A DNA stretch of 64,000 nt from an uncultured Pseudohongiella sp. (lineage in GTDB: Bacteria > Pseudomonadota > Gammaproteobacteria > Pseudomonadales > Pseudohongiellaceae), in assembly GCA_964343795.1 (NCBI GenBank), contig CAYFKD010000003.1, positions 260,669-324,668 of the forward strand. Reading direction: 5' to 3'. Position numbers and translations under genes: made by a program. Shown here one piece after another: positions 1-64,000 of the stretch (position 1 is the stretch's first letter; the number at the start of each line of letters is the position of its first letter). The notes under the pieces were generated by a model that had not been told where the DNA came from, made no database searches, and was given only the letters and a program-made list of their open reading frames with translations.

Positions 1-672
1 CAGAACCAGGCCGGCTCATCCAATGCGGCACCGGCCCGGGTTTTTATCCCATTTACTTCTTCCAAGACCCGTTTCGGTGAAACCCTGACCCGGCAGACCG
101 CCGGCGGCATGGAATCGGAGACCGTGGAACTGCACGAGGCCATCATCCAGATCGATGACCAGGAGATGGTGATCGAGGTGGGGGAGATCATCGAGCAGAT
201 GCTGGGCCGCCGCCACCGCGGCGAGGAAGACTATACCGTGGAAATACCCCTGGCCCTGCTCAGGCAGGCCGAGGCCAGCGCGTTGAGGGACCAGATTGTC
301 GCCGGCGCCATCGCCGGCATTTCCCTGCTGGTGGGTGGTATTGGCATCATGAACATCATGCTGGCCAGTGTTACCGAACGCACGCGGGAGATTGGCATTC
401 GCCGCGCCCTGGGCGCCAAGAAGCGGGACATCATTGCGCAGTTCCTGGTGGAAGCCGTGATTCTTTCCGGGGTAGGGGGGCTAATTGGCGTCGTTCTCGG
501 GATTATCATTCCGTTCATTATTTCCACGTTCTGGGGCATGACGACTATAGTTACGCCGTTGGCCCCGATACTGGCGTTTTCAATCTCGGCAATGATTGGG
601 GTGATATTCGGGATATATCCGTCGATGCGTGCTGCTGATATGGATCCAGTGGAAGCTTTGAGGCATGAATAA
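1..672 (+). CDS. ABC transporter permease, MacB/FtsX family (C-terminal part; 5' end lies outside the window)
   Basis: Frame 1 is open from base 1, with no stop before the listed Met at 109. The translation shows the FtsX-type C-terminal TM bundle (GGIGIMNIMLASVTERTREIGIRRALGAKKRDI). Confidence 0.85.
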   Translation, partial: QNQAGSSNAAPARVFIPFTSSKTRFGETLTRQTAGGMESETVELHEAIIQIDDQEMVIEVGEIIEQMLGRRHRGEEDYTVEIPLALLRQAEASALRDQIVAGAIAGISLLVGGIGIMNIMLASVTERTREIGIRRALGAKKRDIIAQFLVEAVILSGVGGLIGVVLGIIIPFIISTFWGMTTIVTPLAPILAFSISAMIGVIFGIYPSMRAADMDPVEALRHE

Positions 673-823
673 TCTGGCTACTAGGTAATCGTAAGAGAAA
701 GTATTGATGGCATCCATGCCGCGGCAACCGTCTTCTTACCAGGGCCCAGCCTCGCCATCCCTGGCGAGTCGTTCGCCCCTGAGCGAGCAGTGCTCGCTCT
801 GGCCAACGGCCACCGGGGCTCAC
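673..823 (-). repeat. Structured GGA-hairpin element, copy X (same family as 32285-32415 and 32435-32565)
   Basis: The reverse complement shares the block CGAACGACTCGCCAnGGATGGCGAGGCTGGG (1 mismatch) with copy U1, plus the GTGAG start and two NNCA-KGGA-TGNN hairpins (751-768 and 709-720). Confidence 0.8.
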
Positions 824-850
824 CCAGTAGAAGCCCTTAGGCACGAATAA
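824..850 (+). repeat. Displaced duplicate of the last 8 codons plus stop of the MacB-like gene
   Basis: CCAGTAGAAGCCCTTAGGCACGAATAA here versus CCAGTGGAAGCTTTGAGGCATGAATAA at 646-672. There are five differences, all synonymous; both copies read PVEALRHE-stop. Confidence 0.85.
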
Positions 851-906
851 AGACTGACCAATTCCATCGTCCGAGGTAATATTCATAAAAAATTCTCGGA
901 CAGGTC

Positions 907-2565
907 ATGCGACTCAAATTTTCTACTCTTTTATTTCTTTTAGCTGGGTGTGTCGGCACAGCAGCGGAACAGGAATCTGCACCCGGTCCAATTTGGGCTC
1001 CCTATGACCAGAGTGGTGATATTGCCACTCTCGCCCAACACGAAAATGAACGAATGCATTTCCAGGTGCTGCAATCCCGCTACCTGGATAAGAATGAGTT
1101 ATTCTCACCCTTCGTAGAGGACCTTGCCGCCTTTGGTGAGGATCGTTACCAGGCCTTAAAACCACTGGTACTTGACCAGCCCATTACCGCACTGCAGTCA
1201 GCGGTGACGTCCGGTGACCTCAGTTATGAAGAACTGACCACCTTCTACCTCTATCGCATCCGGGAAATCGAATTCGATAGCCAGCGCTACCTCAATGGGG
1301 TTATCTCCCTCAATCCTGATGCGATACGGCGGGCGCGGGAGCTGGATCGCCAGAGACAACAGGTCCAGGTCGATGCCGATTCCATTTTCGGCATGCCGGT
1401 GCTGCTGAAAGACAATGTGGGATTTGCCGGATTGCCGACTACCGCCGGCGCCGTGGCCCTGGCCAATAATGTCACTGCCAATGCCTTTATCGCCGACCGC
1501 CTGGAAGAAAACGGCGCGGTCATCCTGGGCAAGGCCAACATGAGCGAATGGGCTTACTTTTTCTGCGGCAATTGCCCGTCAGGCTGGACTGCCCTGGGAG
1601 GTCAAACTCTGAACCCCTATGGCCGTTTCCAGTTTGGCACCGGGGGTTCCAGTTCCGGCAGCGGCGCCACTATGGCGGCGAATTACGCGGCGGCCGCGGT
1701 TGGTTCGGAAACATCGGGGTCCATCCTGTCACCATCCAGCTCCAATTCCCTGGTAGGGCTCAAACCCACTACCGGTAGCCTGAGCCGCAGCGGTGTGGTT
1801 CCGATTTCCGCAACTCTCGATACCGCCGGACCCATGACCCGCAGCCTGCAGGACACGGTAATCATGTTCAACGCCATGGCCGGCTACGACGCCGCGGATA
1901 GCATGATGCGTGCAGAAGACGACGACAAGCGTCTGCAGTACCGGCAGGTTTCCCTGGACGGCAAGCGCCTCGGTGTCATGGAAAGGTATAGCGACAACGA
2001 ATATTACACCGGGGCGGCGGAACTGCTTGGCGCCAATGGTGCCGGCATGGTGCCCGTGACCCTGGAGCAGACTCAGTTCAATGGTTTTGGAGAGTTCCTC
2101 GGCATCGAGATGGTGAGAGACCTTGCCACCTACCTGGACCAGTACGGTTCGCAGTTTCTCTCAGTTAAATCAGTCCATGACGTTCAGGCTTTTAACCTGG
2201 TGAACTTTACCAGGCGAGCACCTTACGGTCAGGCGGAATTCGACATGATGGCAGGGCTGGACCTGACGCCAGCGCAACACGAAACTCTTCGTTACCGATT
2301 ACAAAACGCGGCCAGGGCCGAATTAAACAGGGTGTTCTCTGAAGGCGAGCTGGACGTATTGTTGTCCATTAACAATTTCAGTGCCGGCATCGCGGCCCTG
2401 GCAAACTACCCGGCCCTGACTATTCCCATGGGATATGAAGAAGACGGCAGGCCCATCGGACTGACCCTGATTGCGCCGTCCTGGGAAGAGCAGCGCCTGA
2501 TCGACATCGGCGCCCGGTTCGAGCGACTGAGCCAGGCGCGCATCAGCCCCAAGGGCTACCAGTAG
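907..2565 (+). CDS. Amidase-signature family amidase, lipoprotein-type signal peptide
   Basis: 552-aa ORF with N-terminal LLFLLAGC lipobox and the amidase signature GGSSSGSGA. Confidence 0.85.
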   Translation: MRLKFSTLLFLLAGCVGTAAEQESAPGPIWAPYDQSGDIATLAQHENERMHFQVLQSRYLDKNELFSPFVEDLAAFGEDRYQALKPLVLDQPITALQSAVTSGDLSYEELTTFYLYRIREIEFDSQRYLNGVISLNPDAIRRARELDRQRQQVQVDADSIFGMPVLLKDNVGFAGLPTTAGAVALANNVTANAFIADRLEENGAVILGKANMSEWAYFFCGNCPSGWTALGGQTLNPYGRFQFGTGGSSSGSGATMAANYAAAAVGSETSGSILSPSSSNSLVGLKPTTGSLSRSGVVPISATLDTAGPMTRSLQDTVIMFNAMAGYDAADSMMRAEDDDKRLQYRQVSLDGKRLGVMERYSDNEYYTGAAELLGANGAGMVPVTLEQTQFNGFGEFLGIEMVRDLATYLDQYGSQFLSVKSVHDVQAFNLVNFTRRAPYGQAEFDMMAGLDLTPAQHETLRYRLQNAARAELNRVFSEGELDVLLSINNFSAGIAALANYPALTIPMGYEEDGRPIGLTLIAPSWEEQRLIDIGARFERLSQARISPKGYQ

Positions 2566-3299
2566 TTTTCTATGGTGATATGACCGGGCGTCCTGCGCCG
2601 GTTCTTGCTGAAGCCCATGGGTTTTAATGCTTCGATGGTGTCCTTCACCATGTCCGGATTGCCGCACAGCATAAAGTGAGAGCGATCGGGGTCGAAGTCC
2701 AGTCCCACGGCCTGTGCCAGCGCCCCGTTCTCAATAGCGGCAGGGATGCGCCCGTGCAGCGTACCCGGGATCTCTTCGCGGCTGACAAATGCCTGGAATA
2801 AAAACTTGTCAGGGTGCTTTTCCTCAAACGATTCAATTGTTTCCTGGTAACGCAGGTCAGCCTCGGTTCTTACCGCGTGGACCAGCACGATTTTTTCAAA
2901 GCGTTGCCACGGCTCATCGGTACCCAGTATGGACAGAAATGGCGCCAGGCCGGTTCCCGTTCCCAGCATCCACATCTCGCTGCACTGAGGAACTTCATTC
3001 AATACGAAGAAGCCATTAGCGCCCTTGCGCAGGAACAGCTTGTCACCTGCTTCCAGTTTGACCAGGGCATTGGAAAGCACGCCATCGGTGGCAGTATAGA
3101 AAAAGAACTCGAGCGGATTTTGACCCGGTGAGCTTAGATAGGAGTAGGGGCGCGCGACTCTTTCATCATTAATATCAAGCGCCAGGCTTGTGAACTGGCC
3201 GGCAGTGAAGTTATCCACGTCGGCATCGATCCGCAAAGAGAAAAGATTCTCGGTCCAGTGCAGGTTTTCAACAACTGTGCCCTCAATCCATGGTGCCAT
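2556..3299 (-). CDS. fpr: Ferredoxin-NADP(+) reductase
   Basis: 247 aa. It is collinear with E. coli Fpr as I recall it (RPYSY, MLGTGTGLAPFLSIL, HGRIP, MLCGNPDMV, C-terminal ENYW). Confidence 0.93.
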   Translation of the reverse strand: MAPWIEGTVVENLHWTENLFSLRIDADVDNFTAGQFTSLALDINDERVARPYSYLSSPGQNPLEFFFYTATDGVLSNALVKLEAGDKLFLRKGANGFFVLNEVPQCSEMWMLGTGTGLAPFLSILGTDEPWQRFEKIVLVHAVRTEADLRYQETIESFEEKHPDKFLFQAFVSREEIPGTLHGRIPAAIENGALAQAVGLDFDPDRSHFMLCGNPDMVKDTIEALKPMGFSKNRRRTPGHITIENYW

Positions 3300-3426
3300 G
3301 TGCGTGCTTCAGGATCCTCTGTCAAAACTGGAACTATGGTATGAATTTCTATAGTCTGCAAGCAAGCCCGTGAACAACAGCTTCATGGCCGGACACAATA
3401 TTAATAAGGCGGAGTGTTAGGAAGTT

Positions 3427-4683
3427 ATGGGATACGGCTTGAGTACCTGGTTTGAGATCGCATTGTGGAAGCGAATTCTCGCCGCTATGGTAGTAGGGGT
3501 GATCGTGGGTGCGATCTGGGGCCCGGGCGCGGAAACCATAGGCTGGATGGGTGACCTGTTCATTCGCCTGATTCGCATGATCGTCGTGCCCCTGGTGTTC
3601 GTCACTATCGTTGCCGGCATGGTATCCATGGGCGATCCGTCCAAGCTGGGTTCCCTCGGCGCCAAGACTATTTTCCTCTACATGTTGACCACCCTGGTGG
3701 CCATTACCATCGGCCTGGTGCTCGCCGCTTTATTGCAGCCCGGTGACGGCGTCGTGCTCACCAGCGATCCCGTGGCAATGGCCCAGGAACCCATGCCCTT
3801 GTCGGAACGGCTTATCGGCATCGTGCCGGAAAATCCATTCGCCGCACTGGCCGAAGGAGATATTCTGGCAACGATTTTCTTCGCGCTGCTGATTGGCGTC
3901 AGCCTGTTAACCATTGGCGAACAGGCCAGGCCGGTATCTGATTTCATGGAGGCATCCAGTGAAGTGGTGCTGCGTATTACCCACTGGATCATGGAGTTCG
4001 CGCCATTCGGGGTATTGGCGCTAATCGCGCGGGTTACCGGTCAGCAGGGTTTCCAGGTGTTGCTCGATGCTATCGGGCTGGTAATCGTTGTGTTGACCGC
4101 CTGTATCGGCCACGTCATCCTCATGCACGGCGTGGTTATCATGCGTTTCATGCTGAAACTTTCCCCGGTGATGTTCTTCCGCGGCGCCCGCGACGCCATG
4201 CTGGTGGCATTTTCTACTTCTTCCAGTGCCGCGACCCTGCCGGTATCCATGTCCGTGGCGGAAGAAAACCTGGGGGTAAAACCTATCGTGGCTTCTACGG
4301 TGTTACCCATTGGCGCCACGATTAATATGGATGGCACCGCCCTGTATGTTGGCATTGTGTCCGTATTTGCCGCCCAGGTGTTCGGTATCGAGCTGACACT
4401 CGCGGACTATTTCATCATGGCCGGCACCACCACCCTTGTGTCCATCGGTACCGCCGCCGTACCCAGTGCATCCCTGTTCCTGATGTCGGCGGTAATGGAC
4501 ACCATCGGCATGTCACCGGACCAGGTTGCCATTACGGTAGGATTTATTTTTGTCATCGACCGGCCCCTGGACATGCTGCGCACCGTGGTCAATATCACCG
4601 GCGACTTGTCTGTTGCCACTGCGGTGGCCAATTGGGAAGACGAGTTTGAAAAACGCGTCTTCGACATGCCTCTGAAGTACTGA
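3427..4683 (+). CDS. Dicarboxylate/amino acid:cation symporter (DAACS family)
   Basis: 418-aa polytopic membrane protein with the family-typical motifs SSSAATLP and NMDGTALY. Confidence 0.85.
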   Translation: MGYGLSTWFEIALWKRILAAMVVGVIVGAIWGPGAETIGWMGDLFIRLIRMIVVPLVFVTIVAGMVSMGDPSKLGSLGAKTIFLYMLTTLVAITIGLVLAALLQPGDGVVLTSDPVAMAQEPMPLSERLIGIVPENPFAALAEGDILATIFFALLIGVSLLTIGEQARPVSDFMEASSEVVLRITHWIMEFAPFGVLALIARVTGQQGFQVLLDAIGLVIVVLTACIGHVILMHGVVIMRFMLKLSPVMFFRGARDAMLVAFSTSSSAATLPVSMSVAEENLGVKPIVASTVLPIGATINMDGTALYVGIVSVFAAQVFGIELTLADYFIMAGTTTLVSIGTAAVPSASLFLMSAVMDTIGMSPDQVAITVGFIFVIDRPLDMLRTVVNITGDLSVATAVANWEDEFEKRVFDMPLKY

Positions 4684-4684
4684 G

Positions 4685-6019
4685 ATGAGAATTCTCTTAG
4701 TAGCACTTTCGCTCGTAATATTCTGCGGGCCCGTTGCTGGCCAGGAGCTGGCCCGGCGGGCATTCCTCGGCGTCATGGTTGCGCCCCTTGATGAAAGCCA
4801 GCAGGCACTCACCGATCATGGCCTCACTATCCAGCGAGTGTTCGACAATTCCACTGCGAGCCGCTTCGGTTTCCAGGAAGGGGAAGTAATCCTCTCGGTT
4901 AACGATGTCGAATTGCGTGGGGTGGGCGAATTGCCCCGGGCGCTGCGGGACTTTCGCAGCGGCGACACCGTTGAGTTCGAAATCCTGGGAGCAGACGGTG
5001 TCAGCAATCGAGAAGTTACCCTGCAACAATTCCCACCGGAACAGTATGAAGCTGCGGAAATAGTCTATGACGCGGTGCAAACCGTGAACGGTTTGCAGCG
5101 CAGCATACTGACAGTTCCGGAGAATGTGCCAACTCCACCAGTGGTGTACATCCTGCAGGGCTTTGACTGTTCTTCCATCGATGTCGCCCTTTCTCCTCCC
5201 AATTCCACGGCCTTATTAATCGAACGCTTAAACAGCATCGGCATGGCCACTTACCGCCTGGAAAAAAGCGGCCGCGGTGACAGTATGGGCCGGCGCTGTG
5301 AAGAGATCGGATTCGAAGATGAATCCAGTGGCTTCATGGCAGGCCTGGATGCATTGAAGAACAACACATCGATTGACCCCGACCGTGTTTTCTTGCTGGG
5401 CATCAGTCTCGGCGGCATCTGGGCACCCATGCTCGCCGCCGAGTCCGAAGTTGCCGGAATCGTGTCATTCGGAACTATCGCCAAGACCTGGCCGGAATAC
5501 ATGTACGACAACTGGCGCCGGCAGTGGGAACTGGCAGGGCGTAGCTATACCGACATGGATAGCGACCTGAAGCTGGCCAGCCAGTTCTGGCATCTGTTGA
5601 TCTCGGAAGACAACAGCCCGGCACAAATCTTTTCACAACAACCACAGCTAAATGAAATTGCAGATTCCGTGGCGTGGGTGGAGCAGTACAACTCCCTGTT
5701 TGGCCGCCATTACAGTTTTGTCGCGGAACTGGCACGCATCAACATCATGGCCCTGTGGCAACAGGTGGAAGCGCCAACCCTGGTGTTATGGGGTCGCGGT
5801 GATTACATCGCCGGGGAAGAAGAGCAACAACTTATTCATCGCGCACTGCAACAGCGCAACGTGGATGCGTCCATTGAATACGTGGATTCCGATCACTACT
5901 GGCGCGAGTCCGAGGATTTCTACACCAGCTACATCAACCTGCGGGAAGGAACACCCACTCCCTTCCAGGAGCAGGTGTTTGCAAAAATACTCGATTGGTT
6001 GGAGCCCAGGGTTTCCTAG
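4685..6019 (+). CDS. Secreted PDZ-domain / alpha-beta hydrolase fusion protein
   Basis: Signal peptide, then a PDZ-like segment (GEVILSVNDVEL), a GxSxG nucleophile elbow (GISLGG) and a late His. Confidence 0.6.
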   Translation: MRILLVALSLVIFCGPVAGQELARRAFLGVMVAPLDESQQALTDHGLTIQRVFDNSTASRFGFQEGEVILSVNDVELRGVGELPRALRDFRSGDTVEFEILGADGVSNREVTLQQFPPEQYEAAEIVYDAVQTVNGLQRSILTVPENVPTPPVVYILQGFDCSSIDVALSPPNSTALLIERLNSIGMATYRLEKSGRGDSMGRRCEEIGFEDESSGFMAGLDALKNNTSIDPDRVFLLGISLGGIWAPMLAAESEVAGIVSFGTIAKTWPEYMYDNWRRQWELAGRSYTDMDSDLKLASQFWHLLISEDNSPAQIFSQQPQLNEIADSVAWVEQYNSLFGRHYSFVAELARINIMALWQQVEAPTLVLWGRGDYIAGEEEQQLIHRALQQRNVDASIEYVDSDHYWRESEDFYTSYINLREGTPTPFQEQVFAKILDWLEPRVS

Positions 6020-6588
6020 TAAGGATATCCCGGAAGTCTCGGAGTCTTGGCCGGCCACTCCGGCAGCGGCGCCCAATTATCCCTGTTAGGCATTTCTATA
6101 TTCGGCAGGTTGTCCTGGTTTAACACGAACTGGTCATCGTCGATGATGTCGTTCATGAAGAACAGGAATGCCGTTAAGGCATATACCTCGTCAGGTGTCA
6201 GGGTGCCTTCCGCGCCCAGGGGCATGCCACGGTTGATGTAATCCCACACCGTGGGTGCGTAGGGAGAACGAATGGGCAGGATACGGCCCCATTGCCAGGG
6301 GTCGTCCGGCGTCGGCATGTCCCTTTTTACTAGCCGTGGTGCCAGTACCCCCTGGCCGTCGGCGCCGTGGCAACCAGCACAGCCCTTGGACAGGAATAAT
6401 TCCGATCCCTGGTCGGCGGTACCGCTGCCGGCGGGTAATTCGTCTCCTGTAATTGGGTTAATTGCGATATCCCAGGCATCGACCTCGGCCTGGGTGGGCG
6501 CGCGGCCCACACCATAGGTGGGGGACTGGGCTTCAACCGCGAAGCCCAGTAAAAGAAAAAGTGGCAGCGCAATCTTAAGCAATCGCAT
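6016..6588 (-). CDS. sorB: Cytochrome c subunit of sulfite dehydrogenase (SorB-like)
   Basis: I take the start at the internal Met (MRLLKIALPLFLLLG signal peptide). There is a single CAGCH heme motif. The gene lies directly downstream of, and overlaps, the molybdoenzyme gene. Confidence 0.75.
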   Translation of the reverse strand: MRLLKIALPLFLLLGFAVEAQSPTYGVGRAPTQAEVDAWDIAINPITGDELPAGSGTADQGSELFLSKGCAGCHGADGQGVLAPRLVKRDMPTPDDPWQWGRILPIRSPYAPTVWDYINRGMPLGAEGTLTPDEVYALTAFLFFMNDIIDDDQFVLNQDNLPNIEMPNRDNWAPLPEWPAKTPRLPGYPY

Positions 6589-7819
6589 TGTGCACACTTC
6601 CGTCGGCATCGATGCGCCAGGGCTGAATTGAATTGTCCTGGCCCTTGACCCGGCCTCGCTCGCCACGGTCTTCCCAATACTGCATGGCTTGCTGCCGTGA
6701 CGGCTGCACTGACCCCAGTTCGTCGATGCAGCGGGATTGCAGTTCGCAGGGCGAGCCGTCCCAGGTCCAGTTAAAGCTGAACGCGGTATGGGCATGGGGG
6801 TGGGCTTCGCCACGAATGTCGGCGTCGAACCAGGTCTCGCCGCCATCGGTGGTCACTTCCACTCGCTCAACACGGCCGCCGCCGGACCAGGCCAGGCCAC
6901 GCACTTCGTAGAAACCGGGGCCGGGCAATTGCTGGCCGCCGGAGGGATAGGTAATCACTGACTTCGGTCCGATCTGCAGGCTCAGGGCGGCATCGTTCGC
7001 ATCCTGGCGCAGGTGTCCATAGTCGTTGTAGGTCATGTAGAACTGGTCCACCACCTTGATGCGGCGCAGCCACTTCACGTTGAGTATGCCTTCACCGCCG
7101 GGAACGATCAGGCGCAGGGGAAAGCCCTGTTGCGGCCGTACCGGTTCGCCGTTCATGCCATAACACACGAGACAATCCGCCATGGCCTTGCTCATGGGAA
7201 TACTGGAGGCGCCTTTCACTTCTTCCACGCCTTCCGCCACGATCCAGGTACCGCCATCCTGCACGCCAGCTTCTTCCAGCAAGGTGGAAAGCAGTACCCC
7301 GGTCCATTCGGCGCAGCTGGTCATACCATGGGTTTCCTGCACCGTGACATGCCGGCTGTTGGCGCGGTTACCGGCACACTCAATAAAATGCAGGCGGGTT
7401 ACGGAAGGCAATCTTTTCAGGTCGTCCATGGTGAACACCAGGGGGTTGTCCACCATGCCGTGAATCATCAGTCGATGTTTTTCCGGGTCGATGTCCGGAA
7501 CGAAAGAACCGCGAGTCGTGCCTACGTAGTGCAGGGAAGAGGGGGTAATAAGACCAACCTGGTCCTGCAGCGGCGTGGCGATGTGGAAGTCCAGCCCAAA
7601 CGCGTCAGGGGAGGGACGCCCACCGTGGGGAATGCGCTTGGAGTTTACGAAGCGGGAACGCTTGCCGTAGGCGACCAGTTCATCGGTACCACGAATCTGG
7701 GCCTCGGGCCCGGGTATTTGTCCCGATGCGGATCGCGCCGTGGCTCCCAGGGCGGCGGCCCCGGCCAGTGCGGCTCCCTGCTTGAGGAATTCCCTTCGAT
7801 CAGTCTTCTTGGAACCCAT
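6575..7819 (-). CDS. sorA: Sulfite dehydrogenase molybdopterin subunit (SorA-like, Tat-exported)
   Basis: Twin-arginine signal (DRREFLK) and sulfite-oxidase family architecture. I take the start at MGSKK (7819), preceded by GGAGAG. Confidence 0.8.
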   Translation of the reverse strand: MGSKKTDRREFLKQGAALAGAAALGATARSASGQIPGPEAQIRGTDELVAYGKRSRFVNSKRIPHGGRPSPDAFGLDFHIATPLQDQVGLITPSSLHYVGTTRGSFVPDIDPEKHRLMIHGMVDNPLVFTMDDLKRLPSVTRLHFIECAGNRANSRHVTVQETHGMTSCAEWTGVLLSTLLEEAGVQDGGTWIVAEGVEEVKGASSIPMSKAMADCLVCYGMNGEPVRPQQGFPLRLIVPGGEGILNVKWLRRIKVVDQFYMTYNDYGHLRQDANDAALSLQIGPKSVITYPSGGQQLPGPGFYEVRGLAWSGGGRVERVEVTTDGGETWFDADIRGEAHPHAHTAFSFNWTWDGSPCELQSRCIDELGSVQPSRQQAMQYWEDRGERGRVKGQDNSIQPWRIDADGSVHNAIA

Positions 7820-8021
7820 GGTTCTCTCCTTCTTACTGAGGTCAACCGAAAGTACTGCCATTTCAAGGGAGTATACGACGGGGAATCGGAAACAAAAAGC
7901 ACCCCGGCGGGCGTGGGAATCGCTTCACCGTAGAGGTCTGAGCTTCACTGCGCCTGGGTTTCGCCCGGTGCCGGATCCGTGCTGCGGAAGTCCGATCCGG
8001 TCCGGGTTAGCGGCGCATTGC

Positions 8022-8459
8022 TTACTGTTTCACCAGTCGTGCACAGTATGAAGTAATCGTGCCGACTTCCTGGTCCAGGTTGGTGAGACAGTATTCAAAC
8101 TCGGACTCACTCTGAAACCACAAATGTCCACGGCTGCCGCCTTCCGTAATGAATAAGGCTTCATCACCCGTGGACCTGATCGATCCCCATACATGCTGAC
8201 CAGGATTATCTGCTGGCGTGGTCGCCGTACGGGAACGGCCGACGAATGTTTCGCCATCCTGCGCGTCGATGGTTAATTGAAGTTCAATTTCACTGATGAT
8301 GACGCCGCCCCGGTCAAGACGATCACTGTTTATATTACCAGAACTCACAACACGTACATTGCCCTTCCAGACACCTACCATGTCCGGATAAGTTTGCGCA
8401 TTCACTGCAATTGAAGAAATTAGAATGAGCGAGCAAGTAAAAAACGAAGAGATCTTCAT
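8022..8459 (-). CDS. Hypothetical secreted protein
   Basis: 145-aa ORF with an N-terminal signal peptide. I do not recognise a family. Confidence 0.6.
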   Translation of the reverse strand: MKISSFFTCSLILISSIAVNAQTYPDMVGVWKGNVRVVSSGNINSDRLDRGGVIISEIELQLTIDAQDGETFVGRSRTATTPADNPGQHVWGSIRSTGDEALFITEGGSRGHLWFQSESEFEYCLTNLDQEVGTITSYCARLVKQ

Positions 8460-8620
8460 ATGCCCCTCCAGTCAATTCTTGATCACTCGCCCAAGCTATC
8501 ACTTAATCCCATATATAGGTAGATAAATCGGCGGCATCTTTTTGACGGCCTCACGAATTTCCTTGGCGAACAAATTACCCGGGAGTACACTCGAGAATTT
8601 ATACCCGGGAAAAACCGGCA

Positions 8621-9064
8621 TTGAAGTCGATACTACGCAGTACTGCTGCGGTCATTCTCAGCCTTGTCGTTGCGCTGGCGCTGGTCGTCGCGATCGAGGT
8701 CATTTCCGCAGTGATGCATCCCTTTCCGGAGGATTTTGGCGGAACCCGCGAAGAAGTGGCCGCACACGTGGCCAACTACCCGGCAGGGGTGCTGGCGCTC
8801 CTCGGTGGAGCGGGGTATGCATTGACCATGGGAGTTTCGGTGTGGCTGGCGACGCGCCTGGGCAGCAGCCGTCATCCGGCCCACGGCTATGGTGTGGGGG
8901 CGTTGTTACTGGCGGCGTTAATCTTCAATATGTCCATGCTGCCTTATCCGCTGTGGTTCGTGGTTCTCGATCTTATCCTGTTGCCGGCCTGCATTTACCT
9001 TGGTGTAAAACTGGGGCGTGGCGAGGTGGGAAATGGCGCAAAGCCAGTAGCTCAGAACGAATAA
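8621..9064 (+). CDS. Hypothetical membrane protein (4 TM)
   Basis: 147-aa hydrophobic ORF. I do not recognise a family. Confidence 0.55.
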   Translation: MKSILRSTAAVILSLVVALALVVAIEVISAVMHPFPEDFGGTREEVAAHVANYPAGVLALLGGAGYALTMGVSVWLATRLGSSRHPAHGYGVGALLLAALIFNMSMLPYPLWFVVLDLILLPACIYLGVKLGRGEVGNGAKPVAQNE

Positions 9065-10482
9065 CTGAGCGTGGCGCCAACCCGGAGATCTTCATCGAAA
9101 AAGATCAAAGGGGTTTCTCCGGTGGCGGTGATGGATATGACCTGGCCACTGACGGACCAGTTGTCATTGAGAATGTAATCCAGCCCGACCAGTGCCAGCA
9201 GCGACTCGGCTTCCAGGTCTCCCTGCAGGGTGGAAGAAAGCACCAGGTCACCGTTCCTCATGCTGTTGCTGTAACGAATCAGCCAGCTTCCGAATACGCC
9301 TTCGTTGACCAGGGCCTGTCCCGGTTGCAGGCCCTGCTTTTCATCGAGTATTTTCTGGGCCTGGATGCCAAGGCTCATACTCTGTTCATTGTCGATGGCC
9401 CATTCGAATCCGAATGAGGTCCCGATCTGGTCTTTCTTCAGGTCAATTGGATTGGCCAGGGAAGATGCACCGGGAAAGTTAAAGCTGTTCTGCTGGATGT
9501 CATGACTGAACGCGAGATCGAAATTCAATAACACCCTTCCTATGGCCCGGTTGGCACTGAATCCCAAAAGGATAAAGTCATTTATTCTGGGAATACCGTC
9601 CTGAGACATGGGACTGGTGGGTGGATCCCAGCGCAGCTGATTTTCGTAGAGATAGGCCGCCATCACGGCAACATCGCTGCCTTCGAAGGTGCGCCGGTAC
9701 TGGGTGCCCACTTCCACCAGTACATCGTTATTGCGGTCATAGTCCAGCATGTGAAAGCCGGGATCGAAAAACAGGGGGCTGCCGCGCACGGGCGCCGGGT
9801 TAAATTCAGGATACAAATTAATAAAGGTGGACCATTGGCTGCGGTTCTCGCCAAAGAAATCCCACACCAGCATCCACTGGTTGAGGCGGGCGTCCTCGAT
9901 GTCGATGATGGTGAAATCCCGGAATTCATTGATATTGATGACGTCCAGTACCGAGTTGCCCACGGTCTCGCCCCAGACCACGGTCTGGCGGCCGAACTTG
10001 AGGCTGTGCTGACCGAAACTGCGCTGCACGAAGAATTCGTTAACCCGGGATTCCGTCTCGATGCTGTCACCGTTGGCCCGGTACTCGTAGTCTTCCTTCC
10101 AGTACACCCGTGACTGGGCGCTGGCCTGTAGTAACCAGCCGGCGGCAAAATTATTCTGGTAGCGCACATTAATGCCGAAGCGGTTGTTTTCGACTTCCGC
10201 TTCCCGGGGAAAGGAAAAACCGGGGGCGAGGTCCACGCCGTGATTGTTTACCTGGCCGAAAAACTGCTGGCTGAGCCGCACGGTAAATCCGTCCAGCCAG
10301 GAATCTTGTTCTTCTTCATCACCTGCAAAGGGATCTTCGAACAGGTCTTCCTCGAAACCAAAATCGATGTCGAAGTCGGTTACGTCATCCAGGCCCGGCT
10401 GGTCGTCGGGCTGGGCGTGGATAAGGGATAGAGGCAGGTGCAGACCAGTAATCAAAATGATCTGCGCGATAAACCTGGTCAT
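9052..10482 (-). CDS. Outer-membrane beta-barrel protein (DUF1302-like), third gene of the RND exporter cluster
   Basis: Signal peptide, acidic N-terminal stretch, alternating beta-strand pattern and a C-terminal aromatic residue (YSF). Confidence 0.55.
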   Translation of the reverse strand: MTRFIAQIILITGLHLPLSLIHAQPDDQPGLDDVTDFDIDFGFEEDLFEDPFAGDEEEQDSWLDGFTVRLSQQFFGQVNNHGVDLAPGFSFPREAEVENNRFGINVRYQNNFAAGWLLQASAQSRVYWKEDYEYRANGDSIETESRVNEFFVQRSFGQHSLKFGRQTVVWGETVGNSVLDVININEFRDFTIIDIEDARLNQWMLVWDFFGENRSQWSTFINLYPEFNPAPVRGSPLFFDPGFHMLDYDRNNDVLVEVGTQYRRTFEGSDVAVMAAYLYENQLRWDPPTSPMSQDGIPRINDFILLGFSANRAIGRVLLNFDLAFSHDIQQNSFNFPGASSLANPIDLKKDQIGTSFGFEWAIDNEQSMSLGIQAQKILDEKQGLQPGQALVNEGVFGSWLIRYSNSMRNGDLVLSSTLQGDLEAESLLALVGLDYILNDNWSVSGQVISITATGETPLIFFDEDLRVGATLSYSF

Positions 10483-10499
10483 GAGAAATCCGTCAGGTA

Positions 10500-11393
10500 C
10501 TAGTCTACCTGGGCGCGCAGTTGTTCCAGTTCGGTTTCACGGAACGCCACGTCGGTGAGGGTTCGCTGGGTGAGGAACTCATCTTCCACGTTGATGCCCA
10601 GGTGAATCTCCAGGATAGCCATGTTGGACAGGCGGTTGGTGACCAGGTTCATCATGGTAAGTGAGCGCGCCATCCAGACGTCGTTGATGTATTCGATGCG
10701 CGAGGCCAGCAAGCGTTTAATTTCGCGGTCGTACTGGTCATACATCTCAACCTTCAACGGTACGAAGCGCTCCTTGTCGATGTAATTCACGGTGCGTGAA
10801 TAGCGTGATTTACGGGCGCGTTCCTCGTTAGGGATCAATTCCACCTTCCAAACCTCGCGGCCGGCTTCGGTGGTTTCTTCCAGCAGGTTAATCTCGTATT
10901 CCTCCAGCTTGCCCGTGTCCTGGTCCTCGGTGGTGAACTCGGACCCGAAGATGGAGGCAGGCTCGGTGTCATCGTCCGAACTGCCACTGGCGATACGTTT
11001 TACCCGGCCGAGAGCGGACAGGTATAGCCAGGTTTCGTTGTCACGATCGCTGTCGTCATAGGCGTAGCTGAGCATGCCAATACCGCGCTCCGCCGCCGGC
11101 TCCAGGACAATGGCTATGCTCTTGGTGTCCTTCAGGTCGACGCCGTAATTCTTGCCCACGGACTCTATGGCTTTTACCCGGGGTCGTTCCGCACAGGTGA
11201 TGCGATTGTCCTTGACGCCAAAGCGGCAGGTGGAAAGTTGCATCCTGTTGAATGCCGAGTCGGTAGTAGCGCGCTGGTAGTCCTCCACCTTTTCCATGAT
11301 CTCGCGTCCGGAAAAGTTTTGCGCTGCTGCACTGAAAGACAGGCCCAGGATTGCGGCTACAAGAATGATATTCGTACTGCGCAGGGAAATCAT
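10500..11393 (-). CDS. LolA-like outer-membrane lipoprotein-sorting family protein
   Basis: 297 aa with a signal peptide. It is translationally coupled to the RND gene (4-nt overlap at 11390-11393), and that genomic pairing is typical. Confidence 0.6.
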   Translation of the reverse strand: MISLRSTNIILVAAILGLSFSAAAQNFSGREIMEKVEDYQRATTDSAFNRMQLSTCRFGVKDNRITCAERPRVKAIESVGKNYGVDLKDTKSIAIVLEPAAERGIGMLSYAYDDSDRDNETWLYLSALGRVKRIASGSSDDDTEPASIFGSEFTTEDQDTGKLEEYEINLLEETTEAGREVWKVELIPNEERARKSRYSRTVNYIDKERFVPLKVEMYDQYDREIKRLLASRIEYINDVWMARSLTMMNLVTNRLSNMAILEIHLGINVEDEFLTQRTLTDVAFRETELEQLRAQVD

Positions 11394-14143
11394 GCGGCAC
11401 TCTCCATGAAGGTAATTCGGGTATCGGCATCTTTCTGGCCGAAAGTAGGTTTGAAGATCATTATCATGGCGGGAATCAGGAACAAATCACACAGCAATGC
11501 GACGAATATGGCCGCGGAGCCGAAGAATCCCATTTTCGCCATGCCCAGGTAATCGGAGAAGCTGAGAAGGGCGAAACCCAGGCCCAACACCATGGTGGTA
11601 AACATGACAGCCTGGCCCACATCGCGGATGGTGGATTTCAATGCTTCGCTGATGCTGCCGGTACGAATCAGGTCCACCCGGTAGTGGGTCATGAAATGAA
11701 TGGTGTCGTCCACCGCGATACCGATGATCAATGGGGCGATCAGCAGGGTGTCCGTGTCCAGCGGTATGCCCAGCAGGCCCATCAGGCCAAAGCTCAGCAT
11801 GGCGGGAATCATGTTGGGGATCATTGCCATGACACCACCCTGGAGGGAACCCAGGGTGATTACCATGATGATGCTGATCACGCCAATGGCGAGAGCGAAG
11901 CTGTTGAACTGGGAGTTGGCCACTTCATCGGCCATGCGCATGAGCAGCGCCATGGAGCCGGTGAGGTATACGTCCAGCTCCGGGAACTCTGCTTCCAGCG
12001 GACCGAAAATTTCCTCGATGTCTTCTCCAATCTCATCGAAAAATACCTGGTACTCGTATGACCCGGCGTTATAGACATTCAGGGAAATGTGGGAACGGCT
12101 GTAATCATCTGAAACCAGTGCACGGCGATCTTCCGGGTTGGCACTGTTGAACAGGTATAACAGTTGGGATATCAGTTGCTGGTCATCTGGCACGCGGTAA
12201 AACGACGGATCGTCGTCGTTCATTATTTCGTAGGTATCCTTGACGATATTGGCCAGGGAATTTGTGCGGGAAACCTGGTCGCCATACTCCGTTTCGATAT
12301 GATTCTGCATGGTGTCCACCGCCTGCAACAGGCGCGGGTTGAGCATGCCGTCGATGGTCTTGGTATCGATCATGATGACCATGGACATGGCACCAGCCAT
12401 GTTGTCGTCCACGATCTCATAGGCCTGCCGCATGGGATTGTCCTCGCGCAGCAGCTCGGTCATGTTGGTGTCTATGCGAATCAGGGTGGTGCCGTAGGCG
12501 CAGATACCCAGGGTGCCGAAGAAAATAATCACGATCAGTGAAGGCCGCTTGGCCACGATATAGGGCACGAAACTGAGAATCTGTTTCTGCCAGTTCACCA
12601 CCACGTAGGTAAGGAACGATATCAGCGTGATGTAGGTGCCTACCCACAACCCTAGCAGGGCATACACCAGAGTAAAGTACACAACGGCGATGGTGAGCTG
12701 TTTACCGACGTAGAGATTGGTCCACCAGATTCCCAGCCTGTCCGCCCAGGTCGCATCTTCGGCGCCGGGTTTTCCGGGATGCCACACATCCAGCAGGATC
12801 GGCAGCAGGATGATGGTGAAAAACAGCGCCATGAATACACCGAAGGCAGACATCAGGCCAAACACGTAAATCGGTTGCAGGTTGGATGTAGTAAGCGCCA
12901 AAACACCACACATGGTGGTTATGGTGGTAACAAGGATGGCCAGGCCTGTCTTGCCATAGGACAGTGATAATGCCTTGTAGTGTTCTTCCCCTTTTCGCCG
13001 AAAAGAGAAATAGGCGCTCATGACATGTACGCAGTCGGCGATGCCCACGGCGAATACCAGCAGCACCGTGAGTGAAATCATCTGTGACACGGTGACGCCG
13101 AGCCATACTGTAATACCCCAGGTCCAGGCCATACTGGCGGCAATGGTGACCATGGGCCATACCACGGCGCTGAAAGAGCGGAATAAAATCCACAGCAGCA
13201 AGGTGAAAATCATCACCATGAGGATGCCCAGGTTCTGCAATTGCAGGAGCATGTCCATCATGAATTCCATCATGGGCGGATTGCCCACGGGATAGAATTC
13301 GAACTGGTCGGAATAGCTTTCGTAAATTGCCTTGGTGGCGATGTGGAAGGCGGTATAGCCGAGCATGTCCGTAGGCTGAAAATCGATTTCCTGGATTTCG
13401 GCGGATTCGTCAAAATCCAGCTCCAGGATGTTGCCGGCGGCGCTGTCTTCGAATGCCGCGAAATCGAGAAAGCTGTCGTCAAGGACCACATCGGCGGCAT
13501 CCACCACGGGCACGTAGTCTTCAACCGGTTGGGCGCCGAAGTCGGTCTGGATCATCATGGCGCCGTAGCGGCCATCGGGAGAGTAAAAGGCCAGCAGGTA
13601 ATCTTCCTGTGACAGGGCACGGGCTTTGATCTCGGCCAGTTCTTCGTCGGACTCGGGTAATTCCGCCGGCACCAGGCGGTTGGAGAGCAGGGAATCTCCT
13701 ACGTTTTCCTGGAATCGCACATTGGCAATGGATTGCACCCGGCGAACGTGGTTCAGCTCATTGAAGTCCAGTTCAATACCGTTGATTTCTTCCGGGTAGT
13801 CCGCCGGGTCCAGCTCCTGCCAGAAGCGCAGGTCGTTGGTGAGATTCTGGATGGCTGTAAGTGACTCCCGCGAGAACACATCGCCGTCTTTGGCGCGGTA
13901 GACGAGGAACACGGAATCGTCGCTGCCAAACTGGCGGCGGAACTCATTCAATGCGGACATGGCTGGATCGGACTGATCCAGGAAACTGTCCGTGGTCATG
14001 TCCAGTTCGGTACGGGTGAAGATGCCGTACACCATCATGGCGGTTAGCACGAACAGGCCCGTCAGCACGAAACTCTTGAATTTCAGTACTTTATAGGGGG
14101 CTTGCGCGAAGATGTCGCTGAGCTGGACGAGATATTTATCCAT
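11390..14143 (-). CDS. RND superfamily exporter (MMPL/HAE3-like, 12 TM, two large periplasmic loops)
   Basis: 917 aa with a duplicated 6-TM architecture and large soluble loops. Confidence 0.8.
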   Translation of the reverse strand: MDKYLVQLSDIFAQAPYKVLKFKSFVLTGLFVLTAMMVYGIFTRTELDMTTDSFLDQSDPAMSALNEFRRQFGSDDSVFLVYRAKDGDVFSRESLTAIQNLTNDLRFWQELDPADYPEEINGIELDFNELNHVRRVQSIANVRFQENVGDSLLSNRLVPAELPESDEELAEIKARALSQEDYLLAFYSPDGRYGAMMIQTDFGAQPVEDYVPVVDAADVVLDDSFLDFAAFEDSAAGNILELDFDESAEIQEIDFQPTDMLGYTAFHIATKAIYESYSDQFEFYPVGNPPMMEFMMDMLLQLQNLGILMVMIFTLLLWILFRSFSAVVWPMVTIAASMAWTWGITVWLGVTVSQMISLTVLLVFAVGIADCVHVMSAYFSFRRKGEEHYKALSLSYGKTGLAILVTTITTMCGVLALTTSNLQPIYVFGLMSAFGVFMALFFTIILLPILLDVWHPGKPGAEDATWADRLGIWWTNLYVGKQLTIAVVYFTLVYALLGLWVGTYITLISFLTYVVVNWQKQILSFVPYIVAKRPSLIVIIFFGTLGICAYGTTLIRIDTNMTELLREDNPMRQAYEIVDDNMAGAMSMVIMIDTKTIDGMLNPRLLQAVDTMQNHIETEYGDQVSRTNSLANIVKDTYEIMNDDDPSFYRVPDDQQLISQLLYLFNSANPEDRRALVSDDYSRSHISLNVYNAGSYEYQVFFDEIGEDIEEIFGPLEAEFPELDVYLTGSMALLMRMADEVANSQFNSFALAIGVISIIMVITLGSLQGGVMAMIPNMIPAMLSFGLMGLLGIPLDTDTLLIAPLIIGIAVDDTIHFMTHYRVDLIRTGSISEALKSTIRDVGQAVMFTTMVLGLGFALLSFSDYLGMAKMGFFGSAAIFVALLCDLFLIPAMIMIFKPTFGQKDADTRITFMESAA

Positions 14144-14293
14144 GGTTTTTGCCTACTGAGGGAAGCGGACTGCCGGCAAGAAATAACCAGAGAGCGCCAT
14201 TATATAGAAGCCGCGGGTTTTTCTCAGGTTTGATCCTGCCGCGATCACTGAAAAGGTCGCGGCGAATCGCACATCGGTTCATTACTATGCTCT

Positions 14294-14941
14294 TCATTCC
14301 TCCAGCTCCCGCTCGTATTTGAAGTAGTAGTAAATTGAGTAGATGGCTGCGATAACAAGTGGTGCCAGGGTCAGAGCGAGTGTTATGCCCAGGTTGCTGT
14401 AGATCGTATTGGTAACCAGCAGCACCATTCCGCACACAACGGCCAGCTGGCCCGCGAGGCGATGGGTTACTTTCCAGTTGGAAATCGAGTTTATTGTCCA
14501 GGGCAGGCGCAGGCCAATAAAGAAATTGCGCTCGGTTTTGCCAAATACATTGCCAACGATAATGAGGAATGCGGCCAATCCGTAAGACAGGTAGCGTACG
14601 AAAACGTCGAACGAGCCATTGTTATTCAGCAAGGCATAATGCAGGAAACACAGCATGATGCCTGTACCGAATATAAAAATATCCAGGGCCCGGCGGCTGT
14701 TTTGCATGGAAAACTTTTGCGGAGAGATATGTGCAAGAAAATTTATTGAAGCAATCAAGCCAAGGAATATTGCCGGAAGCAAAACAACTGCCAGGGATTT
14801 GGACATTGTGCCCTGCGGCACACCGTCCATGTCGAAATCGGTTGGGAGTTGGGCAGGCAAATCTTCATACAACAATATGCTCATCAAAATCATTACCAGC
14901 AGTGAGACAAAACTGAGCAGGTTGGCTTTCAGGAAATTCAT
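14294..14941 (-). CDS. SdpI/YhfL-family membrane protein
   Basis: 215-aa multi-TM protein. It overlaps the upstream SdpR-like repressor gene by 4 nt. Confidence 0.6.
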   Translation of the reverse strand: MNFLKANLLSFVSLLVMILMSILLYEDLPAQLPTDFDMDGVPQGTMSKSLAVVLLPAIFLGLIASINFLAHISPQKFSMQNSRRALDIFIFGTGIMLCFLHYALLNNNGSFDVFVRYLSYGLAAFLIIVGNVFGKTERNFFIGLRLPWTINSISNWKVTHRLAGQLAVVCGMVLLVTNTIYSNLGITLALTLAPLVIAAIYSIYYYFKYERELEE

Positions 14942-15231
14942 TTTTTCTGCTCCTTACGATCCTGGAAGAAGCCCATCACGAACTGCGCTGCATCGTCGAA
15001 CACACTGGTATTTATGGTGTAGTAGATGCTCTGTCCGCGGCGGGTGGTTTGTACCAGGTCGGCCGCTTTTAGCTTGTTCAGGTGATGGGACATGGAGGGG
15101 CCACTGATCTCGAAATGCTCGCCGAGTTCGCCGGCAGACATCTCGCCCTTCTTTAGCAGGTCGAGTATCTGGCGGCGGGTCGGATCCGCTATGGCTTCGA
15201 GAACTTCTTGCATGGTCACTCCTTTAGACAT
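14938..15231 (-). CDS. ArsR-family transcriptional repressor, SdpR-like
   Basis: 97 aa with a winged HTH (ADPTRRQILDLL, SMSHHLNKLKAADLV). Confidence 0.8.
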   Translation of the reverse strand: MSKGVTMQEVLEAIADPTRRQILDLLKKGEMSAGELGEHFEISGPSMSHHLNKLKAADLVQTTRRGQSIYYTINTSVFDDAAQFVMGFFQDRKEQKK

Positions 15232-15309
15232 TTAGAAAATTATCTAAATATCTAAGGATTGTCAACACTTGTGTGCAAGTTGTTATAAAAGTCTTTTTAA
15301 TTCAGCGGC

Positions 15310-15645
15310 TTAGGGGCAGGAATAGACGCTGAAGGACTGGCCCCCGTCGGTGATTACAGAGTCCGGGACGATGGTATTTCCACCCATGCGGCCGGCTTCG
15401 TTGCGGGCCAGGATCAATATTTCTTCCTGGACGGCCTCGCTGCTGCGGTCAACTACGGCGACCCGGCTGCGGGTTTGGGCCGTGGCCCGGCCCAGGCGCT
15501 GGCAGTTGTTTACCTGGCCGACTTCCGCCAAGCGCACGCCTTCACCTTCATTGGTGAGCCTCACCCAGGCACAAGCTGTAAGCGTTGTTGCCGCAACCGA
15601 GGCAAGCAGGAATCTGAAGATCATGGGTGAATTGTGCTTGTTCAT
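15310..15645 (-). CDS. DUF4156-like small lipoprotein
   Basis: Lipobox LTAC. I take the start at MNKH (15645), preceded by GGAG. Confidence 0.6.
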   Translation of the reverse strand: MNKHNSPMIFRFLLASVAATTLTACAWVRLTNEGEGVRLAEVGQVNNCQRLGRATAQTRSRVAVVDRSSEAVQEEILILARNEAGRMGGNTIVPDSVITDGGQSFSVYSCP

Positions 15646-15776
15646 GGGAAACTCCAAAAGTTACTGAAGGCCGGTTAATCGGGGCGCTCTCGGGATTCTA
15701 GCAGTATCGTCGCTGCGCATTACAGGGAAATTACTGTGCTACTATCACGCCTCCCCGTCCTTCCGCCGTTTGCTTC

Positions 15777-17174
15777 ATGAATTCTGCGTTGTCTCCACAA
15801 TTAATCAATGACCTGAAACAAATTGTTGGCAGTTCCGGGTATCGGGAGGGGGACGACCTGGATGACAGGCACTACAAAGACCTCATGGGATACCGTGCGT
15901 TCAGGCCCGAGATTTTGCTGCGCCCGAAAACTACGGAAGAAGTTTCGCGAATCCTGAAATGCTGTTACGACGCCGGTCAACCGGTCGCACCCCAGGGTGG
16001 CATGACCGGACTGGTGGCCGGCGCCGCACCTCTCGAAGGCGAGATTGCCCTCAGCCTGGAACGGATGAAACAGGTGGTGGAAGTCGATCCGTTAACCAGC
16101 ACCATGACCGTGGAAGCCGGTGTGCCGCTTCAGGCGATCCAGGAGCAGGCCGATGCCCATGGCCTGTTGTTTCCGTTGGACCTGGGTGCGCGGGGCAGCT
16201 GCACCATCGGCGGCAATCTCTCTACCAATGCCGGGGGCAACCGGGTGATTCGTTACGGCATGATCCGGGACCTGGTTATCGGGGTGGAAGCGGTGCTGGC
16301 GGACGGTACCGTAATTGATGGCTTGCACAAGCTGCGCAAAAACAATACCGGTTACGACCTCAAGCAACTGTTCATCGGCAGCGAGGGCACCCTGGGCATA
16401 ATTACCCGGGCGGTGCTGAAGCTTTCCCCCAAACCCGCCAGCCAGGGGCTGGCCATGTGTGCGGTAACGAATTTTGACCAGGTGGCGAAACTCCTGGTTC
16501 ATGCCCAGGCAACGCTCGGTGCCAACCTCACGGCCTTCGAGGTGATCTGGCAGAACCAGTACCAGCTCATCAAGTCCCATGTCAGCCACGTCACTGCGCC
16601 CCTGCCGGACAATCATGGATTCTATGTGCTCGTCGAGAGCATGGGATCAAACCCGGCAAGGGATTCGGAGTTATTCCTGCAGGTGTTGCAACAGGCCAGC
16701 GAGCAAGAACTGGTTGAAGACGTCGTGGTTGCAGAATCAGACAGTAAGATCAGGGATTTGTGGGCGGTGCGGGACTGTGCCGTGGAAGTGAGTTCCGGCG
16801 TGGGCTATATGCATGCCTATGATGTCAGCTTAAACGTTTCCGACATGGGGTATTTCGGAGAAGAAGTTGAACGCCGGCTTCGTGCACAATGGCCAGAGTC
16901 CGTACTGGGTCTGTTTGGACACATCGGCGATGGCAACGTTCACATCGTGATACACACCGGTCCCGACACCCGGGATCATCACCTGGCCATTGATGAAGTT
17001 ATCTACGGTCTGATCCAGGAATTGCACGGATCGGTTTCCGCTGAACATGGTATCGGCATCATGAAAAAACAGTTCCTGCCCTACAGCCGCAGCGACGCTG
17101 AGATTGAATTGATGAAGCGCCTCAAGTCCACAATGGATCCCAGGGGCATTCTCAACCCGAATCGAATTTTTTAG
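15777..17174 (+). CDS. FAD-linked oxidase (GlcD / D-2-hydroxyacid dehydrogenase family)
   Basis: 465 aa with an FAD-binding PCMH-type N-terminal domain and a C-terminal HGIG motif. Confidence 0.85.
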   Translation: MNSALSPQLINDLKQIVGSSGYREGDDLDDRHYKDLMGYRAFRPEILLRPKTTEEVSRILKCCYDAGQPVAPQGGMTGLVAGAAPLEGEIALSLERMKQVVEVDPLTSTMTVEAGVPLQAIQEQADAHGLLFPLDLGARGSCTIGGNLSTNAGGNRVIRYGMIRDLVIGVEAVLADGTVIDGLHKLRKNNTGYDLKQLFIGSEGTLGIITRAVLKLSPKPASQGLAMCAVTNFDQVAKLLVHAQATLGANLTAFEVIWQNQYQLIKSHVSHVTAPLPDNHGFYVLVESMGSNPARDSELFLQVLQQASEQELVEDVVVAESDSKIRDLWAVRDCAVEVSSGVGYMHAYDVSLNVSDMGYFGEEVERRLRAQWPESVLGLFGHIGDGNVHIVIHTGPDTRDHHLAIDEVIYGLIQELHGSVSAEHGIGIMKKQFLPYSRSDAEIELMKRLKSTMDPRGILNPNRIF

Positions 17175-17206
17175 CTATATAGAAAGACAATAGAAGGGAG
17201 CTTGAT

Positions 17207-17923
17207 ATGAGCAATAACCTGGAAGGTAAAAATGTGGTCATTATCGGTGGCACCGCGGGTATCGGCCTTGCTGCCGCTGTCTCCGCTGCCGGGGCCGGCG
17301 CAAAGGTTTGGGCGGCAGGCCGCAGCGAAAAACACATGGAACAGGCCAGGGCCGCCGGGGGCTTCGACGTGAGACAGGCGGATACCCATGACGAGGATGC
17401 GCTAAAGGCCATCTTCGAAGAAGTAGGCACAATCGATCACCTGGTATCCGCCGCGGTAGGTGGTGAGCGTACCCTGAAACCATTCCTGGAACAGACCCAG
17501 GAACAATTCCAGGCGGCTTATGACAAGTTGTGGGGTTACTGCAAGGTTGTTCGAACCGGTGCGCCATATTTAGCGCAGGATGGGTCTATAACGCTGGTTA
17601 GCGGATCACCGGCGCGCAAGATCAAGCCGGCGCAGTCGCCTTTAAGTTGTGTGGGCGCCTCGGTGGAAAACCTGGCGCGCTGCCTCGCGGTTGAAATGGC
17701 GCCCATCCGGGTCAACATTGTCAGCCCGGGAACTGTGGACACCGCCATGTTTGACTGGATGGGGGATGAGAAAGCAGAGAAGCTGAAGGGAATGACTGCC
17801 ACGCATCTTATAAAGCGAGCCGGTAAACCTCAAGAAGTTGCAGAAGGAATCTTATTCGTAATGAATAATTCTTTCGTTACCGGAACAACAGTTGACGTGG
17901 ACGGCGGCAGGATTCTTTCATAG
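17207..17923 (+). CDS. Short-chain dehydrogenase/reductase (SDR)
   Basis: 238 aa with the N-terminal Rossmann motif IIGGTAGIG. Confidence 0.85.
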   Translation: MSNNLEGKNVVIIGGTAGIGLAAAVSAAGAGAKVWAAGRSEKHMEQARAAGGFDVRQADTHDEDALKAIFEEVGTIDHLVSAAVGGERTLKPFLEQTQEQFQAAYDKLWGYCKVVRTGAPYLAQDGSITLVSGSPARKIKPAQSPLSCVGASVENLARCLAVEMAPIRVNIVSPGTVDTAMFDWMGDEKAEKLKGMTATHLIKRAGKPQEVAEGILFVMNNSFVTGTTVDVDGGRILS

Positions 17924-17938
17924 TCCTCGCAATTGGTT

Positions 17939-18030
17939 TTTGTGCCTTTTGTGCTTTTTGTGGTTATTCATGCGGTCTTGTGGAAACCACAAAAGTTTTA
18001 AATGGCCACAAAAAGCACAAAAGGCACAAA
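17939..18030. repeat. CACAAA-rich palindromic intergenic element, copy 1
   Basis: Perfect 25-bp inverted arms: TTTGTGCCTTTTGTGCTTTTTGTGG (17939-17963) and its reverse complement (18006-18030). An inner GTGG-aaa-CCAC hairpin lies between them. Confidence 0.9.
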
Positions 18031-18064
18031 GGTTAGAAAGGTATTTTTGGAGCAAGTGTTGAAA

Positions 18065-18760
18065 ATGGAAGATTCTGTGGTGAAAGACCCGGATATGGGT
18101 TTGATTGAAGCGATCTACCAGAGAAGATCGGTTCGGGGATACCTGGACAAGCAAGTACCCCAGGATGTGCTCGATCGCATTTTTGAGATTGCCCAGCAGG
18201 CACCATCCAACTGCAACGTTCAACCCTGGCAGGTGTACGTGGCCTCGGGTGGACTGAAAGATCGATTGAGCCGGCAGATGCTCGACAATACCGTCAACGG
18301 CGTCGAGCCGAATCCGGATTATGAATACCGGGGTGATTTCGAGGATGAACACCGTCGCCGCCAGGTCGAGTGCGCCGTAGCCCTATATTCCAAGATGGGC
18401 ATCGAGCGGGGCGATAAAGAGGGCCGCATTCGAGCGGTGCTGCGGAATTTTGAATATTTCGATGCGCCCCATATGGCGTTTATTGGCATGAATCCCCGAT
18501 TCGGTACCACGGTTGCCATCGATGTAGGAATGTTCGCCCAGACCCTGATGCTGACCATGGTTGCTTTCGGGCTACACAGTTGCCCTATGGGAACCATGCG
18601 AAATTTTCCCGATTTGGTCCGGGATGCATTTGCTATCGAGGACGGCACTAAAATACTATTTGGCATTGCATTCGGATATGAAGACATGGATGTGCCGGCG
18701 AACCAGTGCCGCACAGTCCGGGATCCGATATCCGCTAACGTGGTTTTCAAATCGGAATAG
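18065..18760 (+). CDS. Nitroreductase family protein
   Basis: RRSVRGY motif near the N-terminus. I moved the start to 18065 because the listed 18002 start translates the palindromic repeat. Confidence 0.8.
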   Translation: MEDSVVKDPDMGLIEAIYQRRSVRGYLDKQVPQDVLDRIFEIAQQAPSNCNVQPWQVYVASGGLKDRLSRQMLDNTVNGVEPNPDYEYRGDFEDEHRRRQVECAVALYSKMGIERGDKEGRIRAVLRNFEYFDAPHMAFIGMNPRFGTTVAIDVGMFAQTLMLTMVAFGLHSCPMGTMRNFPDLVRDAFAIEDGTKILFGIAFGYEDMDVPANQCRTVRDPISANVVFKSE

Positions 18761-18775
18761 ATCAAGCGCTCGCTC

Positions 18776-19264
18776 ATGAGTCTCAAGCCAGTCGTTCTCA
18801 TTTACGACCTGAACAATACACTCGTGGACCAGTGTGCCAGCATTATCGGGCAGACTGGGCTTTACACCACTATTAATACCTATAACGAAAGTAATGCTCA
18901 TGAGGCCATGAAGCAGTATGACCGGTTTTTCGGGCTGCTTAACAGCAAGCTTTCCTGCCTGATCACGGGCTGGAACAGCTACAAGAAACCCAGGGACCAG
19001 TTATTGTTCAAATTGCGCAGCGAGGAACGGCGCAGTCCGTTCCGCAAGCCGACGCCGGTTATCATCATTACTGAAGATCATCGTTTTGACCTCAAAAATA
19101 TTGCCCTCGATCCCATGGATGGCTATGTCTCGGCCTACCTGCATGTGGATGACTACGAAGAACAGCTCAATGATGTTCTGCACAAGATCGTATTCGGTGA
19201 GCGGGCGCAGGAATTGAATTCCATTGCCTATGCCCAGCTGCGTCGTGAAGAAGACGAGGAGTAA
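18776..19264 (+). CDS. Receiver-like (pseudo-receiver) domain protein
   Basis: CheY-like topology, but the expected phospho-acceptor position reads ITGWN instead of (I/L)xDWN. Confidence 0.5.
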   Translation: MSLKPVVLIYDLNNTLVDQCASIIGQTGLYTTINTYNESNAHEAMKQYDRFFGLLNSKLSCLITGWNSYKKPRDQLLFKLRSEERRSPFRKPTPVIIITEDHRFDLKNIALDPMDGYVSAYLHVDDYEEQLNDVLHKIVFGERAQELNSIAYAQLRREEDEE

Positions 19265-19368
19265 TCCCGTACTCTGCAGTTGACCCTCTTACGGTCGGGG
19301 CGTAGCATCCTGACCATCGCTTTTCGCGGGCCAGCCCGCAACCGATAAAATCAACAGGAGAGAATCCC

Positions 19369-20187
19369 ATGAAGCGTTTCGCAATCGCTGTTGCTGCATT
19401 GTTGTTTTGTGCAACGGCAGCAGCACAAACTCAATTCGTTCGTTACTCCCAGGGTGGAGATGAAATTCACTGGGGCATGGTGCATCCCGATGGCAGCATC
19501 CACCAGCTTGCGGGAGCTCCTTACAACACCATGGAGCACACCGGCGTTGTGGTACAGAGAGACGAGATCAAGCTGGAAGCCCCGGTTGATCCCCAGCTGG
19601 TTTTCATGACGGCCTTTAATTTCCGCAGCCATATTTCCGGTGACCCGGCGGAAGAACCGGGACTGTTCATAGTGCCACCCAATTCCATAGTCGGTCCGGA
19701 AGATCCTATCGTGCGCCCGGCGGAATCACGTAACCTGCACTACGAGGCAGAAATGGTAGTGGTCATTGGCAAGCGTGCAGAAAACGTGTCCGTGGAAGAG
19801 GCCGGTGACTACATTTTTGGTGTTACCGGTGGCAACGATGTTTCCGAACGAGCATGGCAGGGTGGTGATATCCAGTGGGTGCGCGCCAAGGGATCCCGGG
19901 GATTTAACGCGGTGGGCCCGGTGCTGGTACAGGGCGCCGACTACAAAAACACCCAGATTACCGGCCGCTTTAACGGTGAGGTGGTGCAGGGCGAAAACTC
20001 ATCGGACCTGATCTTCGGCATGGAAGAAATGGTGAGCTATATCTCCAAGTACTTCACCCTGGAACCGGGCGACATGATCTGGTCCGGCACCATGGGCAGT
20101 ACCCGTGCCATGGAACCCGGCGATGTGTATGAAGTGGAATTGTCTGGAGTAGGTGTGCTGCGCAACGAGGTTGTACAGGGCAGGTAA
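19369..20187 (+). CDS. Fumarylacetoacetate hydrolase (FAH) family protein with signal peptide
   Basis: 272 aa with the FAH-fold motifs YEAEMVVVIGK and GTMGS. Confidence 0.8.
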   Translation: MKRFAIAVAALLFCATAAAQTQFVRYSQGGDEIHWGMVHPDGSIHQLAGAPYNTMEHTGVVVQRDEIKLEAPVDPQLVFMTAFNFRSHISGDPAEEPGLFIVPPNSIVGPEDPIVRPAESRNLHYEAEMVVVIGKRAENVSVEEAGDYIFGVTGGNDVSERAWQGGDIQWVRAKGSRGFNAVGPVLVQGADYKNTQITGRFNGEVVQGENSSDLIFGMEEMVSYISKYFTLEPGDMIWSGTMGSTRAMEPGDVYEVELSGVGVLRNEVVQGR

Positions 20188-20217
20188 AAGCCCGGCAAGT
20201 AGTAAAGAGCAGTTAAC

Positions 20218-20251
20218 AAACCCGGCCCGGGATTCCCTGGCCGGGTTTTTT
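20218..20251 (+). terminator. Rho-independent terminator
   Basis: CCCGGCC..GGCCGGG stem followed by a T6 run. Confidence 0.8.
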
Positions 20252-20401
20252 AACCGAGCGATTGTGAAATTCCCCAACAATTAGTATTTTGGCTGGATTC
20301 CTGTCCTGTGCAGAGAATCTAATTGCCTGATATTTATGGAAATTATTATCTGGCATGATACTTGCGGCTAATCTCTCAATAATTAAAAAGAGGAATTCCC
20401 C

Positions 20402-20659
20402 ATGTATGCAGCACTGGAAATATTCGCGATCCTGATGGCGGTATTCGTGCCGATCTTCCTCCCGTTTATTATTAGCGCGTACCTGGATTACAAGAAGAAG
20501 ACGGAAATCGAGTTCGCCAAAATACGCAAGGAAATTGATGAAAACTCCGTTGAAGACATGGAAAACGAACTTGTTGATGTGAAAGACAGGCTGGCGGTCC
20601 TGGAGAAAATCGTTACGGATCGCGGCTTTGAAGTTGAACGCAAAATCAGTAATCTTTAA
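20402..20659 (+). CDS. Small membrane-anchored coiled-coil protein (PspB-like architecture)
   Basis: 85 aa with one N-terminal TM and then a charged helix ending in LAVLEKIVTD. The PspB resemblance rests on architecture only. Confidence 0.45.
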   Translation: MYAALEIFAILMAVFVPIFLPFIISAYLDYKKKTEIEFAKIRKEIDENSVEDMENELVDVKDRLAVLEKIVTDRGFEVERKISNL

Positions 20660-20672
20660 AAAATCGGGAATT

Positions 20673-20716
20673 AAAAAAGGGGAGGAGCAGTAATGCTCCA
20701 CCCCTTTCTTTTTTCG
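20673..20716. terminator. Bidirectional rho-independent terminator
   Basis: A-run, GGGGAGGAGCA / TGCTCCACCCC stem, then a T-run. It lies between convergent genes. Confidence 0.75.
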
Positions 20717-20745
20717 GGCGGTAGCCGGTGCCCGAATCCTTGCGA

Positions 20746-21132
20746 TCAGGAAGACGGCTCAGTCATGCAGAACACGTTGAGCTTGTTGCCGTCCAGGTCG
20801 CGAAAGTAGCCGGCATAAAAACCGGAATCGCCGCGCGGGCCGGGAGCGCCTTCGTCGGTGCCGCCCAGCTCCAGTGCCTTGTCATAGACCTTCTGTACCT
20901 TGCCAGTGCTGTCCACAATCAGCGCAATCATGACGCCATTGCCTACGGTTGCGGGATTGCCGTCGAAGGGTTTGGTTACGGAAAACCCCGCCAGGTTTGG
21001 ATTGGTGGCCCAGGCCACGAAGGTATCTTCGATTTCCATGAAGCGCTTGGCGCCCACTTCCGCGAAAAGTTCATCGTAAAAGGCGACCGCCTTGGCCAGG
21101 TCGTTAGTCCCTACAGTTGTGTATCCAATCAT
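20746..21132 (-). CDS. VOC (glyoxalase/bleomycin-resistance) family protein
   Basis: I take the start at MIGYTTVGTNDL. It has the typical VOC N-terminus and size (128 aa). Confidence 0.75.
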   Translation of the reverse strand: MIGYTTVGTNDLAKAVAFYDELFAEVGAKRFMEIEDTFVAWATNPNLAGFSVTKPFDGNPATVGNGVMIALIVDSTGKVQKVYDKALELGGTDEGAPGPRGDSGFYAGYFRDLDGNKLNVFCMTEPSS

Positions 21133-21164
21133 GATGCATCCTCTTTTTGAGCTGAATTGTGGTT

Positions 21165-21740
21165 CTAATTCTTCAGTTCCCGGTAACGGAAACAATTACT
21201 TGTGTGGTCATTGACCAGCCCCGCCGCCTGCATGTGGGCATAGCAGATGGTGCTGCCGACAAATTTGAAGCCGCGTTTTTTCATGTCCGCGGAGAGGGCA
21301 TCGCTCTCCGGGGTGGTGGCGGGAACATCCTTGCTGGTCTTGCGCTTGCCGTCGATGGTCTTGTGACCAACAAAAGACCAGATATAGTCATTGAATTTGT
21401 CGTACTCATTCTGCACTTCCATAAACGCCAGGGCATTAGTGCGGATGGCAAACAACTTGGCGCGGTTCCGGATCAGGCCGGTGTCCTGCAACAGTTTTTC
21501 GATGGTGGCATCACGCATGCGAGCCACTTTTTCTACCTCGAAATTTTTGAATGCGCGGCGATAGTTGTCGCGCTTGCGCAACACCGTAATCCAGCTCAGG
21601 CCGGCCTGCTGGCCTTCAAGACAGAGGAACTCGAAGTGCTTCTGGTCGTCATGGACCGGTACGCCCCATTCTTCATCGTGGTAGGCGATGTAGTCCGGGT
21701 CCTCCCCGGGCCACCAGCAACGGTCTGCCTCCGTGGGCAT
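21165..21740 (-). CDS. tag: DNA-3-methyladenine glycosylase I
   Basis: Strong match to E. coli Tag as I recall it (YHDEEWGVP, CLEGQQAGLSWITVL, FKFVGSTICYAHMQAAGLVNDH). I take the ATG at 21740, preceded by GAGAGGAG. Confidence 0.93.
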   Translation of the reverse strand: MPTEADRCWWPGEDPDYIAYHDEEWGVPVHDDQKHFEFLCLEGQQAGLSWITVLRKRDNYRRAFKNFEVEKVARMRDATIEKLLQDTGLIRNRAKLFAIRTNALAFMEVQNEYDKFNDYIWSFVGHKTIDGKRKTSKDVPATTPESDALSADMKKRGFKFVGSTICYAHMQAAGLVNDHTSNCFRYRELKN

Positions 21741-21769
21741 TGGCAAGCTCCTCTCTGACTAAATCGTAT

Positions 21770-21789
21770 TACTGTATAGATATACAGTA
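21770..21789. promoter_or_regulatory. LexA (SOS) box
   Basis: TACTGTATAGATATACAGTA matches the gammaproteobacterial consensus TACTG(TA)5CAGTA at 19 of 20 positions. It lies 30-50 nt upstream of the tag start codon. Confidence 0.7.
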
Positions 21790-21978
21790 ATTGTAGCAAG
21801 CTCTAAATGCAGCAAGCTAGTAGAAACTCCCATCCGGTGCAATCTCCATGAAATGAAAACTGCAGAAAGAAGTTCTTTTCATGCATAGACGGGCAATTAG
21901 CACGAGCCGGAGCATATCGGCAGCTGAATCCGGGCATGGGCATTAGTATTGATCAGACATTATCGATGAGGAAAGACC

Positions 21979-22497
21979 ATGAAAGTTCGGCTACCACTGC
22001 TTGCTGCCGTCGCAGCAATCCTGCTATCTGCGTGCATGTCCACTTCCGAACCCCTGGGTCCGCCCGCCAGCGCCTGGGATAACTACTTGAACTGGTACCG
22101 GGTAACACCGGAACCCGCCACGGGAGATCCCACCGGGTTTCTTGCCGGGGTGCATGATGGAGAAGACGCCTATCGCCTGATTTACATCAACTCGACGGGC
22201 GAGGCCGTGAACCGCGGTAACAGGGGATTTCCCTATCCGGCGGGTACCATCATCGTGAAGGAAAGTTTTAACTCCATGGCGGCGCTGCAGGATCGGCGCA
22301 ATCCGGAACTGACCGCCATGATCAAACTGCGCCAGGGGCAGTCACCGGAAACCGGCGACTGGGAGTATGTACGACCGGATGGCGCCCGCGGCAGTGGCGA
22401 CTCCGGGCTGGGCCAGTTCTGTTTCGGCTGCCACCTGTTCGCCGCCGGAACGGATTACAACTTCATTAATTCCCGGTTCTACCAGGACAACCAGTAG
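21979..22497 (+). CDS. Cytochrome P460 family protein
   Basis: 172 aa with a lipoprotein-like signal (LLSAC), a single C-terminal CFGCH heme motif and a TIIVKE segment like that of P460 proteins. Confidence 0.6.
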   Translation: MKVRLPLLAAVAAILLSACMSTSEPLGPPASAWDNYLNWYRVTPEPATGDPTGFLAGVHDGEDAYRLIYINSTGEAVNRGNRGFPYPAGTIIVKESFNSMAALQDRRNPELTAMIKLRQGQSPETGDWEYVRPDGARGSGDSGLGQFCFGCHLFAAGTDYNFINSRFYQDNQ

Positions 22498-22715
22498 ACC
22501 GGGAGACTCATTCCACCGGCCGGATTGCCCGTCCGGCTACCCAGTGGAATCGTTGCACGCCGGGGGCTGCCCACCTCCGGCGTTTTTTTGTCTGCTCAAT
22601 TGGTCTTGCTGAAAAGATTTGTAACCGAACTTCTCTTGCCTTTGGTGGGGCCTGTGCTAGTTTACGCTGCTTGTTTTTTACCCGGTAATTCAATCAATTA
22701 GCTTTGGGAGCAGTA

Positions 22716-24953
22716 ATGGGCAGCATGAATTCAAGGATGCCTTTTTCCTACCTGGTTCTTTTCCTGGTCCTGGCGCCTGCCGTGGCGGCCCAGGAATACA
22801 GTTCACGCACCGTACAGCCTTCAACCCAGGCCTATGCCCTGGGCATCACACCGACGATCGATGGTCGCATCCTGGATGACGAGGCCTGGGAAGGCATCAC
22901 TCCCACCTCTGGCTTCTGGCAAACCCGCCCCGATGAAGGCCAGCCCGCTACCCAGCGCACCGAGGTGTACATGGGCTACACCGCTGATGCGCTCTATATC
23001 GCGGTCATGGCTTACGACGATGATCCCGAGGGGATTATCGTGGCCGACAGCCGTCGCGACTCCTCCCTCAGCGAAACCGACTCATTCCAGGTCATCATCG
23101 ATGGCCTGCTGGATCGCCAGAACGGTTTTGTATTCGGCACTAACCCTGCCGGTATCGAGTATGACGCCCAGGTTACCAACGAGGGTGGTGGCGGCGGCTT
23201 CGGTGGCCGTGGTGGCGGCACCGGCGGATTTAACCTGAACTGGGATACTACCTGGGAAGTGGCGGCGACCATTGCGGATTACGGCTGGAGCGCGGAAATG
23301 GAAATTCCCTTCAGTGCCCTGCGCTTTGGCAATGACGAACTGCAAACATGGGGAATTAATTTCCAGCGCAATATCCGCCGCAACAACGAGGAAGCTTACT
23401 GGGCGCCGCTTGACCGCCAGTACAACCTGAATCGCGTGTCGGAAGCGGGAACCGTGGAAGGCATTACAGTCCCTGCCCAGCGCAACCTGCAGTTTACGCC
23501 TTATGCGTTGAGCCTCACCGAAAAGGGCGGCCAATTAACTGATACCCAGTCCAGCGAAGATTACGGCTTCGACATGAAGTGGAGCATTACGCCCAGCCTG
23601 ACCCTTGACGCTACTTACAACACCGACTTCGCCCAGGTGGAAGTGGACGAAATCCAGGTCAACCTGGATCGCTTCAGCCTGTTCTTTCCGGAAAAGCGTC
23701 CCTTCTTCCTGGAAAATGCGGGCCAGTTCGCGGTGGGCAACCCGCGGGAAGCGGAACTATTCTTCAGCCGCCGTATCGGTATCGACAGCGGTTCTCCCAT
23801 TCCCATCGATGGCGGTGCACGCCTCACCGGCAAGGTGGGCAACAACACCAACATTGGCCTGTTGCGCATGCGCACCGAAGGTATCGTGGGCGTTTCACCC
23901 CAGAATGATTTTTCCGTTGTAAGGATTAACCAGGAATTGCCTAACAGGTCTGCCCTGGGTGTGATGTACGTGGAACGGGACGGCGATGGCACCGTTACCG
24001 GCTTGCCCGGCAAGGACATTAACCGGACCTATGCCGTCGACGGCCGTTGGGGTATTGGTGATTACACCCGTATCTCGGGATGGATTTCCCGCACCGAAAC
24101 GCCGGGTATAAAAGACGACGATACGGCCGGCGGCATCAGCTGGAGCTACCGCGATGCGGAATGGTCTCTCGATGCCGGGTATTCAGAAGTAGGAAACAAT
24201 TTTAACCCTGAAGTGGGTTTCCTGGCGCGCAAGGGATTTCGCAAGTACACCGCCGGGTGGCGTTATAACTACCGCCCGGAAAACCTGTGGAACCTGCAGG
24301 AATTGCGCCCCCACATGAACTACCGCGCCTACTATGACTTCGATGGCTTCCAGGAAACCGGTTACCTGCACATCGACAATCACTGGGAGTTTGAAAGCGG
24401 CATGGAAATTCACACCGGCATGAATATGACCCAGGAAGGGGTGAAGGAAGCGTTCGAGATCGTGGATGGTGTGGTGGTACCACCCGGTGAGTATGAGCAC
24501 GAAGAAGCCCAGCTCGTGTATTGGTCAAACCAGGGTGCGCCCTTCAGCGTGAACATCCAGACCCGCCTCGGTGGTTTCTTTGGCGGCGACCGCAAGAACG
24601 TGGACGCGACCTTACGTTACCGGGTGGGCGAACGCTTTAACTCGGAACTGACCTGGAGCCACAGCGACATCGAGTTGCCTGTAACCAACGGAGACTTCAA
24701 GGTAGACCTGGCCCGCCTGCGCCTGACCTATTCCTTCACGCCGCGCATGTCCATCCAGACACTGATGCAATACAACAAGCGTGATGACGTGTTCTCTACC
24801 AATGTGCGCTTCGCCTGGTTGCAGTCCGCCAACGCGGGCCTGTACCTGGTGTATAACGAGGTGGACGAAGGCGGTCTGCTTGCACCCCGTGGCGATGCCC
24901 AGCAGTTCGCGATCAAGTACTCGCGGATCTTCGACGTGTTCGACTGGTTCTAG
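22716..24953 (+). CDS. CBM9-like / DUF5916-type large outer-membrane-associated protein
   Basis: Signal peptide and an N-terminal IDGRILDDEAW motif typical of the CBM9/DOMON-like domain, followed by a long beta-rich C-terminus. I take the ATG at 22716 after GGGAG. Confidence 0.55.
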   Translation: MGSMNSRMPFSYLVLFLVLAPAVAAQEYSSRTVQPSTQAYALGITPTIDGRILDDEAWEGITPTSGFWQTRPDEGQPATQRTEVYMGYTADALYIAVMAYDDDPEGIIVADSRRDSSLSETDSFQVIIDGLLDRQNGFVFGTNPAGIEYDAQVTNEGGGGGFGGRGGGTGGFNLNWDTTWEVAATIADYGWSAEMEIPFSALRFGNDELQTWGINFQRNIRRNNEEAYWAPLDRQYNLNRVSEAGTVEGITVPAQRNLQFTPYALSLTEKGGQLTDTQSSEDYGFDMKWSITPSLTLDATYNTDFAQVEVDEIQVNLDRFSLFFPEKRPFFLENAGQFAVGNPREAELFFSRRIGIDSGSPIPIDGGARLTGKVGNNTNIGLLRMRTEGIVGVSPQNDFSVVRINQELPNRSALGVMYVERDGDGTVTGLPGKDINRTYAVDGRWGIGDYTRISGWISRTETPGIKDDDTAGGISWSYRDAEWSLDAGYSEVGNNFNPEVGFLARKGFRKYTAGWRYNYRPENLWNLQELRPHMNYRAYYDFDGFQETGYLHIDNHWEFESGMEIHTGMNMTQEGVKEAFEIVDGVVVPPGEYEHEEAQLVYWSNQGAPFSVNIQTRLGGFFGGDRKNVDATLRYRVGERFNSELTWSHSDIELPVTNGDFKVDLARLRLTYSFTPRMSIQTLMQYNKRDDVFSTNVRFAWLQSANAGLYLVYNEVDEGGLLAPRGDAQQFAIKYSRIFDVFDWF

Positions 24954-25068
24954 TCGATAGACAGCAACCAGGTTTTCCCCGACAATTGGCTGGTTTCCTG
25001 CCGCTGTGAGTCTCATCGCAGCGGCATCCTGTTGTACAAACTAACAATCAAGAACACAGGATGACGCC

Positions 25069-25650
25069 ATGAACCCCCCGGAAATTCGGGTCGCCACTGA
25101 AGCCGACCGCGCTGCTGCCATTGATTCGTTGTTACTGAGTTTTTCTTCCGATCCACTGGTGCGCTGGATCTGGCCCGATCCTTCGGTGTACATGAAAACC
25201 CATGAAGGCTTCGATGCTTTTGGCGGCCGCGCCATAGACAGCAACACCGCTTACGTCACGTCAAACTTCGAGGGAGTGGCGTTGTGGATGCCGCCGGGGG
25301 TAGAAACCGATGAAGACCGCATGGTCGCCTTCCTGCAGAAATCCGTACCCGAAGAACGGCACGAAGAGGTGTTTGCCCTGTTCGAAAAACTGGACGAGTT
25401 TCACCCCGAAGAGGAGTGCTGGTACTTGCCTACAATCGGAGTCGACCCCGCCTTCCAGGGAAATGGCATCGGATCCCAGCTCATGAAGCATGCGTTGCAA
25501 AGAATCGATAAAGAAAACCTGCCGGCCTACCTGGAGTCATCAAACCCCAGGAACATTTCACTCTATGAGCGGCATGGCTTTGAAATTGTCGGCCAGATCC
25601 AGGTGGGGGATTCGCCGGTAGCGCATCCAATGTTGCGAACCCCCCGATAG
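25069..25650 (+). CDS. GNAT family N-acetyltransferase
   Basis: 193 aa with the acetyl-CoA binding motif (VDPAFQGNGIGSQLM). Confidence 0.8.
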   Translation: MNPPEIRVATEADRAAAIDSLLLSFSSDPLVRWIWPDPSVYMKTHEGFDAFGGRAIDSNTAYVTSNFEGVALWMPPGVETDEDRMVAFLQKSVPEERHEEVFALFEKLDEFHPEEECWYLPTIGVDPAFQGNGIGSQLMKHALQRIDKENLPAYLESSNPRNISLYERHGFEIVGQIQVGDSPVAHPMLRTPR

Positions 25651-25656
25651 TTTGCT

Positions 25657-26283
25657 TTAACCACGCTCCTGTTCAATCAGGAAGTTCACCACGTTTAGCA
25701 TCTCCTGGTAACTCCCGGCGGCGGTGGTTACGACGTACTTGCCGTTCACGTACATCATGGGAGTCTGCGCCGGTCCATACTGGGCGATCTGGCTGCGCGC
25801 CTGGTTCACCCGGGAGCGGATAGAAAAAGAATTAAACACCCGATCAAAATTCCCGGATGCCACGCCACAGGATTCGAAAAACTCCCGCAACAGGCCCTCA
25901 TTGTGCAGGCGATTTCGATTCTGGTGATATTCATTGAAAAAAGGGTCGTGTACCGCTTCCATCACATCCAGCGCCTGGGCGGTGAAATACGCACGGGCAT
26001 GAAGTTCGGTAATAGGATCCCATACCGCCGGCAGGCGCTTGTGGTCCACGTCGGCCGGGACGTTGCGTTCCCAGGCCGCCATCAGGGGCTCGAAGGCATA
26101 GCAGCCCGGACAGCCGTACCAAAACAGTTCGATCACCTCGATGCGGTTTTCATCGGCGGTGCGTACCGGTGTTTCCAATGCTGCATAATGCACGCCCTCG
26201 ACATACCTGGTTACCTGTGCATGCGCTGTAGCTGAGAGGATTGACAGCAACAGTAATGCAAGAGAAATTCTTAGAGTTTTCAT
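25657..26283 (-). CDS. dsbA: Thiol:disulfide interchange protein DsbA
   Basis: Signal peptide from MKTLRISL and the CPGC active site in FWYGCPGCY. Confidence 0.85.
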   Translation of the reverse strand: MKTLRISLALLLLSILSATAHAQVTRYVEGVHYAALETPVRTADENRIEVIELFWYGCPGCYAFEPLMAAWERNVPADVDHKRLPAVWDPITELHARAYFTAQALDVMEAVHDPFFNEYHQNRNRLHNEGLLREFFESCGVASGNFDRVFNSFSIRSRVNQARSQIAQYGPAQTPMMYVNGKYVVTTAAGSYQEMLNVVNFLIEQERG

Positions 26284-26324
26284 AACGGAGTCCTTATTTC
26301 TTGGCAACCATCGATCAGTTGCTG

Positions 26325-28799
26325 TCATGGTGCTTTTATGGTGTTGATAAGTATCGGAGCCGATCCGCTGCTGGCAACCAGTGTCAAATGAGAGTTGTCT
26401 GCAGCCAATACTCCCAATAAAGTAGTTTCTTCCGGCGTACCCGCGCCAATTGTAATCATGGTTTGCCCATCTGATTCGACGCTGTAGTCGAGTTCGTAAA
26501 GTGTAGAGGTTATATTGCCGTCGCTGTCTTCGGTAATTAGTGAGCCACCGCCCATTCCATCCAGGTCTATGGCAAAAAGGACCGTTGAATCGACAATTAG
26601 TGCCCCTGCCACATATCTTCCATTAAGGTCTGCATTAGTCTTTCCGGAACTAAGCTTTTGCCCGCTGATAATCAGGTTTGCAGAGCCGGTGATGGAGGCT
26701 ATATTAAACGCAGAGCCGTCTGCAGCAACTATTCCCTGGAATTCCTGTAGTTCGCCATTTTCATCGACAGTGACATTTAACAGTCCACTACTGGATACTA
26801 TATAGGTTAGTGGAATCGTGACATCGGCTGCAGTATCGCCTTCCTGAAGATCATGGAGCGCCTCAAATCCACCATTACCCGCACCGTCGAAATGAAACGA
26901 CAGGTGCGTGTCAGATTCACTACTGCCGGCACTGGCATAGAAGTCCCCATTAAGTATCGAATTTGACAGCCCGGAACTAATCTTCTGAGCAACCATCAAT
27001 GAAGGTTCATTGTCTGATGATGCCAGCATAAAACTGGTTGAATCTGGACTTACGATCCCAGCAAAAGTTTGTTGTTCAGGGCCCGGTTCCAGCACTAGTT
27101 CGGCCCGATAATTTTGTTTGACGTTGTATTCGATCGCAACACTATCGAGGTTGTAGGTTTCTTCTTCGGAGTAGCTAACGCCGTTCACGATCAAACCGGC
27201 CCCGAGTCCGTCAAAACTCATGGTGGCGACAACATTGGACACGCCATCCGCGGATAGCACGAGAAATTCCCCGGCAAGCAATTCCGCTGCGATATCAGGT
27301 ACCGCCCTTTCGACAACATTGAAATCGAAAGTGCTTCCGTTGGGCGAGTAAGTAATTATCGTACCGGCTCCTGTGGCACCGGATTGTCCGCTGACAACGA
27401 AAAATTCGGTTCGCCAACCAGCCGAATCTGCGATCAGCGGAAAGTAAACCGGCGCAACTCCCGGAGACGTGCTCTCGTCTGAAAGGGGGATTCTCATGAG
27501 TTTCGGTGGGGCATTTTCATCGCCAGACACCCGTGATCTCAGCCCGGCTGTGACTATATTACCTGTGCTGCTGATTCGCAGGATTCCTCCGGCGAATGAA
27601 CTTCCGGTGATGGTCAGATGGTCGGTAGGAGTGAACAATACGCCGGTATCCGCAGGAAGCGGTACGGTGTTGGAGTCAATTAACAGGCCGTCGATACCGG
27701 TGAGTTCAAGCAGTAGACTATTCGTGGTGCCGGAAACGTCATGAACGTAAAAAGCGTTGAGAGTATCACTGCTATCGTTTGTATCATCGCCTTCGATAAA
27801 ATATCTAAATGCGGTGCCAGGAGTAATCTGCGGCACATTGACGGCAGAAGTGATTCTTGCGCTGCCAACAGGTGGATCGAAAGAGTCGGTAATCAATGTG
27901 TAAGCCTTTGGTGACATGCTGCCCTGGTCCGGGATTACCTGGACTGATGCCTGGAAAAGACCGTCTAGAAAACCGTCCGGGAGTTCCGATTCCTGTGGTG
28001 GCTCAACTTCCTTACTTGACCATGCTCCATTCGGGGAAATCGAATAAGTGAATAAGTCGGCAGCCTGGCCGGTAATACTGGTGAATCGCAGCCGCCCGGT
28101 TTGGGTTTCCGAAGTTGTATTTATCAGTATCACAGTGGAATCTGATACATTGCCGTCTATCCCTTCTCCGGCAAGATGAAATGGCAGGAACACGATGTTG
28201 GAATCAGCCTGGGAAACAGGTGCGATCGGTATTGATGAGATAAGCGGCTCATTGGCGCTGTTTTCAAACAAGCGAATTGCCCCTGCGGCTATGGGGACCG
28301 AAGAAGAAAATGTGAGCGTGCCGTCATTAACCGGATTGTTGAATGGTGCTTCATTTAAAAAGCCGGAAAACTGTTGGATGGGAGCAATTTCGATTTGACC
28401 ACTGCTGATCTGGGATTGTGAAGCGTCGCTAAAATAGTATTCCACAGTTGCTGTAGTGTTATTAGGATTCACCAGGGAGATCGCAGTTCGTGCGGAGACT
28501 TCTGTTTCAACAAAGAACCGACCTTCAGATTGCAGATCAACAGCCGGAACCAGCATTTCAGAAAGAAGCAAGTTTCCTGCGGCTAGAGTGAGGACGGCAA
28601 AACCATCAGATGGTCTTCCACTGCCTGTGTGTTGCAGTTTGGCATATCCTGCAAGCAGCGTAGAGTCAGCCCCCGGGGAATTCAGGGTCACCGCTCCGCC
28701 ATCGGGAACTGTAAAATTAATGAATTGGGCGGCTGTTTGAGAAAGTGGTTGACAAAACAGGCTGAGTAATACGAGTAGCTTTAGGAGGTTGTTCTCCAT
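26325..28799 (-). CDS. Large secreted protein of unknown function with three C-terminal repeats of about 105-110 aa
   Basis: I take the start at MENNLLKLLVLLSL (28799; signal peptide). The repeats share FDGxGxG ... FxGIVxxDxSxF ... KxSSGxxNxxLNGxYxA. Confidence 0.7.
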   Translation of the reverse strand: MENNLLKLLVLLSLFCQPLSQTAAQFINFTVPDGGAVTLNSPGADSTLLAGYAKLQHTGSGRPSDGFAVLTLAAGNLLLSEMLVPAVDLQSEGRFFVETEVSARTAISLVNPNNTTATVEYYFSDASQSQISSGQIEIAPIQQFSGFLNEAPFNNPVNDGTLTFSSSVPIAAGAIRLFENSANEPLISSIPIAPVSQADSNIVFLPFHLAGEGIDGNVSDSTVILINTTSETQTGRLRFTSITGQAADLFTYSISPNGAWSSKEVEPPQESELPDGFLDGLFQASVQVIPDQGSMSPKAYTLITDSFDPPVGSARITSAVNVPQITPGTAFRYFIEGDDTNDSSDTLNAFYVHDVSGTTNSLLLELTGIDGLLIDSNTVPLPADTGVLFTPTDHLTITGSSFAGGILRISSTGNIVTAGLRSRVSGDENAPPKLMRIPLSDESTSPGVAPVYFPLIADSAGWRTEFFVVSGQSGATGAGTIITYSPNGSTFDFNVVERAVPDIAAELLAGEFLVLSADGVSNVVATMSFDGLGAGLIVNGVSYSEEETYNLDSVAIEYNVKQNYRAELVLEPGPEQQTFAGIVSPDSTSFMLASSDNEPSLMVAQKISSGLSNSILNGDFYASAGSSESDTHLSFHFDGAGNGGFEALHDLQEGDTAADVTIPLTYIVSSSGLLNVTVDENGELQEFQGIVAADGSAFNIASITGSANLIISGQKLSSGKTNADLNGRYVAGALIVDSTVLFAIDLDGMGGGSLITEDSDGNITSTLYELDYSVESDGQTMITIGAGTPEETTLLGVLAADNSHLTLVASSGSAPILINTIKAP

Positions 28800-29123
28800 A
28801 AACACAAATCCTTTGCGGATTGATCCGAAGAGAGGGGCGCAAGCGCCGCTTTCATTTTTGTAAGTCTTGAAGTTCAGTATAACTATATCGTACCAAAACT
28901 CGAATACCAGACTACAAACAAACTGGTTCTGGTGAACATCAGGGATTCCTGGCCTGATAATGTCGAGCCAAAAAACGGGCCAGCGATTCATGTACCAGCC
29001 CATGCTATGATTACCCGGTCTGGGGCTAGACTATTCCTGTGCTTGACCCGGTACCTGCTCTAAGGATTAAAGTGTTGATTCTGCCCTATTCGTCCGCATT
29101 ACTATGGGGAAGAGGAGTGGACC

Positions 29124-30215
29124 ATGACTGAACACCACTGCGAACATCACCACCAGGAAGAACACCAGGCCCAGGGCCATGTTCCTTCCTGCCATGCCAA
29201 TATCGACAAGCCCGACTGGTTGCTACGCGCCTGCCTGATCGCAACGGTGGTTTTGTATGGCGGCCACTTCCTGTTCCTGGATTTCATCCCGGAGGGTTGG
29301 GCCATGATTCTGGCCCACTCTGTTTTCGAATTGATCAATACCATCTGGTGGGGCGTGGCCATCGGTATCCTGATGATCGCTGTACTGGGGCGCGTACCGC
29401 GGGAATTCGTGATGAGTGCCCTGGGCACGAAAACAGGACTTGGTGGCATCTGGCGCGCAACGTTCGCCGGTGTACTGCTGGATCTCTGCAGCCATGGCAT
29501 TCTCATGGTGGGTGCCAAACTTTATGAACGGGGTGCCAGTGCCGGGCAGGTGATGGCATTCCTGGTTTCCAGCCCGTGGAATTCCTTTTCCCTCACCCTC
29601 ATTCTCATCGCCCTGATTGGTTTGCCATGGACACTTGGCTTTATCGTGTTCTCCATGGTCATCGCGTTCATCACCGGACTGCTATTTGATCTTTGCGTAC
29701 GCCGCGGTGTGCTGCCGCAGAATCCCCAGCAGGTGGACCTGCCGGAAAACTTTCATTTCTGGTCCGCCGCCCGCGCCGGGCTGAAGGAAACAGAGTTCAG
29801 CGGCGCATTTATCTATGACGCGTTGAAATCCGGATTGAAAGAATCAAAGATGGTGGTGCGCTGGATTCTGTTCGGTGTATTACTGGCGAGCCTTGTGCGT
29901 GCCTTCGTACCACCGGAGGCCTTTGCGACTTATTTCGGTCCCACTCTCATGGGGCTCGTTGTCACCATCGGAGTGGCCACCATACTGGAAGTGTGCTCGG
30001 AAGGTTCCACCCCCATTGCCGCGGACATCCTGAACCGGGCCGGCGCGCCGGGTAATGCCTTTGCTTTTCTCATGGGCGGTGTCGCCACGGATTACACCGA
30101 GATCATGGTATTGAAGGATGCTACCCGCTCATTGAAGATGGCATTGTTCCTGCCATTGATCACCGTTCCCCAGGTGATCCTGCTGGGCTGGGTAATCAAT
30201 CTCGCCACCACCTGA
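29124..30215 (+). CDS. Permease (COG0701/DUF318-type) with a His/Cys-rich N-terminus
   Basis: 363-aa multi-TM protein with the N-terminus MTEHHCEHHHQEEHQAQGH. Confidence 0.7.
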   Translation: MTEHHCEHHHQEEHQAQGHVPSCHANIDKPDWLLRACLIATVVLYGGHFLFLDFIPEGWAMILAHSVFELINTIWWGVAIGILMIAVLGRVPREFVMSALGTKTGLGGIWRATFAGVLLDLCSHGILMVGAKLYERGASAGQVMAFLVSSPWNSFSLTLILIALIGLPWTLGFIVFSMVIAFITGLLFDLCVRRGVLPQNPQQVDLPENFHFWSAARAGLKETEFSGAFIYDALKSGLKESKMVVRWILFGVLLASLVRAFVPPEAFATYFGPTLMGLVVTIGVATILEVCSEGSTPIAADILNRAGAPGNAFAFLMGGVATDYTEIMVLKDATRSLKMALFLPLITVPQVILLGWVINLATT

Positions 30216-30223
30216 TTGACGCG

Positions 30224-30691
30224 TCAGTCTTCGCTCTCGTGAAGTATTTCCGTCATGCCCGCGCGGATGCGCTGGGTGGACACACTGACCTCGAACAGGA
30301 ACAGGATCAGTCCGGCGGTGACCAGGCACATGGCGGCTACAAACAATACCGCTACGATGGTAGCCAAATCGAAAGTGACTATCTCGCCGACGAACAGGGA
30401 CATGATCACCAGGCATACCAGCAGGGCACCGGTGACGAACATTCTCAGGGCCCAGTTAACCAGTCGAATGCGTTTCCACAACCCTTCGGTTTCCGATTGC
30501 AGCAGTGTGCGGTGTTCTTCGTGGGGCTCCTGGGCCATCCGGGTTTCCACCACCCGCGCCCGGTCCACGATGCGTCCCAGCCTGATGGACAGCACGTTGA
30601 GCATGCCGGCTATGCCCGCCAGCAGGAATACCGGCGCGACCGCCAGTTGAATGACCGCGGCAATGGATTCGATTGAAGTGGGGGCGTCCAC
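30224..30691 (-). CDS. DUF2721-like membrane protein
   Basis: Motif IQLAVAPVFLLAGIAGMLNVL. I propose a GTG start at 30691 so that the gene does not overlap the upstream gene. Confidence 0.5.
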   Translation of the reverse strand: MDAPTSIESIAAVIQLAVAPVFLLAGIAGMLNVLSIRLGRIVDRARVVETRMAQEPHEEHRTLLQSETEGLWKRIRLVNWALRMFVTGALLVCLVIMSLFVGEIVTFDLATIVAVLFVAAMCLVTAGLILFLFEVSVSTQRIRAGMTEILHESED

Positions 30692-30695
30692 CGGG

Positions 30696-31496
30696 TCAGG
30701 AGGCCGTCGCCCGAGCGTCCAGGTCCTTCCAGTGACGGGCGCCATTGCCGGGAGTGCGGGTGAGATTAATCCAGATCTCACCGGCTGCGATATTGGTTAC
30801 TCCCGCCATCCAGAAGGTTGTGCCGAACAGCACTTCGACGCCAATGCTGGTATTGGACATCAGTATTCCCAACATGACGCGTTCGGTGGCCACAGCAAGC
30901 ATCATGGCGAAACTGCGAATCATCCATTCCCGGTGCGCGCCGAAATTGCGCTGGCGTATGCGCGTGTAAGCCATGGTGAGGGCGAACAGGGTATACATGG
31001 CAAAGAAAGCGGTAGCCATGGATTCATTAAATCCCTGGCCGGTAATTTCCATGAAGGGATCCAGCACACCGATGATGCTGCCGGACAGGGCAGCAACAAA
31101 TCCACAGGCCAGCCACAGGCGTCCGGACCAGCGATGGAAGTTAATGTATTTCTTGCGGATTACCCGAATGAACTGCAACGGGCCGAGACAAAAGATGATC
31201 AAACCAGGAATCAGGTGTGCCCAGGTAGCCACGGGATTGCGTACGTATCGCCCATCGAAGGGATTAAATGTAGCGAGTGGATCGGTGAACTCCATGGACA
31301 TGGCCTCGCCCATGAAGACGGCGCGGCCCAAAATGGAAGTAAGCCCGGTCCACAGCAGGACCGCCACGATCAGCCACCCCAGGATTTCCACGGTCTTGCG
31401 AATCGCCGGCATGGGTGCGGCGGTAAAATCGGATTGCGCTGCTGCAGGCGCGTTTATTCCCGGTGCAGTCAGGTCAGTCATAGTATCCCCCTTCAA
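30696..31496 (-). CDS. DUF2306-like membrane protein
   Basis: 266-aa multi-TM ORF. The start may instead be MTDL at 31481. Confidence 0.55.
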   Translation of the reverse strand: MKGDTMTDLTAPGINAPAAAQSDFTAAPMPAIRKTVEILGWLIVAVLLWTGLTSILGRAVFMGEAMSMEFTDPLATFNPFDGRYVRNPVATWAHLIPGLIIFCLGPLQFIRVIRKKYINFHRWSGRLWLACGFVAALSGSIIGVLDPFMEITGQGFNESMATAFFAMYTLFALTMAYTRIRQRNFGAHREWMIRSFAMMLAVATERVMLGILMSNTSIGVEVLFGTTFWMAGVTNIAAGEIWINLTRTPGNGARHWKDLDARATAS

Positions 31497-31581
31497 TCAG
31501 ACTGGGCCTAGCTTAGCGTTTGGAACCTTAAAATTCTATCAGGCAGCAGAATAGTGCCCGGCACATTGTATTGGATTTTAC

Positions 31582-32094
31582 CTAATTGGATTCCGAGGAC
31601 TGTTCGATTCCCAGGCCTTGTTCGGCGGTATCAGACATGATCAGCAGGGAGAAATTGTAGACGCTGACCAATAACTGAAAGCTGATGGCCAGAACATACA
31701 TTTTCGCGGAAGGAAGGATTAGTAAAGCGCCGAGAAAATTTCCGAAGCAGATGCTGGCACCAAGCGGGAGCATGGCCCGGTGAACCAGGGAAGCGCGGAA
31801 CAGGCCGCCCCGGCTGAGGAAATACCAGATGTTAAGACCCATTATTGTAGCAACCACCAGGTTCCCGAAGCGCCAGGTGAGCTCGCGGTCGTCGAGAAAC
31901 ATAAAGAGCAGGTAGGGGAGCAGGGCCAGGAACATGGCCGAGATGCTGGCCCGCAGCATGGTCTGGAACTTGGTGATGCTCTCGCCTTCCCAGTCGCCGC
32001 GGCGGAATCGAAAAACCGCCACAATGCCGGTAAAGCCGGCCAGGGCAACGGCAAGCTCAGCGACGAGGGAAAGGTATTCCTGGTGTTCCAGCAT
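31582..32094 (-). CDS. Hypothetical membrane protein
   Basis: I take the start at MLEHQEYL (32094). The longer listed ORF would run into the tRNA promoter region. Confidence 0.5.
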   Translation of the reverse strand: MLEHQEYLSLVAELAVALAGFTGIVAVFRFRRGDWEGESITKFQTMLRASISAMFLALLPYLLFMFLDDRELTWRFGNLVVATIMGLNIWYFLSRGGLFRASLVHRAMLPLGASICFGNFLGALLILPSAKMYVLAISFQLLVSVYNFSLLIMSDTAEQGLGIEQSSESN

Positions 32095-32284
32095 AAGGAT
32101 AAGCTGAGTCTTTCTTCTATTAACCGGGTTAGCGGCACAATCACCTATATGCTTCAGTCCGCGGGCATGACCAACTCCCACCAAACCGCTATAATCTCGC
32201 CTCCAAAACCGGTGCCATAATCTATAATGGCGTGGAGGTTTTGGATCAGAGCCCTCGTTTCGCATCGATCCCGTAGCTCAGCTG

Positions 32285-32415
32285 GGTGAGGCTCGCGAAG
32301 TACGCAAAGCAAAGCTTTGCGCGAGCCGAACGACTCGCCATGGATGGCGAGGCTGGGGTAATTTAGGAGTGCTAATGTTGCGCCAGGGATGGCATGTAAG
32401 ATATCTATAGAATCA
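32285..32415 (+). repeat. Structured GGA-hairpin element, copy U1 (candidate CsrA/RsmA-binding RNA module or miniature insertion element)
   Basis: 131 nt, preceded by a decayed copy of tRNA-Arg positions 1-19 (32266-32284). Hairpins are CTCGCCA-TGGA-TGGCGAG (32333-32350) and GCCA-GGGA-TGGC (32381-32392). Confidence 0.8.
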
Positions 32416-32434
32416 CGCGCCCGTAGCTCAGCTG

Positions 32435-32565
32435 GGTGAGCATGAGCGCGATGGAAGCGATAGCTTCCAGCGAAATGCGAACGACCGGCCATGGATGGCC
32501 GGGCTGGTATTTAGAGAAGCACTGAAGTCGCGACAGGGATGTCAGGCAGGAAACTACAGAATCAC
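32435..32565 (+). repeat. Structured GGA-hairpin element, copy U2
   Basis: Exactly 150 bp after U1 and preceded by GCGCCCGTAGCTCAGCTGG (32416-32434, identical to the tRNA 5' end). Hairpins are CCGGCCA-TGGA-TGGCCGG (32484-32501) and GACA-GGGA-TGTC (32531-32542). Confidence 0.8.
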
Positions 32566-32642
32566 GCGCCCGTAGCTCAGCTGGATAGAGTAACTGGCTT
32601 CGAACCAGTTGGTCGGGAGTTCGAATCTCTCCGGGCGTGCCA
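32566..32642 (+). tRNA. tRNA-Arg (anticodon TCG)
   Basis: Hand-folded 77-nt cloverleaf: acceptor GCGCCCG/CGGGCGT, D arm GCTC/GAGT, anticodon stem ACTGG/CCAGT with loop CTTCGAA, T arm GGGAG-TTCGAAT-CTCTC, G73 and an encoded CCA. Confidence 0.9.
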
Positions 32643-32646
32643 AATG

Positions 32647-32675
32647 AAAAAGGGGAGCCAATGGCTCCCCTTTTT
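32647..32675 (+). terminator. Rho-independent terminator after tRNA-Arg
   Basis: AAAAGGGGAGCC-aa-GGCTCCCCTTTTT. Confidence 0.85.
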
Positions 32676-33069
32676 GTTTGGTATGGCTGGAGAATTGATT
32701 CGAACTCCAAAGTTCGACAAATTGCGTGAGCAATTTGGACGGCCGTAGGCCGCCCCGAAGGGGTGAGGAATTTGCGCCAACGCAAATTCTGAATCAATCT
32801 CTCCGGTGGAAGCCGAAGGCTTCCCGAACGGAGGCAGTGAAATGATCAAAGCCCCACTTAGCTAAGTTACTAGTTTATCAGTGTCCCCTGGATACTAGGC
32901 AGCGCAAGTTTGCCGCAATTTTTCCTAGTGATGTCAAATAATCCTCCAAGCTCTGGCCAGAAGTTATTGATGTAGAGGATAGTAGTTTCCAACGAGCGAA
33001 TAGTCATGTTAATCAAGATGACATGGCTAAAGGAAAAGTTTAGGGAAACTAACTTGGGGGAATGGATCT

Positions 33070-34260
33070 CTATAATTCAAGAAATGCCAGCTGCTTTTTA
33101 TTGAGCCTAGTAATATCTATGCCCGTTTTATTTAGTACATAAGATACAACGGAATCCCTGGTGTCTTTCATCATTTGTGACAACTTCTCAACATTTTCAC
33201 ATTCACTGTAAGTCAAAATGTAACTCTGTACAGTAGACTCGATGCGAGATAAGAATCGGGGGTACGTGATCCCTCTTCGTAGCAGATTATCGAAATCTTT
33301 ATAAGCTAACAGCTTTTCTTTGATTTTATTCGCCTGTGGAGTTGTGACCGTGAGACAATACTTCTTATTCTTTTTTCGCCGGCTAATCCCTTGCCCGAGA
33401 AACTCCGCAGTCTGTTCTGGAGTGTAGATTTTGGTCTTACTTCCATCTCCTAATGCGTGAATTTTTAGTTTCACTGACGCCAATAAGTCGGCACATGTAT
33501 CATGAATCAACTTGCAATCCTCTTCTGTTTTTGCGAAGGCTATTATGTCATCAGCATAGCGAATAATTTCGAACCCAGTAGACAGAAGCTCACTATCGAA
33601 ATCCCAAAGCAACAAATTAGCAAGGTATGGGGACAAAGGCATACCTTGCCTTAGGCCAACTCCATTTCGAATACCCATTGCTCGGATCTTCTTTCTATCT
33701 TCGAAAACACTCTGGTTTACCTCCGTATCAATAACGGCATCGAGAAGAGGGAACAATGACGATACCCTTAACTTCATCCGCAACTGCTCCTTGAGTACCT
33801 CGCGTGGAATCTTGTCGAAGAATGAAGAGATGTCAGCCTTGTAAACCCAGGGGTTATCATGTCGTTTCTTCACTGACGCTTTGAGAGCATCTTTTGCAGA
33901 CTTCCCGCGGATGAATCCATAACTGACAGGATTGTCGAAAGAATATTGACCATTACTTAGGAAGCGATACATTGCTCGTTGCACTAATCTATCGCGGATA
34001 AGAGGGATACAGATTAATCGCTCTGTACCTTCAGGTTTTGGAATAAAAACGGGCGTTAATGGACTGAACGTATAGCTGCCGCACCGGAGTAGCTTAGAGA
34101 TTTCTGAAATTTGAAGTTTCTTTGTTGCTTTAAATTCTGAAAGGGACATTCCACTAGAATCGTGAAATCCACGTACTCGAGTATTCGAGGCCCGGAACAT
34201 TTCCGCCCATTCGAATTCTAGAGAATCAATGGTTGAGAATTTCGAGAAAGCTGATGCCAA
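33070..34260 (-). CDS. Stand-alone reverse transcriptase (RT domain only; defence-associated or unclassified type)
   Basis: The 396-aa protein shows RT motifs 1-7: IPKPEGTERLICIP, RDRLVQRA, YGFIRGKS, KADISSFFDKI, LRQGMPLSPYLANLLL, RYADDIIAF, SKTKI, FLGQGI. The start is TTG, and there is no maturase or endonuclease domain. Confidence 0.85.
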   Translation of the reverse strand: MASAFSKFSTIDSLEFEWAEMFRASNTRVRGFHDSSGMSLSEFKATKKLQISEISKLLRCGSYTFSPLTPVFIPKPEGTERLICIPLIRDRLVQRAMYRFLSNGQYSFDNPVSYGFIRGKSAKDALKASVKKRHDNPWVYKADISSFFDKIPREVLKEQLRMKLRVSSLFPLLDAVIDTEVNQSVFEDRKKIRAMGIRNGVGLRQGMPLSPYLANLLLWDFDSELLSTGFEIIRYADDIIAFAKTEEDCKLIHDTCADLLASVKLKIHALGDGSKTKIYTPEQTAEFLGQGISRRKKNKKYCLTVTTPQANKIKEKLLAYKDFDNLLRRGITYPRFLSRIESTVQSYILTYSECENVEKLSQMMKDTRDSVVSYVLNKTGIDITRLNKKQLAFLEL

Positions 34261-34324
34261 TAGGAGTATTTCCTTTACTCATCGAAGCAACTAAGCCCCA
34301 GTTCGATGAGATTTATTGAACTGG

Positions 34325-34471
34325 CACCAAACGCGAAAACAGTACGCACTTCGTTATTCGCGTGACATCAATGGCGAACTTGCTGTAGCGAGAGCTCTCG
34401 CAATTTGGAACGCGCCAATGTTTAGGCTTTCTCGCAACCCGCGAAACTGCACATTGGTATGCGAAATACAC
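34325..34471. repeat. Direct repeat R, copy A (RT-proximal)
   Basis: Identical base-for-base to 34724-34870 (compared by hand). Confidence 0.95.
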
Positions 34472-34723
34472 GGCGCGATTCCAAATGAGAATGCTTATCA
34501 CTCGTATCAAGCTAAGACCGAAATCTCTCATGGCTAGAAGTACCTTAGGACTAAAGCCGCAGAGCATGGCTACGGTGCGTCGAAATTTGACTACTACCTC
34601 GACGAGCTTGACCAGCCGGCCAGCGCACTCCGATACCGCGGCTCCGCAGTCGATCGCGTGAAAGCCGTTGCCGGCCACCCTTGCTTCTGGGGCGAATGAC
34701 CGGACATCGACGCGTAACAAGAC

Positions 34724-34870
34724 CACCAAACGCGAAAACAGTACGCACTTCGTTATTCGCGTGACATCAATGGCGAACTTGCTGTAGCGAGAGCTCTCGC
34801 AATTTGGAACGCGCCAATGTTTAGGCTTTCTCGCAACCCGCGAAACTGCACATTGGTATGCGAAATACAC
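34724..34870. repeat. Direct repeat R, copy B (RT-distal)
   Basis: 147-bp perfect copy. The offset is 399 bp, which equals 133 codons. Confidence 0.95.
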
Positions 34871-34878
34871 CGACAATC

Positions 34879-34909
34879 ATTATGTAAGGCCTGGCCTAAA
34901 GATTTTCAA
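34879..34909 (-). promoter_or_regulatory. Putative sigma70 promoter driving the R-U-R RNA and the RT gene
   Basis: On the minus strand the sequence reads TTGAAA, 19 nt, CATAAT. The predicted start near 34872 is about 2 nt upstream of repeat B. Confidence 0.3.
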
Positions 34910-35088
34910 GGGTTTCTAACTATTCGAATGACTACATAGGATTGTTGGTCAATTATCGACCAGCCGTCAAGAACAGGAGTTCACGGCTAATGGCGACGAG
35001 AATTTTTCTGAAGTTTGGATAGTGTAGTAGCAGTTGTACTCAGCCCAACTCGATGTAGGCAATTTTGACTCAATTCTAGATTTAACCA

Positions 35089-35170
35089 AGGTCGCAAGTC
35101 ATTGATATCTATATAACTGCAATTTTTTAGAGCGAGATTCGAATCTTAGCAACCGAGATTGGACGGCCGT
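35089..35170. repeat. Internal module junction: degenerate right-end plus tRNA T-arm remnant plus left-end motif
   Basis: GGTCGCAAGTCATTGATATCTATATAACTGCAATTTT resembles 36946-36987. GAGATTCGAATCT is a T-arm remnant. AGCAACCGAGATTGGACGGCCGT resembles 32729-32746. Confidence 0.65.
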
Positions 35171-35521
35171 TCAATATTCGAATGGTTTCAGTGAATTGCA
35201 GTGGAAGCTGAAAAGCACTGATTCAAAATCTAGTAGAAAATATTTCTAGAAGGCTATGCAGGGGTCTAAAAAGATAAGTCGTGGCCAAGCTGGCCAAGAA
35301 GGATTATCGCTTAGAAGCAAGTATTCACATTCCTTTAGAATCCGGAAAATCTCTAGTTGGGATTTTTCCGAAAGATGCGCCTTGCCCACTAAAATAGTGG
35401 GAATTGTCCTACATACACGAGTTTCGTGGGGGTGTAATGTTCGTCTCCTTGGTGGTTGATTCCAAGATATTTATGGGTCCGCGAGAATCTTGTTTAGACT
35501 GGACGATTAAGGAGAACTCAA

Positions 35522-36127
35522 TTGAATTATAGAAGATGGCTTACATCAGTATTTGCTCTATTAGCATTTATAAATCCTACAATTAGCTTCGCACAGTGCT
35601 CGGTAAATCCATTGTCGTGGTTATGGTGGTCAAATCTAGGGGATGCAGAAGATCTAACTTCTGGCCCGGGCTCTTACCCTCAAACCTATACCTACTGGAT
35701 ACAATCGGGGGCAACCACATACTTAAATACGGACCTGGATGCTGGTTTAGGGCCTAATGGAGAAGGCGAAGTTACTTTCTTCAACACTGCAATGGGGCAG
35801 AATGGACCATTTGGATCGACAGAAGCTTGGTCCACTAGTGAAACGTGCCATGTCTGGATAGGTGGAAGAACCTACGATTCGGGGAATTGTAATACTACTA
35901 CCCAACGACCGATAAAAGGTCAGATTAGGTTAAATGATTCAATTCTTGCGAATCCATCATACATAGCTCTTGGGGCTCCTATGACAACGATTCAACATGA
36001 AACAGGGCACATATTCGGAATGGGACATAATGATTCCTGCACTTCATTTATGAAAACGAGCTTCGTGGCTGGATTGCCTTCAAGTTTGCAATTCTGGGAA
36101 GTTATTTGGATTAATGCAAATTATTAA
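35522..36127 (+). CDS. Secreted metzincin-like zinc metalloprotease
   Basis: Signal peptide and the HETGHIFGMGH motif (HExxHxxGxxH), with a downstream Met (SFM). The start is TTG after AAGGAG. Confidence 0.65.
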   Translation: MNYRRWLTSVFALLAFINPTISFAQCSVNPLSWLWWSNLGDAEDLTSGPGSYPQTYTYWIQSGATTYLNTDLDAGLGPNGEGEVTFFNTAMGQNGPFGSTEAWSTSETCHVWIGGRTYDSGNCNTTTQRPIKGQIRLNDSILANPSYIALGAPMTTIQHETGHIFGMGHNDSCTSFMKTSFVAGLPSSLQFWEVIWINANY

Positions 36128-36152
36128 TACTCAAATAAATAAGGGGAGAATT

Positions 36153-36812
36153 ATGAAATCATATATTTTCGTGCTAGTTCTACTGGTGCCTTTAGGGGCC
36201 GAAGTAAATCCTCTATATGCTCAAGGCATATCAGCTGACCAATTCATTTACTACATGGATTATTCAGCAGAAAACGGATGGATACCGGAGAGTATAGAAA
36301 CTATGGTGTCTACATCTCATATTATTGTGAAAGGCAGATTTGGCAATTTGATTAGTAATCAACCCTTTTGGGGTTATGGCGAATCTCGCGAGTCTTTTAT
36401 AGAAAAGTTAAATATATCGGATGAAGAAGCTGATCGCATGGCTATTCCTTTGAGTGAGTATGAAATAGTTATTGACGAGGTAGTTTTTGGAGACATTAAA
36501 TCCGATAAAATTGTCTACAGAGTCTTTGAGAGCTACCCTTCAGAAGAAGAAGAGCTTGATCAAAAGAAGTCTATTGAAAGACTTTTTTTCCTCAGACTGA
36601 ATGAGGATGGAGAAACATACTCGAGTATTGGGCAACCGTTTATTTTGGACAATATAGACGGTGAGTATAGCTTTTTAGCTCGTGGAAGATCGATAACTGA
36701 TACTTCTAGAAAGACTTTGCCATTTGTTGAAAGTATGCAGAAAGTCGCTTTTGAGCAGGCAATAAAACAAGAGGTTGCGAGACAAATGGCAGAAATCGGG
36801 CGAGCAAATTAA
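36153..36812 (+). CDS. Hypothetical secreted protein (partner of the metzincin)
   Basis: I take the start at MKSYIFVLVLL after AAGGGGAG. There is a signal peptide but no family I recognise. Confidence 0.6.
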   Translation: MKSYIFVLVLLVPLGAEVNPLYAQGISADQFIYYMDYSAENGWIPESIETMVSTSHIIVKGRFGNLISNQPFWGYGESRESFIEKLNISDEEADRMAIPLSEYEIVIDEVVFGDIKSDKIVYRVFESYPSEEEELDQKKSIERLFFLRLNEDGETYSSIGQPFILDNIDGEYSFLARGRSITDTSRKTLPFVESMQKVAFEQAIKQEVARQMAEIGRAN

Positions 36813-36992
36813 CATCCAATAAACAACGCTAAGAAGAAGCCATGCCGAATTGTTCACACTCTTGGTTCGAGTATCAATATGTAACAAAAAACCACTCTTT
36901 ATTGCTCATTGGAGATACCTATGAGTTAATTCTCAAATCAACCGAGATCGCAAATCATTGATATTCTAATAGCTGTAATTTTGTGGATACTC

Positions 36993-37070
36993 CTTCGAAC
37001 CAGTTGATCGGGAATTCGAATGTCTCCGGGCGTGCGAAACAAAAAGGGGAGCCAATGGCTCCCCTTTTTT
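36993..37070 (+). repeat. attR-like displaced 3' half of tRNA-Arg plus terminator copy
   Basis: Aligns with 32598-32675 with about five substitutions and one 1-nt indel, and it lacks CCA. Confidence 0.85.
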
Positions 37071-37083
37071 ATCCGCTCCAATT

Positions 37084-38883
37084 CTATCTCGGATCCTGCC
37101 CCCTCTCTCTTCGCTCCCTTACAGGCGCGGCCCGTGATGGCGCGGCCCGTGACGGTGCAGCTCGTGAGGGTGCTTCGGCCCTCCGCGGCGCTGCAGAAGG
37201 AGCCTGTCTCCGTGCCGGGGATGGTTGGCTTCTCCGCTGAGGAGGGGGTGCGCTCCGTGCCTGTCTTGGCTGGGAAATTTCACGTCTTCGTTCGGGAGGG
37301 GCCGAACGCTGGCTGCGCTGCGGTTGCACGCGGGCAGGTCTCGGTGAAGATTGCCTGATCGTGGGTTGAGCGGTAAGAGCTTGCCGGTTTTGAGGCTGGC
37401 TCGTTACGCGGCTACGGTTATTCTGACTGGATGCCGTGTTACGAGTGGTTCGCTGTCGGTTCGAACCCGAACGTTCCATCCTGTTACGAAAAGTGAATAC
37501 CGCCTCGGGCTGGCTCCTGTTACGTGCGCTTGCAGCGGATTCTTCGGTACTGGAGTTACCCTGGTTTACACCTGTGTTGTTTCTCCTGGGTGATGGTCTC
37601 GCGACCCTGTTACCGGACTGCCGGCGATCGCTACTGGATCGGGTCAGGTTGTCCGGCGCGGTTATTGCCGCCGTGTTGGTATCCGGCCCCAGGGAATTCG
37701 ACAATGAGCGGGCGCCATTGGTATTGGGTCGGCCGCTGCCCTGGCGCAGGCTGCGTTCCCGCGCGCTCGGATTCTGTCGGCCGGCGCCGCTCAGTGCGGC
37801 AAGGTTTGAGTTCGACGCATTGCTGCGGTACTGGCCGTAGCTGCCGCGATTGCGCAGTGCTTCATCGAAGCGTTCGCGGGCCGGTGAGCTGTTGGCGTAG
37901 TAGTCGCGATAGCTGGAACTGTTCGGGCGTGATCCACTGTGGCGTTGCGGCCGCCAGTAACTGCCATAACGGTTCTTGTCCCGCACTTCCCGAAAACTGT
38001 TGTTGACGTAGTGACGGTTAAAACTGGCGATGGTTGGGCGCCGGTAGTGGTGGTACCCGAAGTCATAGTAGTGACCATAGTACGGGTGATGGTGGTAGCT
38101 GTGGTGAAAAACGCCCAGGTAATGATCCGACCAGTGTATGGAAAATGCCGTCGTGACGCCCCAGAAAAAACCGGAGTGAAAGTGATAGCCTCGCGGGTAG
38201 GGATAGTAGTACACGGGGCGGGGCCGGGGGTAATAGTGGTAGACCGCAACGGGCTGTTCCACGATGACTTCCTCGACTACGTAATAAGGAACATAGACTA
38301 CTTTTTCATCCACCGGTGTAATTTCGATGGTTTCTTCCGTAACCAACACGTTCTGGTATTCATCCGAAACCAGGTTGCCGGCGGCATGGGCGCGCGCCCG
38401 GAATGACTCCACTGCCGCCAGCACATCGGTTTGCTGTGCAATCACCGCTTCACCCAGCTGCCAGGTGGATTCGATTTCTTCATTCATTAGCAACAGAATT
38501 TCCGGATAGTTGAGCAGGGCAATGATGGATTCATCCCAGGATTCATCGGGGGTGAGATCGGGATCGGTTTCAAGCTGCTCAAGAAACCGCGCCGCCAGGA
38601 CAATTTCCAGGGGATAGGTGGAGGCGGGCAGGATGATGGCCAGCAGGTCATCCGGCTGTAGCGCATAAGGGCCAACCAACTGCTCAAGCTCGGCAGCCGT
38701 GTAGAGGATTACCGCGGGATCAGGATCTATGGGTTGCTGTGCCGTGGTCGAGATGATTTCCAGCGGGTTGCCGTCGGCGTCCACTGGTGTCTGAGCGCCT
38801 ACAGATCCGCAACCCATTAAAAGGAGTAACGGAAAACACAGTAAGCTTCTGAAAAAGCGAAGGATTGCTGATTTCCTGGTCAT
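37084..38883 (-). CDS. DUF3300-like lipoprotein with a long low-complexity C-terminal tail
   Basis: Lipobox LLMGC and the N-terminal motif LLAIILPASTYPLEIVLAARF. The C-terminal half or so is rich in S, R, N, P and Q and ends in APSRA repeats. Confidence 0.7.
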   Translation of the reverse strand: MTRKSAILRFFRSLLCFPLLLLMGCGSVGAQTPVDADGNPLEIISTTAQQPIDPDPAVILYTAAELEQLVGPYALQPDDLLAIILPASTYPLEIVLAARFLEQLETDPDLTPDESWDESIIALLNYPEILLLMNEEIESTWQLGEAVIAQQTDVLAAVESFRARAHAAGNLVSDEYQNVLVTEETIEITPVDEKVVYVPYYVVEEVIVEQPVAVYHYYPRPRPVYYYPYPRGYHFHSGFFWGVTTAFSIHWSDHYLGVFHHSYHHHPYYGHYYDFGYHHYRRPTIASFNRHYVNNSFREVRDKNRYGSYWRPQRHSGSRPNSSSYRDYYANSSPARERFDEALRNRGSYGQYRSNASNSNLAALSGAGRQNPSARERSLRQGSGRPNTNGARSLSNSLGPDTNTAAITAPDNLTRSSSDRRQSGNRVARPSPRRNNTGVNQGNSSTEESAASARNRSQPEAVFTFRNRMERSGSNRQRTTRNTASSQNNRSRVTSQPQNRQALTAQPTIRQSSPRPARVQPQRSQRSAPPERRREISQPRQARSAPPPQRRSQPSPARRQAPSAAPRRAEAPSRAAPSRAAPSRAAPVRERRERGQDPR

Positions 38884-39136
38884 CGGTCGCCCCCTTACCG
38901 ATTCAATCGGTGTTTTTTCCTAGGGTCAACTCTATTAGGGGGAAGCTGAACACCAGCTTAAGCAAAGATGGCAGGGAAGGCTTGTTAAACAGACCCGGTG
39001 GCAATGGGTAAATCATTCAGCATGGATTCAGTTCTTCCCCCTTAACTTCACACTCCAGGAGCGAAGTTTTCGGCATTGCCAGTTCGCACCAACTTGATTG
39101 CATTATCCCTGTAAGGATTATGAAAAGGGGGAAACC

Positions 39137-39517
39137 ATGAAAAAACTGATGTTCATACTCGTTCTGGCCATAGGTGCACCGCAGGCGATTGCCGACGCCA
39201 GCAATACTATTACCTGGGAAGTATTCGGGTTGCGTGTTGGCGGTGCTTTCGTTGACTACATTGACCTGGATGTTGAAATTGGTAATAACTACGTGCACAT
39301 GTACGGTGCGCTGGATTTTAACGACGGGTTTTCAACACCGGCTAACGGATCCTGTTTTTTCCCCAGCGGAAATAGTTTCCTGTTTTGCAATCTAAGCGTT
39401 GGTGAGAATTCGGTCGTATTGTCAATCGATGACGACTTTCACGGCACGGTGGAATCACTGGATGCCGACGGCTTTTTTGAAGACGAAGGTTTCCTGACCT
39501 TTCTCGGTATTCTCTAG
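39137..39517 (+). CDS. Hypothetical small secreted protein
   Basis: I take the start at MKKLMFILVLAIG after AAGGGGGA. It has a signal peptide. Confidence 0.6.
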   Translation: MKKLMFILVLAIGAPQAIADASNTITWEVFGLRVGGAFVDYIDLDVEIGNNYVHMYGALDFNDGFSTPANGSCFFPSGNSFLFCNLSVGENSVVLSIDDDFHGTVESLDADGFFEDEGFLTFLGIL

Positions 39518-39608
39518 CAGTTGATACCGGGGTTCAGGAACTGGAGCCAGGGTAGAAATACAGCGATGCGTTTTTACTCTGGCTCCTTTTGTGTTCCAAT
39601 GGGGCGCC

Positions 39609-39890
39609 ATGAAATTCGCTATACCCACCAGCCTGCTCTGTATCCTGCTCGGCGCCTGTGCCGTTGATGAGAACAGGATTTACCCCAACGCCATGACTAA
39701 CGAAGAAATCGTGGCCTACAACGAGACCCAGGACCGCATCTGGGATCGCATCTACTGCCTGGAGGATGTGCGAATCGATTCCCGCATCCGCAAACGTTAC
39801 TGTGCCACCTTGACCGAGCTGCGCCGGCGCAACATCTCGGCCGAACAGATGAACAACATCAACTTCGGCACAACGGGCCTGTTTCGCTAA
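39609..39890 (+). CDS. Hypothetical lipoprotein
   Basis: MKFAIPTSLLCILLGAC lipobox. Confidence 0.55.
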   Translation: MKFAIPTSLLCILLGACAVDENRIYPNAMTNEEIVAYNETQDRIWDRIYCLEDVRIDSRIRKRYCATLTELRRRNISAEQMNNINFGTTGLFR

Positions 39891-39891
39891 T

Positions 39892-39963
39892 AAAAAGGGG
39901 ACGGAGGGATTTATTTTTGATCAATCAGCACTGATCAATAATAAATCCCTCCGTCCCCTTTTT
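39892..39963. terminator. Long bidirectional terminator palindrome
   Basis: Perfect 24-bp arms AAAAAGGGGACGGAGGGATTTATT (39892-39915) and their reverse complement (39940-39963). The arms include A- and T-runs, and the element lies between convergent genes. Confidence 0.8.
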
Positions 39964-40852
39964 AGTCCGCGATCATCGGCGCGCGCTTACTGCCCGCCTT
40001 CTTCGCTTCCGCCTGGGTTCGGCGCCGTTCTTCGCCCAGTTGAGCCAGGTGATCCCGGTTGTTGTCATCAACCCGGGCATAGGCATCGCGCCAACTTTCG
40101 TCATCGCTCCATATATAAGGAAGCCGTTTAACGGTTTTTGGACCCTTCGCTTCTTCGAAGAGCTGCAAGGCCCGGCGGGCTATGTCCAGTTGCATGGCCT
40201 CGTCCCAGGGTTTGCCACTGGGGTTGCCAAGGGGGAAATCCAGGTGCAGGTAGCGGGGCACGCCACAGTACTCAACAATATCCAAGGCGGAACCGTTAAT
40301 CACCGTCGGCATGCCGTTGGCTTCCAGGTGGCGGGCGACCAGACTCACGGTCTGGTGACAGACAGGTCACAAGGGCACCAGCAGGGCAATATCTGCTTTG
40401 TCCTCCCGGCAGCGCTGGAGTATCTCCGGTGCATCTTCTTTCACGGTGGCGCGCTGGCTGTACTCGGTAGGAACGGAATGGAAGCGGGGAGCGACATTGC
40501 CAAGCATTCCTTCTTCCACCAGTTGATTCAGTTGGCGCAGGGGCAGGAAGGAATTCACGTCCCGGGTGTGGGTGGCTTCCTTGTCCCAGGACAGCTCATC
40601 GGTATACATGGATGCCGGTATGGGAGAGACTGGCGTGGAATAAACGCGTCGCTCCGCATGCCCTTGGGGAGTATCGGGCATGGCGGTGGTGATTACGACG
40701 AGTCTGGATTCGGCTACGGGCTTGTCCAGCGGCTGAAACGGGGTCTCATCGAAATGGGCCCACTGGTAATCCACGGTATAACCCTGGGCGCGGTAATAAT
40801 CCCGGGTCCGTTCCATGTAGGGCACATCGTAGGCGTTGGTCATATTCAGCAA
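39962..40852 (-). CDS. GrdB-family (glycine/sarcosine/betaine reductase component B-like) protein with in-frame TGA, candidate selenoprotein
   Basis: The two listed ORFs (40367-40852 and 39962-40348) are in the same frame and are separated only by a TGA at 40367-40369. Read-through gives LLVPL-U-PVCHQTVSLVARH. Confidence 0.7.
40338..40356 (-). other. SECIS-like hairpin
   Basis: The mRNA reads ACCAGAC-CGUGA-GUCUGGU. The stem starts 10 nt after the UGA and the apical loop contains a G. Confidence 0.55.
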
Positions 40853-41051
40853 TCAGCTCGGCGTGAAATCACAGTACTGTATTTTTCGGCCGGCGCCTAT
40901 TTTTCCAAATATACCAGTTTATTCAGAGGCTTAGAGCGGCCGTTCGATCTGTCAAATATCGTCACAATTCCCAAGCCATTTGGCTTTTATTCTCTACAGG
41001 CCAGATTTATACTGGCCTGCCCTAGCTTATAAGAACAAAGAGGCTTTACCC

Positions 41052-42203
41052 ATGAAGAAATTCCTCTCCGGAGCGCTGGTTACCCTGCTGTTCGCTCCAT
41101 TACTAGCTCTTGCCCAGGCAAGCGAATCCGTGGAGCCGTTCAAGGTCGGTACATTCGCGGTAGGTACCGACAAGTTCGTCGGCCTGGTAGTTCGCGACGA
41201 TTCACTGATCGTGGACGTACAGGAAGCCAACCGCGCCATGGAGCTGAGTTCCCAGTACGCTGAAATCAATGTTCCCGACGACATGCTCGGCTTTATTGAG
41301 CAATACGAATATGGCCTGAAGTACCGGGTTTACGAAGTCATGAACTGGCTGGTAGCAAACGGACATCTGGTGGGCAGCAATCGACCCTCTTATGTTCATG
41401 CGGTAGCCGATGTGGATATCCAGGCCCCGATCCAGTTTCCCAGCAAGATCATGAACGCGGCGGTGAACTTCTACACCCACGCCTGCGAAGGATGTACAGC
41501 CGAACAACTGGCCGAGCGTACCCGCCAGCGCCAGGAAAATCGCGGCGTTCCTTACCTGTTCCTCAAGCCCACCCGCGGTGCGGTAGTGGGTGACGGCGAA
41601 GACATCATCATGCCTTATGGCCGTGATGAGATTGAATATGAAGTGGAAATGGCCATCGTGTTTGGCAAAACCGGCAAATATGTCTCTGCCACTCGCGCCT
41701 ATGACCACGTATTCGGTTACATGGTTGCCATGGACGTGTCCGACCGTGGCGGTCGCCCACCCGGTGGTTACGGCAGCCGTTCCGACTGGTTTGTGGGTAA
41801 AGGCCACGACACCTTTGCGCCTCACGGACCGTGGATCGTGCCCAAGGAATTCTACGGTGATCCCATGGAGCGCCTGCACCAGATTACAGTAGTTGACGGT
41901 GTAACTGTGCAGGAAGCCCAGGCCGGGGACATGATTCACAACATCCCCGAGTTGATCGAGTATGCGACGTCACTGATCACAGTCTTCCCGGGTGATGTTA
42001 TGCAGAGCGGTACCTCCGGTGGTACTGGTGCCGGCCGCGTGCAGCGTGCCACAGGTTCCGGTTACCTGGTGGATGGTGAAACCATCCAGGCCAGCATCGA
42101 GGGCATCGGTACCCTGACTCACCGTGTAGTGAGAGAGCGCAGTATTCCGGACGATCTGAGCGGAGCGCAACTGCCGCCGACCGCTGATTATCGCGACCGG
42201 TAA
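41052..42203 (+). CDS. FAH family hydrolase with signal peptide
   Basis: I take the start at MKKFLSGALV (41052). FAH-fold motifs are present in the C-terminal two thirds. Confidence 0.75.
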   Translation: MKKFLSGALVTLLFAPLLALAQASESVEPFKVGTFAVGTDKFVGLVVRDDSLIVDVQEANRAMELSSQYAEINVPDDMLGFIEQYEYGLKYRVYEVMNWLVANGHLVGSNRPSYVHAVADVDIQAPIQFPSKIMNAAVNFYTHACEGCTAEQLAERTRQRQENRGVPYLFLKPTRGAVVGDGEDIIMPYGRDEIEYEVEMAIVFGKTGKYVSATRAYDHVFGYMVAMDVSDRGGRPPGGYGSRSDWFVGKGHDTFAPHGPWIVPKEFYGDPMERLHQITVVDGVTVQEAQAGDMIHNIPELIEYATSLITVFPGDVMQSGTSGGTGAGRVQRATGSGYLVDGETIQASIEGIGTLTHRVVRERSIPDDLSGAQLPPTADYRDR

Positions 42204-42227
42204 TACTTCGCAATCAGTAAATAAGGA

Positions 42228-42261
42228 AACGCCGATCGGTAAACGCCGGTCGGCGTTTTTT
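42228..42261 (+). terminator. Rho-independent terminator
   Basis: ACGCCGA..TCGGCGT stem followed by a T-run. Confidence 0.6.
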
Positions 42262-42331
42262 ATTGAGCGGGAGCTAAGCCATCGAACAATTACTGTTTTC
42301 CTGGCTGGAACGATTCGGGCAGTTTGCTGTT

Positions 42332-42778
42332 TTGCTGGTTCCTTTCTTTGCCTTCGCGGAAGCCTGTTTCGGCATTGGGTTGTTTGTTTCCGGTGCCTTC
42401 CTGGTGCTGGTAACCACTTTGCTCATCGCCAATGATCTGGCTCCAATCGAGATGATTTTGACGCTGGCATTACTGGGCGCCATGGCGGGGGATCATGCCG
42501 GGTTTTATATCGGTCGCTGGCTGGGACCCCGGTTCCACGAGACCGCCTTAGCCAACAAGTACCAGAACAGCATTGGCAGTGCGGAAAGGCTGATTAAACG
42601 CTATGGTGCACTGGCAATCTTTATTGGCCGCTTTGTCCCGGCCATACGCAGCCTGTTACCGGCACTGATTGGTATAAGTGGATTCGGTCGCGGCCTCTAC
42701 CTGTTATTGGATTTTATCGCTTGTCTTCTGTGGTCACTGGCCCTTGGTGGCATACTGCTGACCATTGTCGCACTCTGA
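42332..42778 (+). CDS. DedA family membrane protein
   Basis: DedA-like sequence. The listed start is TTG, but the frame stays open and DedA-like back to 42278, with no ATG, GTG or TTG in that stretch. Confidence 0.7.
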   Translation: MLVPFFAFAEACFGIGLFVSGAFLVLVTTLLIANDLAPIEMILTLALLGAMAGDHAGFYIGRWLGPRFHETALANKYQNSIGSAERLIKRYGALAIFIGRFVPAIRSLLPALIGISGFGRGLYLLLDFIACLLWSLALGGILLTIVAL

Positions 42779-42895
42779 TATAGTGCAAGAAAAGCTGGCA
42801 ACAGCCGAATTGATATTGAATACCATGAGCAATCCTGAGACTCGTAATATTGTCCAGTCACACTGAATTGCAGCCGCAGCCGCCAGGAATCAAGC

Positions 42896-43525
42896 ATGAA
42901 TAATTCTCGTCTCATAACACTATATTTAATTTTCTCTCTCGTATCGGGTTGCGCGGTGATGAGCGAGGAAGAATGCAACTACTCTGACTGGACCGCGGTG
43001 GGCTATGAAGACGGTGCCGACGGCCGTGGCAGCGACCGTTTTGGTGACTACCGCCGCGCCTGTGCCGACTACGGTGTAACTCCGGACTTCGCCGCCTGGC
43101 AGGCGGGGCGGGAACGGGGCCTGGTGGAATACTGCCAGCCGTCCCGGGGCTTCGCGGTGGGCCAGGCCGGCGTCGGCTACAACGGCGTATGCAGCGCCGA
43201 ACTTGAACCGGCCTTCCTGGATGCCTACCGGCTGGGGGCCGAATTGTTCGGGTTGCGCCGCAACCTCAATGCCATAGTTACGGACTTCAGTTCCAACGCC
43301 CGCGCCATGGAACGAATAGATGCCGACATCGAAGAAATCGAATCCATTATCATCCTGGAAGAAACCACGGCCGAGGAACGGGCCGCGCTGCTGGCGGACA
43401 TGCGGGAGTTGTCCGAGCTAAGAGGCGAGCTTGAAGTCGAGGCGGAGCTGCTGATCGAGGCACGCACACTGGCCGAGCTCGAGCTCGCCGAGTTCGAGGA
43501 ATCCCTGCTGCAGTACGGTTTCTAG
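42896..43525 (+). CDS. DUF2799-like lipoprotein
   Basis: Lipobox LVSGC, then the motif CNYSDWTAVGYEDGADG, repeated Cys pairs and a C-terminal coiled coil. Confidence 0.65.
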   Translation: MNNSRLITLYLIFSLVSGCAVMSEEECNYSDWTAVGYEDGADGRGSDRFGDYRRACADYGVTPDFAAWQAGRERGLVEYCQPSRGFAVGQAGVGYNGVCSAELEPAFLDAYRLGAELFGLRRNLNAIVTDFSSNARAMERIDADIEEIESIIILEETTAEERAALLADMRELSELRGELEVEAELLIEARTLAELELAEFEESLLQYGF

Positions 43526-43920
43526 CCGGTCTTACCCGAGGCTTTCAGCGCTGCCTTCACGGCATTTTCCAGGTCGCGCATGCTAAACGGTTTCGGCAGC
43601 ACGTCATTGGCGCCCAGTGCCAGGGCCTCTGCTTTACCCTGAACAAATCCACTGACAAAGATTACCGGTACCCCAGGTGAGAGACCGCGGATCTCTTCCA
43701 GTATATGGATGCCATTGATATCGGGCATCGCCACGTCCAACAGAACGAGGTCGATGCTATTGGGTGCATCGCGGAAAGCCTGAAGGCCGGAAGTGCCATC
43801 GTGACGCTCAATGACCGTGTGACCCAGGTCTTCAATCGCCAGCCTGATAAACTCCGCCATCTCCAGGTTGTCATCTATTACCAGGATAGAGGCTGATTTC
43901 GATTCCTGCGTCTGTTCCAT
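43522..43920 (-). CDS. Single-domain response regulator (CheY-like)
   Basis: I take the start at MEQTQESK (43920). Canonical receiver residues are present: VIDD, LVLLDVAMPDING, VSGF and PKPF. Confidence 0.85.
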   Translation of the reverse strand: MEQTQESKSASILVIDDNLEMAEFIRLAIEDLGHTVIERHDGTSGLQAFRDAPNSIDLVLLDVAMPDINGIHILEEIRGLSPGVPVIFVSGFVQGKAEALALGANDVLPKPFSMRDLENAVKAALKASGKTG

Positions 43921-44127
43921 AAGCTCGCGAGACTGCTGCTGCCTTGCAGGTTTTCTGCCTGAAGATCGGTTACGGAGTTGGCTGGCAATGTAACTCGATA
44001 GCCCAGGCTGAAATATCAGAACATTCTTACAAAACAGACACTTTTCCGAATTAAATGCCAACAAAAAGGGCAGGCTCATCGCCTGCCCTTTTTCATTCAG
44101 CCAAAGGCCGATTGCAAAGCCGGAAAG

Positions 44128-44820
44128 TCATCCCGCGTAAAGCAGGCTGTAGCCGTATTCCTGGGCCCGGGTCAGGGCCATGACACCGGCGGAGACGAAG
44201 CGGCCGGGTACGGCATTGGCCTTGAGTTCCTCGTACACGGTTGCGACGTCCTGGCCGGTAGCCGGTGCGATCTGGGTGGACAGGAACTGGGTGGCGGCAT
44301 CACAGATGGCGATTTCCACGCCGAGCCCACGCACTGCGTCAATGGTATTGCCGAAGTTGGGCAATCCGAAACCGTAAGCCGTTGATTGCATCAGGTTGAA
44401 TCCGGGGGCGGCACCGGTATTGGGGTCAGGAATCTGGGTCACGCTATGGAAGATCTCGCCGTACTTCCCCCACATGGCATCGTTGAACGCAAAGGGAGTG
44501 GAGAAATGACGCAGGCAGAGAATCATGGCCAGGCCGGCGTCTTCCCCGGCATAGGCACTGATGGTGGCGTTGGTCAGATTACGGGAATATAGCAGGCCTT
44601 CTGCTCCACCTTTTCCCGTGGCGGTATCGATAAAGATGCGGTGATTTCCGGGCAGCGCGTCCATCCATGCATCGGTGCTGTGGCGTGAGGGTTGAAATCC
44701 GGAACTCCCGGCCTGGGCCCTGGCGGTGTTTGGTGCGATAACGGTAGCGCCGGCCATTGTTGCTGCCAGCCCCATGAGCATGGCGCGACGGGAATTGGTT
44801 TCAGGATTCTGGTCTAGCAT
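44128..44820 (-). CDS. Tat-exported DsrE/DsrF-like protein
   Basis: Twin-arginine signal (SRRAMLMGLAA). The C-terminal pattern VEIAICDAA ... FVSAGVMALTRAQEYGY resembles the DsrE-like fold. Confidence 0.45.
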   Translation of the reverse strand: MLDQNPETNSRRAMLMGLAATMAGATVIAPNTARAQAGSSGFQPSRHSTDAWMDALPGNHRIFIDTATGKGGAEGLLYSRNLTNATISAYAGEDAGLAMILCLRHFSTPFAFNDAMWGKYGEIFHSVTQIPDPNTGAAPGFNLMQSTAYGFGLPNFGNTIDAVRGLGVEIAICDAATQFLSTQIAPATGQDVATVYEELKANAVPGRFVSAGVMALTRAQEYGYSLLYAG

Positions 44821-44920
44821 GGTAATCATCCTCTCATCTATTGCGGACGCATCCGCTGAATTATTTTTATCAAAATGCTGATGGGCTCGAAGTACAGCAC
44901 GGAAGCCGGTGGAGTCCAAA

Positions 44921-45256
44921 CTATTTTTTCCGGCCGCCTTCGTTTTTCAGGTCCGAAAGATACTTGTCCAGTGAATCAAATTTCCTGTTCCACAATTTTT
45001 TCACTTCCAGTATCCAGCTACTCACTTCATTCATGCCATTCTGGTCAATGCTGTACAGGCGTTTCTGCGCCTGCTTTTTCATCTGCACGAGCCGGGCTTC
45101 CCGTAAAATCTTCAGGTGCTGGGAAACGGCTGGTGCGCTAATGGAAAACTTGTTGGCGATTTCGGTGGCGGTAATCTCGCCACGGCGGGCGATGATGCGA
45201 ACGATTTCGCGGCGAGTGGGATCGGAAAGGGCGGCGAAGGCATCCATGCCGGCCAT
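44921..45256 (-). CDS. ArsR/SmtB family transcriptional regulator
   Basis: 111 aa with LSDPTRREIV and SAPAVSQHLKILREARLV. Confidence 0.85.
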   Translation of the reverse strand: MAGMDAFAALSDPTRREIVRIIARRGEITATEIANKFSISAPAVSQHLKILREARLVQMKKQAQKRLYSIDQNGMNEVSSWILEVKKLWNRKFDSLDKYLSDLKNEGGRKK

Positions 45257-45270
45257 TGTATTAGGGGAAT

Positions 45271-45297
45271 CTTAATTAAGATACAACTTAATTAATT
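45271..45297. promoter_or_regulatory. Palindromic operator AATTAAG-N6-CTTAATT, copy A (upstream of the ArsR-family gene)
   Basis: CTTAATTAAGATACAACTTAATTAATT matches the site at 56838-56861 at 22 of 24 positions. Confidence 0.55.
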
Positions 45298-45346
45298 TTC
45301 TGTGGAGATTGTGTATGCCTGGTCAGAGATTGACCAGGAGCAGGGT

Positions 45347-45781
45347 CTAAGCCTGGCGCTCGAGAGTAAAGTGATGCAGCACCATACCGGCAACCATGGC
45401 GGCAACGAATAACAGGACATTGCTGTTCAGGGTGACCAGGGCCACCACGGCGGGACCGGGACAGAAACCGGCTATGCCCCAACCCAATCCGAACAGCACG
45501 GCACCGAGTAACAATTTCTTGTCGATGTCCATGCGGGTGGGCAGGAAAAATTTTTCTTCGAACAGCGGCTGAGGCTTACGCAATACCAGGTGAAAGGCCG
45601 GTACCGTGACGGCCAGTCCGGAGGCCATAACTGCGATGAGGGTCGGATCCCAGTTGCCGGCAATGTCGAGAAAGCCAATCACCTTGCCCGGGTTGGACAT
45701 GCCTGAAATAACCAGGCCCAGGCCGAACAACACGCCCGCTGCAAGAATGGAAAACCTGGATGCGAAAGTCGTGGCGGTCAT
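45347..45781 (-). CDS. YeeE/YedE-family (DUF395-type) sulfur-compound transport protein, second half-size subunit
   Basis: I take the start at MTATTF. ATGA overlap with the upstream gene; 4-TM protein with the GFCPG motif. Confidence 0.7.
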   Translation of the reverse strand: MTATTFASRFSILAAGVLFGLGLVISGMSNPGKVIGFLDIAGNWDPTLIAVMASGLAVTVPAFHLVLRKPQPLFEEKFFLPTRMDIDKKLLLGAVLFGLGWGIAGFCPGPAVVALVTLNSNVLLFVAAMVAGMVLHHFTLERQA

Positions 45782-46209
45782 GAGATCAGGCCCAGCACGT
45801 GGCGCGTCAGGAACACCGTGATTACCGCGGCGCCGATGAACGTGGCGGTCGCGGAGAACGAGCGTTTGGAAAATCGAGCGATACCGCAGATGCCATGACC
45901 ACTGGTACAACCGCTGCCGAGGCGCGTACCGAAACCTACCAGCAGCCCGGCAACAATTGTGAGCAGGGGCCCGGCCTGGATATCGAGGGCCAGGGATTCA
46001 CCGGTAACCAGGATGTAGAGCAGGGGACCCAGCAGCATGCCGCCGAGGAAAAGGGCGCGCCAGGTGAAATCCGTACGGCTGGGAAAAACTACGCCGGAAA
46101 GTATTCCGCTGATTCCGGCTATTCGACCGTTGGCCCACAGGGTCAGGGTGGCTGCCAGCCCGATGAGCACGCCGCCTATGATGCCGGTAAGAGGTGTGAA
46201 ATTTTCCAT
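45778..46209 (-). CDS. YeeE/YedE-family sulfur-compound transport protein, first half-size subunit
   Basis: 143 aa with the GSGCTSGHGICG motif. Confidence 0.75.
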   Translation of the reverse strand: MENFTPLTGIIGGVLIGLAATLTLWANGRIAGISGILSGVVFPSRTDFTWRALFLGGMLLGPLLYILVTGESLALDIQAGPLLTIVAGLLVGFGTRLGSGCTSGHGICGIARFSKRSFSATATFIGAAVITVFLTRHVLGLIS

Positions 46210-46246
46210 GGCGGTATTGTAACCGGGCAGATTGTTTCGGCCTCAT

Positions 46247-46402
46247 TTTTTGTGACCTTTGTGCCTTTTTGTGGCCATCAAAGTAATGCTGAAGGTCGCC
46301 ACAATAAAGGTAAAAAGCAGCTAGCTAGTGGGAAATAATCCCTGTGGTGGCCATCGTAAGCCGTCGGGGATTGGCCACAAAAAGGCACAAAGGTCACTAA
46401 AA
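46247..46402. repeat. CACAAA-rich palindromic intergenic element, copy 2
   Basis: Arms TTTTGTGACCTTTGTGCCTTTTTGTGGCC (46247-46276) and GGCCACAAAAAGGCACAAAGGTCACTAAAA (46373-46402), with one mismatch between them. Confidence 0.85.
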
Positions 46403-46504
46403 CTTAAACTGCAACACTACGGAATTTTCCACTGATGTCGTAGAAGCTCGCAAAGCAAGCTAAAATGCCGGGCCTGATCGCAGTGAATTCAGGCAGGCAA
46501 GTGC

Positions 46505-47215
46505 GTGTATACGAAAAAACTTTTGGTAATCATGACATTAATTACGCTGAGCGGAGCTGTCTTCGGCCAGGGCCAGCCCGATCCGGCGGCCATCCAGGCA
46601 TACCTGGAGCAGCAGAGCCGCAGCAGCCCCTATGAATCCATGGCCCGCATGCAGGTGGACATCCAGTACCGGGATTTCCTGGATTCCCTCGGTGGCAGTG
46701 ATGCCCATCGCGCCGAAGCGGAACAGGCGCTGATCGAGGTCATGTCTGAGCGGGCGGAAATGAGCTCCCGCGCTGTCAGTGGCCAGGCTACTCCCGAACA
46801 ACTGCGAGAGATCACGAGCTATGACTACCTGCGTAACCATATGTCATCTGTGCTGAATTCCACGGAACTGCAATTGCTGGACAGCCGCCAGGAGGGTATG
46901 GCTGAAGAACAGCTTCGTAAGAACTACGCCGAACAGATGCGCCAGATCGTTCCCGACGTGACGGAAGAGAACAAGGAGGTAGTACTGAATGTGCTGGTGG
47001 ACCACATGCTGCTGGACGAACTGGATGCCGCCCAGCGCGGTCGCATGACGGCGGAGGAGCTGGTGCAACAACAACTGTTATCCCTGATGGACGCGCGCAT
47101 GGAATTGCAGGACAGGTTCCAGGGCGAACAGATGGAGATGGTGAACTATTTCCTCAACGACCTGCGCGCCAACCTGTTCCTGAACCAGTCCATGGCGGAA
47201 GGGCTGGAGCAGTAA
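46505..47215 (+). CDS. Hypothetical secreted helical protein
   Basis: 236-aa ORF with a GTG start, a signal peptide and a Q/E/L-rich sequence. Confidence 0.55.
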   Translation: MYTKKLLVIMTLITLSGAVFGQGQPDPAAIQAYLEQQSRSSPYESMARMQVDIQYRDFLDSLGGSDAHRAEAEQALIEVMSERAEMSSRAVSGQATPEQLREITSYDYLRNHMSSVLNSTELQLLDSRQEGMAEEQLRKNYAEQMRQIVPDVTEENKEVVLNVLVDHMLLDELDAAQRGRMTAEELVQQQLLSLMDARMELQDRFQGEQMEMVNYFLNDLRANLFLNQSMAEGLEQ

Positions 47216-47216
47216 T

Positions 47217-49028
47217 TTACCAGCCCACTGCCGCCCCATCTTTGCGGTGATCAGAGCCGCCCCGGTAAACCCCGTTTACCGGCCGGTCCTCGGCAATACT
47301 TTCCGGGCCAAATACCGGTTCCGGTAAGCCCGGATCTTTCGTAAACAGTATTCCCTGGTAACCACCTACCCGGCCACCGTTGGCCGGCCGCACCTCGTGA
47401 CCGCGGGCCATCAGGGCACCACTTACCAGTTGATACAGGCTGTTCTCCAGGGACAGGATGTTGCTGTTCTGGCTGTGAGTGAATCGCGCCGCGTCCGTGG
47501 TCATCTGTACATTCATGCCGTGGTCGATCATGTTTACCACGTGCTGGGCATGGGTTTCGGGTTGCACCGAGCCGCCCATGTTGCCGAAGGTCATCAGGGG
47601 TTCGCCGTCTTTCATGATGAAGCCGGCGATGATGGAATGAAACGGTCGCTTGCGCGGCGCCACCACGTTGGGATGGTCTTCATCAAGGGAGAAGGCCACG
47701 CCGCGGTTATGCAGGACCATGCCATAGGGCGGCACGGTGGCTGCGCTGCCATAAACCGAAAACACGCTGTGGATAAACGAAACCATATTGCCCCATCGAT
47801 CGGCAGTGGTGAGGTAAATCGTACCGCCGTCCAGACCGCCCTTGACCGATGGCTCACTGGCCTGGTCCATGTCGATGCGATCGCACAGCGTCGCAGCGTA
47901 TGCCTTGTCTAACAACTGGTCTACGGGTACATCACTGAACTTGGGGTCGGCGTTGTAAGCCTGCAGATCGGAATAGGCCAGTTTTTTCGCTTCCACCATG
48001 AAATGCCAGTAGTCTGCGTTGGACGGACCCAGCTCGGCCAGGTTCAGGCCATGGTGTGGCGCACACACTTCCAGGATGTTGAGCATCTCCAGTGCGGCGA
48101 AGCCCTGGCCCGGTGGCGGCAACTGGAAAACATCATAACCGTGGTAATTGGTGGAGATGGGCTCGATCCATTCCGATTCAAATTCGGCCAGGTCGGCATG
48201 GGTCATAACGCCGCCGTCGGCCTGTACCTTGGCCACGATGGCATCGGCGATTGCGCCCTCGTAGAAGGCATCCCGACCTTCCGCCTGCAGCAGGCGCAGG
48301 GCATCGGCCAGGCCGGGGTTACGGATCACGCTGTAAAGCGGCGGCACTTCACCATCGTCCAGGAATACCGCTGCCGAGTCCGGATCGTTAGCGAGGCGAT
48401 TGCGGGCGCCTACCAAGTCCCGGTGCCGGCGTTCCGCCTGACCCCAACCTTCTTCCGCCAGTTGCGCGGCGCGATCCAGGGTTTGGTCGAATCCCATGGT
48501 GCCAAATCGTTTAAGCAGGGCATCGAATCCGGAAACGGCACCGGGCACGGTGGCGGCATTGACCCCGGAACCAGGGACGCGTTCCACACCCAATTCTTCC
48601 TTGAAAAACTCCGGGGTCCAGCCCGCCGGTGCCCAGCCGGCGGAATTCAGGGCATAGAGTTTCTTGTCCCGCGCACTATAAACCAGGGCAAACAGGTCAC
48701 CAGCCAGGCCGGTATCGTTCTGGGAGGTCACATCCAGCACCGCCGCCGCTGCAACAGCGGCATCGATGGCATTGCCGCCATTGCGCAGGATTTCCAGACC
48801 GGCCTCCGCGGCCAGTGGGTCCGACGTGGCTACCATGCCATGACGAGCCAGCACCTCACTGCGGCCCTGGCCCAGCCAGCCCTGGGCCCGGTCACCCGGG
48901 GCTGCCACCACATTGGCGGCGGGATTGCTGATGCCGTCTCCAGGAATGCCGAATGGGGTGTCCGATTGAGCCCAGAGAGGGGCTGACAAGCTCAGCGAGA
49001 TGGTGCCAAGCAGGGCTGAAATGCGCAT
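47217..49028 (-). CDS. ggt: Gamma-glutamyltransferase
   Basis: 603 aa with a signal peptide and the conserved autoprocessing region TIYLTTAD. Confidence 0.88.
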   Translation of the reverse strand: MRISALLGTISLSLSAPLWAQSDTPFGIPGDGISNPAANVVAAPGDRAQGWLGQGRSEVLARHGMVATSDPLAAEAGLEILRNGGNAIDAAVAAAAVLDVTSQNDTGLAGDLFALVYSARDKKLYALNSAGWAPAGWTPEFFKEELGVERVPGSGVNAATVPGAVSGFDALLKRFGTMGFDQTLDRAAQLAEEGWGQAERRHRDLVGARNRLANDPDSAAVFLDDGEVPPLYSVIRNPGLADALRLLQAEGRDAFYEGAIADAIVAKVQADGGVMTHADLAEFESEWIEPISTNYHGYDVFQLPPPGQGFAALEMLNILEVCAPHHGLNLAELGPSNADYWHFMVEAKKLAYSDLQAYNADPKFSDVPVDQLLDKAYAATLCDRIDMDQASEPSVKGGLDGGTIYLTTADRWGNMVSFIHSVFSVYGSAATVPPYGMVLHNRGVAFSLDEDHPNVVAPRKRPFHSIIAGFIMKDGEPLMTFGNMGGSVQPETHAQHVVNMIDHGMNVQMTTDAARFTHSQNSNILSLENSLYQLVSGALMARGHEVRPANGGRVGGYQGILFTKDPGLPEPVFGPESIAEDRPVNGVYRGGSDHRKDGAAVGW

Positions 49029-49330
49029 GGTATTTCCTCGTACTTTTTATTTTCTACAAGCGGGTCAGAATAAAAGGAAAGCCCAAAATAAACCAAGCTT
49101 TTTTGTCGGAAATCAACAATACCGCGATAAACCGCAGACCGCTGGGATTCGGCCGCGATGGGTTGTAAACTATCTGGCGATAGCTACTCAATTTGTTTGG
49201 CAGCCGGGAGTAACCACCCATACCTGGATTTTCTGCATAAGCAGCATCAAGCAGACCGTAGTTAGGTAGCCGTATTGGGCGCAGTTGCTCCCGTACTGCA
49301 AACTGTGAATTCACAGGAGGCGGTATCGAT

Positions 49331-50140
49331 ATGGTTGAATTGACTCACCACAACGATGATCAATTGTTTGAGGACATCTGTCTTCAGGCGGATGACATCC
49401 AGACCCGAACCATAAAACTGGATGACCTGTGGCAGTCCCTCAGGGAAGGGTACGCAGACTACGGCATCAAGTCCGGCAGCATTCCTCTTGCCATAATCTT
49501 CTATTTCATCGCGGCATTGCTCTTTGTGTTGTTCTTCTCGGGGCAGCCGCTGCGTTACCTGGCATTCCCCATGGTGGCGGGCTTCAACCTGATCGGCCCG
49601 ATCGTAGCCACGGGTTTCTTTGAAATGAGCCGGCGCAAGCAGCAGGGATTACCCCATGGCTGGCGGCACTGCTTCGGATTTATTCATACCTATTCCTTTG
49701 CCCCGGTTCTGGCCCTGTCCGTGGTGATGATGCTGTTGTACGTGCTGTGGGTGTACATGGCCGAGCTGATTTTCTTTGGCACATTTGGTGAGACCAACCC
49801 GGAATCCTTTTCGGCATTCTTCAGCGAATTATTTTCCACCCGTCACGGTGGTGCGCTGATCGCCTATGGCAATTTCGTCGGCTTCCTGTTTGCTTCTTCG
49901 GCGCTGGCGCTCTCCGTCGTCGCCTTTCCCCTGGCACTGGACAAGCCGGTCACTTCATTTACCGCCGTCAAGGTGTCGATCCGCGCTGTGTGGACTAACA
50001 CATTTGTGATGGCCGTATGGGGACTGGTGGTGGTGGCACTGGTGGCCATCGGCTTCGCGTTTTTCCTGATTGGGTTGGCGGTTACCCTGCCCATACTGGG
50101 CCATTCCACCTGGCACCTGTATAAAAAGATCGTAGTTTAA
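49331..50140 (+). CDS. DUF2189-like integral membrane protein
   Basis: 269 aa with a soluble N-terminus (LWQSLREGYADY) followed by multiple TM segments. Confidence 0.6.
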   Translation: MVELTHHNDDQLFEDICLQADDIQTRTIKLDDLWQSLREGYADYGIKSGSIPLAIIFYFIAALLFVLFFSGQPLRYLAFPMVAGFNLIGPIVATGFFEMSRRKQQGLPHGWRHCFGFIHTYSFAPVLALSVVMMLLYVLWVYMAELIFFGTFGETNPESFSAFFSELFSTRHGGALIAYGNFVGFLFASSALALSVVAFPLALDKPVTSFTAVKVSIRAVWTNTFVMAVWGLVVVALVAIGFAFFLIGLAVTLPILGHSTWHLYKKIVV

Positions 50141-50154
50141 AAAAGCAGTGCAGG

Positions 50155-50181
50155 AAAAAGGGAGCCGCGGCTCCCTTTTTT
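50155..50181. terminator. Bidirectional rho-independent terminator
   Basis: AAAAA-GGGAGCCGCGGCTCCC-TTTTTT. Confidence 0.8.
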
Positions 50182-50188
50182 GTGTTTG

Positions 50189-50626
50189 CTAGTTTGCGAA
50201 TAATTTCCGTTGCCACCACAGTGAAACGGCCAGCGCAACGAAAAGAGCTGCTGCAATCACTCCTGCAATCAAGCCGCTGTCAGGATCCAGGGCCGCCCAC
50301 AGCAACATGCTGAAAGCGATCTGCAGAACGTAAATAATTGCCCAGGGGTGCAACCACTTCTTCATGAACAGGAAGCCGTAGAACCCGAAGCCATACACCA
50401 GCCAGTGCAGCACGGCGCCAAGCTTGGCCGACCAGCCGGTGAACATCAGTCCCAGCCACACCTCCTGGTCCACCGCCAGGGGCTTGAAAAAAAGATCCCA
50501 GGGAACATAGATAAAGGTCATGTACCCGCAGAACAGCAGGATGCCGTTCATCCAGTGAGGACGTGACTGCAGGTTGGCCTTCAACCAGGCAAAGGCATCC
50601 ATGGCCGGTTTAGTCCGGTAAGGCAA
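50189..50626 (-). CDS. Hypothetical membrane protein
   Basis: 145-aa, 4-TM ORF that overlaps the end of the PQQ-dehydrogenase gene by 17 nt. Confidence 0.55.
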   Translation of the reverse strand: MPYRTKPAMDAFAWLKANLQSRPHWMNGILLFCGYMTFIYVPWDLFFKPLAVDQEVWLGLMFTGWSAKLGAVLHWLVYGFGFYGFLFMKKWLHPWAIIYVLQIAFSMLLWAALDPDSGLIAGVIAAALFVALAVSLWWQRKLFAN

Positions 50627-52325
50627 ATACCCAGATCACGCCACCCTGGGGTACAAAGGTACGGGTACCGCGAATCTGGTCGACACGGGCGGTCATGCTC
50701 GCCGCATCAACGCCCCAGCCGGATTGCACGGCGATGTACTGCTTGCCATTCACCGAATAGGTTGAGGGCACGCCAATGATTCCGGAGTTGGTGCGGAAGC
50801 GCCACAATTCCTCACCGTTGCTGGCATCGTGAGCGCGGAAGAATCGGTCGGTAGTGCCGCCGCTGAAGATAAGATTGCCGGCGGTGGTCAGTATGCCGCC
50901 CCAGTTATGGGATTCGAATTCCTGGGTCCACACTTCTTCACCGCTGTTCATATCCCAGGCCTGGATCTCGCCGATGTGGTCGGTGCCTTCGCGTAACTGG
51001 AACTCGGTACGCACACCGGTGAAAGAACTGCCGGGCATGTAAACAACTTCTTCACGGCCTTCGATGACACCGCAATGGTTTTCATTGGCGGGGATGTACA
51101 CCAGCCCGGTGTCAGGATTGTAAGCGGCGGGTGGCCAGTCCTTGCCACCCCAAAGGGAAGGGCAGAAGTCCGTGGACGATCCGGTTACCGGTTTGTGAGC
51201 CGGGTCGTAAGTTGGCCGGCCGGTTTCCGGATCGATGCTGGCGAAAGCATTCTGGTAAACATAGGGCTCGGCGTCCACGAAGCCGATACGATCGGCCTGC
51301 CGTTCCAGGGTCCACAAGTAACCATTGCGACCGGCATGAACCAACGCGTCGAACTGGCGGCCGCTGCGTTCCACCGGCATCAGGATCGGGGTGGAAACCT
51401 CGTCCCAGTCCCAGGAACCGTTCCAGTGGTACTGGTGATGGGCGCGAATGGCGCCGCTGTCCACATCAAGCGCCAGCACGGAATTGGTATAGAGATTGTC
51501 ACCGGGGCGCTGGTCGCCTACCCAGGGTCCCGGATTGCCGGTGCCGAAGTAAGCCAGTCCCAGGTCGGCATCATAATGTCCAGGAACCCACACCGCTGCG
51601 CCGCCGGTACGCCAGGATTCACCGGGCCAGGTTTCATTGCCAGGCTCGCCCGGGCCGGGCACGGTGTAGGTGCGCCATTCTTCCGCCCCGGTCTCTGCAT
51701 TCAATGCCACCACGAAACCGCGTATGCCCAGCTCACCTCCCGAGGTGCCCACCATGATCTTGCCATCGATGGCCAGAGGCGCCAGGGTAATGTAATAGCC
51801 AAAACTGTTGTCTTGTACCGTCACATCCCAGATTTTTTCCCCGGTGCGGGCATCCAGGGCAACCACTCGCGCATCCAGCGTCGCGGTATAGACCTTGTCG
51901 CCGTACAGGGCAACACCGCGGTTGGTGCGGTGGAATGCAATGAGGCTCTGGGGCAGGTCATGCTGGTAACGCCATAACATCTCTCCGCTGGCCGCATCCA
52001 GTGCGTAGACCAGGTTGCCCGGCGTGGTGACGAACATGATGCCGTCGTTCACAATAGGAGGTGCCTCGTGGCCGCCGGTTACACCAGTGGAAAACGTCCA
52101 TACCGGTTCCAGTTCGGTGACATTGCCGTCCGTAACCTGGTCCAGGGTGCTGTAACCCCAGCCTTCCAGGTTGCCGCGGTAGGATAGCCAGTTGTGTGCC
52201 TCTGGATTAACCAGGCGATCATCTGTAACCGCGTTGTAACTGCTGATTGGCGCCTGTGCCACCACTGAAAATGATGCGACGGACAGCAACACGGCTGCGA
52301 CTAGGCTGAGTCTGGCGTGAATCAT
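50610..52325 (-). CDS. PQQ-dependent dehydrogenase (methanol/ethanol family beta-propeller)
   Basis: 571 aa with a signal peptide and the motifs WxYRGNLEGWGYS, GHEAPPIVNDGIMFVTT and repeated W-motif blades. Confidence 0.85.
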   Translation of the reverse strand: MIHARLSLVAAVLLSVASFSVVAQAPISSYNAVTDDRLVNPEAHNWLSYRGNLEGWGYSTLDQVTDGNVTELEPVWTFSTGVTGGHEAPPIVNDGIMFVTTPGNLVYALDAASGEMLWRYQHDLPQSLIAFHRTNRGVALYGDKVYTATLDARVVALDARTGEKIWDVTVQDNSFGYYITLAPLAIDGKIMVGTSGGELGIRGFVVALNAETGAEEWRTYTVPGPGEPGNETWPGESWRTGGAAVWVPGHYDADLGLAYFGTGNPGPWVGDQRPGDNLYTNSVLALDVDSGAIRAHHQYHWNGSWDWDEVSTPILMPVERSGRQFDALVHAGRNGYLWTLERQADRIGFVDAEPYVYQNAFASIDPETGRPTYDPAHKPVTGSSTDFCPSLWGGKDWPPAAYNPDTGLVYIPANENHCGVIEGREEVVYMPGSSFTGVRTEFQLREGTDHIGEIQAWDMNSGEEVWTQEFESHNWGGILTTAGNLIFSGGTTDRFFRAHDASNGEELWRFRTNSGIIGVPSTYSVNGKQYIAVQSGWGVDAASMTARVDQIRGTRTFVPQGGVIWVFALPD

Positions 52326-52467
52326 GGAACTTCCCCTGGTTTACTTCTTGTTGCGACAGAAGTTATTACCGGAACGGGTGATTGTCCAGCGCGCCAGTCC
52401 TGGTGAATTAGGCTACAATCCCGATGTTCCTGCCTTTTCCTCCAATAACAACAAACAGGAGGTGTGC

Positions 52468-53469
52468 ATGTATCCCATGTTTTCCAGAATCCTGCGCCTG
52501 GTTACCGGCTGCTGCCTTGTGGGACTGCTTCCCCTTACTCTTGCCATCGCCCAGACCCAGGGCCCGTTCGTGTCTGAAGAACAATTCGATCGCTGGATGG
52601 ATGAACTGTCCAACTGGGGCCGCTGGGGTCCGGATGATGAGATCGGTGCACTCAATCTCATTACCCCGCAGAAGCGAATCGAGGCGGCGGGACTGGTTCG
52701 CAATGGCGTTTCGGTGTCACTGGCCCGCACCGCCGATCATGAAGAAGCAATCGACAATCCCTGCCCGACGGAATGGGCCATGATCAACGCCAGTCCCCGG
52801 GGCGCCAGCGACCAAATCAATTTCCAATGTATTCATGGACCCGGTACCACTCACATCGATGGTTTTGCCCATCGATTCTTCGACGGCAAGATGTGGAATG
52901 GCTACGAAATGGAAGAGTGGATTACCCAGGAAGAAGGCACCCGCGTCGCCGATGTGCTTACCATGAAAGACGGCATCGTGACCCGCGGTGTGCTCTATGA
53001 CATCGCGGCATTGAAGGGCGTGGAATACCTGGAGCCGGGTTACCGTATCACCGTGGCTGACCTGGAGGCCTGGGAGGCGCGCACCGGTGCGGCAGTGGGA
53101 CCCGGTGACGCCATGTTCCTGCGCTGGGGCCGCTGGGTGCGGCGGGAAGCGGTGGGGCCCTTCGATACCTGGGCGGAAGCGGCGGGTTTCGACAACACGG
53201 TGATTCCCTGGCTGCGGGAGCGTGATATCGCCATTCTCGGCTGGGAAACACCGGGCTATACGCCGAGACCGGACGGGGATTTGCCCACCCTGGCACTCCA
53301 TGATTTTGCCCTGACCATGCTGGGTATCCACCTGGTGGACCGGGCCGACCTGGATGCCCTGTCGGAAACCGCGGCGGAACTGGGGCGCTATGAATTCATG
53401 TTGAACATTGCACCCTTGCCAATACCAAATGGTACCGGTTCGCCGGTGAATCCAATTGCGATTTTTTAA
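52468..53469 (+). CDS. Cyclase family protein (kynurenine formamidase-like fold) with signal peptide
   Basis: I take the start at MYPMFSRIL after AGGAGG. The sequence has a GTTHIDGFAH-type metal motif. Confidence 0.65.
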   Translation: MYPMFSRILRLVTGCCLVGLLPLTLAIAQTQGPFVSEEQFDRWMDELSNWGRWGPDDEIGALNLITPQKRIEAAGLVRNGVSVSLARTADHEEAIDNPCPTEWAMINASPRGASDQINFQCIHGPGTTHIDGFAHRFFDGKMWNGYEMEEWITQEEGTRVADVLTMKDGIVTRGVLYDIAALKGVEYLEPGYRITVADLEAWEARTGAAVGPGDAMFLRWGRWVRREAVGPFDTWAEAAGFDNTVIPWLRERDIAILGWETPGYTPRPDGDLPTLALHDFALTMLGIHLVDRADLDALSETAAELGRYEFMLNIAPLPIPNGTGSPVNPIAIF

Positions 53470-53499
53470 TCGGAGCTTTCATCCACAAGATTATTTAAT

Positions 53500-53563
53500 G
53501 GCCACAAAAAGGCACATATTTCACAAAGGCGAGATTTTGTATTCTTTTGTGCATTTTTGTGGC
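53500..53563. repeat. CACAAA-rich palindromic intergenic element, copy 3 (arms in the opposite arrangement)
   Basis: GGCCACAAAAAGGCACA ... TGTGCATTTTTGTGGC. Confidence 0.75.
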
Positions 53564-53597
53564 TGACATACATTTTTGACATCAGGAGACAGTTGTT

Positions 53598-54035
53598 ATG
53601 AATGAAACAACTACTGTGGCTATCCCAAAATCATTTTACTGGGTTGCTGGAATCGGCCTGGTGTGGAACCTGATCGGCCTGGCGACCTATTTCATGCAGG
53701 TGACCATGAGCCCGGAAACCCTGGCCGAATTGCCGCCGGAACAACAGGCGCTCTATTCGGACATTCCCATCTGGGCAACTTCCGCCTATGCCATTGCCGT
53801 TAATGCCGGGTGGATCGGTTGCCTGTTATTGCTGCTGCGCAAGAAGCTGGCCCTGTATCTATTGATATTGTCCCTGGCCGGGGTGATCGTGCAATTCGGC
53901 CATGCCCTTTTGATGACGGACGCATTGGCGGTAATGGGCGTAATCAGCCTGATTGGCCCGGTGTTTGTGTGCGGGATAGGCATCTTCCTGATCTGGTTTA
54001 CACTGTACAGTACCAATAAAGGCTGGTTATCCTAG
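53598..54035 (+). CDS. Hypothetical 4-TM membrane protein
   Basis: 145-aa hydrophobic ORF. Confidence 0.55.
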   Translation: MNETTTVAIPKSFYWVAGIGLVWNLIGLATYFMQVTMSPETLAELPPEQQALYSDIPIWATSAYAIAVNAGWIGCLLLLLRKKLALYLLILSLAGVIVQFGHALLMTDALAVMGVISLIGPVFVCGIGIFLIWFTLYSTNKGWLS

Positions 54036-54072
54036 GGCGATCGAAGCGTACTCAACACCTCACTGCATCCTC

Positions 54073-55098
54073 ATGGGGAAAACAATGATTAGAGACAAGC
54101 GCATACTTTTTAAACTACTGGTGCTGATCACAGGAACCATTGGCCTGAGCAGCCTGGCTCTGTCACAGGCCCATGATCATGGTGACCATGACGATCACGC
54201 TGATCATGCCGCCCACGAGTCCCATGATGGGGGCTACGGCAGTGCCGTCAGCGTGAATGAAACGGCACGACAGCAAATCGATGCCGCGAAAGCGGAAATC
54301 ATGGCCAACTACGGTTCACCCGAACAGGCTCAGGCGGCGGGCTGGCGCAGGCCCCGGTCCAGCACTCCCACCATGGGTGAGCACTGGAGCAATCCCCAGC
54401 TCGCCAGGCAAGCCGGTTTTGACCCCAGCAAACCGGAAATCCTCATGTATGCCCCCATAAACGGGGAGCTGACCCTGGTGGGTGCCTCATGGATGAACCG
54501 GCAGCCCCCGGAGGCGGATATTCCGCCGCTGTTTGATGGCCTGGACAACATGTGGCACCGCCATGATGCCACTGATGCATTGAATCGGGCCCAGGCTGCA
54601 GTGGCTGAAGCAAACGGCCGGCCCGCGGGACAACGGGCTTCCGGTATCGTCATGAACCATGTGTGGTTTATCGATGCCCAGCAGGGGGAATTCACCGGGC
54701 ATAACCACTGGATGCCGTTCATGGATGCGGACCTGCCCATCCCTCCTGCGGAGATCAGCGGTGAGCTGCTGGGCAAGGCCGCAGTAGCCCTGGGCGAAGT
54801 TAATGGATCGGCGTTTATCGTCGGGACTTATTACGACATGCTGTCGGCTGCTGCCCAGCAGGAAGTGGACGGCCACCGTGCCGCCATCCGCGGGCTGATA
54901 CCGGATTATCAAGACGCTCACGATGCAGGAAACGTGGATGGAATGCACGGCGTGCTGGCGGACATGGGTGCCCACTGGGACATGATCCGCGCGGTGCACA
55001 GCCGGGAATTCAGCCCGGAAGTGGCCAACCTGCTAAACGTTGCCTACGGAAACATGGTCTCGGCGAATGAGCACTCCGCCGACAGTCACGACCACTAA
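54073..55098 (+). CDS. Hypothetical secreted protein with His-rich termini
   Basis: Signal peptide followed by HDHGDHDDHADHAAHESHD, with the C-terminus HSADSHDH. Confidence 0.6.
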   Translation: MGKTMIRDKRILFKLLVLITGTIGLSSLALSQAHDHGDHDDHADHAAHESHDGGYGSAVSVNETARQQIDAAKAEIMANYGSPEQAQAAGWRRPRSSTPTMGEHWSNPQLARQAGFDPSKPEILMYAPINGELTLVGASWMNRQPPEADIPPLFDGLDNMWHRHDATDALNRAQAAVAEANGRPAGQRASGIVMNHVWFIDAQQGEFTGHNHWMPFMDADLPIPPAEISGELLGKAAVALGEVNGSAFIVGTYYDMLSAAAQQEVDGHRAAIRGLIPDYQDAHDAGNVDGMHGVLADMGAHWDMIRAVHSREFSPEVANLLNVAYGNMVSANEHSADSHDH

Positions 55099-55134
55099 AT
55101 GAAAAAGTGCCTGGCACTAATTGGTGCCAGGCAC

Positions 55135-56292
55135 TTACTGTGCCGCGCGCTGGTAATCCAGGTGCTGGAATTCCAGGGTAAAGCTCAATGGGACTGACAC
55201 CGGCAGGTAACAGATGGCGTCGTCACAGGCCTGGTAATCCAGCGTGCCGGTGAGCGTCAGCGCATTGATTTCCCGCAATTCTTCCTCTTTCTCCGCAGAC
55301 GCCTCTACCGTCGCCTCGAGCGTGACCCGGAAGGGTTCCTGGTAAACCGGGACATACTCATCAAGGGGTGCAAAGTAGTATATTTCCGAATCCGGATACT
55401 CCACGGTGGTATAGCGGACAAATTCAGAGTCGGCCATATTCAGGCTGATAACACGGTAACCTTTTTCTTCCGCCCCGGGCGCATACACATGCATGTCCTC
55501 CCCCGGTTCCACATCCACCGCCAGTGAAAAGCGTGAACCGTTGGTGACGATGGGATTGCTCGGGTAGGCAGTGAACTTCAATTGCGCCGTAGAGCCCTCG
55601 ATGGCGGCGATGGGCGACAGGGCAATACCGGATTTCAGCATCACGTTGGAAGTGGTAATGCGCTCCCGGTAAAACTCCTCGAAAAAGCGCGCGGTCACAC
55701 GGCCACGGGAATCCAGCACGAAGGTGCCGGGGAAGGGAGTGCCGTTAATCATCTGGCGCAGGCGCGGGGAATCGAATACTTCCGCCGCCACGTACCTGTG
55801 CACGTCGGCGGTTACGTCGGGGTCGTCGGCATTGGGCCCCAGTCCTTCGATGGCGATGGTGTTGAGAATGCCGTAGTCCGTGATGACTGCCGAGTCATCA
55901 TCGGACAGCAGGGGGAAGGTGATACCTCTCCGTGCAGCGAACGCCGCCAGGGTGTCTTCGCTGTCGTAACTGATGGCGGCCACGCCCATGCCCGCTGCCG
56001 TGAGCTCTTCCAAGCGGTCCTGCAACTCCACGAGTTGCGCTTTACAGTAAGGTCACCAGTCCGCGGAACGGTGAAACAGCAGCAGTGCGCCGTTGGGGCC
56101 GAGCACCGATTCCAGGCTGTGGTATTCACCGGACTGGTCAGGCAGGTTGAAATCGGGAACCCGTTCGCCCACCTGCGGGCCGAGTGCTTCGACATCTACA
56201 CCCGTGAGTGACTGCGCATTGGCAGTTGCCGCCGTCCCGGCCAGCAATGCAGTTATTGCGGTGATTCTGACTACTTCTTTAACAGGAGCCAT
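55135..56292 (-). CDS. Redoxin (AhpC/TSA-like) fused to a DsbD-N-like domain, with in-frame TGA; candidate selenoprotein
   Basis: The ORFs 56053-56358 and 55135-56031 share a frame and are separated by a TGA at 56053-56055. Read-through gives FHRSADW-U-PYCKAQLVELQ. The C-terminus has YQACDDAICYLP. I take the start at MAPVKE (56292) after GGAGGAG. Confidence 0.75.
56022..56038 (-). other. SECIS-like hairpin
   Basis: The mRNA reads GCAACUC-GUG-GAGUUGC. The stem starts 14 nt after the UGA. Confidence 0.55.
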
Positions 56293-56294
56293 TG

Positions 56295-56828
56295 TTATTC
56301 TCCTCCACTGGCGGTCGCAAAAGCCGACTTCGCTTCTTCGACTCCCTGGGGCGACCATTGCTGGTCTGCCGCATCTTCTATCTCTTTTTCGATCAGGACT
56401 CGAAAACCATCACTGAATAAGTGTTTCCGGTCATCGAAATAGGCTTTAAAACCCTTGCTCATGATTATCTGGCTGCGATGGCGCTTCAGAGTATCCCAAA
56501 GACTTTCATCTATTCGGCCTTCGCTGCGAAGATAAAACGCCCGCTCCCAGATCATTACATTCTGCATGACAGTAACCCGAAAGCGGGACAGTTCTTCCGG
56601 GGTCAGGCTGGGATCCGCCATGTGGCCCCGAATCCAAAGGTTCCAGCCGTCGGGGTCAATGCTCTGTTGCCGAATTCCCGTCAGCGCCTGGTTCAGGATT
56701 TCCTGGGTACCGGTGTGGCGGGCAGAACGATTGCTTTCCCTGATCTGCGCAGACAGGTAGAGCAGGGTAACAATGACGCCGATAGCACCGGCAATCTCTC
56801 CGATGGCGCCAAGTGCTTCCCAATTCAA
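56295..56828 (-). CDS. Hypothetical membrane-anchored protein (first gene of the selenoprotein operon)
   Basis: 177 aa with a TTG start after AAGGAAA and one N-terminal TM. Its stop lies 2 nt before the redoxin start. Confidence 0.55.
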   Translation of the reverse strand: MNWEALGAIGEIAGAIGVIVTLLYLSAQIRESNRSARHTGTQEILNQALTGIRQQSIDPDGWNLWIRGHMADPSLTPEELSRFRVTVMQNVMIWERAFYLRSEGRIDESLWDTLKRHRSQIIMSKGFKAYFDDRKHLFSDGFRVLIEKEIEDAADQQWSPQGVEEAKSAFATASGGE

Positions 56829-56837
56829 AACGATTTC

Positions 56838-56863
56838 CTTAATTAAGATATTACTTAATTACT
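56838..56863. promoter_or_regulatory. Palindromic operator AATTAAG-N6-CTTAATT, copy B
   Basis: CTTAATTAAGATATTACTTAATTAC lies immediately upstream of the 56828 start and overlaps its RBS. Confidence 0.5.
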
Positions 56864-57862
56864 TTCTTGCGCCAGGCGTTCTTCCACCCTGGCACCACGA
56901 AGTATGTTCACCATGCCGTAATTGCCTTCGTGGCAGGCATACTCGTAAACCTGCCCGTCCACCCGCGTCATTGCGACGATGCCGGTGAAGCGATCGGTGT
57001 AGGTAGAGGGATCATCCACGGTAAATTCATAATCGACGGTATATGGCCCGACGCGAGTGAAGCGCTCGGTAAGCACCTTGTCATAGGAAGTGCCGGCGGA
57101 ACCGAAGCTGCTTGAGAGGCCGTTGAAGTTCCGGGTGACTACAACAAGTGTGTCGTCATCCCAGTAGCCTTTCGAGTCACCGGTCCACAGCCGCACATCG
57201 TCATGGAGGTTCGGCACATCGTCCTCGGAATCATATAAAGGAACGATGCGGGCATCGTGAATCATCTCGGTCATGAGGACGGCGGTATCTTTTGACTGGA
57301 AGATCTGCACGTTGTTGTTGTACAGGCTGGGTGTAAAAGGAGGGCCGGCATTAAAGCCGATGATGCAGCGTTCGGACAGGCCCCGGTCCTCCGGGCCATC
57401 GGCGCCGATACCGCCGGCGGCTATGCGCACCGGGCGCGATTCGCCGGTGCTGGCACCACCGTAAATTCCCTGTCCGGAAATCGCTCCTTCCACCAGGTCC
57501 GGCAGGCGGCCGTCTTCCGGGTAAATAATGTGGGAGGTGCGCACGGTGTCGCCGATGCCGGCGTTCTCGATCCAGAAGTCGTTATAGGATTCATCCACAC
57601 CACCAATGGGCAAGGCGGAGTCGGAGGCGGCGTCCGCCGCGGCTCGCCGGGCCAGGATTTCCTCGATTTCCTCGTCGGTGAGGAACTGGCGGGTGCCGTA
57701 GCGGGGCGAGCGCTGCATGGGCACATTGGAAGAGAAGTTCCATACGCCCTGCAGGTCAGGCTGGCCCCATTCGGTGTGAGGTACCACATAGTCTTCGGCA
57801 GCAAAGGCTCCCAGGGTAAATACAGCGGCAATGGCGGGAAGAACAGTGTTGGCTCGGATCAT
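56855..57862 (-). CDS. Hypothetical secreted protein
   Basis: 335-aa ORF with a signal peptide. Confidence 0.6.
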   Translation of the reverse strand: MIRANTVLPAIAAVFTLGAFAAEDYVVPHTEWGQPDLQGVWNFSSNVPMQRSPRYGTRQFLTDEEIEEILARRAAADAASDSALPIGGVDESYNDFWIENAGIGDTVRTSHIIYPEDGRLPDLVEGAISGQGIYGGASTGESRPVRIAAGGIGADGPEDRGLSERCIIGFNAGPPFTPSLYNNNVQIFQSKDTAVLMTEMIHDARIVPLYDSEDDVPNLHDDVRLWTGDSKGYWDDDTLVVVTRNFNGLSSSFGSAGTSYDKVLTERFTRVGPYTVDYEFTVDDPSTYTDRFTGIVAMTRVDGQVYEYACHEGNYGMVNILRGARVEERLAQESN

Positions 57863-58040
57863 GGCGGTCTCCGCGGAGGTCCGTAATTCTTATAATGCAC
57901 CAAGATTACTAGAGCCCGCAGGCCTTGCCAACGGGAAGGAACCGGGCTGAATCAGGTGCGGCATCACAGAATGGCTGGCGGCATGCGACTACGCTTGGCG
58001 GGGAAGGGCAGATTGCCGACAATAGTGATACAGCCAAGCT

Positions 58041-59846
58041 ATGACTGACCGAATCCTCCATATCGAAAAACTGCGCGGGATTGCCATCTTGCTGGTGCTG
58101 CTGTTTCACCTGGAAGTACCGGGCTTCAGCTATGGCTATTTCGGGGTGGACCTGTTCTTTGTCATCAGCGGTTTCCTTATGGCTCATCTCTATGGAGAGA
58201 TTCGCGACAGGGAACAGATTTCCCGGTTTTTCGTAAAACGTTTTGCCCGGATTTTGCCTGCTTACTACGCGCTCATCCTGCTGGTGGTGGTTGCCTCGGT
58301 GTTTTCGCTGCTGCCCCACGAAATCGAACTGGTCATGACAAGCAGCGTGTGGTCGGCCTTGTTGCTGCCTAATTTCGGTTTCTGGCAGGACGCGCCGTAT
58401 TTCGTGTACATGCTGTTCCGGCCGCTGCTCAACCTGTGGTCCCTGGGCGTTGAACTTCAGTTTTACCTGTTGTTTCCGCTGCTGTTGCTGGTCCGGCGGC
58501 AATCCTCATTATTATTTAACCTGGTCTGCCTGGTTTCTCTGTTGATCTATGGTGTCACCAGTTACGTGGATCCCAAGACCGCGTTCTTCATGTTGCCCGG
58601 GCGCTTGTGGGAGTTCTTTGCCGGAATTTATGTCGCTCAGCTTTTTTCCAGCAAAGGCGCTAAGCCTCTTTTGGGCGCCGCGGCTATTCTGACTCTGATT
58701 GCGCTTATCCTGCTTGCACCATTGCTGGAATTACGTAATGCCTTCCCGGTAGGCGTGCTGGTGGTTCTGTTGAGCGCAGTGGCCGTGCTGTTTGGATTTT
58801 CCACCGGCACGGAAACCAATCCTGTGTCAAAGTCGCTGGTGGAAACGGGAAAGTACTCCTACTCCATTTACCTGGTGCATTTCCCGGTCATAGTCTTCTT
58901 TAATTATGTGCCTTTCGAAGGGACCATATTGCAGGTAAGCGGCTTACCCGGCTTGCTGGCGGTGCTGTTGCTTATCGGGCTGTTGTCCTGGTTGCTGTAC
59001 AACTTGGTGGAAACACCTACTCGCCACACACTGGGAGGGCGACAGCTCCTTGGCATGGGCACCGTTGCGGCGGCATTGATGGTACTGGTAGCCCGGCCCG
59101 CGGTAACAATCGGTGAGTCGCGCCTGATTCCGGAAGAGCTCAATATCGTCAGCGGGCTGGATGACCGGGGCTACTACAAGTGTGACGAGGCGGCCACGGC
59201 ACGCAACCTGCTGGAACCCAGTTGCCAGCTCGATGACCTGGCGAACCCGATGTATCGATTTCTTATCGTGGGTGACAGCCATGCCGATACCATCAAGCAA
59301 CCGTTGCAGGCAGTGTTGAATGCAGCCAACCAGAGCCTGCGCCTGTGGGACGGTTACCACGCCATTCCCACCGCTTTCGACGGCAGTACGGTAATTGAAG
59401 AAGCGATCAGGCAGGGAGCGGGTACGATCATCCTGCACCAGATTCGCCAGTCCGACGACGGGGCCGGTATCGAAGCGTTCATCCAGAATGCCGCGGAATA
59501 TGATCTCGAGGTGGTCATGATCGCACCGGTGCCGCTGTATTGGGAAAGCATACCCAGGACCCTGCTCACCCAGTACCGCAGCAATGGCGAGTTAAACCGC
59601 GTGGGCATGAGCCGTGCCGAATATGATGAAGTGAATGGCTTGTTGCTAAGCCGCCTGAACCGCTGGGGCGAGCAGTATGATAATTTTCGTTGGTACAATA
59701 CCGCCCAGTACCTGTGTGACCGTGATTGTTATATCGCCGCCGAAGACGGCCGGCCTTATTACTACGATCACAACCACCTGACTCTCACCGGTGTCGAGCT
59801 TTTGCGTCCCATTTTTGAAGACATCAGTGCGAAAGCCGGAAACTAA
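58041..59846 (+). CDS. Acyltransferase family 3 protein with C-terminal SGNH-like domain (OafA/YrhL type)
   Basis: N-terminus HIEKLRGIAILLVLLFH ... GVDLFFVISGFLM, about 10 TM segments, and a soluble C-terminus with the GDSHA motif. Confidence 0.85.
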   Translation: MTDRILHIEKLRGIAILLVLLFHLEVPGFSYGYFGVDLFFVISGFLMAHLYGEIRDREQISRFFVKRFARILPAYYALILLVVVASVFSLLPHEIELVMTSSVWSALLLPNFGFWQDAPYFVYMLFRPLLNLWSLGVELQFYLLFPLLLLVRRQSSLLFNLVCLVSLLIYGVTSYVDPKTAFFMLPGRLWEFFAGIYVAQLFSSKGAKPLLGAAAILTLIALILLAPLLELRNAFPVGVLVVLLSAVAVLFGFSTGTETNPVSKSLVETGKYSYSIYLVHFPVIVFFNYVPFEGTILQVSGLPGLLAVLLLIGLLSWLLYNLVETPTRHTLGGRQLLGMGTVAAALMVLVARPAVTIGESRLIPEELNIVSGLDDRGYYKCDEAATARNLLEPSCQLDDLANPMYRFLIVGDSHADTIKQPLQAVLNAANQSLRLWDGYHAIPTAFDGSTVIEEAIRQGAGTIILHQIRQSDDGAGIEAFIQNAAEYDLEVVMIAPVPLYWESIPRTLLTQYRSNGELNRVGMSRAEYDEVNGLLLSRLNRWGEQYDNFRWYNTAQYLCDRDCYIAAEDGRPYYYDHNHLTLTGVELLRPIFEDISAKAGN

Positions 59847-59999
59847 CCTTTAGCCAGCCCTGAAATTCCTTCAAATATCCGGTTATGATTGAAAATCACC
59901 GGATATTCATCTTTCTATTCCTTCTGGAATATCCAAGAATGTTTCCCAAGCCTGCAATAACACTGGGCTTCGAGAAGATGACCGGAAGGAGAATGGAAT

Positions 60000-60824
60000 A
60001 TGAATTTTGGCGAGAAACTGCGCTTACTGCGTACCGAAAAGGGTTGGCATCAACCGGATTTGGCGGAAAAACTGGGTATTGAGCAGTCTTACCTGTCCAA
60101 GCTGGAGAACGGCAAGTCCATACCTTCCGCTGAGATTTTTGACAGCATTTTGCAGGCGTTTGGGATTTCCGTTGCGGAATTCATGGATGGCCTTGAAGAT
60201 CCTTCTGTTCGCAAGCAGCTGATGGGATTACCCCCGGTTGCCAGCTACCTTGGCACTCAGCAGGTTCGCCAAAACAGAAATCAACGTGCCTGGCTGATTG
60301 GTTCAGGATTAAGTCTCTGCCTGGGTTTCGGTGCCATAATCGCGGGGGCGCTTTCACTCGCCAATCCGACGATCTATTACCAATACATGTCCGATGGAAT
60401 AGTACCTCGCGGGGAGCAGGGCGAAATGTTCACCGTCCTTGAGGAGTACGTGGATTATGCTGTGTCTCAACGTCGTGTCGAGCTGATAGATTCCGGGTTA
60501 AGGTTGGATCAGGCTGCAATGGAGAGTCAGAAAGATGCCTACCAGATAAGTGCGCGGCTGGCAGGATTGCAATTCGATCACTACCTGTCTTCACGATTTT
60601 TTCGCGGACAGTTTTTTACCGTGGAGATGAACTCTAAGGAAGCCTGGGACGCCATGGTTGCAGCAGGAGTTGAGAGTGGTGGAACCCGCACCTATCACCT
60701 GAACTCGACCACTGAGATCAAGAGCCAAAACTATATTTACTATTTGGTTATCGGTGTGATGCTGTTTGTTGGTGGTTTTGCTGGTTTCGCAGTAGAGCGG
60801 CGTATGCACCAGCGAGGAATCTGA
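60000..60824 (+). CDS. XRE-family HTH protein with a membrane-spanning C-terminal region
   Basis: FGEKLRLLRTEKGWHQPDLAEKLGIEQSYLSKLENGK, followed by two TM segments. RBS GGAAGGAG. Confidence 0.8.
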   Translation: MNFGEKLRLLRTEKGWHQPDLAEKLGIEQSYLSKLENGKSIPSAEIFDSILQAFGISVAEFMDGLEDPSVRKQLMGLPPVASYLGTQQVRQNRNQRAWLIGSGLSLCLGFGAIIAGALSLANPTIYYQYMSDGIVPRGEQGEMFTVLEEYVDYAVSQRRVELIDSGLRLDQAAMESQKDAYQISARLAGLQFDHYLSSRFFRGQFFTVEMNSKEAWDAMVAAGVESGGTRTYHLNSTTEIKSQNYIYYLVIGVMLFVGGFAGFAVERRMHQRGI

Positions 60825-61940
60825 CTACCAGGCTACGCGCTGGTCGCCGTAGTAAAAGAATGGGAATTCGAAACGAATGCCGGGCCGCGGGCAGGGCTGG
60901 TAATCCGGATCGGCACTGCGGCGGATGGCTTCATCCAATACGAACTCCTGGGCGGCACGTTCTCCCGATTCGATCCAGATATCAAACCACTGGTTCGCAA
61001 GATCTTCATCCCAGAACATCAGGTCGTTGGCTAATCTCCTGTTCAGGTCATAGGAGCGCGACTCATTCGCATCCAGAATTACCTGGTTCATACGATTGTA
61101 GTTACCCGTGTCGCCAAGCATTTGGAATGCGGTTTGCTGTGTTGCTCTTCCCAGCATTTCACCCATGTAGTTGCTGCTCTGAGTTTCCATTAGCTCTCCA
61201 AATGCGAGGCAGTTGGAATAGAGCTGTTCATCTTCGGTAGCAATCGTGCAAACGCTATAAGTTCTGTAGTTAACCATATTCAGACCTACTCCCCGGCCAA
61301 ATAGATAGCCAAGAATCGGGTCCGAAAATATGGAGATACCATTCGGGATTCCGTCTCGGATTATTTGAAAATTTCGCGGAAGCATGTCATCGAACTCTGG
61401 CGCATTGGCAGCCTGGCGCATGGCTACGGTGGATCCGAAGTCATCACCCGTGGCATTTCGATAGATTGCCAACATGTTCCAGGCAGCGGAATTATTGCTG
61501 TTTAGGTCGGCGGCAGCACTTAGTAGCGCTTGATCGCAGGCTTCCGATTGTGAATTATTCGAACAGGCATGGAGGTAATGCATGGCCACGAATGCATTGT
61601 CGGGGTTCGTATCCATAAACTCGCGGGTAATCCGAGTTGCATCGGTTAGCGCAGGATCGAGCAAGTCTCCCACCAGGCGAGACTCTATATTGTCAGCTCC
61701 GGTAAGGTTTTCCATAAACCGATCGTTGAGATCTGCTCGCTGCTCCTCGAGCTCTTCGGGTGAAAGCCCTGTGATTTCTGGCGGAGCGCAATATAACACC
61801 TGCGCTTCTTCACGCGGCGGTTCGTAGTTCATCAGGAAAAACACAGGACGCGACCACAGAGCCAGGGCTACAAACGCCAGTGCGCCGGCGATAAAGAGTC
61901 GATATTTCTGGTAGGGCGAAGGTGGCACAGGGAGTTCCAT
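60825..61940 (-). CDS. Hypothetical membrane-anchored protein
   Basis: 371-aa ORF with an N-terminal TM. Confidence 0.5.
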   Translation of the reverse strand: MELPVPPSPYQKYRLFIAGALAFVALALWSRPVFFLMNYEPPREEAQVLYCAPPEITGLSPEELEEQRADLNDRFMENLTGADNIESRLVGDLLDPALTDATRITREFMDTNPDNAFVAMHYLHACSNNSQSEACDQALLSAAADLNSNNSAAWNMLAIYRNATGDDFGSTVAMRQAANAPEFDDMLPRNFQIIRDGIPNGISIFSDPILGYLFGRGVGLNMVNYRTYSVCTIATEDEQLYSNCLAFGELMETQSSNYMGEMLGRATQQTAFQMLGDTGNYNRMNQVILDANESRSYDLNRRLANDLMFWDEDLANQWFDIWIESGERAAQEFVLDEAIRRSADPDYQPCPRPGIRFEFPFFYYGDQRVAW

Positions 61941-61982
61941 ACTCCAGACGATGCCGCGCAGTATAGCAGAGGGATGACCTGG

Positions 61983-62726
61983 CTAGCGGGGCAGGTTCCA
62001 GTCGAAACGATACTCGACGTTTTCCACCGCGACCGCTTCTCCATCCACCAGCCGGGGCTGGAAACGCAGGCGTTCGCCGGCGCGCAGTGCTTCGCTGTCG
62101 AAGACACCGGGCGGCACACTCTCGGCAATGCGCAGGTTGGTCACGGAACCGGATCTGGTAACGGTAAATGCCACGACCACGTAGCCCTCTATACCTGCCA
62201 GTTCCGCATCTTCCGGGTAAGCCGGGGTAATAAACGAGGAAGGAAGCACTTCCCGGAACTGCAGCTCCTGGGGAGGTGGTTCACGCACCACAGCTTGCTG
62301 TTCTTCCAGTTCGTAGCGGAAGACATAGTGGATATCTTCCACGATATCGCCGCGGGTATTCTCAAAGGTGAGCCGGCGGGCGGCGCTGAGGGCTGACTGG
62401 GTGAAATAGCCGGCAGGCTGTTCTTCCTCGATCTGCAGTGAGCCGGGCATGACCAGGCCATTTTCATCCACATCGAAATGCAGCATGACCCAGCCTTCGA
62501 CGCGCTGGTTGCGCGCACGCAGGGGATACAGCGGCTCTGGTTCGAAGCGAGTGAGCAATCCGCGGGTAAAGCTGGGCGGGGGCAGGCGTTCGATATCGTC
62601 CGCAGTCAGTGGTCGAGGCACGTTTTCCACGGCATCACAGGCGACAAACACAACCACAGCCGCCACCAGCAGCAGGCGCAGCCTCGCTGGCGAACTGATC
62701 GGTTTATTATGGGTGGCTACTGTCAT
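61983..62726 (-). CDS. TonB-family protein with two TonB C-terminal domains
   Basis: Two copies of the YP..A...(V/I)EG.V...F.V motif (YPLRARNQRVEGWVMLHFDV and YPEDAELAGIEGYVVVAFTV). Confidence 0.7.
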   Translation of the reverse strand: MTVATHNKPISSPARLRLLLVAAVVVFVACDAVENVPRPLTADDIERLPPPSFTRGLLTRFEPEPLYPLRARNQRVEGWVMLHFDVDENGLVMPGSLQIEEEQPAGYFTQSALSAARRLTFENTRGDIVEDIHYVFRYELEEQQAVVREPPPQELQFREVLPSSFITPAYPEDAELAGIEGYVVVAFTVTRSGSVTNLRIAESVPPGVFDSEALRAGERLRFQPRLVDGEAVAVENVEYRFDWNLPR

Positions 62727-62775
62727 GGGCTGAGGCTAGCAAATTTTTGTTGTAAGTAAGTGCCAGTGGCAGCAA

Positions 62776-64000
62776 TCAGAAAGTGGTGCGGACTTTCAAT
62801 GCCAACTGCAGGCCGTTGCCGTTACAGAAATCTTCGATTTCCTCCACGATGCCATTCGCCGTAGCGCCTTCGTAACGGGTGCGGATTCGGCAGAACTTGG
62901 AATCCAGCAGGTTGCGTGCTTCGAAGCGGAAGGTGATGTCTTCGAACGCGGTTTTTTCCACGAAGGCGAACATCTCCGGGTCATTGATGCGGCGTTCCGT
63001 GTCTTCGATGTCAATTTCCGTGCGTCCGCTGCCACCGTTGGAGTTATGAGAGTAATTGAAACCGTAACTCATCCCATATTGCGGTACGTCATGACGGAAA
63101 CCGGTGCGCAGAGACCAGCGACCATTATTGCGCTGACGCCGCTTGATGCCGAGAAAGGGATCGATCACCTCGGAATCCCGTAGCCCGATGCCGGTAGTCA
63201 GCAGGGCATTGGGCAGGCCCAGGTAACCCAGGCGTGTGCTCACATCCAGGTTCATACCGTAGCGTTTGCCGTCACCGATATTGCCACGGGCTGACTGCAG
63301 GTCATCCGGGCTGGGGGAGACATCAACTCGGTCAATAACGTCTTCCAGGTCGCGATAGTAAAATTGGGTGTTTACCACACCGGCGTCATTGGGCAGGCGC
63401 ATTTCCACGTTGAGTTCATAACGCCAGGACTGTTCCTGGCGAATCTCGGGGTTACCGAACTGGGTGTCCTTGTCTTCATCGGAGTTATCCGAGGATGCAC
63501 TGAAATCGGAAAAACTGAGCTGGGATACTTCTTTTTCTACGCCGGCCCGGAGCTGTAAAGACGGGGTGATGTCGAAGCGGTAGTCCACCTTGGGGCGGAC
63601 GAACTGGAAACTGCGGGAATTGATCACGTCCCCGGATTGTTCGATGGTGGAGTCTTCGAACACCAGGGTGCTCTCCAGGGTCATGCGCGGATTGATCTGC
63701 CAGTTGTGCACCGCGAAAGGCTCATAGCGAATTTCTTCCACCTGGGACTTGGCATTAGTCACGTCGATAGGCACGAGCCCACCATGGTCCGCAGATGTCT
63801 CCAGGCCTTCGATGTTCAGGCCCAGGCGCAGGTCGTTGTTGCGAATGGTCTGGGCGCCTTCGACGCCCATTTCCAGGCCCTGGTTCTCGTTCAGGTCCCA
63901 GGTATAGGAGCTGCGTACAATGCGTTCCCGGTCCCGGCCAAAATTAAAGATGAACAGGTTTTTTTCGCTTTCACCGTCGATGACGTTGAAGCGGTTGCGC
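62776..64000 (-). CDS. TonB-dependent receptor, C-terminal barrel (5' end outside the window)
   Basis: The frame stays open to the window edge beyond the listed Met. The pattern is beta-barrel-like and the sequence ends in a terminal Phe (KVRTTF). Confidence 0.8.
   Translation of the reverse strand, partial: RNRFNVIDGESEKNLFIFNFGRDRERIVRSSYTWDLNENQGLEMGVEGAQTIRNNDLRLGLNIEGLETSADHGGLVPIDVTNAKSQVEEIRYEPFAVHNWQINPRMTLESTLVFEDSTIEQSGDVINSRSFQFVRPKVDYRFDITPSLQLRAGVEKEVSQLSFSDFSASSDNSDEDKDTQFGNPEIRQEQSWRYELNVEMRLPNDAGVVNTQFYYRDLEDVIDRVDVSPSPDDLQSARGNIGDGKRYGMNLDVSTRLGYLGLPNALLTTGIGLRDSEVIDPFLGIKRRQRNNGRWSLRTGFRHDVPQYGMSYGFNYSHNSNGGSGRTEIDIEDTERRINDPEMFAFVEKTAFEDITFRFEARNLLDSKFCRIRTRYEGATANGIVEEIEDFCNGNGLQLALKVRTTF

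Follow-up and report, generated by a model that had tools for sequence, protein, structure and literature searches.

Integrative elements that enter the ends of genes leave the native gene end as a pseudo-copy on the far side of the insertion, and repeated events give rise to tandem arrays. In the case of e14 at icd and Rac at ttcA, the native gene end is replaced by one carrying mostly silent differences (PMC6379469). Members of the IS91 family possess an ori end whose subterminal palindromes lie beside an essential flanking oligonucleotide; their transposition passes through ssDNA, leaves the target unduplicated, and often takes neighboring DNA with it, and IS801 ori-end fragments as short as 229 nt can move in Pseudomonas, in trans (PMC13181058, PMC3189936). 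In the IS607 family, GG is the only fixed feature of the target and crossover, again with no target duplication (PMC6188088). T6SS effector–immunity arrays and the orphan tips of Rhs and CDI loci are described as being anchored by homology on one side and joined without homology on the other (PMC3240628, PMC5361080). The present study suggests that nucleotides 673–823 of the 64,000-nt stretch of DNA analyzed here (the window) are probably one minus-strand copy of a small, noncoding, nonautonomous mobile DNA element, E, which rebuilds the gene it enters from an arm that it carries. The features of this locus, and of a second locus bearing two sister copies, are as follows, with X and X′ denoting the two copies of the macB tail.

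1–672, plus strand: 3′ part of a MacB/FtsX-type ABC permease gene, intact to its stop codon (670–672)
460–645, plus strand: possible imported macB tract continuing the arm, tentatively placed from a fall in GC3; left boundary approximate
646–672, plus strand: working macB-tail copy X, the last eight codons and stop, continuous with the gene body
673–708, minus strand: variable tail of E, between hairpin 3 and the arm, not conserved among copies
709–823, minus strand: core of E, from motif coordinates and the covariance match
709–720, minus strand: hairpin 3 (GGCATGGATGCC)
745–751, minus strand: GGCTGG
751–768, minus strand: hairpin 2 (CTCGCCAGGGATGGCGAG)
768–775, minus strand: CGAACGAC
781–814, minus strand: two inner hairpins of E
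815–823, pairing with 771–779, minus strand: stem P1 of E
819–823, minus strand: GTGAG
824–850, plus strand: putatively displaced macB-tail copy X′, continuous with the amidase upstream region
851–906, no strand: native macB–amidase spacer; the amidase gene begins at 907
32270–32584, plus strand: two sister copies upstream of tRNA-Arg(TCG), in the layout E1–arm 1–E2–arm 2
32270–32285, plus strand: orphan tRNA 5′ fragment
32286–32404, plus strand: E1
32405–32435, plus strand: arm 1
32436–32553, plus strand: E2
32554–32584, plus strand: arm 2, which supplies the 5′ 19 nt of the working tRNA (32566–32642)

A sequence-only reading of this DNA had claimed that the end of macB is present twice, and direct inspection confirmed it. 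The letters at 646–672 are CCAGTGGAAGCTTTGAGGCATGAATAA, the macB end in this version being ...GATCCAGTGGAAGCTTTGAGGCATGAATAA, and those at 824–850 are CCAGTAGAAGCCCTTAGGCACGAATAA. Both 27-nt copies encode PVEALRHE followed by a stop, exactly 151 nt (673–823) separate them, and their five nucleotide differences fall in four codons (GTG/GTA, GCT/GCC, TTG/CTT, and CAT/CAC), all synonymous, as had been reported. The probability of a 22/27 match arising by chance in any of ~300 registers 3′ of the element is ~8e-7. Because X′ lies in a different frame from macB (824 is in frame 2 and 646 in frame 1), read-through is excluded. Comparison of the macB–amidase region with relatives, which the earlier reading had proposed, identified a syntenic locus (L125; ABC–macB–amidase–FNR–SDF) whose macB orthologue contains Pfam MacB_PCD and FtsX and in which a single macB tail is followed by a 27-nt spacer and the amidase start, with no element. 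Thus, 824–850 did not originate as part of a longer ancestral gene, the alternative that the same reading had raised against itself. The final 150 residues of macB show 90–100% amino acid identity, and the L125 empty site is too diverged from the window to tell which tail is native. In a search for close relatives of the window with an empty site, the best amidase homologues among 5.8 billion proteins were only ~65% identical, and a metagenome scan for a donor lineage with the exact working tail, CCAGTGGAAGCTTTGAGGCATGAA, gave no match.

The claim that the sequence between the copies is a third copy of a tRNA-linked element was upheld by both a core pattern and a covariance model. The degenerate core pattern occurs at only three places in the window, where none is expected, and a model built from 60 family members recovered the three copies with E-values of 4e-26 to 5e-28, no other site in the window reaching an E-value under 2; its match to the macB copy spans 698–826 and scores 97 bits. 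Other details of the earlier description also stood: the 31-nt block at 745–775 is 97% complementary to 32327–32357 in the first tRNA-linked unit, X′ on the minus strand ends in CTGG and directly abuts the GTGAG at the 5′ end of the element, and at both macB and the tRNA the element has the intact gene on its 3′ side. The fold of the macB copy has a z score of –3.3. The layout seen at tRNA-Arg, of element followed by arm, recurs at other tRNAs (L101, L096, L006, L165, and L211). The leftmost tRNA fragment in the window (32270–32285) has only 16 nt in common with the tRNA and lacks its first three bases, which is unexpected if it is simply a native orphan. Occurrences of CTGGGTGAG at 10566, 15560, and 59565 were considered as further copies and rejected, all three being ordinary coding sequence.

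Pattern scans place at least 276 copies of E in the Gammaproteobacteria (from at least 119 loci in genomes and at least 120 in metagenomes); carriers include a Xanthomonadales/Steroidobacterales group. Among the carrier genomes are OX638323.1, OZ244717.1, Pseudomonas citronellolis and P. otitidis, Aliiglaciecola litoralis JCM 15896, Methylolobus aquaticus FWC3, and Peristeroidobacter agariperforans KA5-B. The 5′ end is fixed: GG is followed immediately by GTGAG, which begins the 5′ side of a covarying stem whose closing GUGAG/CGAAC helix contains tandem G·A pairs. Two hairpins with CAKGGAYG loops are conserved across 60 aligned copies, and hairpin 3 retains this motif although the search pattern did not demand it; the element has no defined 3′ end. 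Across the 60 copies, 95% of cells are paired, compared with 71% in shuffles (score 0.53 versus 0.11), with strong covariation in stems P1 and P2. A manual tally of pair types gave ~11 G·U to 3 A·C pairs and the GA/AG tandem occurs only on the E-sense strand, which together indicate that this is the strand that folds. Searches of Rfam 15 with the macB copy, the tRNA units, and a Pseudomonas array, at both gathering and permissive levels, returned only a tRNA and subthreshold noise from the Rsm clan; literature searches yielded nothing relevant. The family is absent from Rfam 15 and has no description that we found in the searchable literature.

Tabulation of the bases preceding GTGAG, another check suggested by the earlier reading, bore out a nearly fixed GG, whereas the targets are otherwise unrelated: among the matches listed, G occupies –2 in 114/115 and –1 in 113/115, and A or T occupies –3 in 90/115. 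Only GG is fixed among the targets; the base after it is usually A, which gives a preferred site of WGG/A (the slash marking the junction). The flanking duplications expected in other copies were found in part. A repeat of the 5′ flank occurs on the 3′ side of E in 48 of the 215 evaluable copies among the matches listed (~22%; 0 in a shuffled-flank control), and none is detectable in the remaining ~78%. These repeats range from 11 to at least 80 nt and, among the matches listed, always lie beside an intact gene (tRNA, murA, a GST gene) or a CRISPR repeat; wherever a copy at a tRNA has such a repeat, it is the 3′ side that holds the intact gene. Some are identical and sharply bounded (L096, 50/50; L101, 28/28; L213, 31/31; and L156, 65/65). 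Arms consist of tRNA 5′ parts, tRNA 3′ ends, gene starts, gene ends, a CRISPR repeat, or terminators, and this range of types and lengths supports the earlier proposal that a conserved structured core is combined with an exchangeable arm that mimics its target.

When the 905 ORFs lying within 3 kb of E at the 119 loci listed were clustered all against all, no protein family proved enriched, the only recurrent ORFs being those inside arrays and ABC proteins, and no larger island, with a flank repeat kilobases from E, was found among the matches listed; E is therefore not autonomous. The local GC skew of the E-sense strand, a noisy proxy for replication direction, is positive in 76 of the 166 loci listed (p = 0.3). 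In Pseudomonas species, arrays of one to five E units are conserved in the 3′ UTR of nrdJb, and all examined members of the Pseudomonas citronellolis/otitidis clade have kept E at this site. No empty site was found there among the strains and sister species examined, and copy number differs between strains. This conservation and variation show long vertical inheritance with local expansion, and much of the spread of the family may not be transposition. Of two further locus pairs (L008 versus L115 and L028 versus L086), one offers an empty site and the other is differently flanked, the intergenic DNA being too diverged for base-exact boundaries.

The purely synonymous pattern at macB, which the sequence-only reading had judged out of keeping with a decaying target-site duplication, proved to be family-wide. 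In six independent protein-coding cases, the repeat copies differ by 45 synonymous and 6 amino-acid-changing codons (macB, 4/0; GST, 6/0; Zn-ribbon, 4/1; murA, 14/0; amidohydrolase, 8/1, re-framed by hand; and aldo-keto reductase, 9/4). The pooled P is ~1e-12 even in a model in which the working copy is free to change at silent sites, and this bias rejects a decaying target-site duplication. Deaminase-like hypermutation of the working copy in situ was considered and rejected, as 28 of the 70 changes are transversions. One locus, L057, is the sole case with empty-site relatives (L141 to L144; 93–81% amino acid identity), with which it has the synteny DinB_2–GST–cupin in common. In its 5′ UTR and codons, the L057 orphan agrees with the native sequence of the relatives, and the working copy does not. 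Past the repeat, 8/23 nt differ, all synonymously; over these 23 nt three relatives agree at at least 21/23, two being identical, and the excess over the background divergence of 10.7% has P = 2e-3. At L057, then, the orphan is native, the working copy is foreign, and foreign sequence reaches 23 nt deeper into the gene than the repeat does.

The notion of an imported replacement gene end thus stands insofar as the displaced copy at L057 is native and the working copy foreign. A strict attP-like, two-ended exchange, however, is unsupported because the L057 tract passes beyond the repeat, no integrase is linked, and only GG is fixed; the alternative wording of the earlier reading, recombinational import, is the better fit for the 3′ side. 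GC3 values for orphan, arm, and host are 0.79, 0.46, and 0.91 in murA; 0.88, 0.60, and 0.84 in L107; and 0.80, 0.67, and 0.93 in L206, and in L179, L107, and L206 the orphan is consistently host-like and the arm is not. In addition, gene-specific UTRs recur in the arms: those of L057, L107, and the tRNA units reproduce features such as the promoter –10 and the spacing of the RBS.

By analogy with L057 and with the GC3 polarity of L179, L107, and L206, we infer that 824–850 is the original macB tail, now orphaned, and that 646–672 is element-borne and foreign. X and X′ are themselves equal in GC3 (3/8 codons each). Within macB, GC3 falls from 0.80 over the first 154 codons to 0.56 over the last 70 (Fisher p = 3e-4), a drop absent from the macB orthologues of L125 and L123 and amounting to only ~1.7 sd relative to neighboring genes; perhaps ~190 nt upstream of 646 also came in with the element from another lineage. 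The segment at 673–708 is placed like the RBS- and promoter-bearing linkers of L057, L107, and the tRNA units and is probably donor intergenic DNA from 3′ of macB. The expected preinsertion allele would read macB ...GATATGGAT-CCAGTAGAAGCCCTTAGGCACGAATAA-agactgacc, with a GC3 of ~0.8 over the preceding 70 codons.

These comparisons suggest a model in which E would move together with whatever donor DNA adjoins its 3′ side. For a donor copy beside a gene, the downstream stretch would be an arm homologous to the same gene of the recipient. Integration would be polar: the fixed 5′ end would be joined to recipient DNA right after GG (at macB, at CTGG/ATCC inside codons 8–9 from the end), and the 3′ side would be settled by homologous exchange deeper in the gene. 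The product would consist of native flank and native X′, then E, linker, foreign X, and foreign Y1, and then the native remainder of the gene, which would thereby be rebuilt from element-borne sequence with its own end orphaned beyond the element; successive events at a single site would yield a tandem array of alternating elements and arms, as at tRNA-Arg. We infer that the intermediate is linear and one-ended and that a nicking and joining enzyme acts in trans. By analogy with the one-ended transposition of IS91, an HUH-type rolling-circle transposase is our leading guess for this enzyme, and a tentative one. Several observations weigh against the model: neither an enzyme nor an autonomous relative of E has been seen; arms that are ~20% diverged, with anchors down to ~20–25 nt, are poor substrates for RecA-type exchange; no E was present on 2.9 million viral contigs or, by blastn, on PLSDB plasmids as a vehicle between lineages; ~78% of the copies listed lack a detectable flank repeat; and in the window X and X′ have the same GC3 and the macB shift is only ~1.7 sd. 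Taken as a whole, it is nevertheless the best explanation, and we hold it with moderate confidence.

An ordinary target-site duplication, in which a staggered cut duplicated 27 nt in place and the copies later drifted, would account for the layout of X, E, and X, which is formally that of a target duplication, and for the many identical, sharply bounded repeats (L096, L101, L213, and L156); variable-length duplications are, moreover, known for target-primed insertion of LINE-type elements. It is nevertheless scarcely credible here, as decay is expected at all codon positions, yet 45/51 differing codons are synonymous (P = 1e-12), the atypical sequence at L057 runs 23 nt into DNA that was never duplicated, the GC3 difference between copies has a consistent direction in L179, L107, and L206, and orphan copies are out of frame or fused to E. 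A SINE-like RNA that is reverse-transcribed at a nick after GG, its read-through forming the arm as in 3′ transduction, would explain one precise and one variable end, flank repeats of variable length, and a well-defined folded strand, and the tRNA-linked units have a reverse-transcriptase gene 430 nt away. We rejected this enzyme as the driver because it is of a defense type (UG17-like) and belongs to a separate, unrelated island; no reverse transcriptase is enriched near E at the 119 loci listed. Target-primed copying would also put the precise end at the RNA 3′ end and so imply an antisense template, whereas the structural constraints are on the sense strand, and arms from other lineages would need RNA to pass between cells. 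We therefore consider a retroelement very unlikely. Integrases typically give rise to tandem accretion at tRNA genes, and a real integrase-type island lies at the other end of the same tRNA-Arg, as might be expected if the locus were the scar of an integrase-mediated element whose attP mimicked the macB end and whose interior was lost to leave attL, ~150 nt, and attR. Gene-end replacement with mostly silent changes is likewise known from e14 at icd and Rac at ttcA (PMC6379469). Such a scar remains quite unlikely: a ~115-nt covarying core shared by at least 276 copies is not expected of a deletion scar, no listed copy has a flank repeat kilobases away, no recombinase is enriched nearby, the targets have only WGG/A in common, and the foreign tract of L057 crosses the would-be core.

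The arm could also have come, by ectopic conversion, from a paralogue in the same genome (a MacB-, GST-, or tRNA-family member) rather than from another lineage. Paralogues do share such sequences (DPVEALRHE at MacB/FtsX C-termini, MKLYYSPGACS at GST N-termini, and tRNA 5′ halves), and the viral contigs and PLSDB revealed no interlineage vector. We regard this source as unlikely, given that murA and the DinB-linked GST are single-copy in context, that arms carry gene-specific UTRs (L057, L107, and the tRNA units), and that the 64-kb window holds no second macB tail. A further view, that E serves the host mainly as an RNA module (a CsrA/RsmA-binding sponge or a cis-acting leader or trailer) whose spread and repeats are by-products of recombination, draws on the loops: CANGGAYG is the textbook CsrA/RsmA site, both E loops read CAKGGAYG, and the hairpin 3 motif has been kept. 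The sole near-hits in Rfam are to the Rsm clan (RsmW, E-value of 5; RsmV, E-value of 0.8), with scores far under the gathering thresholds (14 bits versus 52 and 11 versus 100). Conserved nrdJb arrays and the presence of E within the 5′ leader at L057 and the tRNA loci fit this view, whereas in many copies the E-sense strand is antisense to its neighbor (macB, murA, and tRNA 3′ ends), consensus scans found no consistent promoter or terminator, and the fixed GG junction, the insertions inside tRNAs, CRISPR, and murA, and the foreign arms are left unexplained. As the whole explanation it is improbable; a role as an RNA may hold alongside mobility, and E RNA may bind CsrA, although this is less likely than not.

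If the model of arm-guided insertion holds, E would be a natural, protein-free, homology-armed insertion cassette whose site is chosen via a replaceable arm and which repairs the gene that it interrupts. This would explain how murA, tRNA genes, and CRISPR repeats can host a selfish element and stay functional, and why gammaproteobacterial genomes contain orphan gene ends and tRNA fragments now annotated as pseudogenes; it would also reveal a hidden path for short foreign coding segments into core genes. For genome engineering, an enzyme able to attach a fixed DNA end directly behind GG would merit attention. With two optimal CsrA/RsmA-type hairpins in each of its hundreds of dispersed units, the family could also form a large, unrecognized pool of Csr/Rsm sites; we know of no Csr sponge RNA in Xanthomonas. 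Possibly, E represents a new class of mobile DNA, in which an exchangeable homologous arm directs a structured "warhead" of ~115 nt to its target. In such a class, an enzyme would join one end after GG in structured DNA and homology would resolve the other; essential genes, tRNAs, and CRISPR repeats could then be colonized and still work, short foreign gene segments would pass between lineages in the process, and the two CsrA-type hairpins may link neighboring genes to the Csr/Rsm network.

Several described families resemble E in part. Like the Csr/Rsm sRNAs of the same bacterial class (CsrB and RsmX/Y/Z/V/W), E has repeated hairpins with an ANGGA loop, two per unit, and can occur in tandem. 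However, its scores against Rfam CL00106 lie below gathering level (RsmW, 14.3 bits versus 52; RsmV, 11.4 versus 100), and it is present as hundreds of dispersed two-site units in both gene orientations and inside genes. Group II introns begin with GUGYG and have domains V/VI and an intron-encoded protein, whereas E has GUGAG only, is ~115 nt long with no ORF, and matches no Rfam intron family. Diversity-generating retroelements, in which only the adenines of one copy change, are not indicated, since the changes comprise all substitution classes (42 transitions and 28 transversions), nor are MITEs, with their terminal inverted repeats and target duplications of constant length, the ends of E being unrelated and its repeats 11 to at least 80 nt in length. 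REP, BIME, and REPIN sequences and palindromes derived from IS200/IS605 are, like E, short, noncoding, hairpin-forming, and multicopy; they are mobilized in trans, insert by a short specific sequence, and favor structured DNA. They lack arms and flank repeats, both of which E has, and E contains three different stems instead of the inverted pair of REP-type elements, with no linked RAYT or TnpA. A lagging-strand ssDNA transposon of the IS200/IS605 kind would also bias orientation with respect to replication, as would be expected of REP/RAYT, whereas E shows no such bias (76/166 listed loci positive, p = 0.3).

E shares the GG junction of the IS607 family, but IS607 elements have both ends defined, encode TnpA and in some cases TnpB, and act by two-ended exchange via a circle, a route that the L057 tract contradicts for E; the 3′ end of E is variable and no transposase is linked. 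The likeness to IS91, IS801, and ISCR is one of architecture only, in that a defined palindromic end abuts a flanking oligonucleotide and the far end is variable. The flanking motif is WGG in E and GAAC, CAAG, or a related tetranucleotide in the IS91 family; the junction in 113/115 listed copies is WGG/GTGAG rather than the IS91 target tetranucleotide (CTTG/GTTC, that is, CAAG/GAAC), and no HUH transposase is linked to E in the 8-kb loci listed. Moreover, the far end of one-ended IS91 transposition stops at a pseudo-ter tetranucleotide, whereas that of E is seemingly resolved by homology, which yields the target repeat. With gene-end integrative elements (e14 and phage 21 at icd, Rac at ttcA, and P4-like elements at tRNA 3′ ends), E has in common that the gene is rebuilt from the element's copy while the native one is displaced, as L057 and L141 to L144 demonstrate, and the same layout is present at macB, murA, and tRNAs. 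In contrast to those elements, E is ~115 nt, lacks an integrase, enters many unrelated targets (including tRNA 5′ parts and D-loops), and has repeats of 11 to at least 80 nt with only GG fixed; E and its arm together span 130–250 nt of noncoding DNA, with no recombinase inside, and the crossover is not confined to a shared core, the L057 foreign tract running 23 nt past the repeat. Finally, as in the homology-facilitated illegitimate recombination described for T6SS and Rhs/CDI loci (PMC3240628, PMC5361080), an old gene end is orphaned beside a new one; there, the illegitimate joint falls at variable microhomologies, whereas in E the donor joint is always at the same nucleotide of a structured element.

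The 3′ end of the MacB-like gene in the window is present twice, on either side of a small element, E, whose structured core spans about 115 nt:

646-672, plus strand: working macB tail, CCAGTGGAAGCTTTGAGGCATGAATAA, the last codons and stop of the MacB-like ORF
673-823: the 151 nt between the tail copies, holding E; their minus strand opens GTGAG, immediately preceded by CTGG
824-850: second macB tail copy, CCAGTAGAAGCCCTTAGGCACGAATAA, a repeat of 646-672

As the sequence-only reading had it, the tail copies differ at five nucleotides in four codons and both encode PVEALRHE-stop; a match of 22/27 in any register 3′ of the element would arise by chance with a probability of about 8e-7. That reading also took the intervening stretch for a reverse-orientation homologue of the tRNA-linked units, and it is borne out: by a degenerate core pattern, E occurs exactly three times in 64 kb (0 expected), and a covariance model from 60 family members finds three copies and no others. 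The other two are tandem units before tRNA-Arg(TCG), 32566-32642.

The search for further copies that had been proposed yielded at least 276 over all scans, with at least 119 loci from one genome per species, scanned with the core pattern, and at least 120 additional loci from metagenome contigs. Among the matches listed, the hosts are nearly all Gammaproteobacteria, including Pseudohongiella and other Pseudomonadales, Pseudomonas citronellolis, Xanthomonadaceae and Steroidobacter MAGs, Methylolobus, and Aliiglaciecola. The core pattern has no match in viral contigs, nor does E by blastn in PLSDB plasmids. An Rfam search gave no family match, the sole near-hits being Rsm-clan models far under threshold, and the family was not found in the literature within reach of our search. 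Aligned 5′ to 3′, E opens with an invariant GTGAG, followed by a variable hairpin that is often compound and by an invariant CGAACGAC; hairpin 2 (loop CANGGATG), GGCTGG and a linker come next, then hairpin 3 (loop CAKGGAYG) and a tail without conservation. RNAalifold pairs GUGAG with CGAAC (G-C, U-A, tandem G.A/A.G, G-C), a stem lengthened by four more covarying pairs. The named structure pairs 95% of cells, versus 71% for shuffles and 30-38% for slid partners, and the covariation score is 0.53 versus 0.11 in shuffles. Because G.U pairs outnumber A.C pairs and the GA tandem occurs on this strand only, this is the folding strand. The CTGG seen before GTGAG in the window is likewise general in its last two bases: GG stands there in 113-114 of 115 copies, with A or T one base further out. 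Thus, E has one sharply defined end, the 5′ end, and its 3′ end is undefined.

The 5′ flank ending at this GG recurs past hairpin 3 in 48 of the 215 evaluable copies (0 with shuffled flanks), over 11 to at least 80 nt. The base following the second repeat copy is A in 21/40 cases, making WGG|A the preferred site. Targets show a preference for structured sequence:

Targets of E (L-numbers, loci compared)
Co-oriented tRNAs, 5′ part, cut in the D-loop or before the T-stem: window, L101 (twice), L096, L006, L165, L211
Anti-oriented tRNAs, 3′ end, cut at the T-loop: L002, L004, L027, L045, L063, L066, L228
Terminator/REP-like hairpins: L114, L213, L028
E's own hairpins, in head-to-tail arrays: L044, L097, L103
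Gene starts: GST, zinc-ribbon gene, aldo-keto reductase
Gene ends: macB, murA, amidohydrolase

Wherever E has a repeat at a tRNA, the intact gene lies on the 3′ side of E, the polarity noted earlier for the window. In Methylolobus aquaticus FWC3 (L052 3390-4560) at least two E units have entered a CRISPR array at its first repeat (29 nt, CGGTTCATCCCCACGGGCGTGGGG|AACGG; period 61 nt); the array stays intact, the 5′ portion of that repeat having been duplicated. In the Pseudomonas citronellolis/otitidis clade E starts within the last nrdJb codons (TGT GG|G TGA G) and its TGA is the stop, so the repeat is not needed there. The site is filled in every clade member examined (L059, L126-L140: P. citronellolis, P. 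otitidis, P. sp. No.21) by one to five E units, their number differing among strains; GGGTGAG is missing from the later units, a sign of local tandem expansion. In some Pseudomonadales MAGs (L028 4180-4600; L011, L012, L024, L032, L089) E occupies the loop between the ~33-nt arms of a palindromic repeat (GTCGCTGTCGGGAGGCGGAGGGTTCAGCGGGCG ... and its reverse complement); the composite is itself repeated and may carry E in the manner of a REPIN. At L043 (1860-2350) E lies inside a segment of ~230 nt flanked by a repeat of 23 nt that copies the 3′ end of a tRNA-Ser lying upstream in the same orientation, a layout like a classical att duplication and unlike the usual arm, the gene-homologous DNA on the 3′ side of E.

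Which copy is foreign is clearest at a GST gene (L057). Its relatives (93%, 86% and 81% amino-acid identity) have the same decarboxylase-DinB_2-GST-cupin synteny, with a DinB_2-GST gap of just 23-34 nt and no E. The orphan, the cut-off gene piece on the 5′ side of E, adjoins DinB_2 and matches the relatives' native sequence (GGAGATCCAC.CATGATGAAGCTTTATTA...), whereas the working copy does not. Past the GG junction, 8 of 23 nt differ, all eight synonymously (CTCCTCATATTCTCTTAGAGGAG in L057; CCCCGCACATCCTGCTGGAAGAG in L141 and L142, L143 being two positions off), an excess over the 10.7% divergence from the closest relative elsewhere (P = 2e-3); beyond these 23 nt the gene is of native type again. 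By these comparisons, E arrived with ~75 nt of homologous DNA of another lineage, spanning the target. The left junction is the first base of E joined to native ...CCATGG, and the right junction is a homologous exchange within the gene. Such a pair of junctions rules out that a circle or excised segment was simply inserted at GG by both its ends. Composition gives the same polarity at three further loci, with GC3 in host, orphan and arm of 0.91, 0.79 and 0.46 at murA (L179), 0.84, 0.88 and 0.60 at L107, and 0.93, 0.80 and 0.67 at L206, where the 30 codons adjoining the arm have 0.70.

The divergence of the repeat copies is predominantly silent:

Codons differing between repeat copies
macB (window): 4 synonymous, 0 amino-acid-changing
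GST (L057): 6 synonymous, 0 amino-acid-changing
Zn-ribbon (L107): 4 synonymous, 1 amino-acid-changing
murA (L179): 14 synonymous, 0 amino-acid-changing
amidohydrolase (L206, re-framed by hand): 8 synonymous, 1 amino-acid-changing
aldo-keto reductase (L217): 9 synonymous, 4 amino-acid-changing

Pooled over the six cases, 45 of 51 differing codons are synonymous; random substitutions would give ~23%, and a silently free working copy beside a decaying orphan ~40%, against which P = 1e-12. In-place duplication followed by drift is thereby excluded, in line with the earlier remark that a decaying target-site duplication should look otherwise, and deaminase-like local hypermutation is ruled out by the spectrum of 42 transitions and 28 transversions. 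The copies diverge like coding sequences of different genomes. In metagenome contig Ga0126373_10098833 (L179; 1800-2100 in E-orientation) E lies 24 codons ahead of the murA stop at a TG|GTGAG junction, not GG, and the arm recodes all 24 residues with 14 synonymous changes. Third-position G+C in the arms of L179, L107, L206 and L057 is below that of host genes throughout, and orphan-to-arm changes run 39 GC>AT versus 16 AT>GC; the low arm GC3 suggests lower-GC donors, or codon selection that was relaxed for a time as the arm moved with E.

For macB itself, the empty site that had been sought is present in a syntenic relative (L125; ABC-macB-amidase-FNR-SDF), with a single macB tail, a 27-nt spacer, the amidase start and no E; 824-850 is therefore not part of a longer ancestral gene. 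We infer that 824-850 is the native tail, still attached to its native spacer before the amidase gene, and that 646-672 was brought in by E, a polarity drawn from analogy with L057 and from the macB GC3 drop. GC3 falls from 0.80 to 0.56 across the last 70 codons (Fisher p = 3e-4), a drop missing in the orthologues of L125 and L123 that would fit an imported tract of ~200 nt; it is equal between the two 8-codon tails. A metagenome scan for the working tail gave zero matches, and the best amidase homologues from the protein collection reach just ~65% identity, none from a close relative.

The tRNA-Arg locus runs orphan fragment, E1, arm, E2, arm/tRNA. Its arms are 30/31 identical and E1 and E2 diverge throughout hairpin 1, which suggests two separate events at a single site; L217 has the same stacking at a protein gene. 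The leftmost fragment has only 16 nt in common with the tRNA, which the model does not fully explain. The same tRNA, hit by E at its 5′ side, has also received a classical island, integrated at its 3′ half (4.4 kb, 32643-37070; ends a 78-nt imperfect repeat, 32598-32675 and 36993-37070). Inside the island lie a pair of perfect 147-nt repeats (34325-34471, 34724-34870) and, on the minus strand at 33070-34260, a reverse transcriptase of defence type (PADLOC RT/UG17-like). Elsewhere in the window, a separate short repeat family on TGGCCACAAAAAGGCACAAAGG forms direct and inverted pairs (17939-18030, 46233-46416, 53483-53527), and a 33-nt inverted repeat (39891-39964; TAAAAAGGGGACGGAGGGATTTATTTTTGATCA ...; 97% complementary, 8-nt gap) is probably a bidirectional terminator.

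Both E hairpin loops match the CsrA/RsmA consensus, and the arrays in the nrdJb 3′ UTR are kept across species; the RNA may thus bind CsrA/RsmA. As the sole explanation of E such an RNA fails, leaving unexplained the fixed DNA junction, insertion inside genes, both orientations relative to genes and the foreign arms. Established here are a fixed 5′ end by GG, a 3′ side that varies, a homologous arm of foreign origin and an orphaned native end. The view of a conserved structured core with an exchangeable arm that mimics its target holds, the core covarying and the arms being tRNA parts, a CRISPR repeat, and gene ends or starts. We propose that E would move as a linear, probably single-stranded piece starting at G|GTGAG and running into donor flank; a trans-acting enzyme would link this start to a 3′ end of the recipient DNA at GG, within the region paired with the arm, and the rest would be resolved by homology. 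No linked gene was found near E. Of the foreign replacement gene end proposed earlier, import stands, by L057, and the attP-like character does not, since the arm would be resolved by homology.

Among the nearest precedents is one-ended transposition of the IS91 family, in which an ori end with subterminal palindromes lies beside an essential flank oligonucleotide, target duplication is absent, intermediates are ssDNA, flank is carried along, and 229-nt pieces of the ori end show activity in Pseudomonas (PMC13181058, PMC3189936). Another is homology-facilitated illegitimate recombination (PMC3240628), and gene-end replacement of the e14/icd type has a like outcome (PMC6379469). The lack of orientation bias relative to local GC skew counts against an IS200/IS605-like lagging-strand mechanism, and IS607 shares with E the GG but not the one-endedness.

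Follow-up and report, generated by a model that had tools for sequence, protein, structure and literature searches.

Repeat units in front of a Pseudohongiella tRNA-Arg gene belong to a dispersed family of structured non-coding elements associated with repeated gene ends

The tRNA-Arg locus and a third copy in the window

An intact tRNA-Arg(UCG) gene (32566-32642, + strand; ARAGORN, and 65.2 bits with the Rfam tRNA model) is present in the window, i.e., the whole 64,000-nt stretch of Pseudohongiella DNA that was analyzed. Positions 1-19 of this gene, from 32566 on the + strand, are the third and functional copy of a segment that is repeated upstream. The first, displaced copy (GATCCCGTAGCTCAGCTGG, 32267-32285, + strand) matches the gene at 17 of 19 positions (16 exact) and has GAT instead of GCG; its terminal GG is joined to a unit that we term U1. 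The second copy (32417-32435, + strand) matches at all 19 positions, and its terminal GG is joined to unit U2. Exactly three occurrences of CCCGTAGCTCAGCTGG were counted in the window (32270, 32420 and 32569), and shuffled sequence gave a mean of 0.04 matches, with none of 100 shuffles reaching three. A sequence-only reading of this DNA had described three occurrences of the tRNA-Arg 5′ segment in front of and at the gene, and this was reproduced. The exact 150-bp period that it reported was not, because these positions give a spacing of 150 and then 149; among the starts that it gave for the tRNA 1-19 copies, 32566 is correct, but 32266 and 32416 are in fact 32267 and 32417.

U1 (32286-32416, + strand) is 131 nt long and scores 111.2 bits over 32284-32409 with the covariance model of the family described below. 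It comprises, all on the + strand, a tandem-GA stem and P1 domain (32286-32331), hairpin P2 with the loop UGGA (32334-32351), GCUGG (32352-32356), hairpin 4 with the loop GGGA (32382-32393) and a tail (32394-32416) terminating in ..CTATAGAATCAC. U2 (32436-32565, + strand) is 130 nt long and scores 87.2 bits over 32434-32559 with the same model. Its P2 hairpin lies at 32485-32502 and its hairpin 4, GACAGGGATGTC, at 32532-32543 (both + strand), and its tail terminates in ..CTACAGAATCAC. The folding z-scores were -2.8 for U1 and -3.5 for U2. Both units start with GTGAG, as claimed before, but the length of 131 nt assigned to each element after CTGG applies to the first only. The hairpin details stood: hairpin 2 (P2) changes in a compensated manner from CTCGCCA/TGGCGAG in U1 to CCGGCCA/TGGCCGG in U2, the hairpin numbered 3 in that reading has GCCA/TGGC in U1, GACA/TGTC in U2 and, in the third copy, GGCA/TGCC, and the CsrA consensus ACARGGAUGU is matched by ACAGGGATGT in U2.

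Upstream of the whole array lies a promoter-like site (ATGACC-17-TATAAT, 32167-32195, + strand) that agrees with the consensus at 10 of 12 positions; from this consensus match only, it is the likely start of a transcript spanning U1, U2 and the tRNA. The only strong terminator, the intrinsic terminator of the tRNA transcription unit, is found 3′ of the tRNA (32647-32675, + strand). The earlier reading had placed no terminator between the units and the tRNA, which is correct in that no real T-run terminator precedes the tRNA, but the terminator scan flagged the U2 P2 hairpin and the GCTGGTATTT that follows it, without a real T-run, as terminator-like. Co-transcription of U1 and U2 with tRNA-Arg is plausible from the order of these features.

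The third copy, C3 (693-823, - strand), has its 5′ end joined to the GG at 824-825 and scores 103.5 bits over 693-825. It is antisense to both neighbors; one is an FtsX/MacB-type permease gene with its end at 672, the other an amidase gene with its start at 907. The functional end of the FtsX/MacB-type gene, which has an FtsX domain, is CCAGTGGAAGCTTTGAGGCATGAATAA (646-672, + strand), encoding PVEALRHE and the stop. A displaced copy of these last eight codons and stop, CCAGTAGAAGCCCTTAGGCACGAATAA, which also encodes PVEALRHE, lies at 824-850 on the + strand and differs from the functional end at five nucleotides, all synonymous. The window contains exactly three copies of the element, and the next best covariance-model match is at 6.8 bits; the scores of the three (111, 103 and 87 bits) hold by construction, because all of them belonged to the model seed.

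Spread and conserved fold of the repeat family

U1, U2 and C3 belong to a widespread, undescribed family of non-coding structured repeats of ~125-135 nt, here termed E. More than 119 E loci (designated L and a number) were found in species-representative genomes, almost all of them Gammaproteobacteria, where ~0.3 would be expected by chance according to our own estimate, and at least 120 further loci were found in metagenomes. The covariance model yielded 213 matches in 119 loci, and a profile search of fetched DNA yielded 328 copies in 240 loci. The genomic and metagenomic loci show that the units are not a local oddity. E is present in the cultured strains Aliiglaciecola litoralis JCM 15896, Paraglaciecola chathamensis S18K6, Alteromonas oceani S35 and Pseudomonas citronellolis LMG 18378, so that mobility and CsrA binding are open to direct tests. 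Neither viral contigs nor the plasmid collection gave a match. At the gathering level, Rfam detected only tRNA and rRNA in the window and 18 E loci, and at a permissive level only weak local matches (TwoAYGGAY, Clostridiales-1, IMES-2, RsmW and RtT). No conserved reading frame was found in E; by our own reading, the antisense frame is interrupted by a stop codon in U2.

E copies were found between convergent genes in 24 cases and between divergent genes in 5; between co-directional genes, 20 copies are in sense and 11 in antisense orientation. The flanks of 76 members show no conservation. Arrays of 7-11 units are present at L096 and L008, and near-identical tandem units at L209, L058 and L096. 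Within arrays, younger copies lie inside the GG loops of older ones, and at L026, L044 and L058 E is inserted in the loops of REPIN-like palindromes.

The E fold begins on its 5′ side with GG, followed by a stem made of GU/AC and tandem G.A and A.G pairs, and by the covarying P1, which encloses one or two small hairpins. On the 3′ side, a 7-bp hairpin with an (N)GGA loop (P2) is followed by GGCUGG, a short hairpin whose loop is AGGGAY or AUGGAY (hairpin 4) and the tail. The tandem G.A and A.G pairs between GU/AC and P1 are invariant in 76 of 76 members. In the alignment of these members, 86.5% of the cells are paired, compared with 64.1% in shuffles, and the covariation score is 0.507, compared with 0.141 in shuffles (0 of 500 as high) and 0.07-0.09 in slid controls; P1 and P2 both covary. 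The earlier argument from covariation to selection on structure therefore holds, and is far stronger with 76 members. Within P1 and P2, G.T pairs outnumber A.C pairs 19 to 3, which marks one strand as the folded strand; at the tRNA-Arg locus this is the tRNA-sense strand. The P2 loop is mostly AUGGAU, that of hairpin 4 is mostly AGGGAU or AGGGAC (R at position 2 instead of Y), and many of the small hairpins have 3-nt GNA-type loops. At 39 of the 54 loci with clear GC skew the folded strand is the locally C-rich strand, which suggests a tie to replication, the skew over 8 kb being a rough proxy for replication direction.

A hammerhead-like core (CUGGGUGAG..CGAAC) was rejected because its essential positions do not fit and Rfam gave no match. 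A group II or spliceosomal-type intron (GUGAG..YAG) was discarded because the copies occur in both orientations relative to genes.

The GG junction and repeated gene ends

Among 104 distinct copies, the GG before GTGA at the E 5′ end is kept in 102 at its first position and in 95 at its second. For a sizeable minority of E copies, this junction falls inside a gene, within its initial or final 10-76 nt; the ends used are the D-loop or T-arm of tRNA genes, 5S rRNA, and the first or last codons of protein genes. The segment between the gene terminus and the GG recurs after the E tail, joined to the remainder of the gene, and with its end repeated in this way the target gene stays whole. Direct repeats of the target gene end with the gene restored were found at the tRNA-Arg and FtsX genes of the window and at more than 20 other loci. 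About three quarters of the E copies have no flank repeat; elsewhere repeat length varies from 12 to more than 100 nt.

Sense insertions in the tRNA D-loop are present at L007, L152, L186, L194, L209 and L210, and at L209 there are likewise two tandem E units before a tRNA-Arg. Other sense insertions in tRNA genes lie at about position 10 (L139) and after about position 45 (L142), antisense insertions in the T-arm are present at L003, L005, L029, L032, L036, L052, L053 and L081, and L006 carries an insertion in 5S rRNA. Altogether 32 of the 328 copies lie at most 250 nt from a tRNA gene. The E 3′ side faces the gene in 27 of these 32, 15 are antisense to the neighboring tRNA, and none is both antisense and upstream.

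At six protein genes (MurA-type, amidohydrolase, GGACT, GST, FtsX and one other) the repeat copies were compared, and they show 44 synonymous and 4 non-synonymous codon differences. At L169, a 76-nt repeat ends exactly at the stop codon. The ratio of 44 to 4 suggests that the spare gene end travels with the element. Long identical repeats that include unconstrained flank (41-46 nt at L026, 58 nt at L036, at least 75 nt at L139 and more than 100 nt at L142) indicate that local duplication also occurs, and the imported-end reading may fail for some E copies. The tRNA 1-19 repeat, too short and too conserved, would fit an imported or a duplicated origin alike.

The repeats at tRNA genes begin at mature tRNA ends, which lent appeal to a process acting on mature tRNA (reverse-transcriptase template switch at G18G19, or CCA-end priming). 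This process was rejected: the repeats at L036, L139 and L142 reach far into the flanks, those at protein genes end at stop codons, and limited conservation explains the boundaries better.

Integron attC sites have R′′/R′ core sites (RYYYAAC .. GTTRRRY) and recombine at G^TT. They share with E a single-strand fold, arrays in one orientation and strand bias. However, the E junction is GG^GTGA and GTTRRRY boxes are absent, and attC was rejected.

Origin of the units and candidate roles

We consider that U1, U2 and C3 are probably independent copies of the mobile repeat E, and that the spare gene end was probably imported with the cassette. E would act as the recombination module of a miniature integrative cassette, composed of E, tail and gene end, that would pass from lineage to lineage and be joined at GG by a trans-acting enzyme. 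At tRNA-Arg, the entry of two different E variants took place at D-loop G18G19, and U1, the older insertion, was pushed upstream with its displaced tRNA fragment. Transcription from the tRNA promoter would give both units as a long 5′ leader, which RNase P would remove. The RNA of each unit shows two good predicted CsrA-type sites, which would be a property of the element and not the reason for its location. The sequence-only reading had included among its hypotheses a miniature insertion element that targets CTGG and restores the gene end that it interrupts. A mobile element restoring the gene end is well supported by the hundreds of dispersed copies and their recurrent layout. The remainder has to be modified: GG and not CTGG is conserved at the junction, the restoring copy appears to have been imported (44 vs. 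4) and not duplicated on the spot, and E, without terminal inverted repeats or a fixed target-site duplication, is not a classical MITE.

By analogy, the cassette would behave like tRNA-targeting islands that carry the end of their target gene. In integrative elements that target gene ends and have the gene end in attP (genomic islands, and cis-mobilisable elements lacking an integrase), as in E, the element lies between direct repeats of the target gene terminus, the gene is left whole, divergence between the repeat copies is orthologue-like, similarity ends at the gene terminus, and tRNA genes are strongly preferred (32 of 328 E copies within 250 nt). In contrast to these elements, E cassettes are 130-350 bp long and gene-free, and a genome contains dozens of them; both 5′ and 3′ ends are used, protein-gene starts among them, a bare GG beside a folded single-strand module takes the place of a duplex core with arm sites, and E has no linked integrase. 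No recombinase, transposase or reverse transcriptase was enriched near E copies. All-against-all ORF clustering of 120 E loci gave only two large clusters and no partner gene; the first consists of spurious read-through ORFs across E arrays, and the second of generic ABC ATPases without real enrichment. The reverse transcriptase next to tRNA-Arg was dismissed as a partner, having no relatives in other E loci. A search for an empty site of the tRNA-Arg locus through homologues of the neighboring 170-aa protein found none: its database homologues (~50% identity) are in different gene contexts, and the protein has no relatives in JGI metagenomes.

It is distinctly unlikely, in our estimate, that E is a non-autonomous element inserting de novo, with the flank duplicated by the insertion itself. 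Such an element would be a single-strand transposon of the IS200/IS605 (PATE) type, or would arise during replication by template switch of a nascent ..GG strand onto another E copy and upstream return, and the gene-end repeats would be target duplications, long and variable, filtered by selection. The precise 5′ junction after GG with variable tails, a fold specific to one strand, the 3-nt GNA-type loops, the position of the folded strand on the locally C-rich strand (39/54 loci), the new copies within GG loops of older array copies, and the perfect repeats directly beside E that extend into unconstrained flank (L026, L139, L142 and L213) all agree with de novo insertion. However, insertion of IS200/IS605 elements leaves the target unduplicated, genes for a Y1/HUH transposase were not seen near E copies, and similarity ends at the stop codon or tRNA terminus. 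A spare copy made on insertion would be free to decay, yet the displaced coding copies show the bias to synonymous changes. IS608 has a lagging-strand-template bias, and the strand bias of E is opposite to it, again with GC skew over 8 kb as a rough proxy. E resembles REP/REPIN, MITE and IS200/IS605-derived elements in being short, non-coding, structured, dispersed, intergenic and array-forming, and in favoring gene 3′ ends (24 convergent vs. 5 divergent). REP/REPIN elements are imperfect palindromes of 20-40 nt whose head tetranucleotide is conserved, and their genomes carry a RAYT gene. E differs from them in having no GTAG-type REP head and an asymmetric multi-domain fold with conserved junction nucleotides, and no RAYT, TnpA or any recurrent gene was found next to E copies. 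Unlike in a MITE, the ends of E (GGGTGAG.. and ..tail) are not inverted copies and no short target duplication of fixed size is made. Non-autonomous elements derived from IS200/IS605 insert on the 3′ side of a short specific sequence that adjoins their left end, duplicate no target, have hairpins on one strand and depend on a Y1 transposase in trans; in E the left end lies after GG, the fold is strand-specific and a strand bias was seen, and the flank repeats are unexpected for IS200/IS605. A further difference from REP, MITE and IS200-type repeats is the position of E inside gene ends that are restored.

A purely local origin of the array, by unequal crossing-over upstream of the tRNA followed by divergence and with no mobile element involved, is highly improbable. 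Unequal crossing-over is said to be the classical proposal for the 178-bp repeats after E. coli tyrT. The head-to-tail layout, the period of ~150 nt and the tRNA fragment ending each unit are as local duplication would produce them; near-identical tandem units exist at L209, L058 and L096, and E. coli tyrT-rtT has a mirror-image layout. But identity between U1 and U2 in the family alignment is only 59%, and each is nearer to copies from other genomes. The nearest relatives of U1 are at L010 (0.74) and L007 (0.71), compared with 0.59 to U2, and those of U2 are at L081 (0.63) and L036 (0.62), both of which adjoin tRNA-Ile in Pseudohongiella; this argues for an independent origin of U1 and U2. 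The same element is, moreover, present at 693-825 and at hundreds of unrelated sites. Local duplication is already contradicted by the spread of the family and the relationships of the two units.

We also consider it rather unlikely that the E units are CsrA/RsmA-titrating RNA modules, gammaproteobacterial relatives of TwoAYGGAY, retained because each unit would bind a CsrA dimer through its two GGA hairpins after release from the tRNA precursor or from 3′ UTRs, dispersal being secondary. In its favor, CA-N-GGA-Y-G is kept in both loops (P2 and hairpin 4) across the family, conservation in hairpin 4 reaches at least 90% at each of C, A, G, G and A although the motif was absent from the search pattern, and ACAGGGAUGU in U2 equals the SELEX consensus. 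The A-N-GGA loop is retained even in copies without its closing pair (33 of 75 have A.C), which points to sequence-specific recognition, possibly by CsrA, and hence to a function at the RNA level. The arrays of 7-11 units give at least 14 GGA hairpins, and the sense orientation is somewhat commoner between co-directional genes. On the other hand, neither a promoter nor a terminator belongs to the E units themselves, and conservation does not extend to their flanks; at tRNA-Arg a promoter-like site is found only upstream of the array as a whole, and no unit is followed by a real T-run terminator. Since 15 of the 32 tRNA-linked copies are antisense, those copies are not expressed from the tRNA, and near tRNA genes orientation tracks insertion geometry, not expression. 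The remaining core (GGGUGA.., GAACGAC, GGCUGG and P1) has no role in a sponge, and the gene-end repeats and GG junction demand an insertion process anyway. No csrA is present within the 64-kb window; at L050, the gene order is csrA, tRNA-Ser, E, tRNA-Arg.

Sponge RNAs such as CsrB/CsrC and RsmX/Y/Z are encoded by single genes with their own GacA/UvrY-dependent promoter and terminator and have little other conserved structure; their GGA sites number a few in Rsm RNAs and about 18-22 in CsrB. They share with E the GGA in hairpin loops, the CA-N-GGA-UG context and the possibility of tandem copies. E differs in having two sites, a large conserved non-GGA core, no promoter or terminator, and dozens of copies in either orientation. 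The sequence-only reading had proposed a scan with Rfam models as a check on its CsrA hypothesis, and here no Csr/Rsm model reached its gathering score: RsmW gave 11.7 bits (gathering 52), and TwoAYGGAY, a member of the Csr/Rsm clan CL00106, aligned locally to the single P2 hairpin of U2 (hairpin 2; 22 nt, model positions 50-71) with 16.2 bits (gathering 43). No E family member in the 18 loci matched TwoAYGGAY at the gathering level.

TwoAYGGAY (RF01731; Weinberg et al., 2010, PMC2864571), which has been proposed as a CsrA binder (PMC4333381; bioRxiv 10.1101/2024.12.11.627843), has an architecture in common with E: two A-Y/R-GGA-Y loops, a strong one on a long stable stem and a weak one on a short stem, together with a further stem with tandem G.A pairs (for TwoAYGGAY, PMC4333381). 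Both have many copies per genome, with at least five TwoAYGGAY loci of Psychromonas ingrahamii in the original alignment. In TwoAYGGAY, however, an outer P1 of up to 24 bp closes the structure and the second hairpin lies inside another stem, whereas E has no closing stem and adds a GGGUGA..GAACGAC domain on the 5′ side and the GGCUGG linker. Gene-end repeats, a feature of E, are not reported for TwoAYGGAY.

A broader proposal, which we put forward tentatively and hold to be possible but doubtful, is that E represents gene-less integrative mini-cassettes of a class so far unrecognized. A single-strand module of ~100 nt, folded and accompanied by a spare gene end, would home to GG where the ends of tRNA, 5S rRNA and protein genes are prone to form hairpins, swap the gene end and, with no recombinase of its own, spread between species through a hijacked host or replication activity. 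The A-N-GGA hairpins would be recognition sites or CsrA sites, and TwoAYGGAY and E. coli RtT relatives or relics. If this were true, (i) dozens of E copies in many Gammaproteobacteria would enter the ends of essential genes harmlessly by means of a replacement end; (ii) a gene-free element moving between lineages would show selfish DNA using tRNA and protein genes as safe landing sites in a new manner, and gene-end mosaicism would have a new source; and (iii) tRNA-linked repeats such as RtT would gain a concrete origin, and the orphan TwoAYGGAY a genomic context. For annotation, the units should not be named sRNA genes or tRNA pseudogenes.

The RtT or tyrT 178-bp repeats of E. coli (RF00391) and E are both non-coding repeats embedded in a tRNA transcription unit, with a terminal tRNA segment copied in each repeat (the last 19 nt in E. 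coli). RtT is released by tRNA processing, according to Bosl and Kersten (1991) as cited in PMC4986893. The RtT repeats lie 3′ of the tRNA and copy its 3′ end, whereas the units in the window lie 5′ of the tRNA and copy its 5′ end, and AYGGAY hairpins are found in E but not in RtT. No RtT match was found in the window with Rfam. At L050, the E-containing stretch between tRNA-Ser and tRNA-Arg gave a weak full-length alignment to RtT (21.9 bits; gathering 45) that rests largely on its tRNA-derived end, where the stretch terminates in ..GAGU and the last 19 nt of tRNA-Ser.

Two repeat units before tRNA-Arg

The units U1 and U2 are best read as two independent copies of a mobile repeat (E, ~125–135 nt) that is defined by its structure, restores gene ends and resembles the orphan TwoAYGGAY motif in architecture. 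The tRNA-Arg(UCG) gene was located at 32566–32642 by ARAGORN and Rfam. The 16-mer CCCGTAGCTCAGCTGG (tRNA positions 4–19) starts at 32270, 32420 and 32569 and has no further occurrence in the window; the copies are spaced by 150 and then 149 nt, and not by the exact 150-bp period proposed in the sequence-only reading. An intact upstream copy of tRNA segment 1–19 was found at 32417–32435, and a decayed one (17/19 matches) at 32267–32285. U1 (32286–32416) and U2 (32436–32565), both with a GTGAG start, lie directly 3′ of the first and the second displaced segment, respectively. The repeats and units of the earlier layout were thereby borne out, with two coordinates one base off, and all hairpins and compensated pairs named with it were present in the window copies. 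A promoter-like site is located upstream of U1 (32167–32195), and the sole strong terminator lies 3′ of the tRNA (32647–32675). The third E copy (693–825, minus strand) separates an FtsX/MacB-type gene, ending at 672, from an amidase gene.

A second tRNA-linked stretch was observed 3′ of the terminator (32697–32830). It opens with an inverted T-arm copy, GATTCGAACTCC (32697–32708), followed by a row of small hairpins with GNA-type triloops and by a direct copy of tRNA positions AATCTCTCCGG (32796–32806). It matches Aggregatibacter sRNA 22 weakly (27.1 bits, gathering score 39.8), and could be either the scar of an old attachment site used by the neighbouring island or an element of the RtT type.

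A dispersed family with a covarying fold

A scan pattern with 21 specified bases (GAACGAC-N4-CA-N-GGATG-N4-GGCTGG) was derived from the three window copies. At least 119 stretches were recovered from bacterial genomes (one per species) and at least 120 additional ones from metagenomes, with ~0.3 matches expected by chance in 596 Gb by our own calculation. The finding made from the window is real, and more general than could be visible there. Among the matches listed, nearly all hosts were Gammaproteobacteria (Pseudohongiella, other Pseudomonadales, Xanthomonadaceae, Steroidobacteraceae, Aliiglaciecola, Paraglaciecola, Alteromonas, Salinibius, Methylolobus, Pseudomonas citronellolis and Candidatus Oxydemutatoraceae). 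The sole non-Proteobacteria host among them is a contig binned as Dehalococcoidia (L063, 3102–3235), which may have been misbinned or may reflect a rare transfer event. No match was found in the viral contigs and plasmids searched.

A family model, suggested with the original observation, was built from 76 members and run on the window and the family loci; it found three copies in the window and hundreds elsewhere. The window copies, all three in the seed, scored 111, 103 and 87 bits, and the next hit 6.8 bits. The covariance model counted 213 copies in the 119 genomic loci listed, and a profile search 328 across all 240 genomic and metagenomic loci listed. Arrays reach 7–11 units (L096, L008, L079). 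In a Pseudohongiella chromosome (L096, 3613–4553), two co-directional genes flank seven tandem units (period 134 nt), and the upstream gene, a 517-aa ORF, has as its stop codon the TGA within the first unit's GGGTGA; in the internal units GGCAAGCACCC replaces GGGTGAGACCC. A compact variant forms 84-nt-period arrays in marine and other metagenomes (L204, 5920–6283; also L159, L173, L193 and L196).

The common fold was obtained from the 76-member alignment with RNAalifold. It starts with GG, followed by a helix in which G-C and U-A pairs are succeeded by an invariant tandem G⋅A/A⋅G and by the 5-bp covarying stem P1, with one or two small hairpins inside it. GA joins this helix to the 7-bp hairpin P2, whose loop is (N)GGA; GGCUGG and a variable stretch follow. 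Hairpin 4 (3–4 bp) presents AGGGAY or AUGGAY in its loop and is succeeded by a terminal tail. This tail belongs to E, because the motif ..CAGAATC(C/A)C of U1 and U2 recurs at copies without a nearby tRNA.

Over 26 pairs, 86.5% of the cells were paired vs. 64.1% in shuffled alignments, and the covariation score was 0.507 (0.141 in shuffles, 0.07–0.09 with slid partners), so that the covariation argued earlier from the window copies holds in the 76-member alignment. The invariance of the core is partly built in, because the search pattern fixed part of it. Three findings escape this bias: pairing reached 100% at the variable positions of P2, where four pairs change both partners; conservation also holds for hairpin 4 and the GGGUGA head, which lay outside the pattern; and GAACGAC and the GGA loops were kept in copies that miss the exact pattern. 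G⋅T pairs outnumbered A⋅C pairs in P1 plus P2 (19 vs. 3), and therefore one strand is the folded strand. At the tRNA-Arg locus it is the tRNA-sense strand.

Insertion sites, spare gene ends and movement

At the two positions before GTGA, G was found in 102/104 and 95/104 distinct copies, and the third base upstream is free. In about one quarter of the copies a left flank of 12 to >100 nt, ending in GG, is repeated beyond the tail, and this downstream repeat runs on into an intact gene. The layout of the window, with a sense E after D-loop G18G19 and the 5′ part repeated, was also observed at tRNA-Ser (L007), tRNA-Arg (L152, L209, L210) and tRNA-Gly (L186, L194), with two tandem units in L209 as in the window. 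Other sense insertions lie at tRNA position ~10 (L139) or after ~45 (L142). An antisense E follows a GG in or beside the T-arm, accompanied by a second copy of the 3′ end, in L003, L005, L029, L032, L036, L052, L053 and L081. E is found at a 5S rRNA end in L006, and the GG loops of older copies in arrays are also occupied. The central loop of other long palindromic repeats (REPIN-like, ~110 nt) is a frequent site of E, as in L026 (3890–4140), L044 (4850–5090) and L058 (4620–5110). Many copies in Pseudohongiella-type genomes share the left flank ..GCGGGCGTGCGAGRCAKGG, which makes a second repeat family a favoured target of E.

Among the 328 listed copies, 32 have a tRNA gene within 250 nt, ~10 times our own estimate of the chance rate. 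These comprise 12 sense upstream, 15 antisense downstream, 5 sense downstream and no antisense upstream copies; the 3′ side of E thus faces the gene in 27/32. Between protein genes, 24 copies are in convergent, 31 in co-directional (20 sense, 11 antisense) and 5 in divergent intervals: away from tRNA genes, E favours the 3′ ends of genes.

In six cases the repeated end belongs to a protein gene. The two copies differ by 4 synonymous codons (5 nt) in the last 8 codons of the window's FtsX gene, by 14 in a 76-nt repeat of a MurA-type C-terminus that ends precisely at the stop codon (L169), by 5 in a GGACT N-terminus (L218) and by 6 in a GST N-terminus plus ribosome-binding site (L070), with no non-synonymous difference. 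An amidohydrolase C-terminus (L202) shows 7 synonymous and 1 non-synonymous differences, and a protein-gene end in L220 shows 8 and 3. An unused duplicate would gather mostly non-synonymous changes; with 44 synonymous vs. 4 non-synonymous in the six cases, both copies evolved as working ends. On the simplest reading, one end is resident and the other was imported with E from another lineage, as with islands that bring along the end of the tRNA gene they target. The start of the tRNA repeats at the mature 5′ end or at CCA follows by the same logic, since similarity ends where constraint ends; a process using mature tRNA molecules is unnecessary to explain these boundaries. Some long repeats are identical and take in unconstrained flank (L026, L036, L139, L142, L213), which indicates that recent or local duplication occurs too. 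The window's 19-nt tRNA repeat would fit an imported or a duplicated origin alike.

U1 and U2 are 59% identical in the family alignment. The nearest relatives of U1 (70–74% identity) are in Pseudohongiella and related genomes (L010, L007, L016), and those of U2 in L081 and L036. Since each is closer to foreign copies than to the other, a recent local tandem duplication is excluded. As judged from these identities, U1 and U2 are separate arrivals, two different variants that entered one D-loop site; the older variant was displaced upstream.

E carries no gene, and none recurs beside its copies in the loci listed. The folded strand is the locally C-rich strand in 39/54 loci with clear skew, which, resting on 8-kb skew estimates, hints at a replication-linked, single-strand step. 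A 396-aa reverse transcriptase is encoded ~430 nt downstream of tRNA-Arg (33070–34260, minus strand; Pfam RVT_1, 1e-28), at the edge of a low-GC stretch (~32–38 kb, GC 0.45–0.50). It is nearest to group-II-intron-type and UG17-type defence enzymes, below the group II cut-off, and no counterpart was found at other E loci. Just upstream of this gene, on its strand, a perfect 147-nt direct repeat (34325–34471 and 34724–34870, spacing 399) could be its non-coding partner or a recent duplication. Farther on, a 15-nt tandem repeat (37124–37173) encodes AAPSR repeats in a DUF3300 protein (37084–38883, minus strand), within its low-complexity C-terminal portion.

Possible readers of the GGA loops, and related RNAs

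A-N-GGA is kept in the loops despite a lost closing pair (A⋅C in 33/75 copies), and therefore some factor reads the sequence itself. CsrA is a candidate reader, as the loops fit its consensus; a recombination factor could be another, because the insertion target (GG, with A the most frequent next base) resembles the loops. The sequence suggests that U1 and U2 are transcribed from the tRNA promoter, and such RNA would probably bind CsrA. A cellular role through CsrA, such as the titration first proposed, is a testable side hypothesis. A dedicated sponge gene is opposed by the lack of an own promoter or terminator in E, by its large conserved core without GGA, by the antisense orientation of about half of the tRNA-linked copies and by the absence of a Csr/Rsm model match. 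No csrA gene was found in the 64-kb window.

At gathering score, no Rfam family, Csr/Rsm models included, matched E in the window and 18 family loci. At a permissive threshold, the scan proposed in the sequence-only reading gave a weak local match to TwoAYGGAY (RF01731, Csr/Rsm clan), with P2 alone aligned (16.2 bits, gathering score 43); Clostridiales-1 aligned weakly to the UGAG..CGAA domain (16.9 bits). As described, TwoAYGGAY is a motif with no assigned function that has two AYGGAY terminal loops and tandem G⋅A pairs in a stem (PMC4333381); one of its hairpins is strong and the other weak, and CsrA binding has been proposed for it (PMC4333381; bioRxiv 10.1101/2024.12.11.627843). Its original alignment holds many Psychromonas ingrahamii copies (PMC2864571). 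E shares this architecture but differs in topology, having no closing stem and an extra 5′ domain, and is treated as a related variant, not a member.

Among the loci listed, csrA lies beside a family member in L050 alone (1490–2350), in the order csrA, tRNA-Ser, terminator, inverted T-arm fragment, E copy, tRNA-Ser end copy and tRNA-Arg(ACG). RtT aligned weakly over its full length to this locus at a permissive threshold (21.9 bits, gathering score 45). The copied last 19 nt of tRNA-Ser follow GAGU here, a junction also seen in E. coli RtT. In E. coli K-12 (NC_000913.3, 1286000–1288500), a unit between tyrT and tyrV starts GGGGAAGGGTGAGAACCTTCGAC..AAGGTTCGATTCGAG; its GGGUGAG-stem-CGA resembles the E head, whereas the other units have GGAUGAG, and the likeness may be due to chance or to a distant relationship.

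Follow-up and report, generated by a model that had tools for sequence, protein, structure and literature searches.

A probable tandem of integrase-less modules behind tRNA-Arg(TCG) in an uncultured Pseudohongiella

CIMEs (cis-mobilizable elements) have lost their integration genes and kept their att sites; they form stacks in the 3' part of a target gene, either next to a complete element or in its place (PMC5704250). Tycheposons of Prochlorococcus are tyrosine-recombinase elements at tRNA genes, with partial tRNA sequences at their flanks. Here newcomers push older elements inward, and the degenerate remnants build variable islands with defence and niche genes (10.1101/2020.12.28.424599).

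The islet described below lies in a window of 64,000 nt (the whole stretch of DNA that was analysed) from the genome of an uncultured Pseudohongiella sp.; coordinates without a prefix refer to this window. The islet consists of two modules with arms of one family, and the integrase of the parent family is absent. Therefore, we regard it, with a probability of roughly 0.8, as a tandem of two integrase-less, CIME-like derivatives of small integrative elements targeting tRNA-Arg. An integrase-less island scar at a tRNA gene is a known kind of structure; the reverse transcriptase (RT) cargo of module 1 is more unusual.

Boundaries and internal junction of the islet

The integration target is tRNA-Arg(TCG) (32566-32642, + strand), as called by ARAGORN and matched by the Rfam tRNA family with 65 bits. 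The attL repeat copy (32598-32675, + strand) consists of a 27-nt core (TTCGAACC...GTTCGAA, 32599-32625), the remaining tRNA, and a terminator hairpin (32647-32675). The attR copy (36993-37070, + strand) is a decaying tRNA 3' half with an intact terminator. The preliminary description had reported a flanking repeat running from the anticodon loop to the terminator, and the alignment agrees: 72 of 79 positions match (91%, two 1-nt gaps), without any difference in the first 14 nt or in the 29-nt terminator, and 2 mismatches fall within the 27-nt core. The insert between the tRNA gene and its 3'-half copy is 4.3 kb long with a GC content of 0.42. The AT-richness noted earlier is reflected in the composition of 32841-36992, where GC is 0.423 compared with 0.552 +/- 0.031 for genome windows of the same size, i.e. 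about 4 SD under the genome value; 1.5% of windows are equally low. The islet thus lies between an attL and an attR copy of the target, with a decayed internal copy at 35138-35167. Its ORFs are those of an RT, an R-U-R unit, a protease-like protein and a partner protein, with no integrase or transfer genes inside. A promoter scan gave sites no more numerous than chance.

At the left end, 32676-32808 (+ strand) repeats the tRNA 3' end in inverted orientation and also contains a dispersed structured repeat (about 32689-32808). This region resembles native DNA and is not peculiar to the islet. The structured repeat has at least 5 further copies in the genome (C3:667722, C3:674520, C4:219658, C6:143548, C7:1322), and copies also occur in relatives. 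In four of these (G024, G008, G003, G023) it is contiguous with tRNA-Arg, terminator and repeat following directly after the tRNA gene, and no arm was detected in those genomes. The T-arm scar previously proposed at 32686-32712 turns out to be the inverted tRNA 3'-end copy, which forms a long hairpin around the terminator and is part of the dispersed structured repeat. Likewise, AGCAA..TTGGACGGCCGT had been described as an end motif present at both the left end and the internal junction. The 12-nt match at 35159-35170 is real; the motif is not an islet-specific end. It, too, belongs to the dispersed repeat, a separate family, and for this reason the shared left end fails as evidence for accretion. 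The DNA to the right of attL looks native up to about 32808, and thus the foreign left edge (about 32810-32840) does not coincide with the crossover point.

The internal junction is formed by the right-end arm of module 1 (35016-35137, + strand), an arm of family A (nhmmer E = 7e-8) that aligns with the arms of 9 relatives. When a profile was built from the relatives' arms only, 35016-35127 was its top match (E = 7e-8) across all 3.5 Mb of the genome. In addition, the best local match of the right arm within the islet is 35049-35131, with a score of 36 compared with 14.8 +/- 1.7 for shuffled sequences. The homology between the internal junction and the DNA preceding the right repeat therefore stands, and it extends beyond the span first reported. 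The arm is followed by a decayed internal att core (35138-35170, + strand), in which 17 of 30 positions match and which includes the 12-nt TTGGACGGCCGT also found in the local structured repeat. The same local variant of this repeat (GGACGGCCGT) is present at both junctions.

The 46-nt register between the arm motif (35092) and TTCGAA (35138) has been kept. GAGATTCGAATCT, initially read as a decayed T arm, lies exactly 46 nt past the arm motif, as does the core at the right end and in relatives; thus, it represents the start of the att core, at the anticodon loop, in decayed form. The right-end arm of module 2 (36865-36992, + strand) is a diverged member of family A, 74% identical to the internal arm over 58 nt, and here the motif TCGCAAATCATTGATAT is found 46 nt before the core. 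Its match to the arm profile is full-length and weak (E = 3.3 genome-wide, alone not significant), and a search with the 17-nt arm motif allowing 2 mismatches is too loose to inform alone. Both modules end in an arm of about 130 nt from one family, with the core at the same 46-nt register. The earlier proposal of tandem accretion at one att site is upheld by this shared arm family and core distance.

Parent elements and the origin of the islet

The arm family was found in at least 10 congeners. The arm of about 130 nt is conserved in G106, G077, G098, G044, G122, G108, G079, G080 and G095, and in every case it directly precedes the core. The 27-nt core is present at least twice on the same strand, kilobases apart, in G018, G023, G108, G106, G144, G122, G132 and G095, and there are arrays of several arms or cores in G098, G106, G108 and G023. 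Complete elements in congeners have the order tRNA-Arg, convergent tyrosine integrase, Rep_trans-like gene, a few kb of cargo, the arm and a tRNA copy. The integrase is located 30-80 nt from the tRNA end, and the copy, from the anticodon loop onward, about 22 nt past the arm. For example, the element on G106:C5 begins directly at tRNA-Arg(TCG), encodes a 352-aa tyrosine integrase (PF00589, 107 bits) and a Rep_trans-like protein, and is closed by an arm 6 kb away. An integrase 93% identical to this one abuts tRNA-Arg(TCG) in G013, and integrases 60-65% identical are found at tRNA-Arg(ACG) in four further relatives (L068, L079, L083, L088), with arm-like sequence 4-9 kb off. The att sites of the islet are related to those of integrase-bearing complete elements, since its arm family is shared with G106:C5 and these four relatives. 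Arm-bearing modules without an integrase recur, with cargo including CBASS (G095), Fic/PDC-S24 (G077), a split folD and others. The congeners show tRNA-Arg(TCG) to be a gene-capture hotspot across the genus. A second type of integrase (G018; 344 aa, weak PF00589 match) was considered as the parent and rejected; its attR arm is of a different family.

The islet contains no PF00589 match, in agreement with the absence of an integrase-like ORF noted before, and neither left-arm sequence nor an integrase pseudogene fragment was found in it. The suggested genome-wide search for a matching tyrosine integrase was unproductive: the genome has two PF00589 matches only, both outside the islet, and tblastn found no homologue of the G106-type integrase. 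The arms in congeners are the far ends of integrase-bearing elements and this genome lacks a homologue, which supports an integrase that was lost or acts in trans, as originally implied.

The tandem probably arose by successive entry of two such elements, or of their cargo ends, into one core, the newer one being proximal to the tRNA. The integrase and Rep parts have been lost, leaving cargo, arm and core, twice. Module 1 (about 32.84-35.14 kb) retains an RT system and module 2 (about 35.17-36.99 kb) a secreted metalloprotease-like pair. Because the genome has no cognate integrase, the islet is now probably fixed unless a related element supplies one. The internal core shows more decay than the outer one; a simple age order predicts the opposite pattern, and this counts against the accretion model. 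So do the native-like DNA beside attL, the absence of left-arm sequence and of an integrase pseudogene fragment, the weak profile match of the right arm, and the outcome of the search for an empty site. No empty site or single-module strain was found among 40 relatives searched by DNA and 133 congeners searched by core pattern and arm, the genomes compared for an empty site being of other species only, with flanks about 68% identical. Two twin metagenome contigs (L036, L037) have the same arrangement as the window.

Accretion need not have taken place in this genome. Possibly, with odds below even, the composite came in a single step: the variable region behind tRNA-Arg was replaced by homologous exchange, or a tandem that had already accreted elsewhere was excised and integrated here. 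Transfer of a CIME-ICE tandem as a single unit is documented (PMC5704250), and the structured-repeat variant common to both junctions would fit such an event. Across the genus, the DNA to the right of tRNA-Arg varies throughout: the DUF3300 gene of the right flank (37084-38883, - strand; PF11737, 1.6e-46) is accessory, being present in 9 of 80 congeners and never adjoining tRNA-Arg, and the conserved gene to the right of tRNA-Arg in G006, G002 and G003 corresponds here to C7:17936-19252, on another contig. Neither a donor nor a second copy of the composite was found, and a single transfer alters only the place of accretion, not the nature of the structure. Very improbable, by comparison, is a flanking repeat made without any integrase by small structured repeats that duplicate tRNA ends on insertion. 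One such copy (C4:219658) is indeed flanked by a duplicated tRNA-Ser 3' end and terminator. These duplications, however, start at the T loop, whereas that of the islet starts at the anticodon loop, like the attR of integrase-bearing elements, and its right repeat is preceded by an arm at the canonical 46 nt.

A further reading, which we consider unlikely, is that the modules are working integrase-less cassettes, for which arm and core suffice; a visiting master element would excise them as circles and insert them again in trans, much as integron cassettes move. The position of the integrase gene in complete elements leaves almost no space for a second non-coding arm, and arms are 80-93% identical between species, compared with about 68% for the flanking genes. 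The decayed internal core (17/30) and diverged right arm are what fossils would show, and neither circles nor empty sites nor identical cassettes at different places were found. Complete elements are fewer than arm modules that lack any integrase fragment, units of 1.3-2 kb form arrays (G098:C14, G106:C29), and G077, G098, G044 and G122 have arms without a cognate integrase; the missing integrase is nevertheless weak evidence, because many of the genomes are incomplete MAGs.

Cargo of the two modules

Module 1 encodes an RT (33070-34260, - strand) with an RVT_1 match at 9e-29, which substantiates the RT system assigned to it at the outset. The protein scores 177 bits on TIGR04416 (cut-off 300), and its best PDB matches are Cas6-RT-Cas1, the GsI-IIC RT and G2L4; it is group-II-intron-like. 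A search of 132 congeners did not recover it, and thus the islet DNA is accessory. Upstream of the RT is a terminally redundant R-U-R unit (34313-34876, - strand) with a period of 399 nt, R copies at 34325-34471 and 34724-34870, and an open frame in the RT sense. Such a unit recurs upstream of the RT in 36 of 36 distinct relatives carrying the repeat, and in all 36 the period is divisible by 3 and the sense frame is circularly open. Codon positions in this frame show a weak, mixed bias, with little conservation among the translations, and the search for a conserved RNA fold in R gave none.

Several known identities for the RT system were rejected. A group II intron, an RT/maturase lying within intron RNA (domains V/VI), is contradicted by the sub-cut-off TIGR04416 score and by the absence of intron RNA families from 30000-40000 when hits up to E = 1 were allowed. 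UG17/DRT10 consists of an RT, a SLATT effector and a short structured ncRNA (10.64898/2026.04.29.721553). Here, RT_UG17 ranks no higher than second among the PADLOC hits (131 bits) and there is no SLATT gene; the ORFs neighbouring the RT match no family. The Drt2 model NF041746 gives 47 bits against a cut-off of 390, and a retron was also rejected. A diversity-generating retroelement would have TR/VR repeats differing at template adenines, with the VR at the 3' end of its target gene; here, A is found in the RT-proximal copy at only 58 of 144 R1/R2 mismatches, the mismatches lie in one 2-4-nt cluster, and the ORF starts at R1.

We tentatively suggest, at less than even odds, that the cargo of module 1 is an undescribed defence-type system in which the RT copies the R-U-R RNA into head-to-tail cDNA with a never-ending ORF. 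After copying the 5' R, the RT would jump to the 3' R, resembling retroviral use of R, and the sense strand of the cDNA would be open for 101-139 codons per turn. This would place the logic of DRT2/neo in another RT lineage, with the islet as a mere vehicle.

Module 2 encodes a secreted 201-aa protein (35522-36127, + strand) with an HExxHxxGxxH zinc-protease motif, a metzincin-like orphan. The motif, HETGHIFGMGH, is conserved in its sole homologue, which is 47% identical and was the one match in 5.8 billion proteins. The match to Reprolysin_5 (E = 0.0034) is under the cut-off, PDB matches are weak and confined to the motif region, and the AF2 model (pLDDT 28) is useless for the fold; metzincins combine such a zinc site with a Met-turn and a fold of their own. 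The protein shows no relationship to the metallopeptidase-like cargo of G106:C29. Its secreted 219-aa partner (36153-36812, + strand) gave no match in family searches. Two Logan contigs also have the two genes together, at identities of 47% and 42%.

Comparison with known systems

The islet explains a strain-specific accessory block in this genome and leads to a parent, a family of 5-9 kb integrase and Rep elements with a recognizable arm of about 130 nt. Since the islet is tied to this family, mobilization in trans can be tested directly, using defined parts. Anti-phage genes (CBASS, Fic, RT) are frequent cargo of the modules, and the arm could thus help to search marine Gammaproteobacteria for small defence cassettes.

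In being integrase-less, att-bearing and stacked at the 3' part of a target, the modules resemble CIMEs and tandem accretion of the ICESt1/ICESt3 type (Pavlovic 2004; Bellanger 2011). By contrast, the parents here are not conjugative, a single conserved arm is evident, and mobilization is putative. Compared with tycheposons, the host belongs to another phylum, and the elements are smaller and have a Rep_trans-like gene. The arrays share with integron cassettes small, promoter-poor cargo units that end in a conserved site, beside a tyrosine-recombinase site. An integron was nonetheless rejected: the integrase of the family scores 33 bits on TIGR02249 (cut-off 265), no integrase is near the array, there is no IntI, and the site is a tRNA core with a duplex arm, not a folded attC. 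With DRT2/neo (Tang 2024; Wilkinson 2024), module 1 has in common a non-annotated unit upstream of the RT that is stop-free in one frame head-to-tail, family-wide. It differs in the lineage of the RT, in a period of 303-417 nt compared with about 120 nt, and in a genome-encoded terminal redundancy of 100-159 nt where DRT2 has a 3-nt jump signal; the product proposed here is putative.

The tRNA-Arg islet and its left end

The window contains a single tRNA according to ARAGORN, tRNA-Arg(TCG) at 32566-32642. The stretch from its anticodon loop to the terminator hairpin (32598-32675) is duplicated at 36993-37070, with 72 of 79 positions identical and two 1-nt gaps, bearing out the flanking repeat of the preliminary description. 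Neither the first 14 nt nor the 29-nt terminator differs between the copies. The GC content between the copies is 0.423, compared with 0.552 +/- 0.031 for same-sized windows of the 3.5-Mb genome, only 1.5% of which are equally low. The interior that had been called AT-rich by eye is therefore AT-rich by measurement as well.

On the reverse strand, the islet encodes an RVT_1 reverse transcriptase (RT; 33070-34260) and an ORF that spans a 147-nt perfect direct repeat (34313-34876). The forward strand encodes two secreted proteins, one of 201 aa with an HExxHxxGxxH motif (35522-36127) and its partner of 219 aa (36153-36812). The first of these, which is protease-like, has one homologue (47% identity) among 5.8 billion sequences, in which the zinc motif is conserved and which also adjoins a partner gene. 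There is no integrase within the islet, as had been remarked from its ORFs: in the whole genome PF00589 matches just twice, in a Xer-like gene of contig C2 and, weakly, on C4 close to a tRNA-Ser.

DNA searches of the same genome and 40 relatives identify ~32689-32808 as a member of a dispersed family of structured repeats. Other copies in this genome are located at C3:667722, C3:674520 (behind tRNA-Arg(ACG)), C4:219658, C6:143548 and C7:1322; the copy at C4:219658 lies behind a tRNA-Ser, whose 3' end and terminator are duplicated and flank it. In four relatives (G024, G008, G003, G023) tRNA-Arg is followed directly by the terminator and the structured repeat. The repeat comprises two features that had been assigned to the left end of the islet, a "T-arm scar" and AGCAA..TTGGACGGCCGT. 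The former is actually the 3' end of the tRNA copied in inverted orientation, and it pairs, across the terminator, with that end of the tRNA. The latter is not specific to the ends of the islet, being part of a repeat with copies elsewhere in the genome and in relatives. Compositionally foreign DNA therefore begins near 32810-32840, and the crossover leaves the native-looking terminator and structured repeat on the side of the element. The repeat (32676-32808) consists of four hairpins and attaches at tRNA T loops (TTCGA...GAATC); in relatives it often stands directly after the attR core, in place of the tRNA T stem (loci L052, L054, L055, L058, L062, L068).

Right-end arms, the internal junction and a candidate parent element

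Inspection of all sequences preceding a partial core (the tRNA stretch from the anticodon loop onward) revealed a conserved right-end arm of ~130 nt. Its most constant part, CCAAGGCCGCAAGTCATTGATTT, starts 46 nt before the core. Arms are carried by the relatives G106 (contigs C29, C143, C21, C5), G077 (C120, C133, C50), G098, G044, G122, G108, G079, G080 and G095. When a profile made from the relatives' sequences only was run over the whole genome, the best match was the internal junction of the islet (35016-35127, E = 7e-8); the right end (36865-36983) gave a full-length but weak match (E = 3.3). The two arms also match each other, the best local match of the right arm in the islet being 35049-35131, 12 SD above shuffles.

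At the internal junction the arm motif at 35092 is followed by TTCGAA from 35138, exactly 46 nt on, a register that is also kept at the right end (36948 to 36994) and in relatives. Behind the internal arm there is therefore a full core in a decayed state (17/30 positions), further decayed than the outer core. Thus, the internal junction proposed in the preliminary description holds as homology to right-end DNA, but its identification as a T arm does not.

A candidate parent element occurs on contig C5 of G106. From tRNA-Arg(TCG) it begins with a tyrosine integrase gene in convergent orientation (352 aa; PF00589, 107 bits). A weak Rep_trans-like ORF and three ORFs of unknown function come next, and the arm lies 6 kb from the tRNA. 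In G013 a 93%-identical integrase abuts tRNA-Arg(TCG) at a contig end. Integrases of 60-65% identity are located at tRNA-Arg(ACG), and arm-like sequence is found at the far end of four loci (L068, L079, L083, L088), 4-9 kb from a tRNA-Arg(ACG) integrase. The clade is an ordinary tRNA-targeting family: in nearly all of 80 GTDB loci the integrase gene is 23-170 nt from the 3' end of a tRNA, with Arg, Ser, Phe, Lys, Pro and Met among the targets, and relatives at <=55% identity are common at prophage contig ends. With 30-80 nt between the end of the integrase gene and the tRNA, an attP with a single arm is plausible. A homologue of this integrase is lacking from the window's genome, where the best match (40 bits) is the Xer-like gene.

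Arm-bearing modules without an integrase, taken as arm-bearing intervals on contigs devoid of any PF00589 match, are the rule. They include a 3.5-kb module with a CBASS operon and a DEDDh exonuclease (G095), a 2.1-kb module with a Fic/PDC-S24 gene (G077), a 6.2-kb interval (G122), a module with a metallopeptidase-like gene (G106:C29), and units of 1.3-1.8 kb, one with a split folD (G098:C14). In this last, arm-bounded 1.3-kb cassette (L071, 3506-4352), folD lies in two ORFs, i.e. it has a frameshift or stop.

The reverse transcriptase and its upstream repeat unit

The RT of module 1 is group-II-intron-like, judging from its matches: it scores 177 bits against TIGR04416, under the cut-off of 300, and its best PDB matches are Cas6-RT-Cas1, GsI-IIC RT and G2L4. 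No group II intron RNA was found around it. UG17/DRT10 proper was rejected as its identity because there is no SLATT partner. The RT was not found in any of the 132 congeners searched, and its homologues elsewhere adjoin restriction-modification, GmrSD and Fic genes. On Logan contig L033 (1553-3265) the closest relative of the RT (68% identity) has behind it another RT gene, of 570 aa, and beyond that a structured-repeat copy.

A terminally redundant unit (R-U-R; 34313-34876, reverse strand) precedes the RT and is a family trait, as comparison with loci L034, L035, L064-L066 and L238-L317 shows. It is present at six homologous loci from genomes and in 39 of the 50 metagenome loci with enough upstream DNA, 36 of these 39 being distinct. 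Across these 36 loci R is 99-159 nt long, and its two copies are 95-100% identical within a locus although the loci have diverged to ~50% nucleotide identity. Between the end of the RT-proximal copy and the RT start lie 43-86 nt. The period of 303-417 nt is divisible by 3 in 36/36, and one RT-sense frame around the circularised unit is free of stops in 36/36, compared with 2.8% of shuffled units; the antisense strand is open in 7/36.

Differences between the two R copies are almost confined to one cluster of 2-4 nt just after a conserved GGC. They are not adenine-specific, and a diversity-generating (DGR) system was rejected for this reason. The RT-proximal copy normally reads GGCA, as it does in the 19 further aligned loci. 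In the window both copies are of the distal type, GGCGCGT (34410-34413), whereas the 99.9%-identical twin contigs from metagenomes (L036:1495-1641, L037:251-397) read GGCAAAG at this point of the proximal copy. The perfect identity of the copies in the window may therefore be due to gene conversion or assembly collapse; the distal type in the proximal copy could also be an inactivation.

The unit has two possible readings. It might be a never-ending ORF, produced by template jumping between the R copies in the manner of DRT2. Alternatively, it may be a genuine gene upstream of the RT, with RT-mediated conversion keeping its terminal repeats identical. Conservation of the translations is poor and codon-position bias is weak; in five loci the ORF stop overlaps the RT start.

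The tRNA-Arg hotspot and the proposed accretion of the islet

The tRNA-Arg locus is a hotspot: two or more copies of the 27-nt segment between anticodon loop and T loop lie kilobases apart on the same strand in G018, G023, G108 (four copies), G106, G144, G122, G132 and G095. The 6.9-kb interval in G018 contains a tyrosine integrase and a Rep_trans gene, and two intervals in G023 carry Fic and HD plus Lon-like genes, respectively, both without an integrase. The tRNA-Arg(TCG) core also serves another, unrelated family of elements (L026, G018:C2:1173791-1180730; L053, G106:C212). It has a weak-scoring tyrosine integrase of 344-351 aa, a Rep_trans gene (PHROG 453) and a different attR arm, which contains GGGACA and ends in ATCAGGC; in G106 it stands in tandem with other modules. 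Elsewhere in the window's genome, C4:157816-163088 is probably another small island. There, an ORF of 402 aa that weakly matches integrases (35 bits) lies ~2.6 kb beyond a tRNA-Ser(TGA), and a neighbouring gene shares 50% identity with the one beyond the G018 island.

On the right flank of the islet, the DUF3300 gene (37084-38883) is accessory, being present in 9 of 80 congeners, and the genes that follow tRNA-Arg in G006, G002 and G003 sit on a different contig here (C7:11734-19252). This places a rearrangement, or else a larger variable region, at the tRNA.

Neither an empty site nor a strain with a single module was found among the relatives compared, which are other species; the twin metagenome contigs have the same arrangement as the window. 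The islet is real, well delimited, composite and integrase-less, of a known kind and tied to a parent element family. Arms of one family at both junctions, the parent element, the missing cognate integrase and the recurrence of integrase-less modules in relatives support the tandem accretion suggested in the preliminary description. On this reading, two elements of a single family would have stacked up at one tRNA-Arg site, and their integrase would have been lost. The islet itself is of moderate interest, and the RT cargo is the part to pursue. The architecture of the islet agrees with the published accretion scheme for CIMEs, integrase-less cis-mobilizable elements that retain their att sites, and with the published picture of tycheposons.
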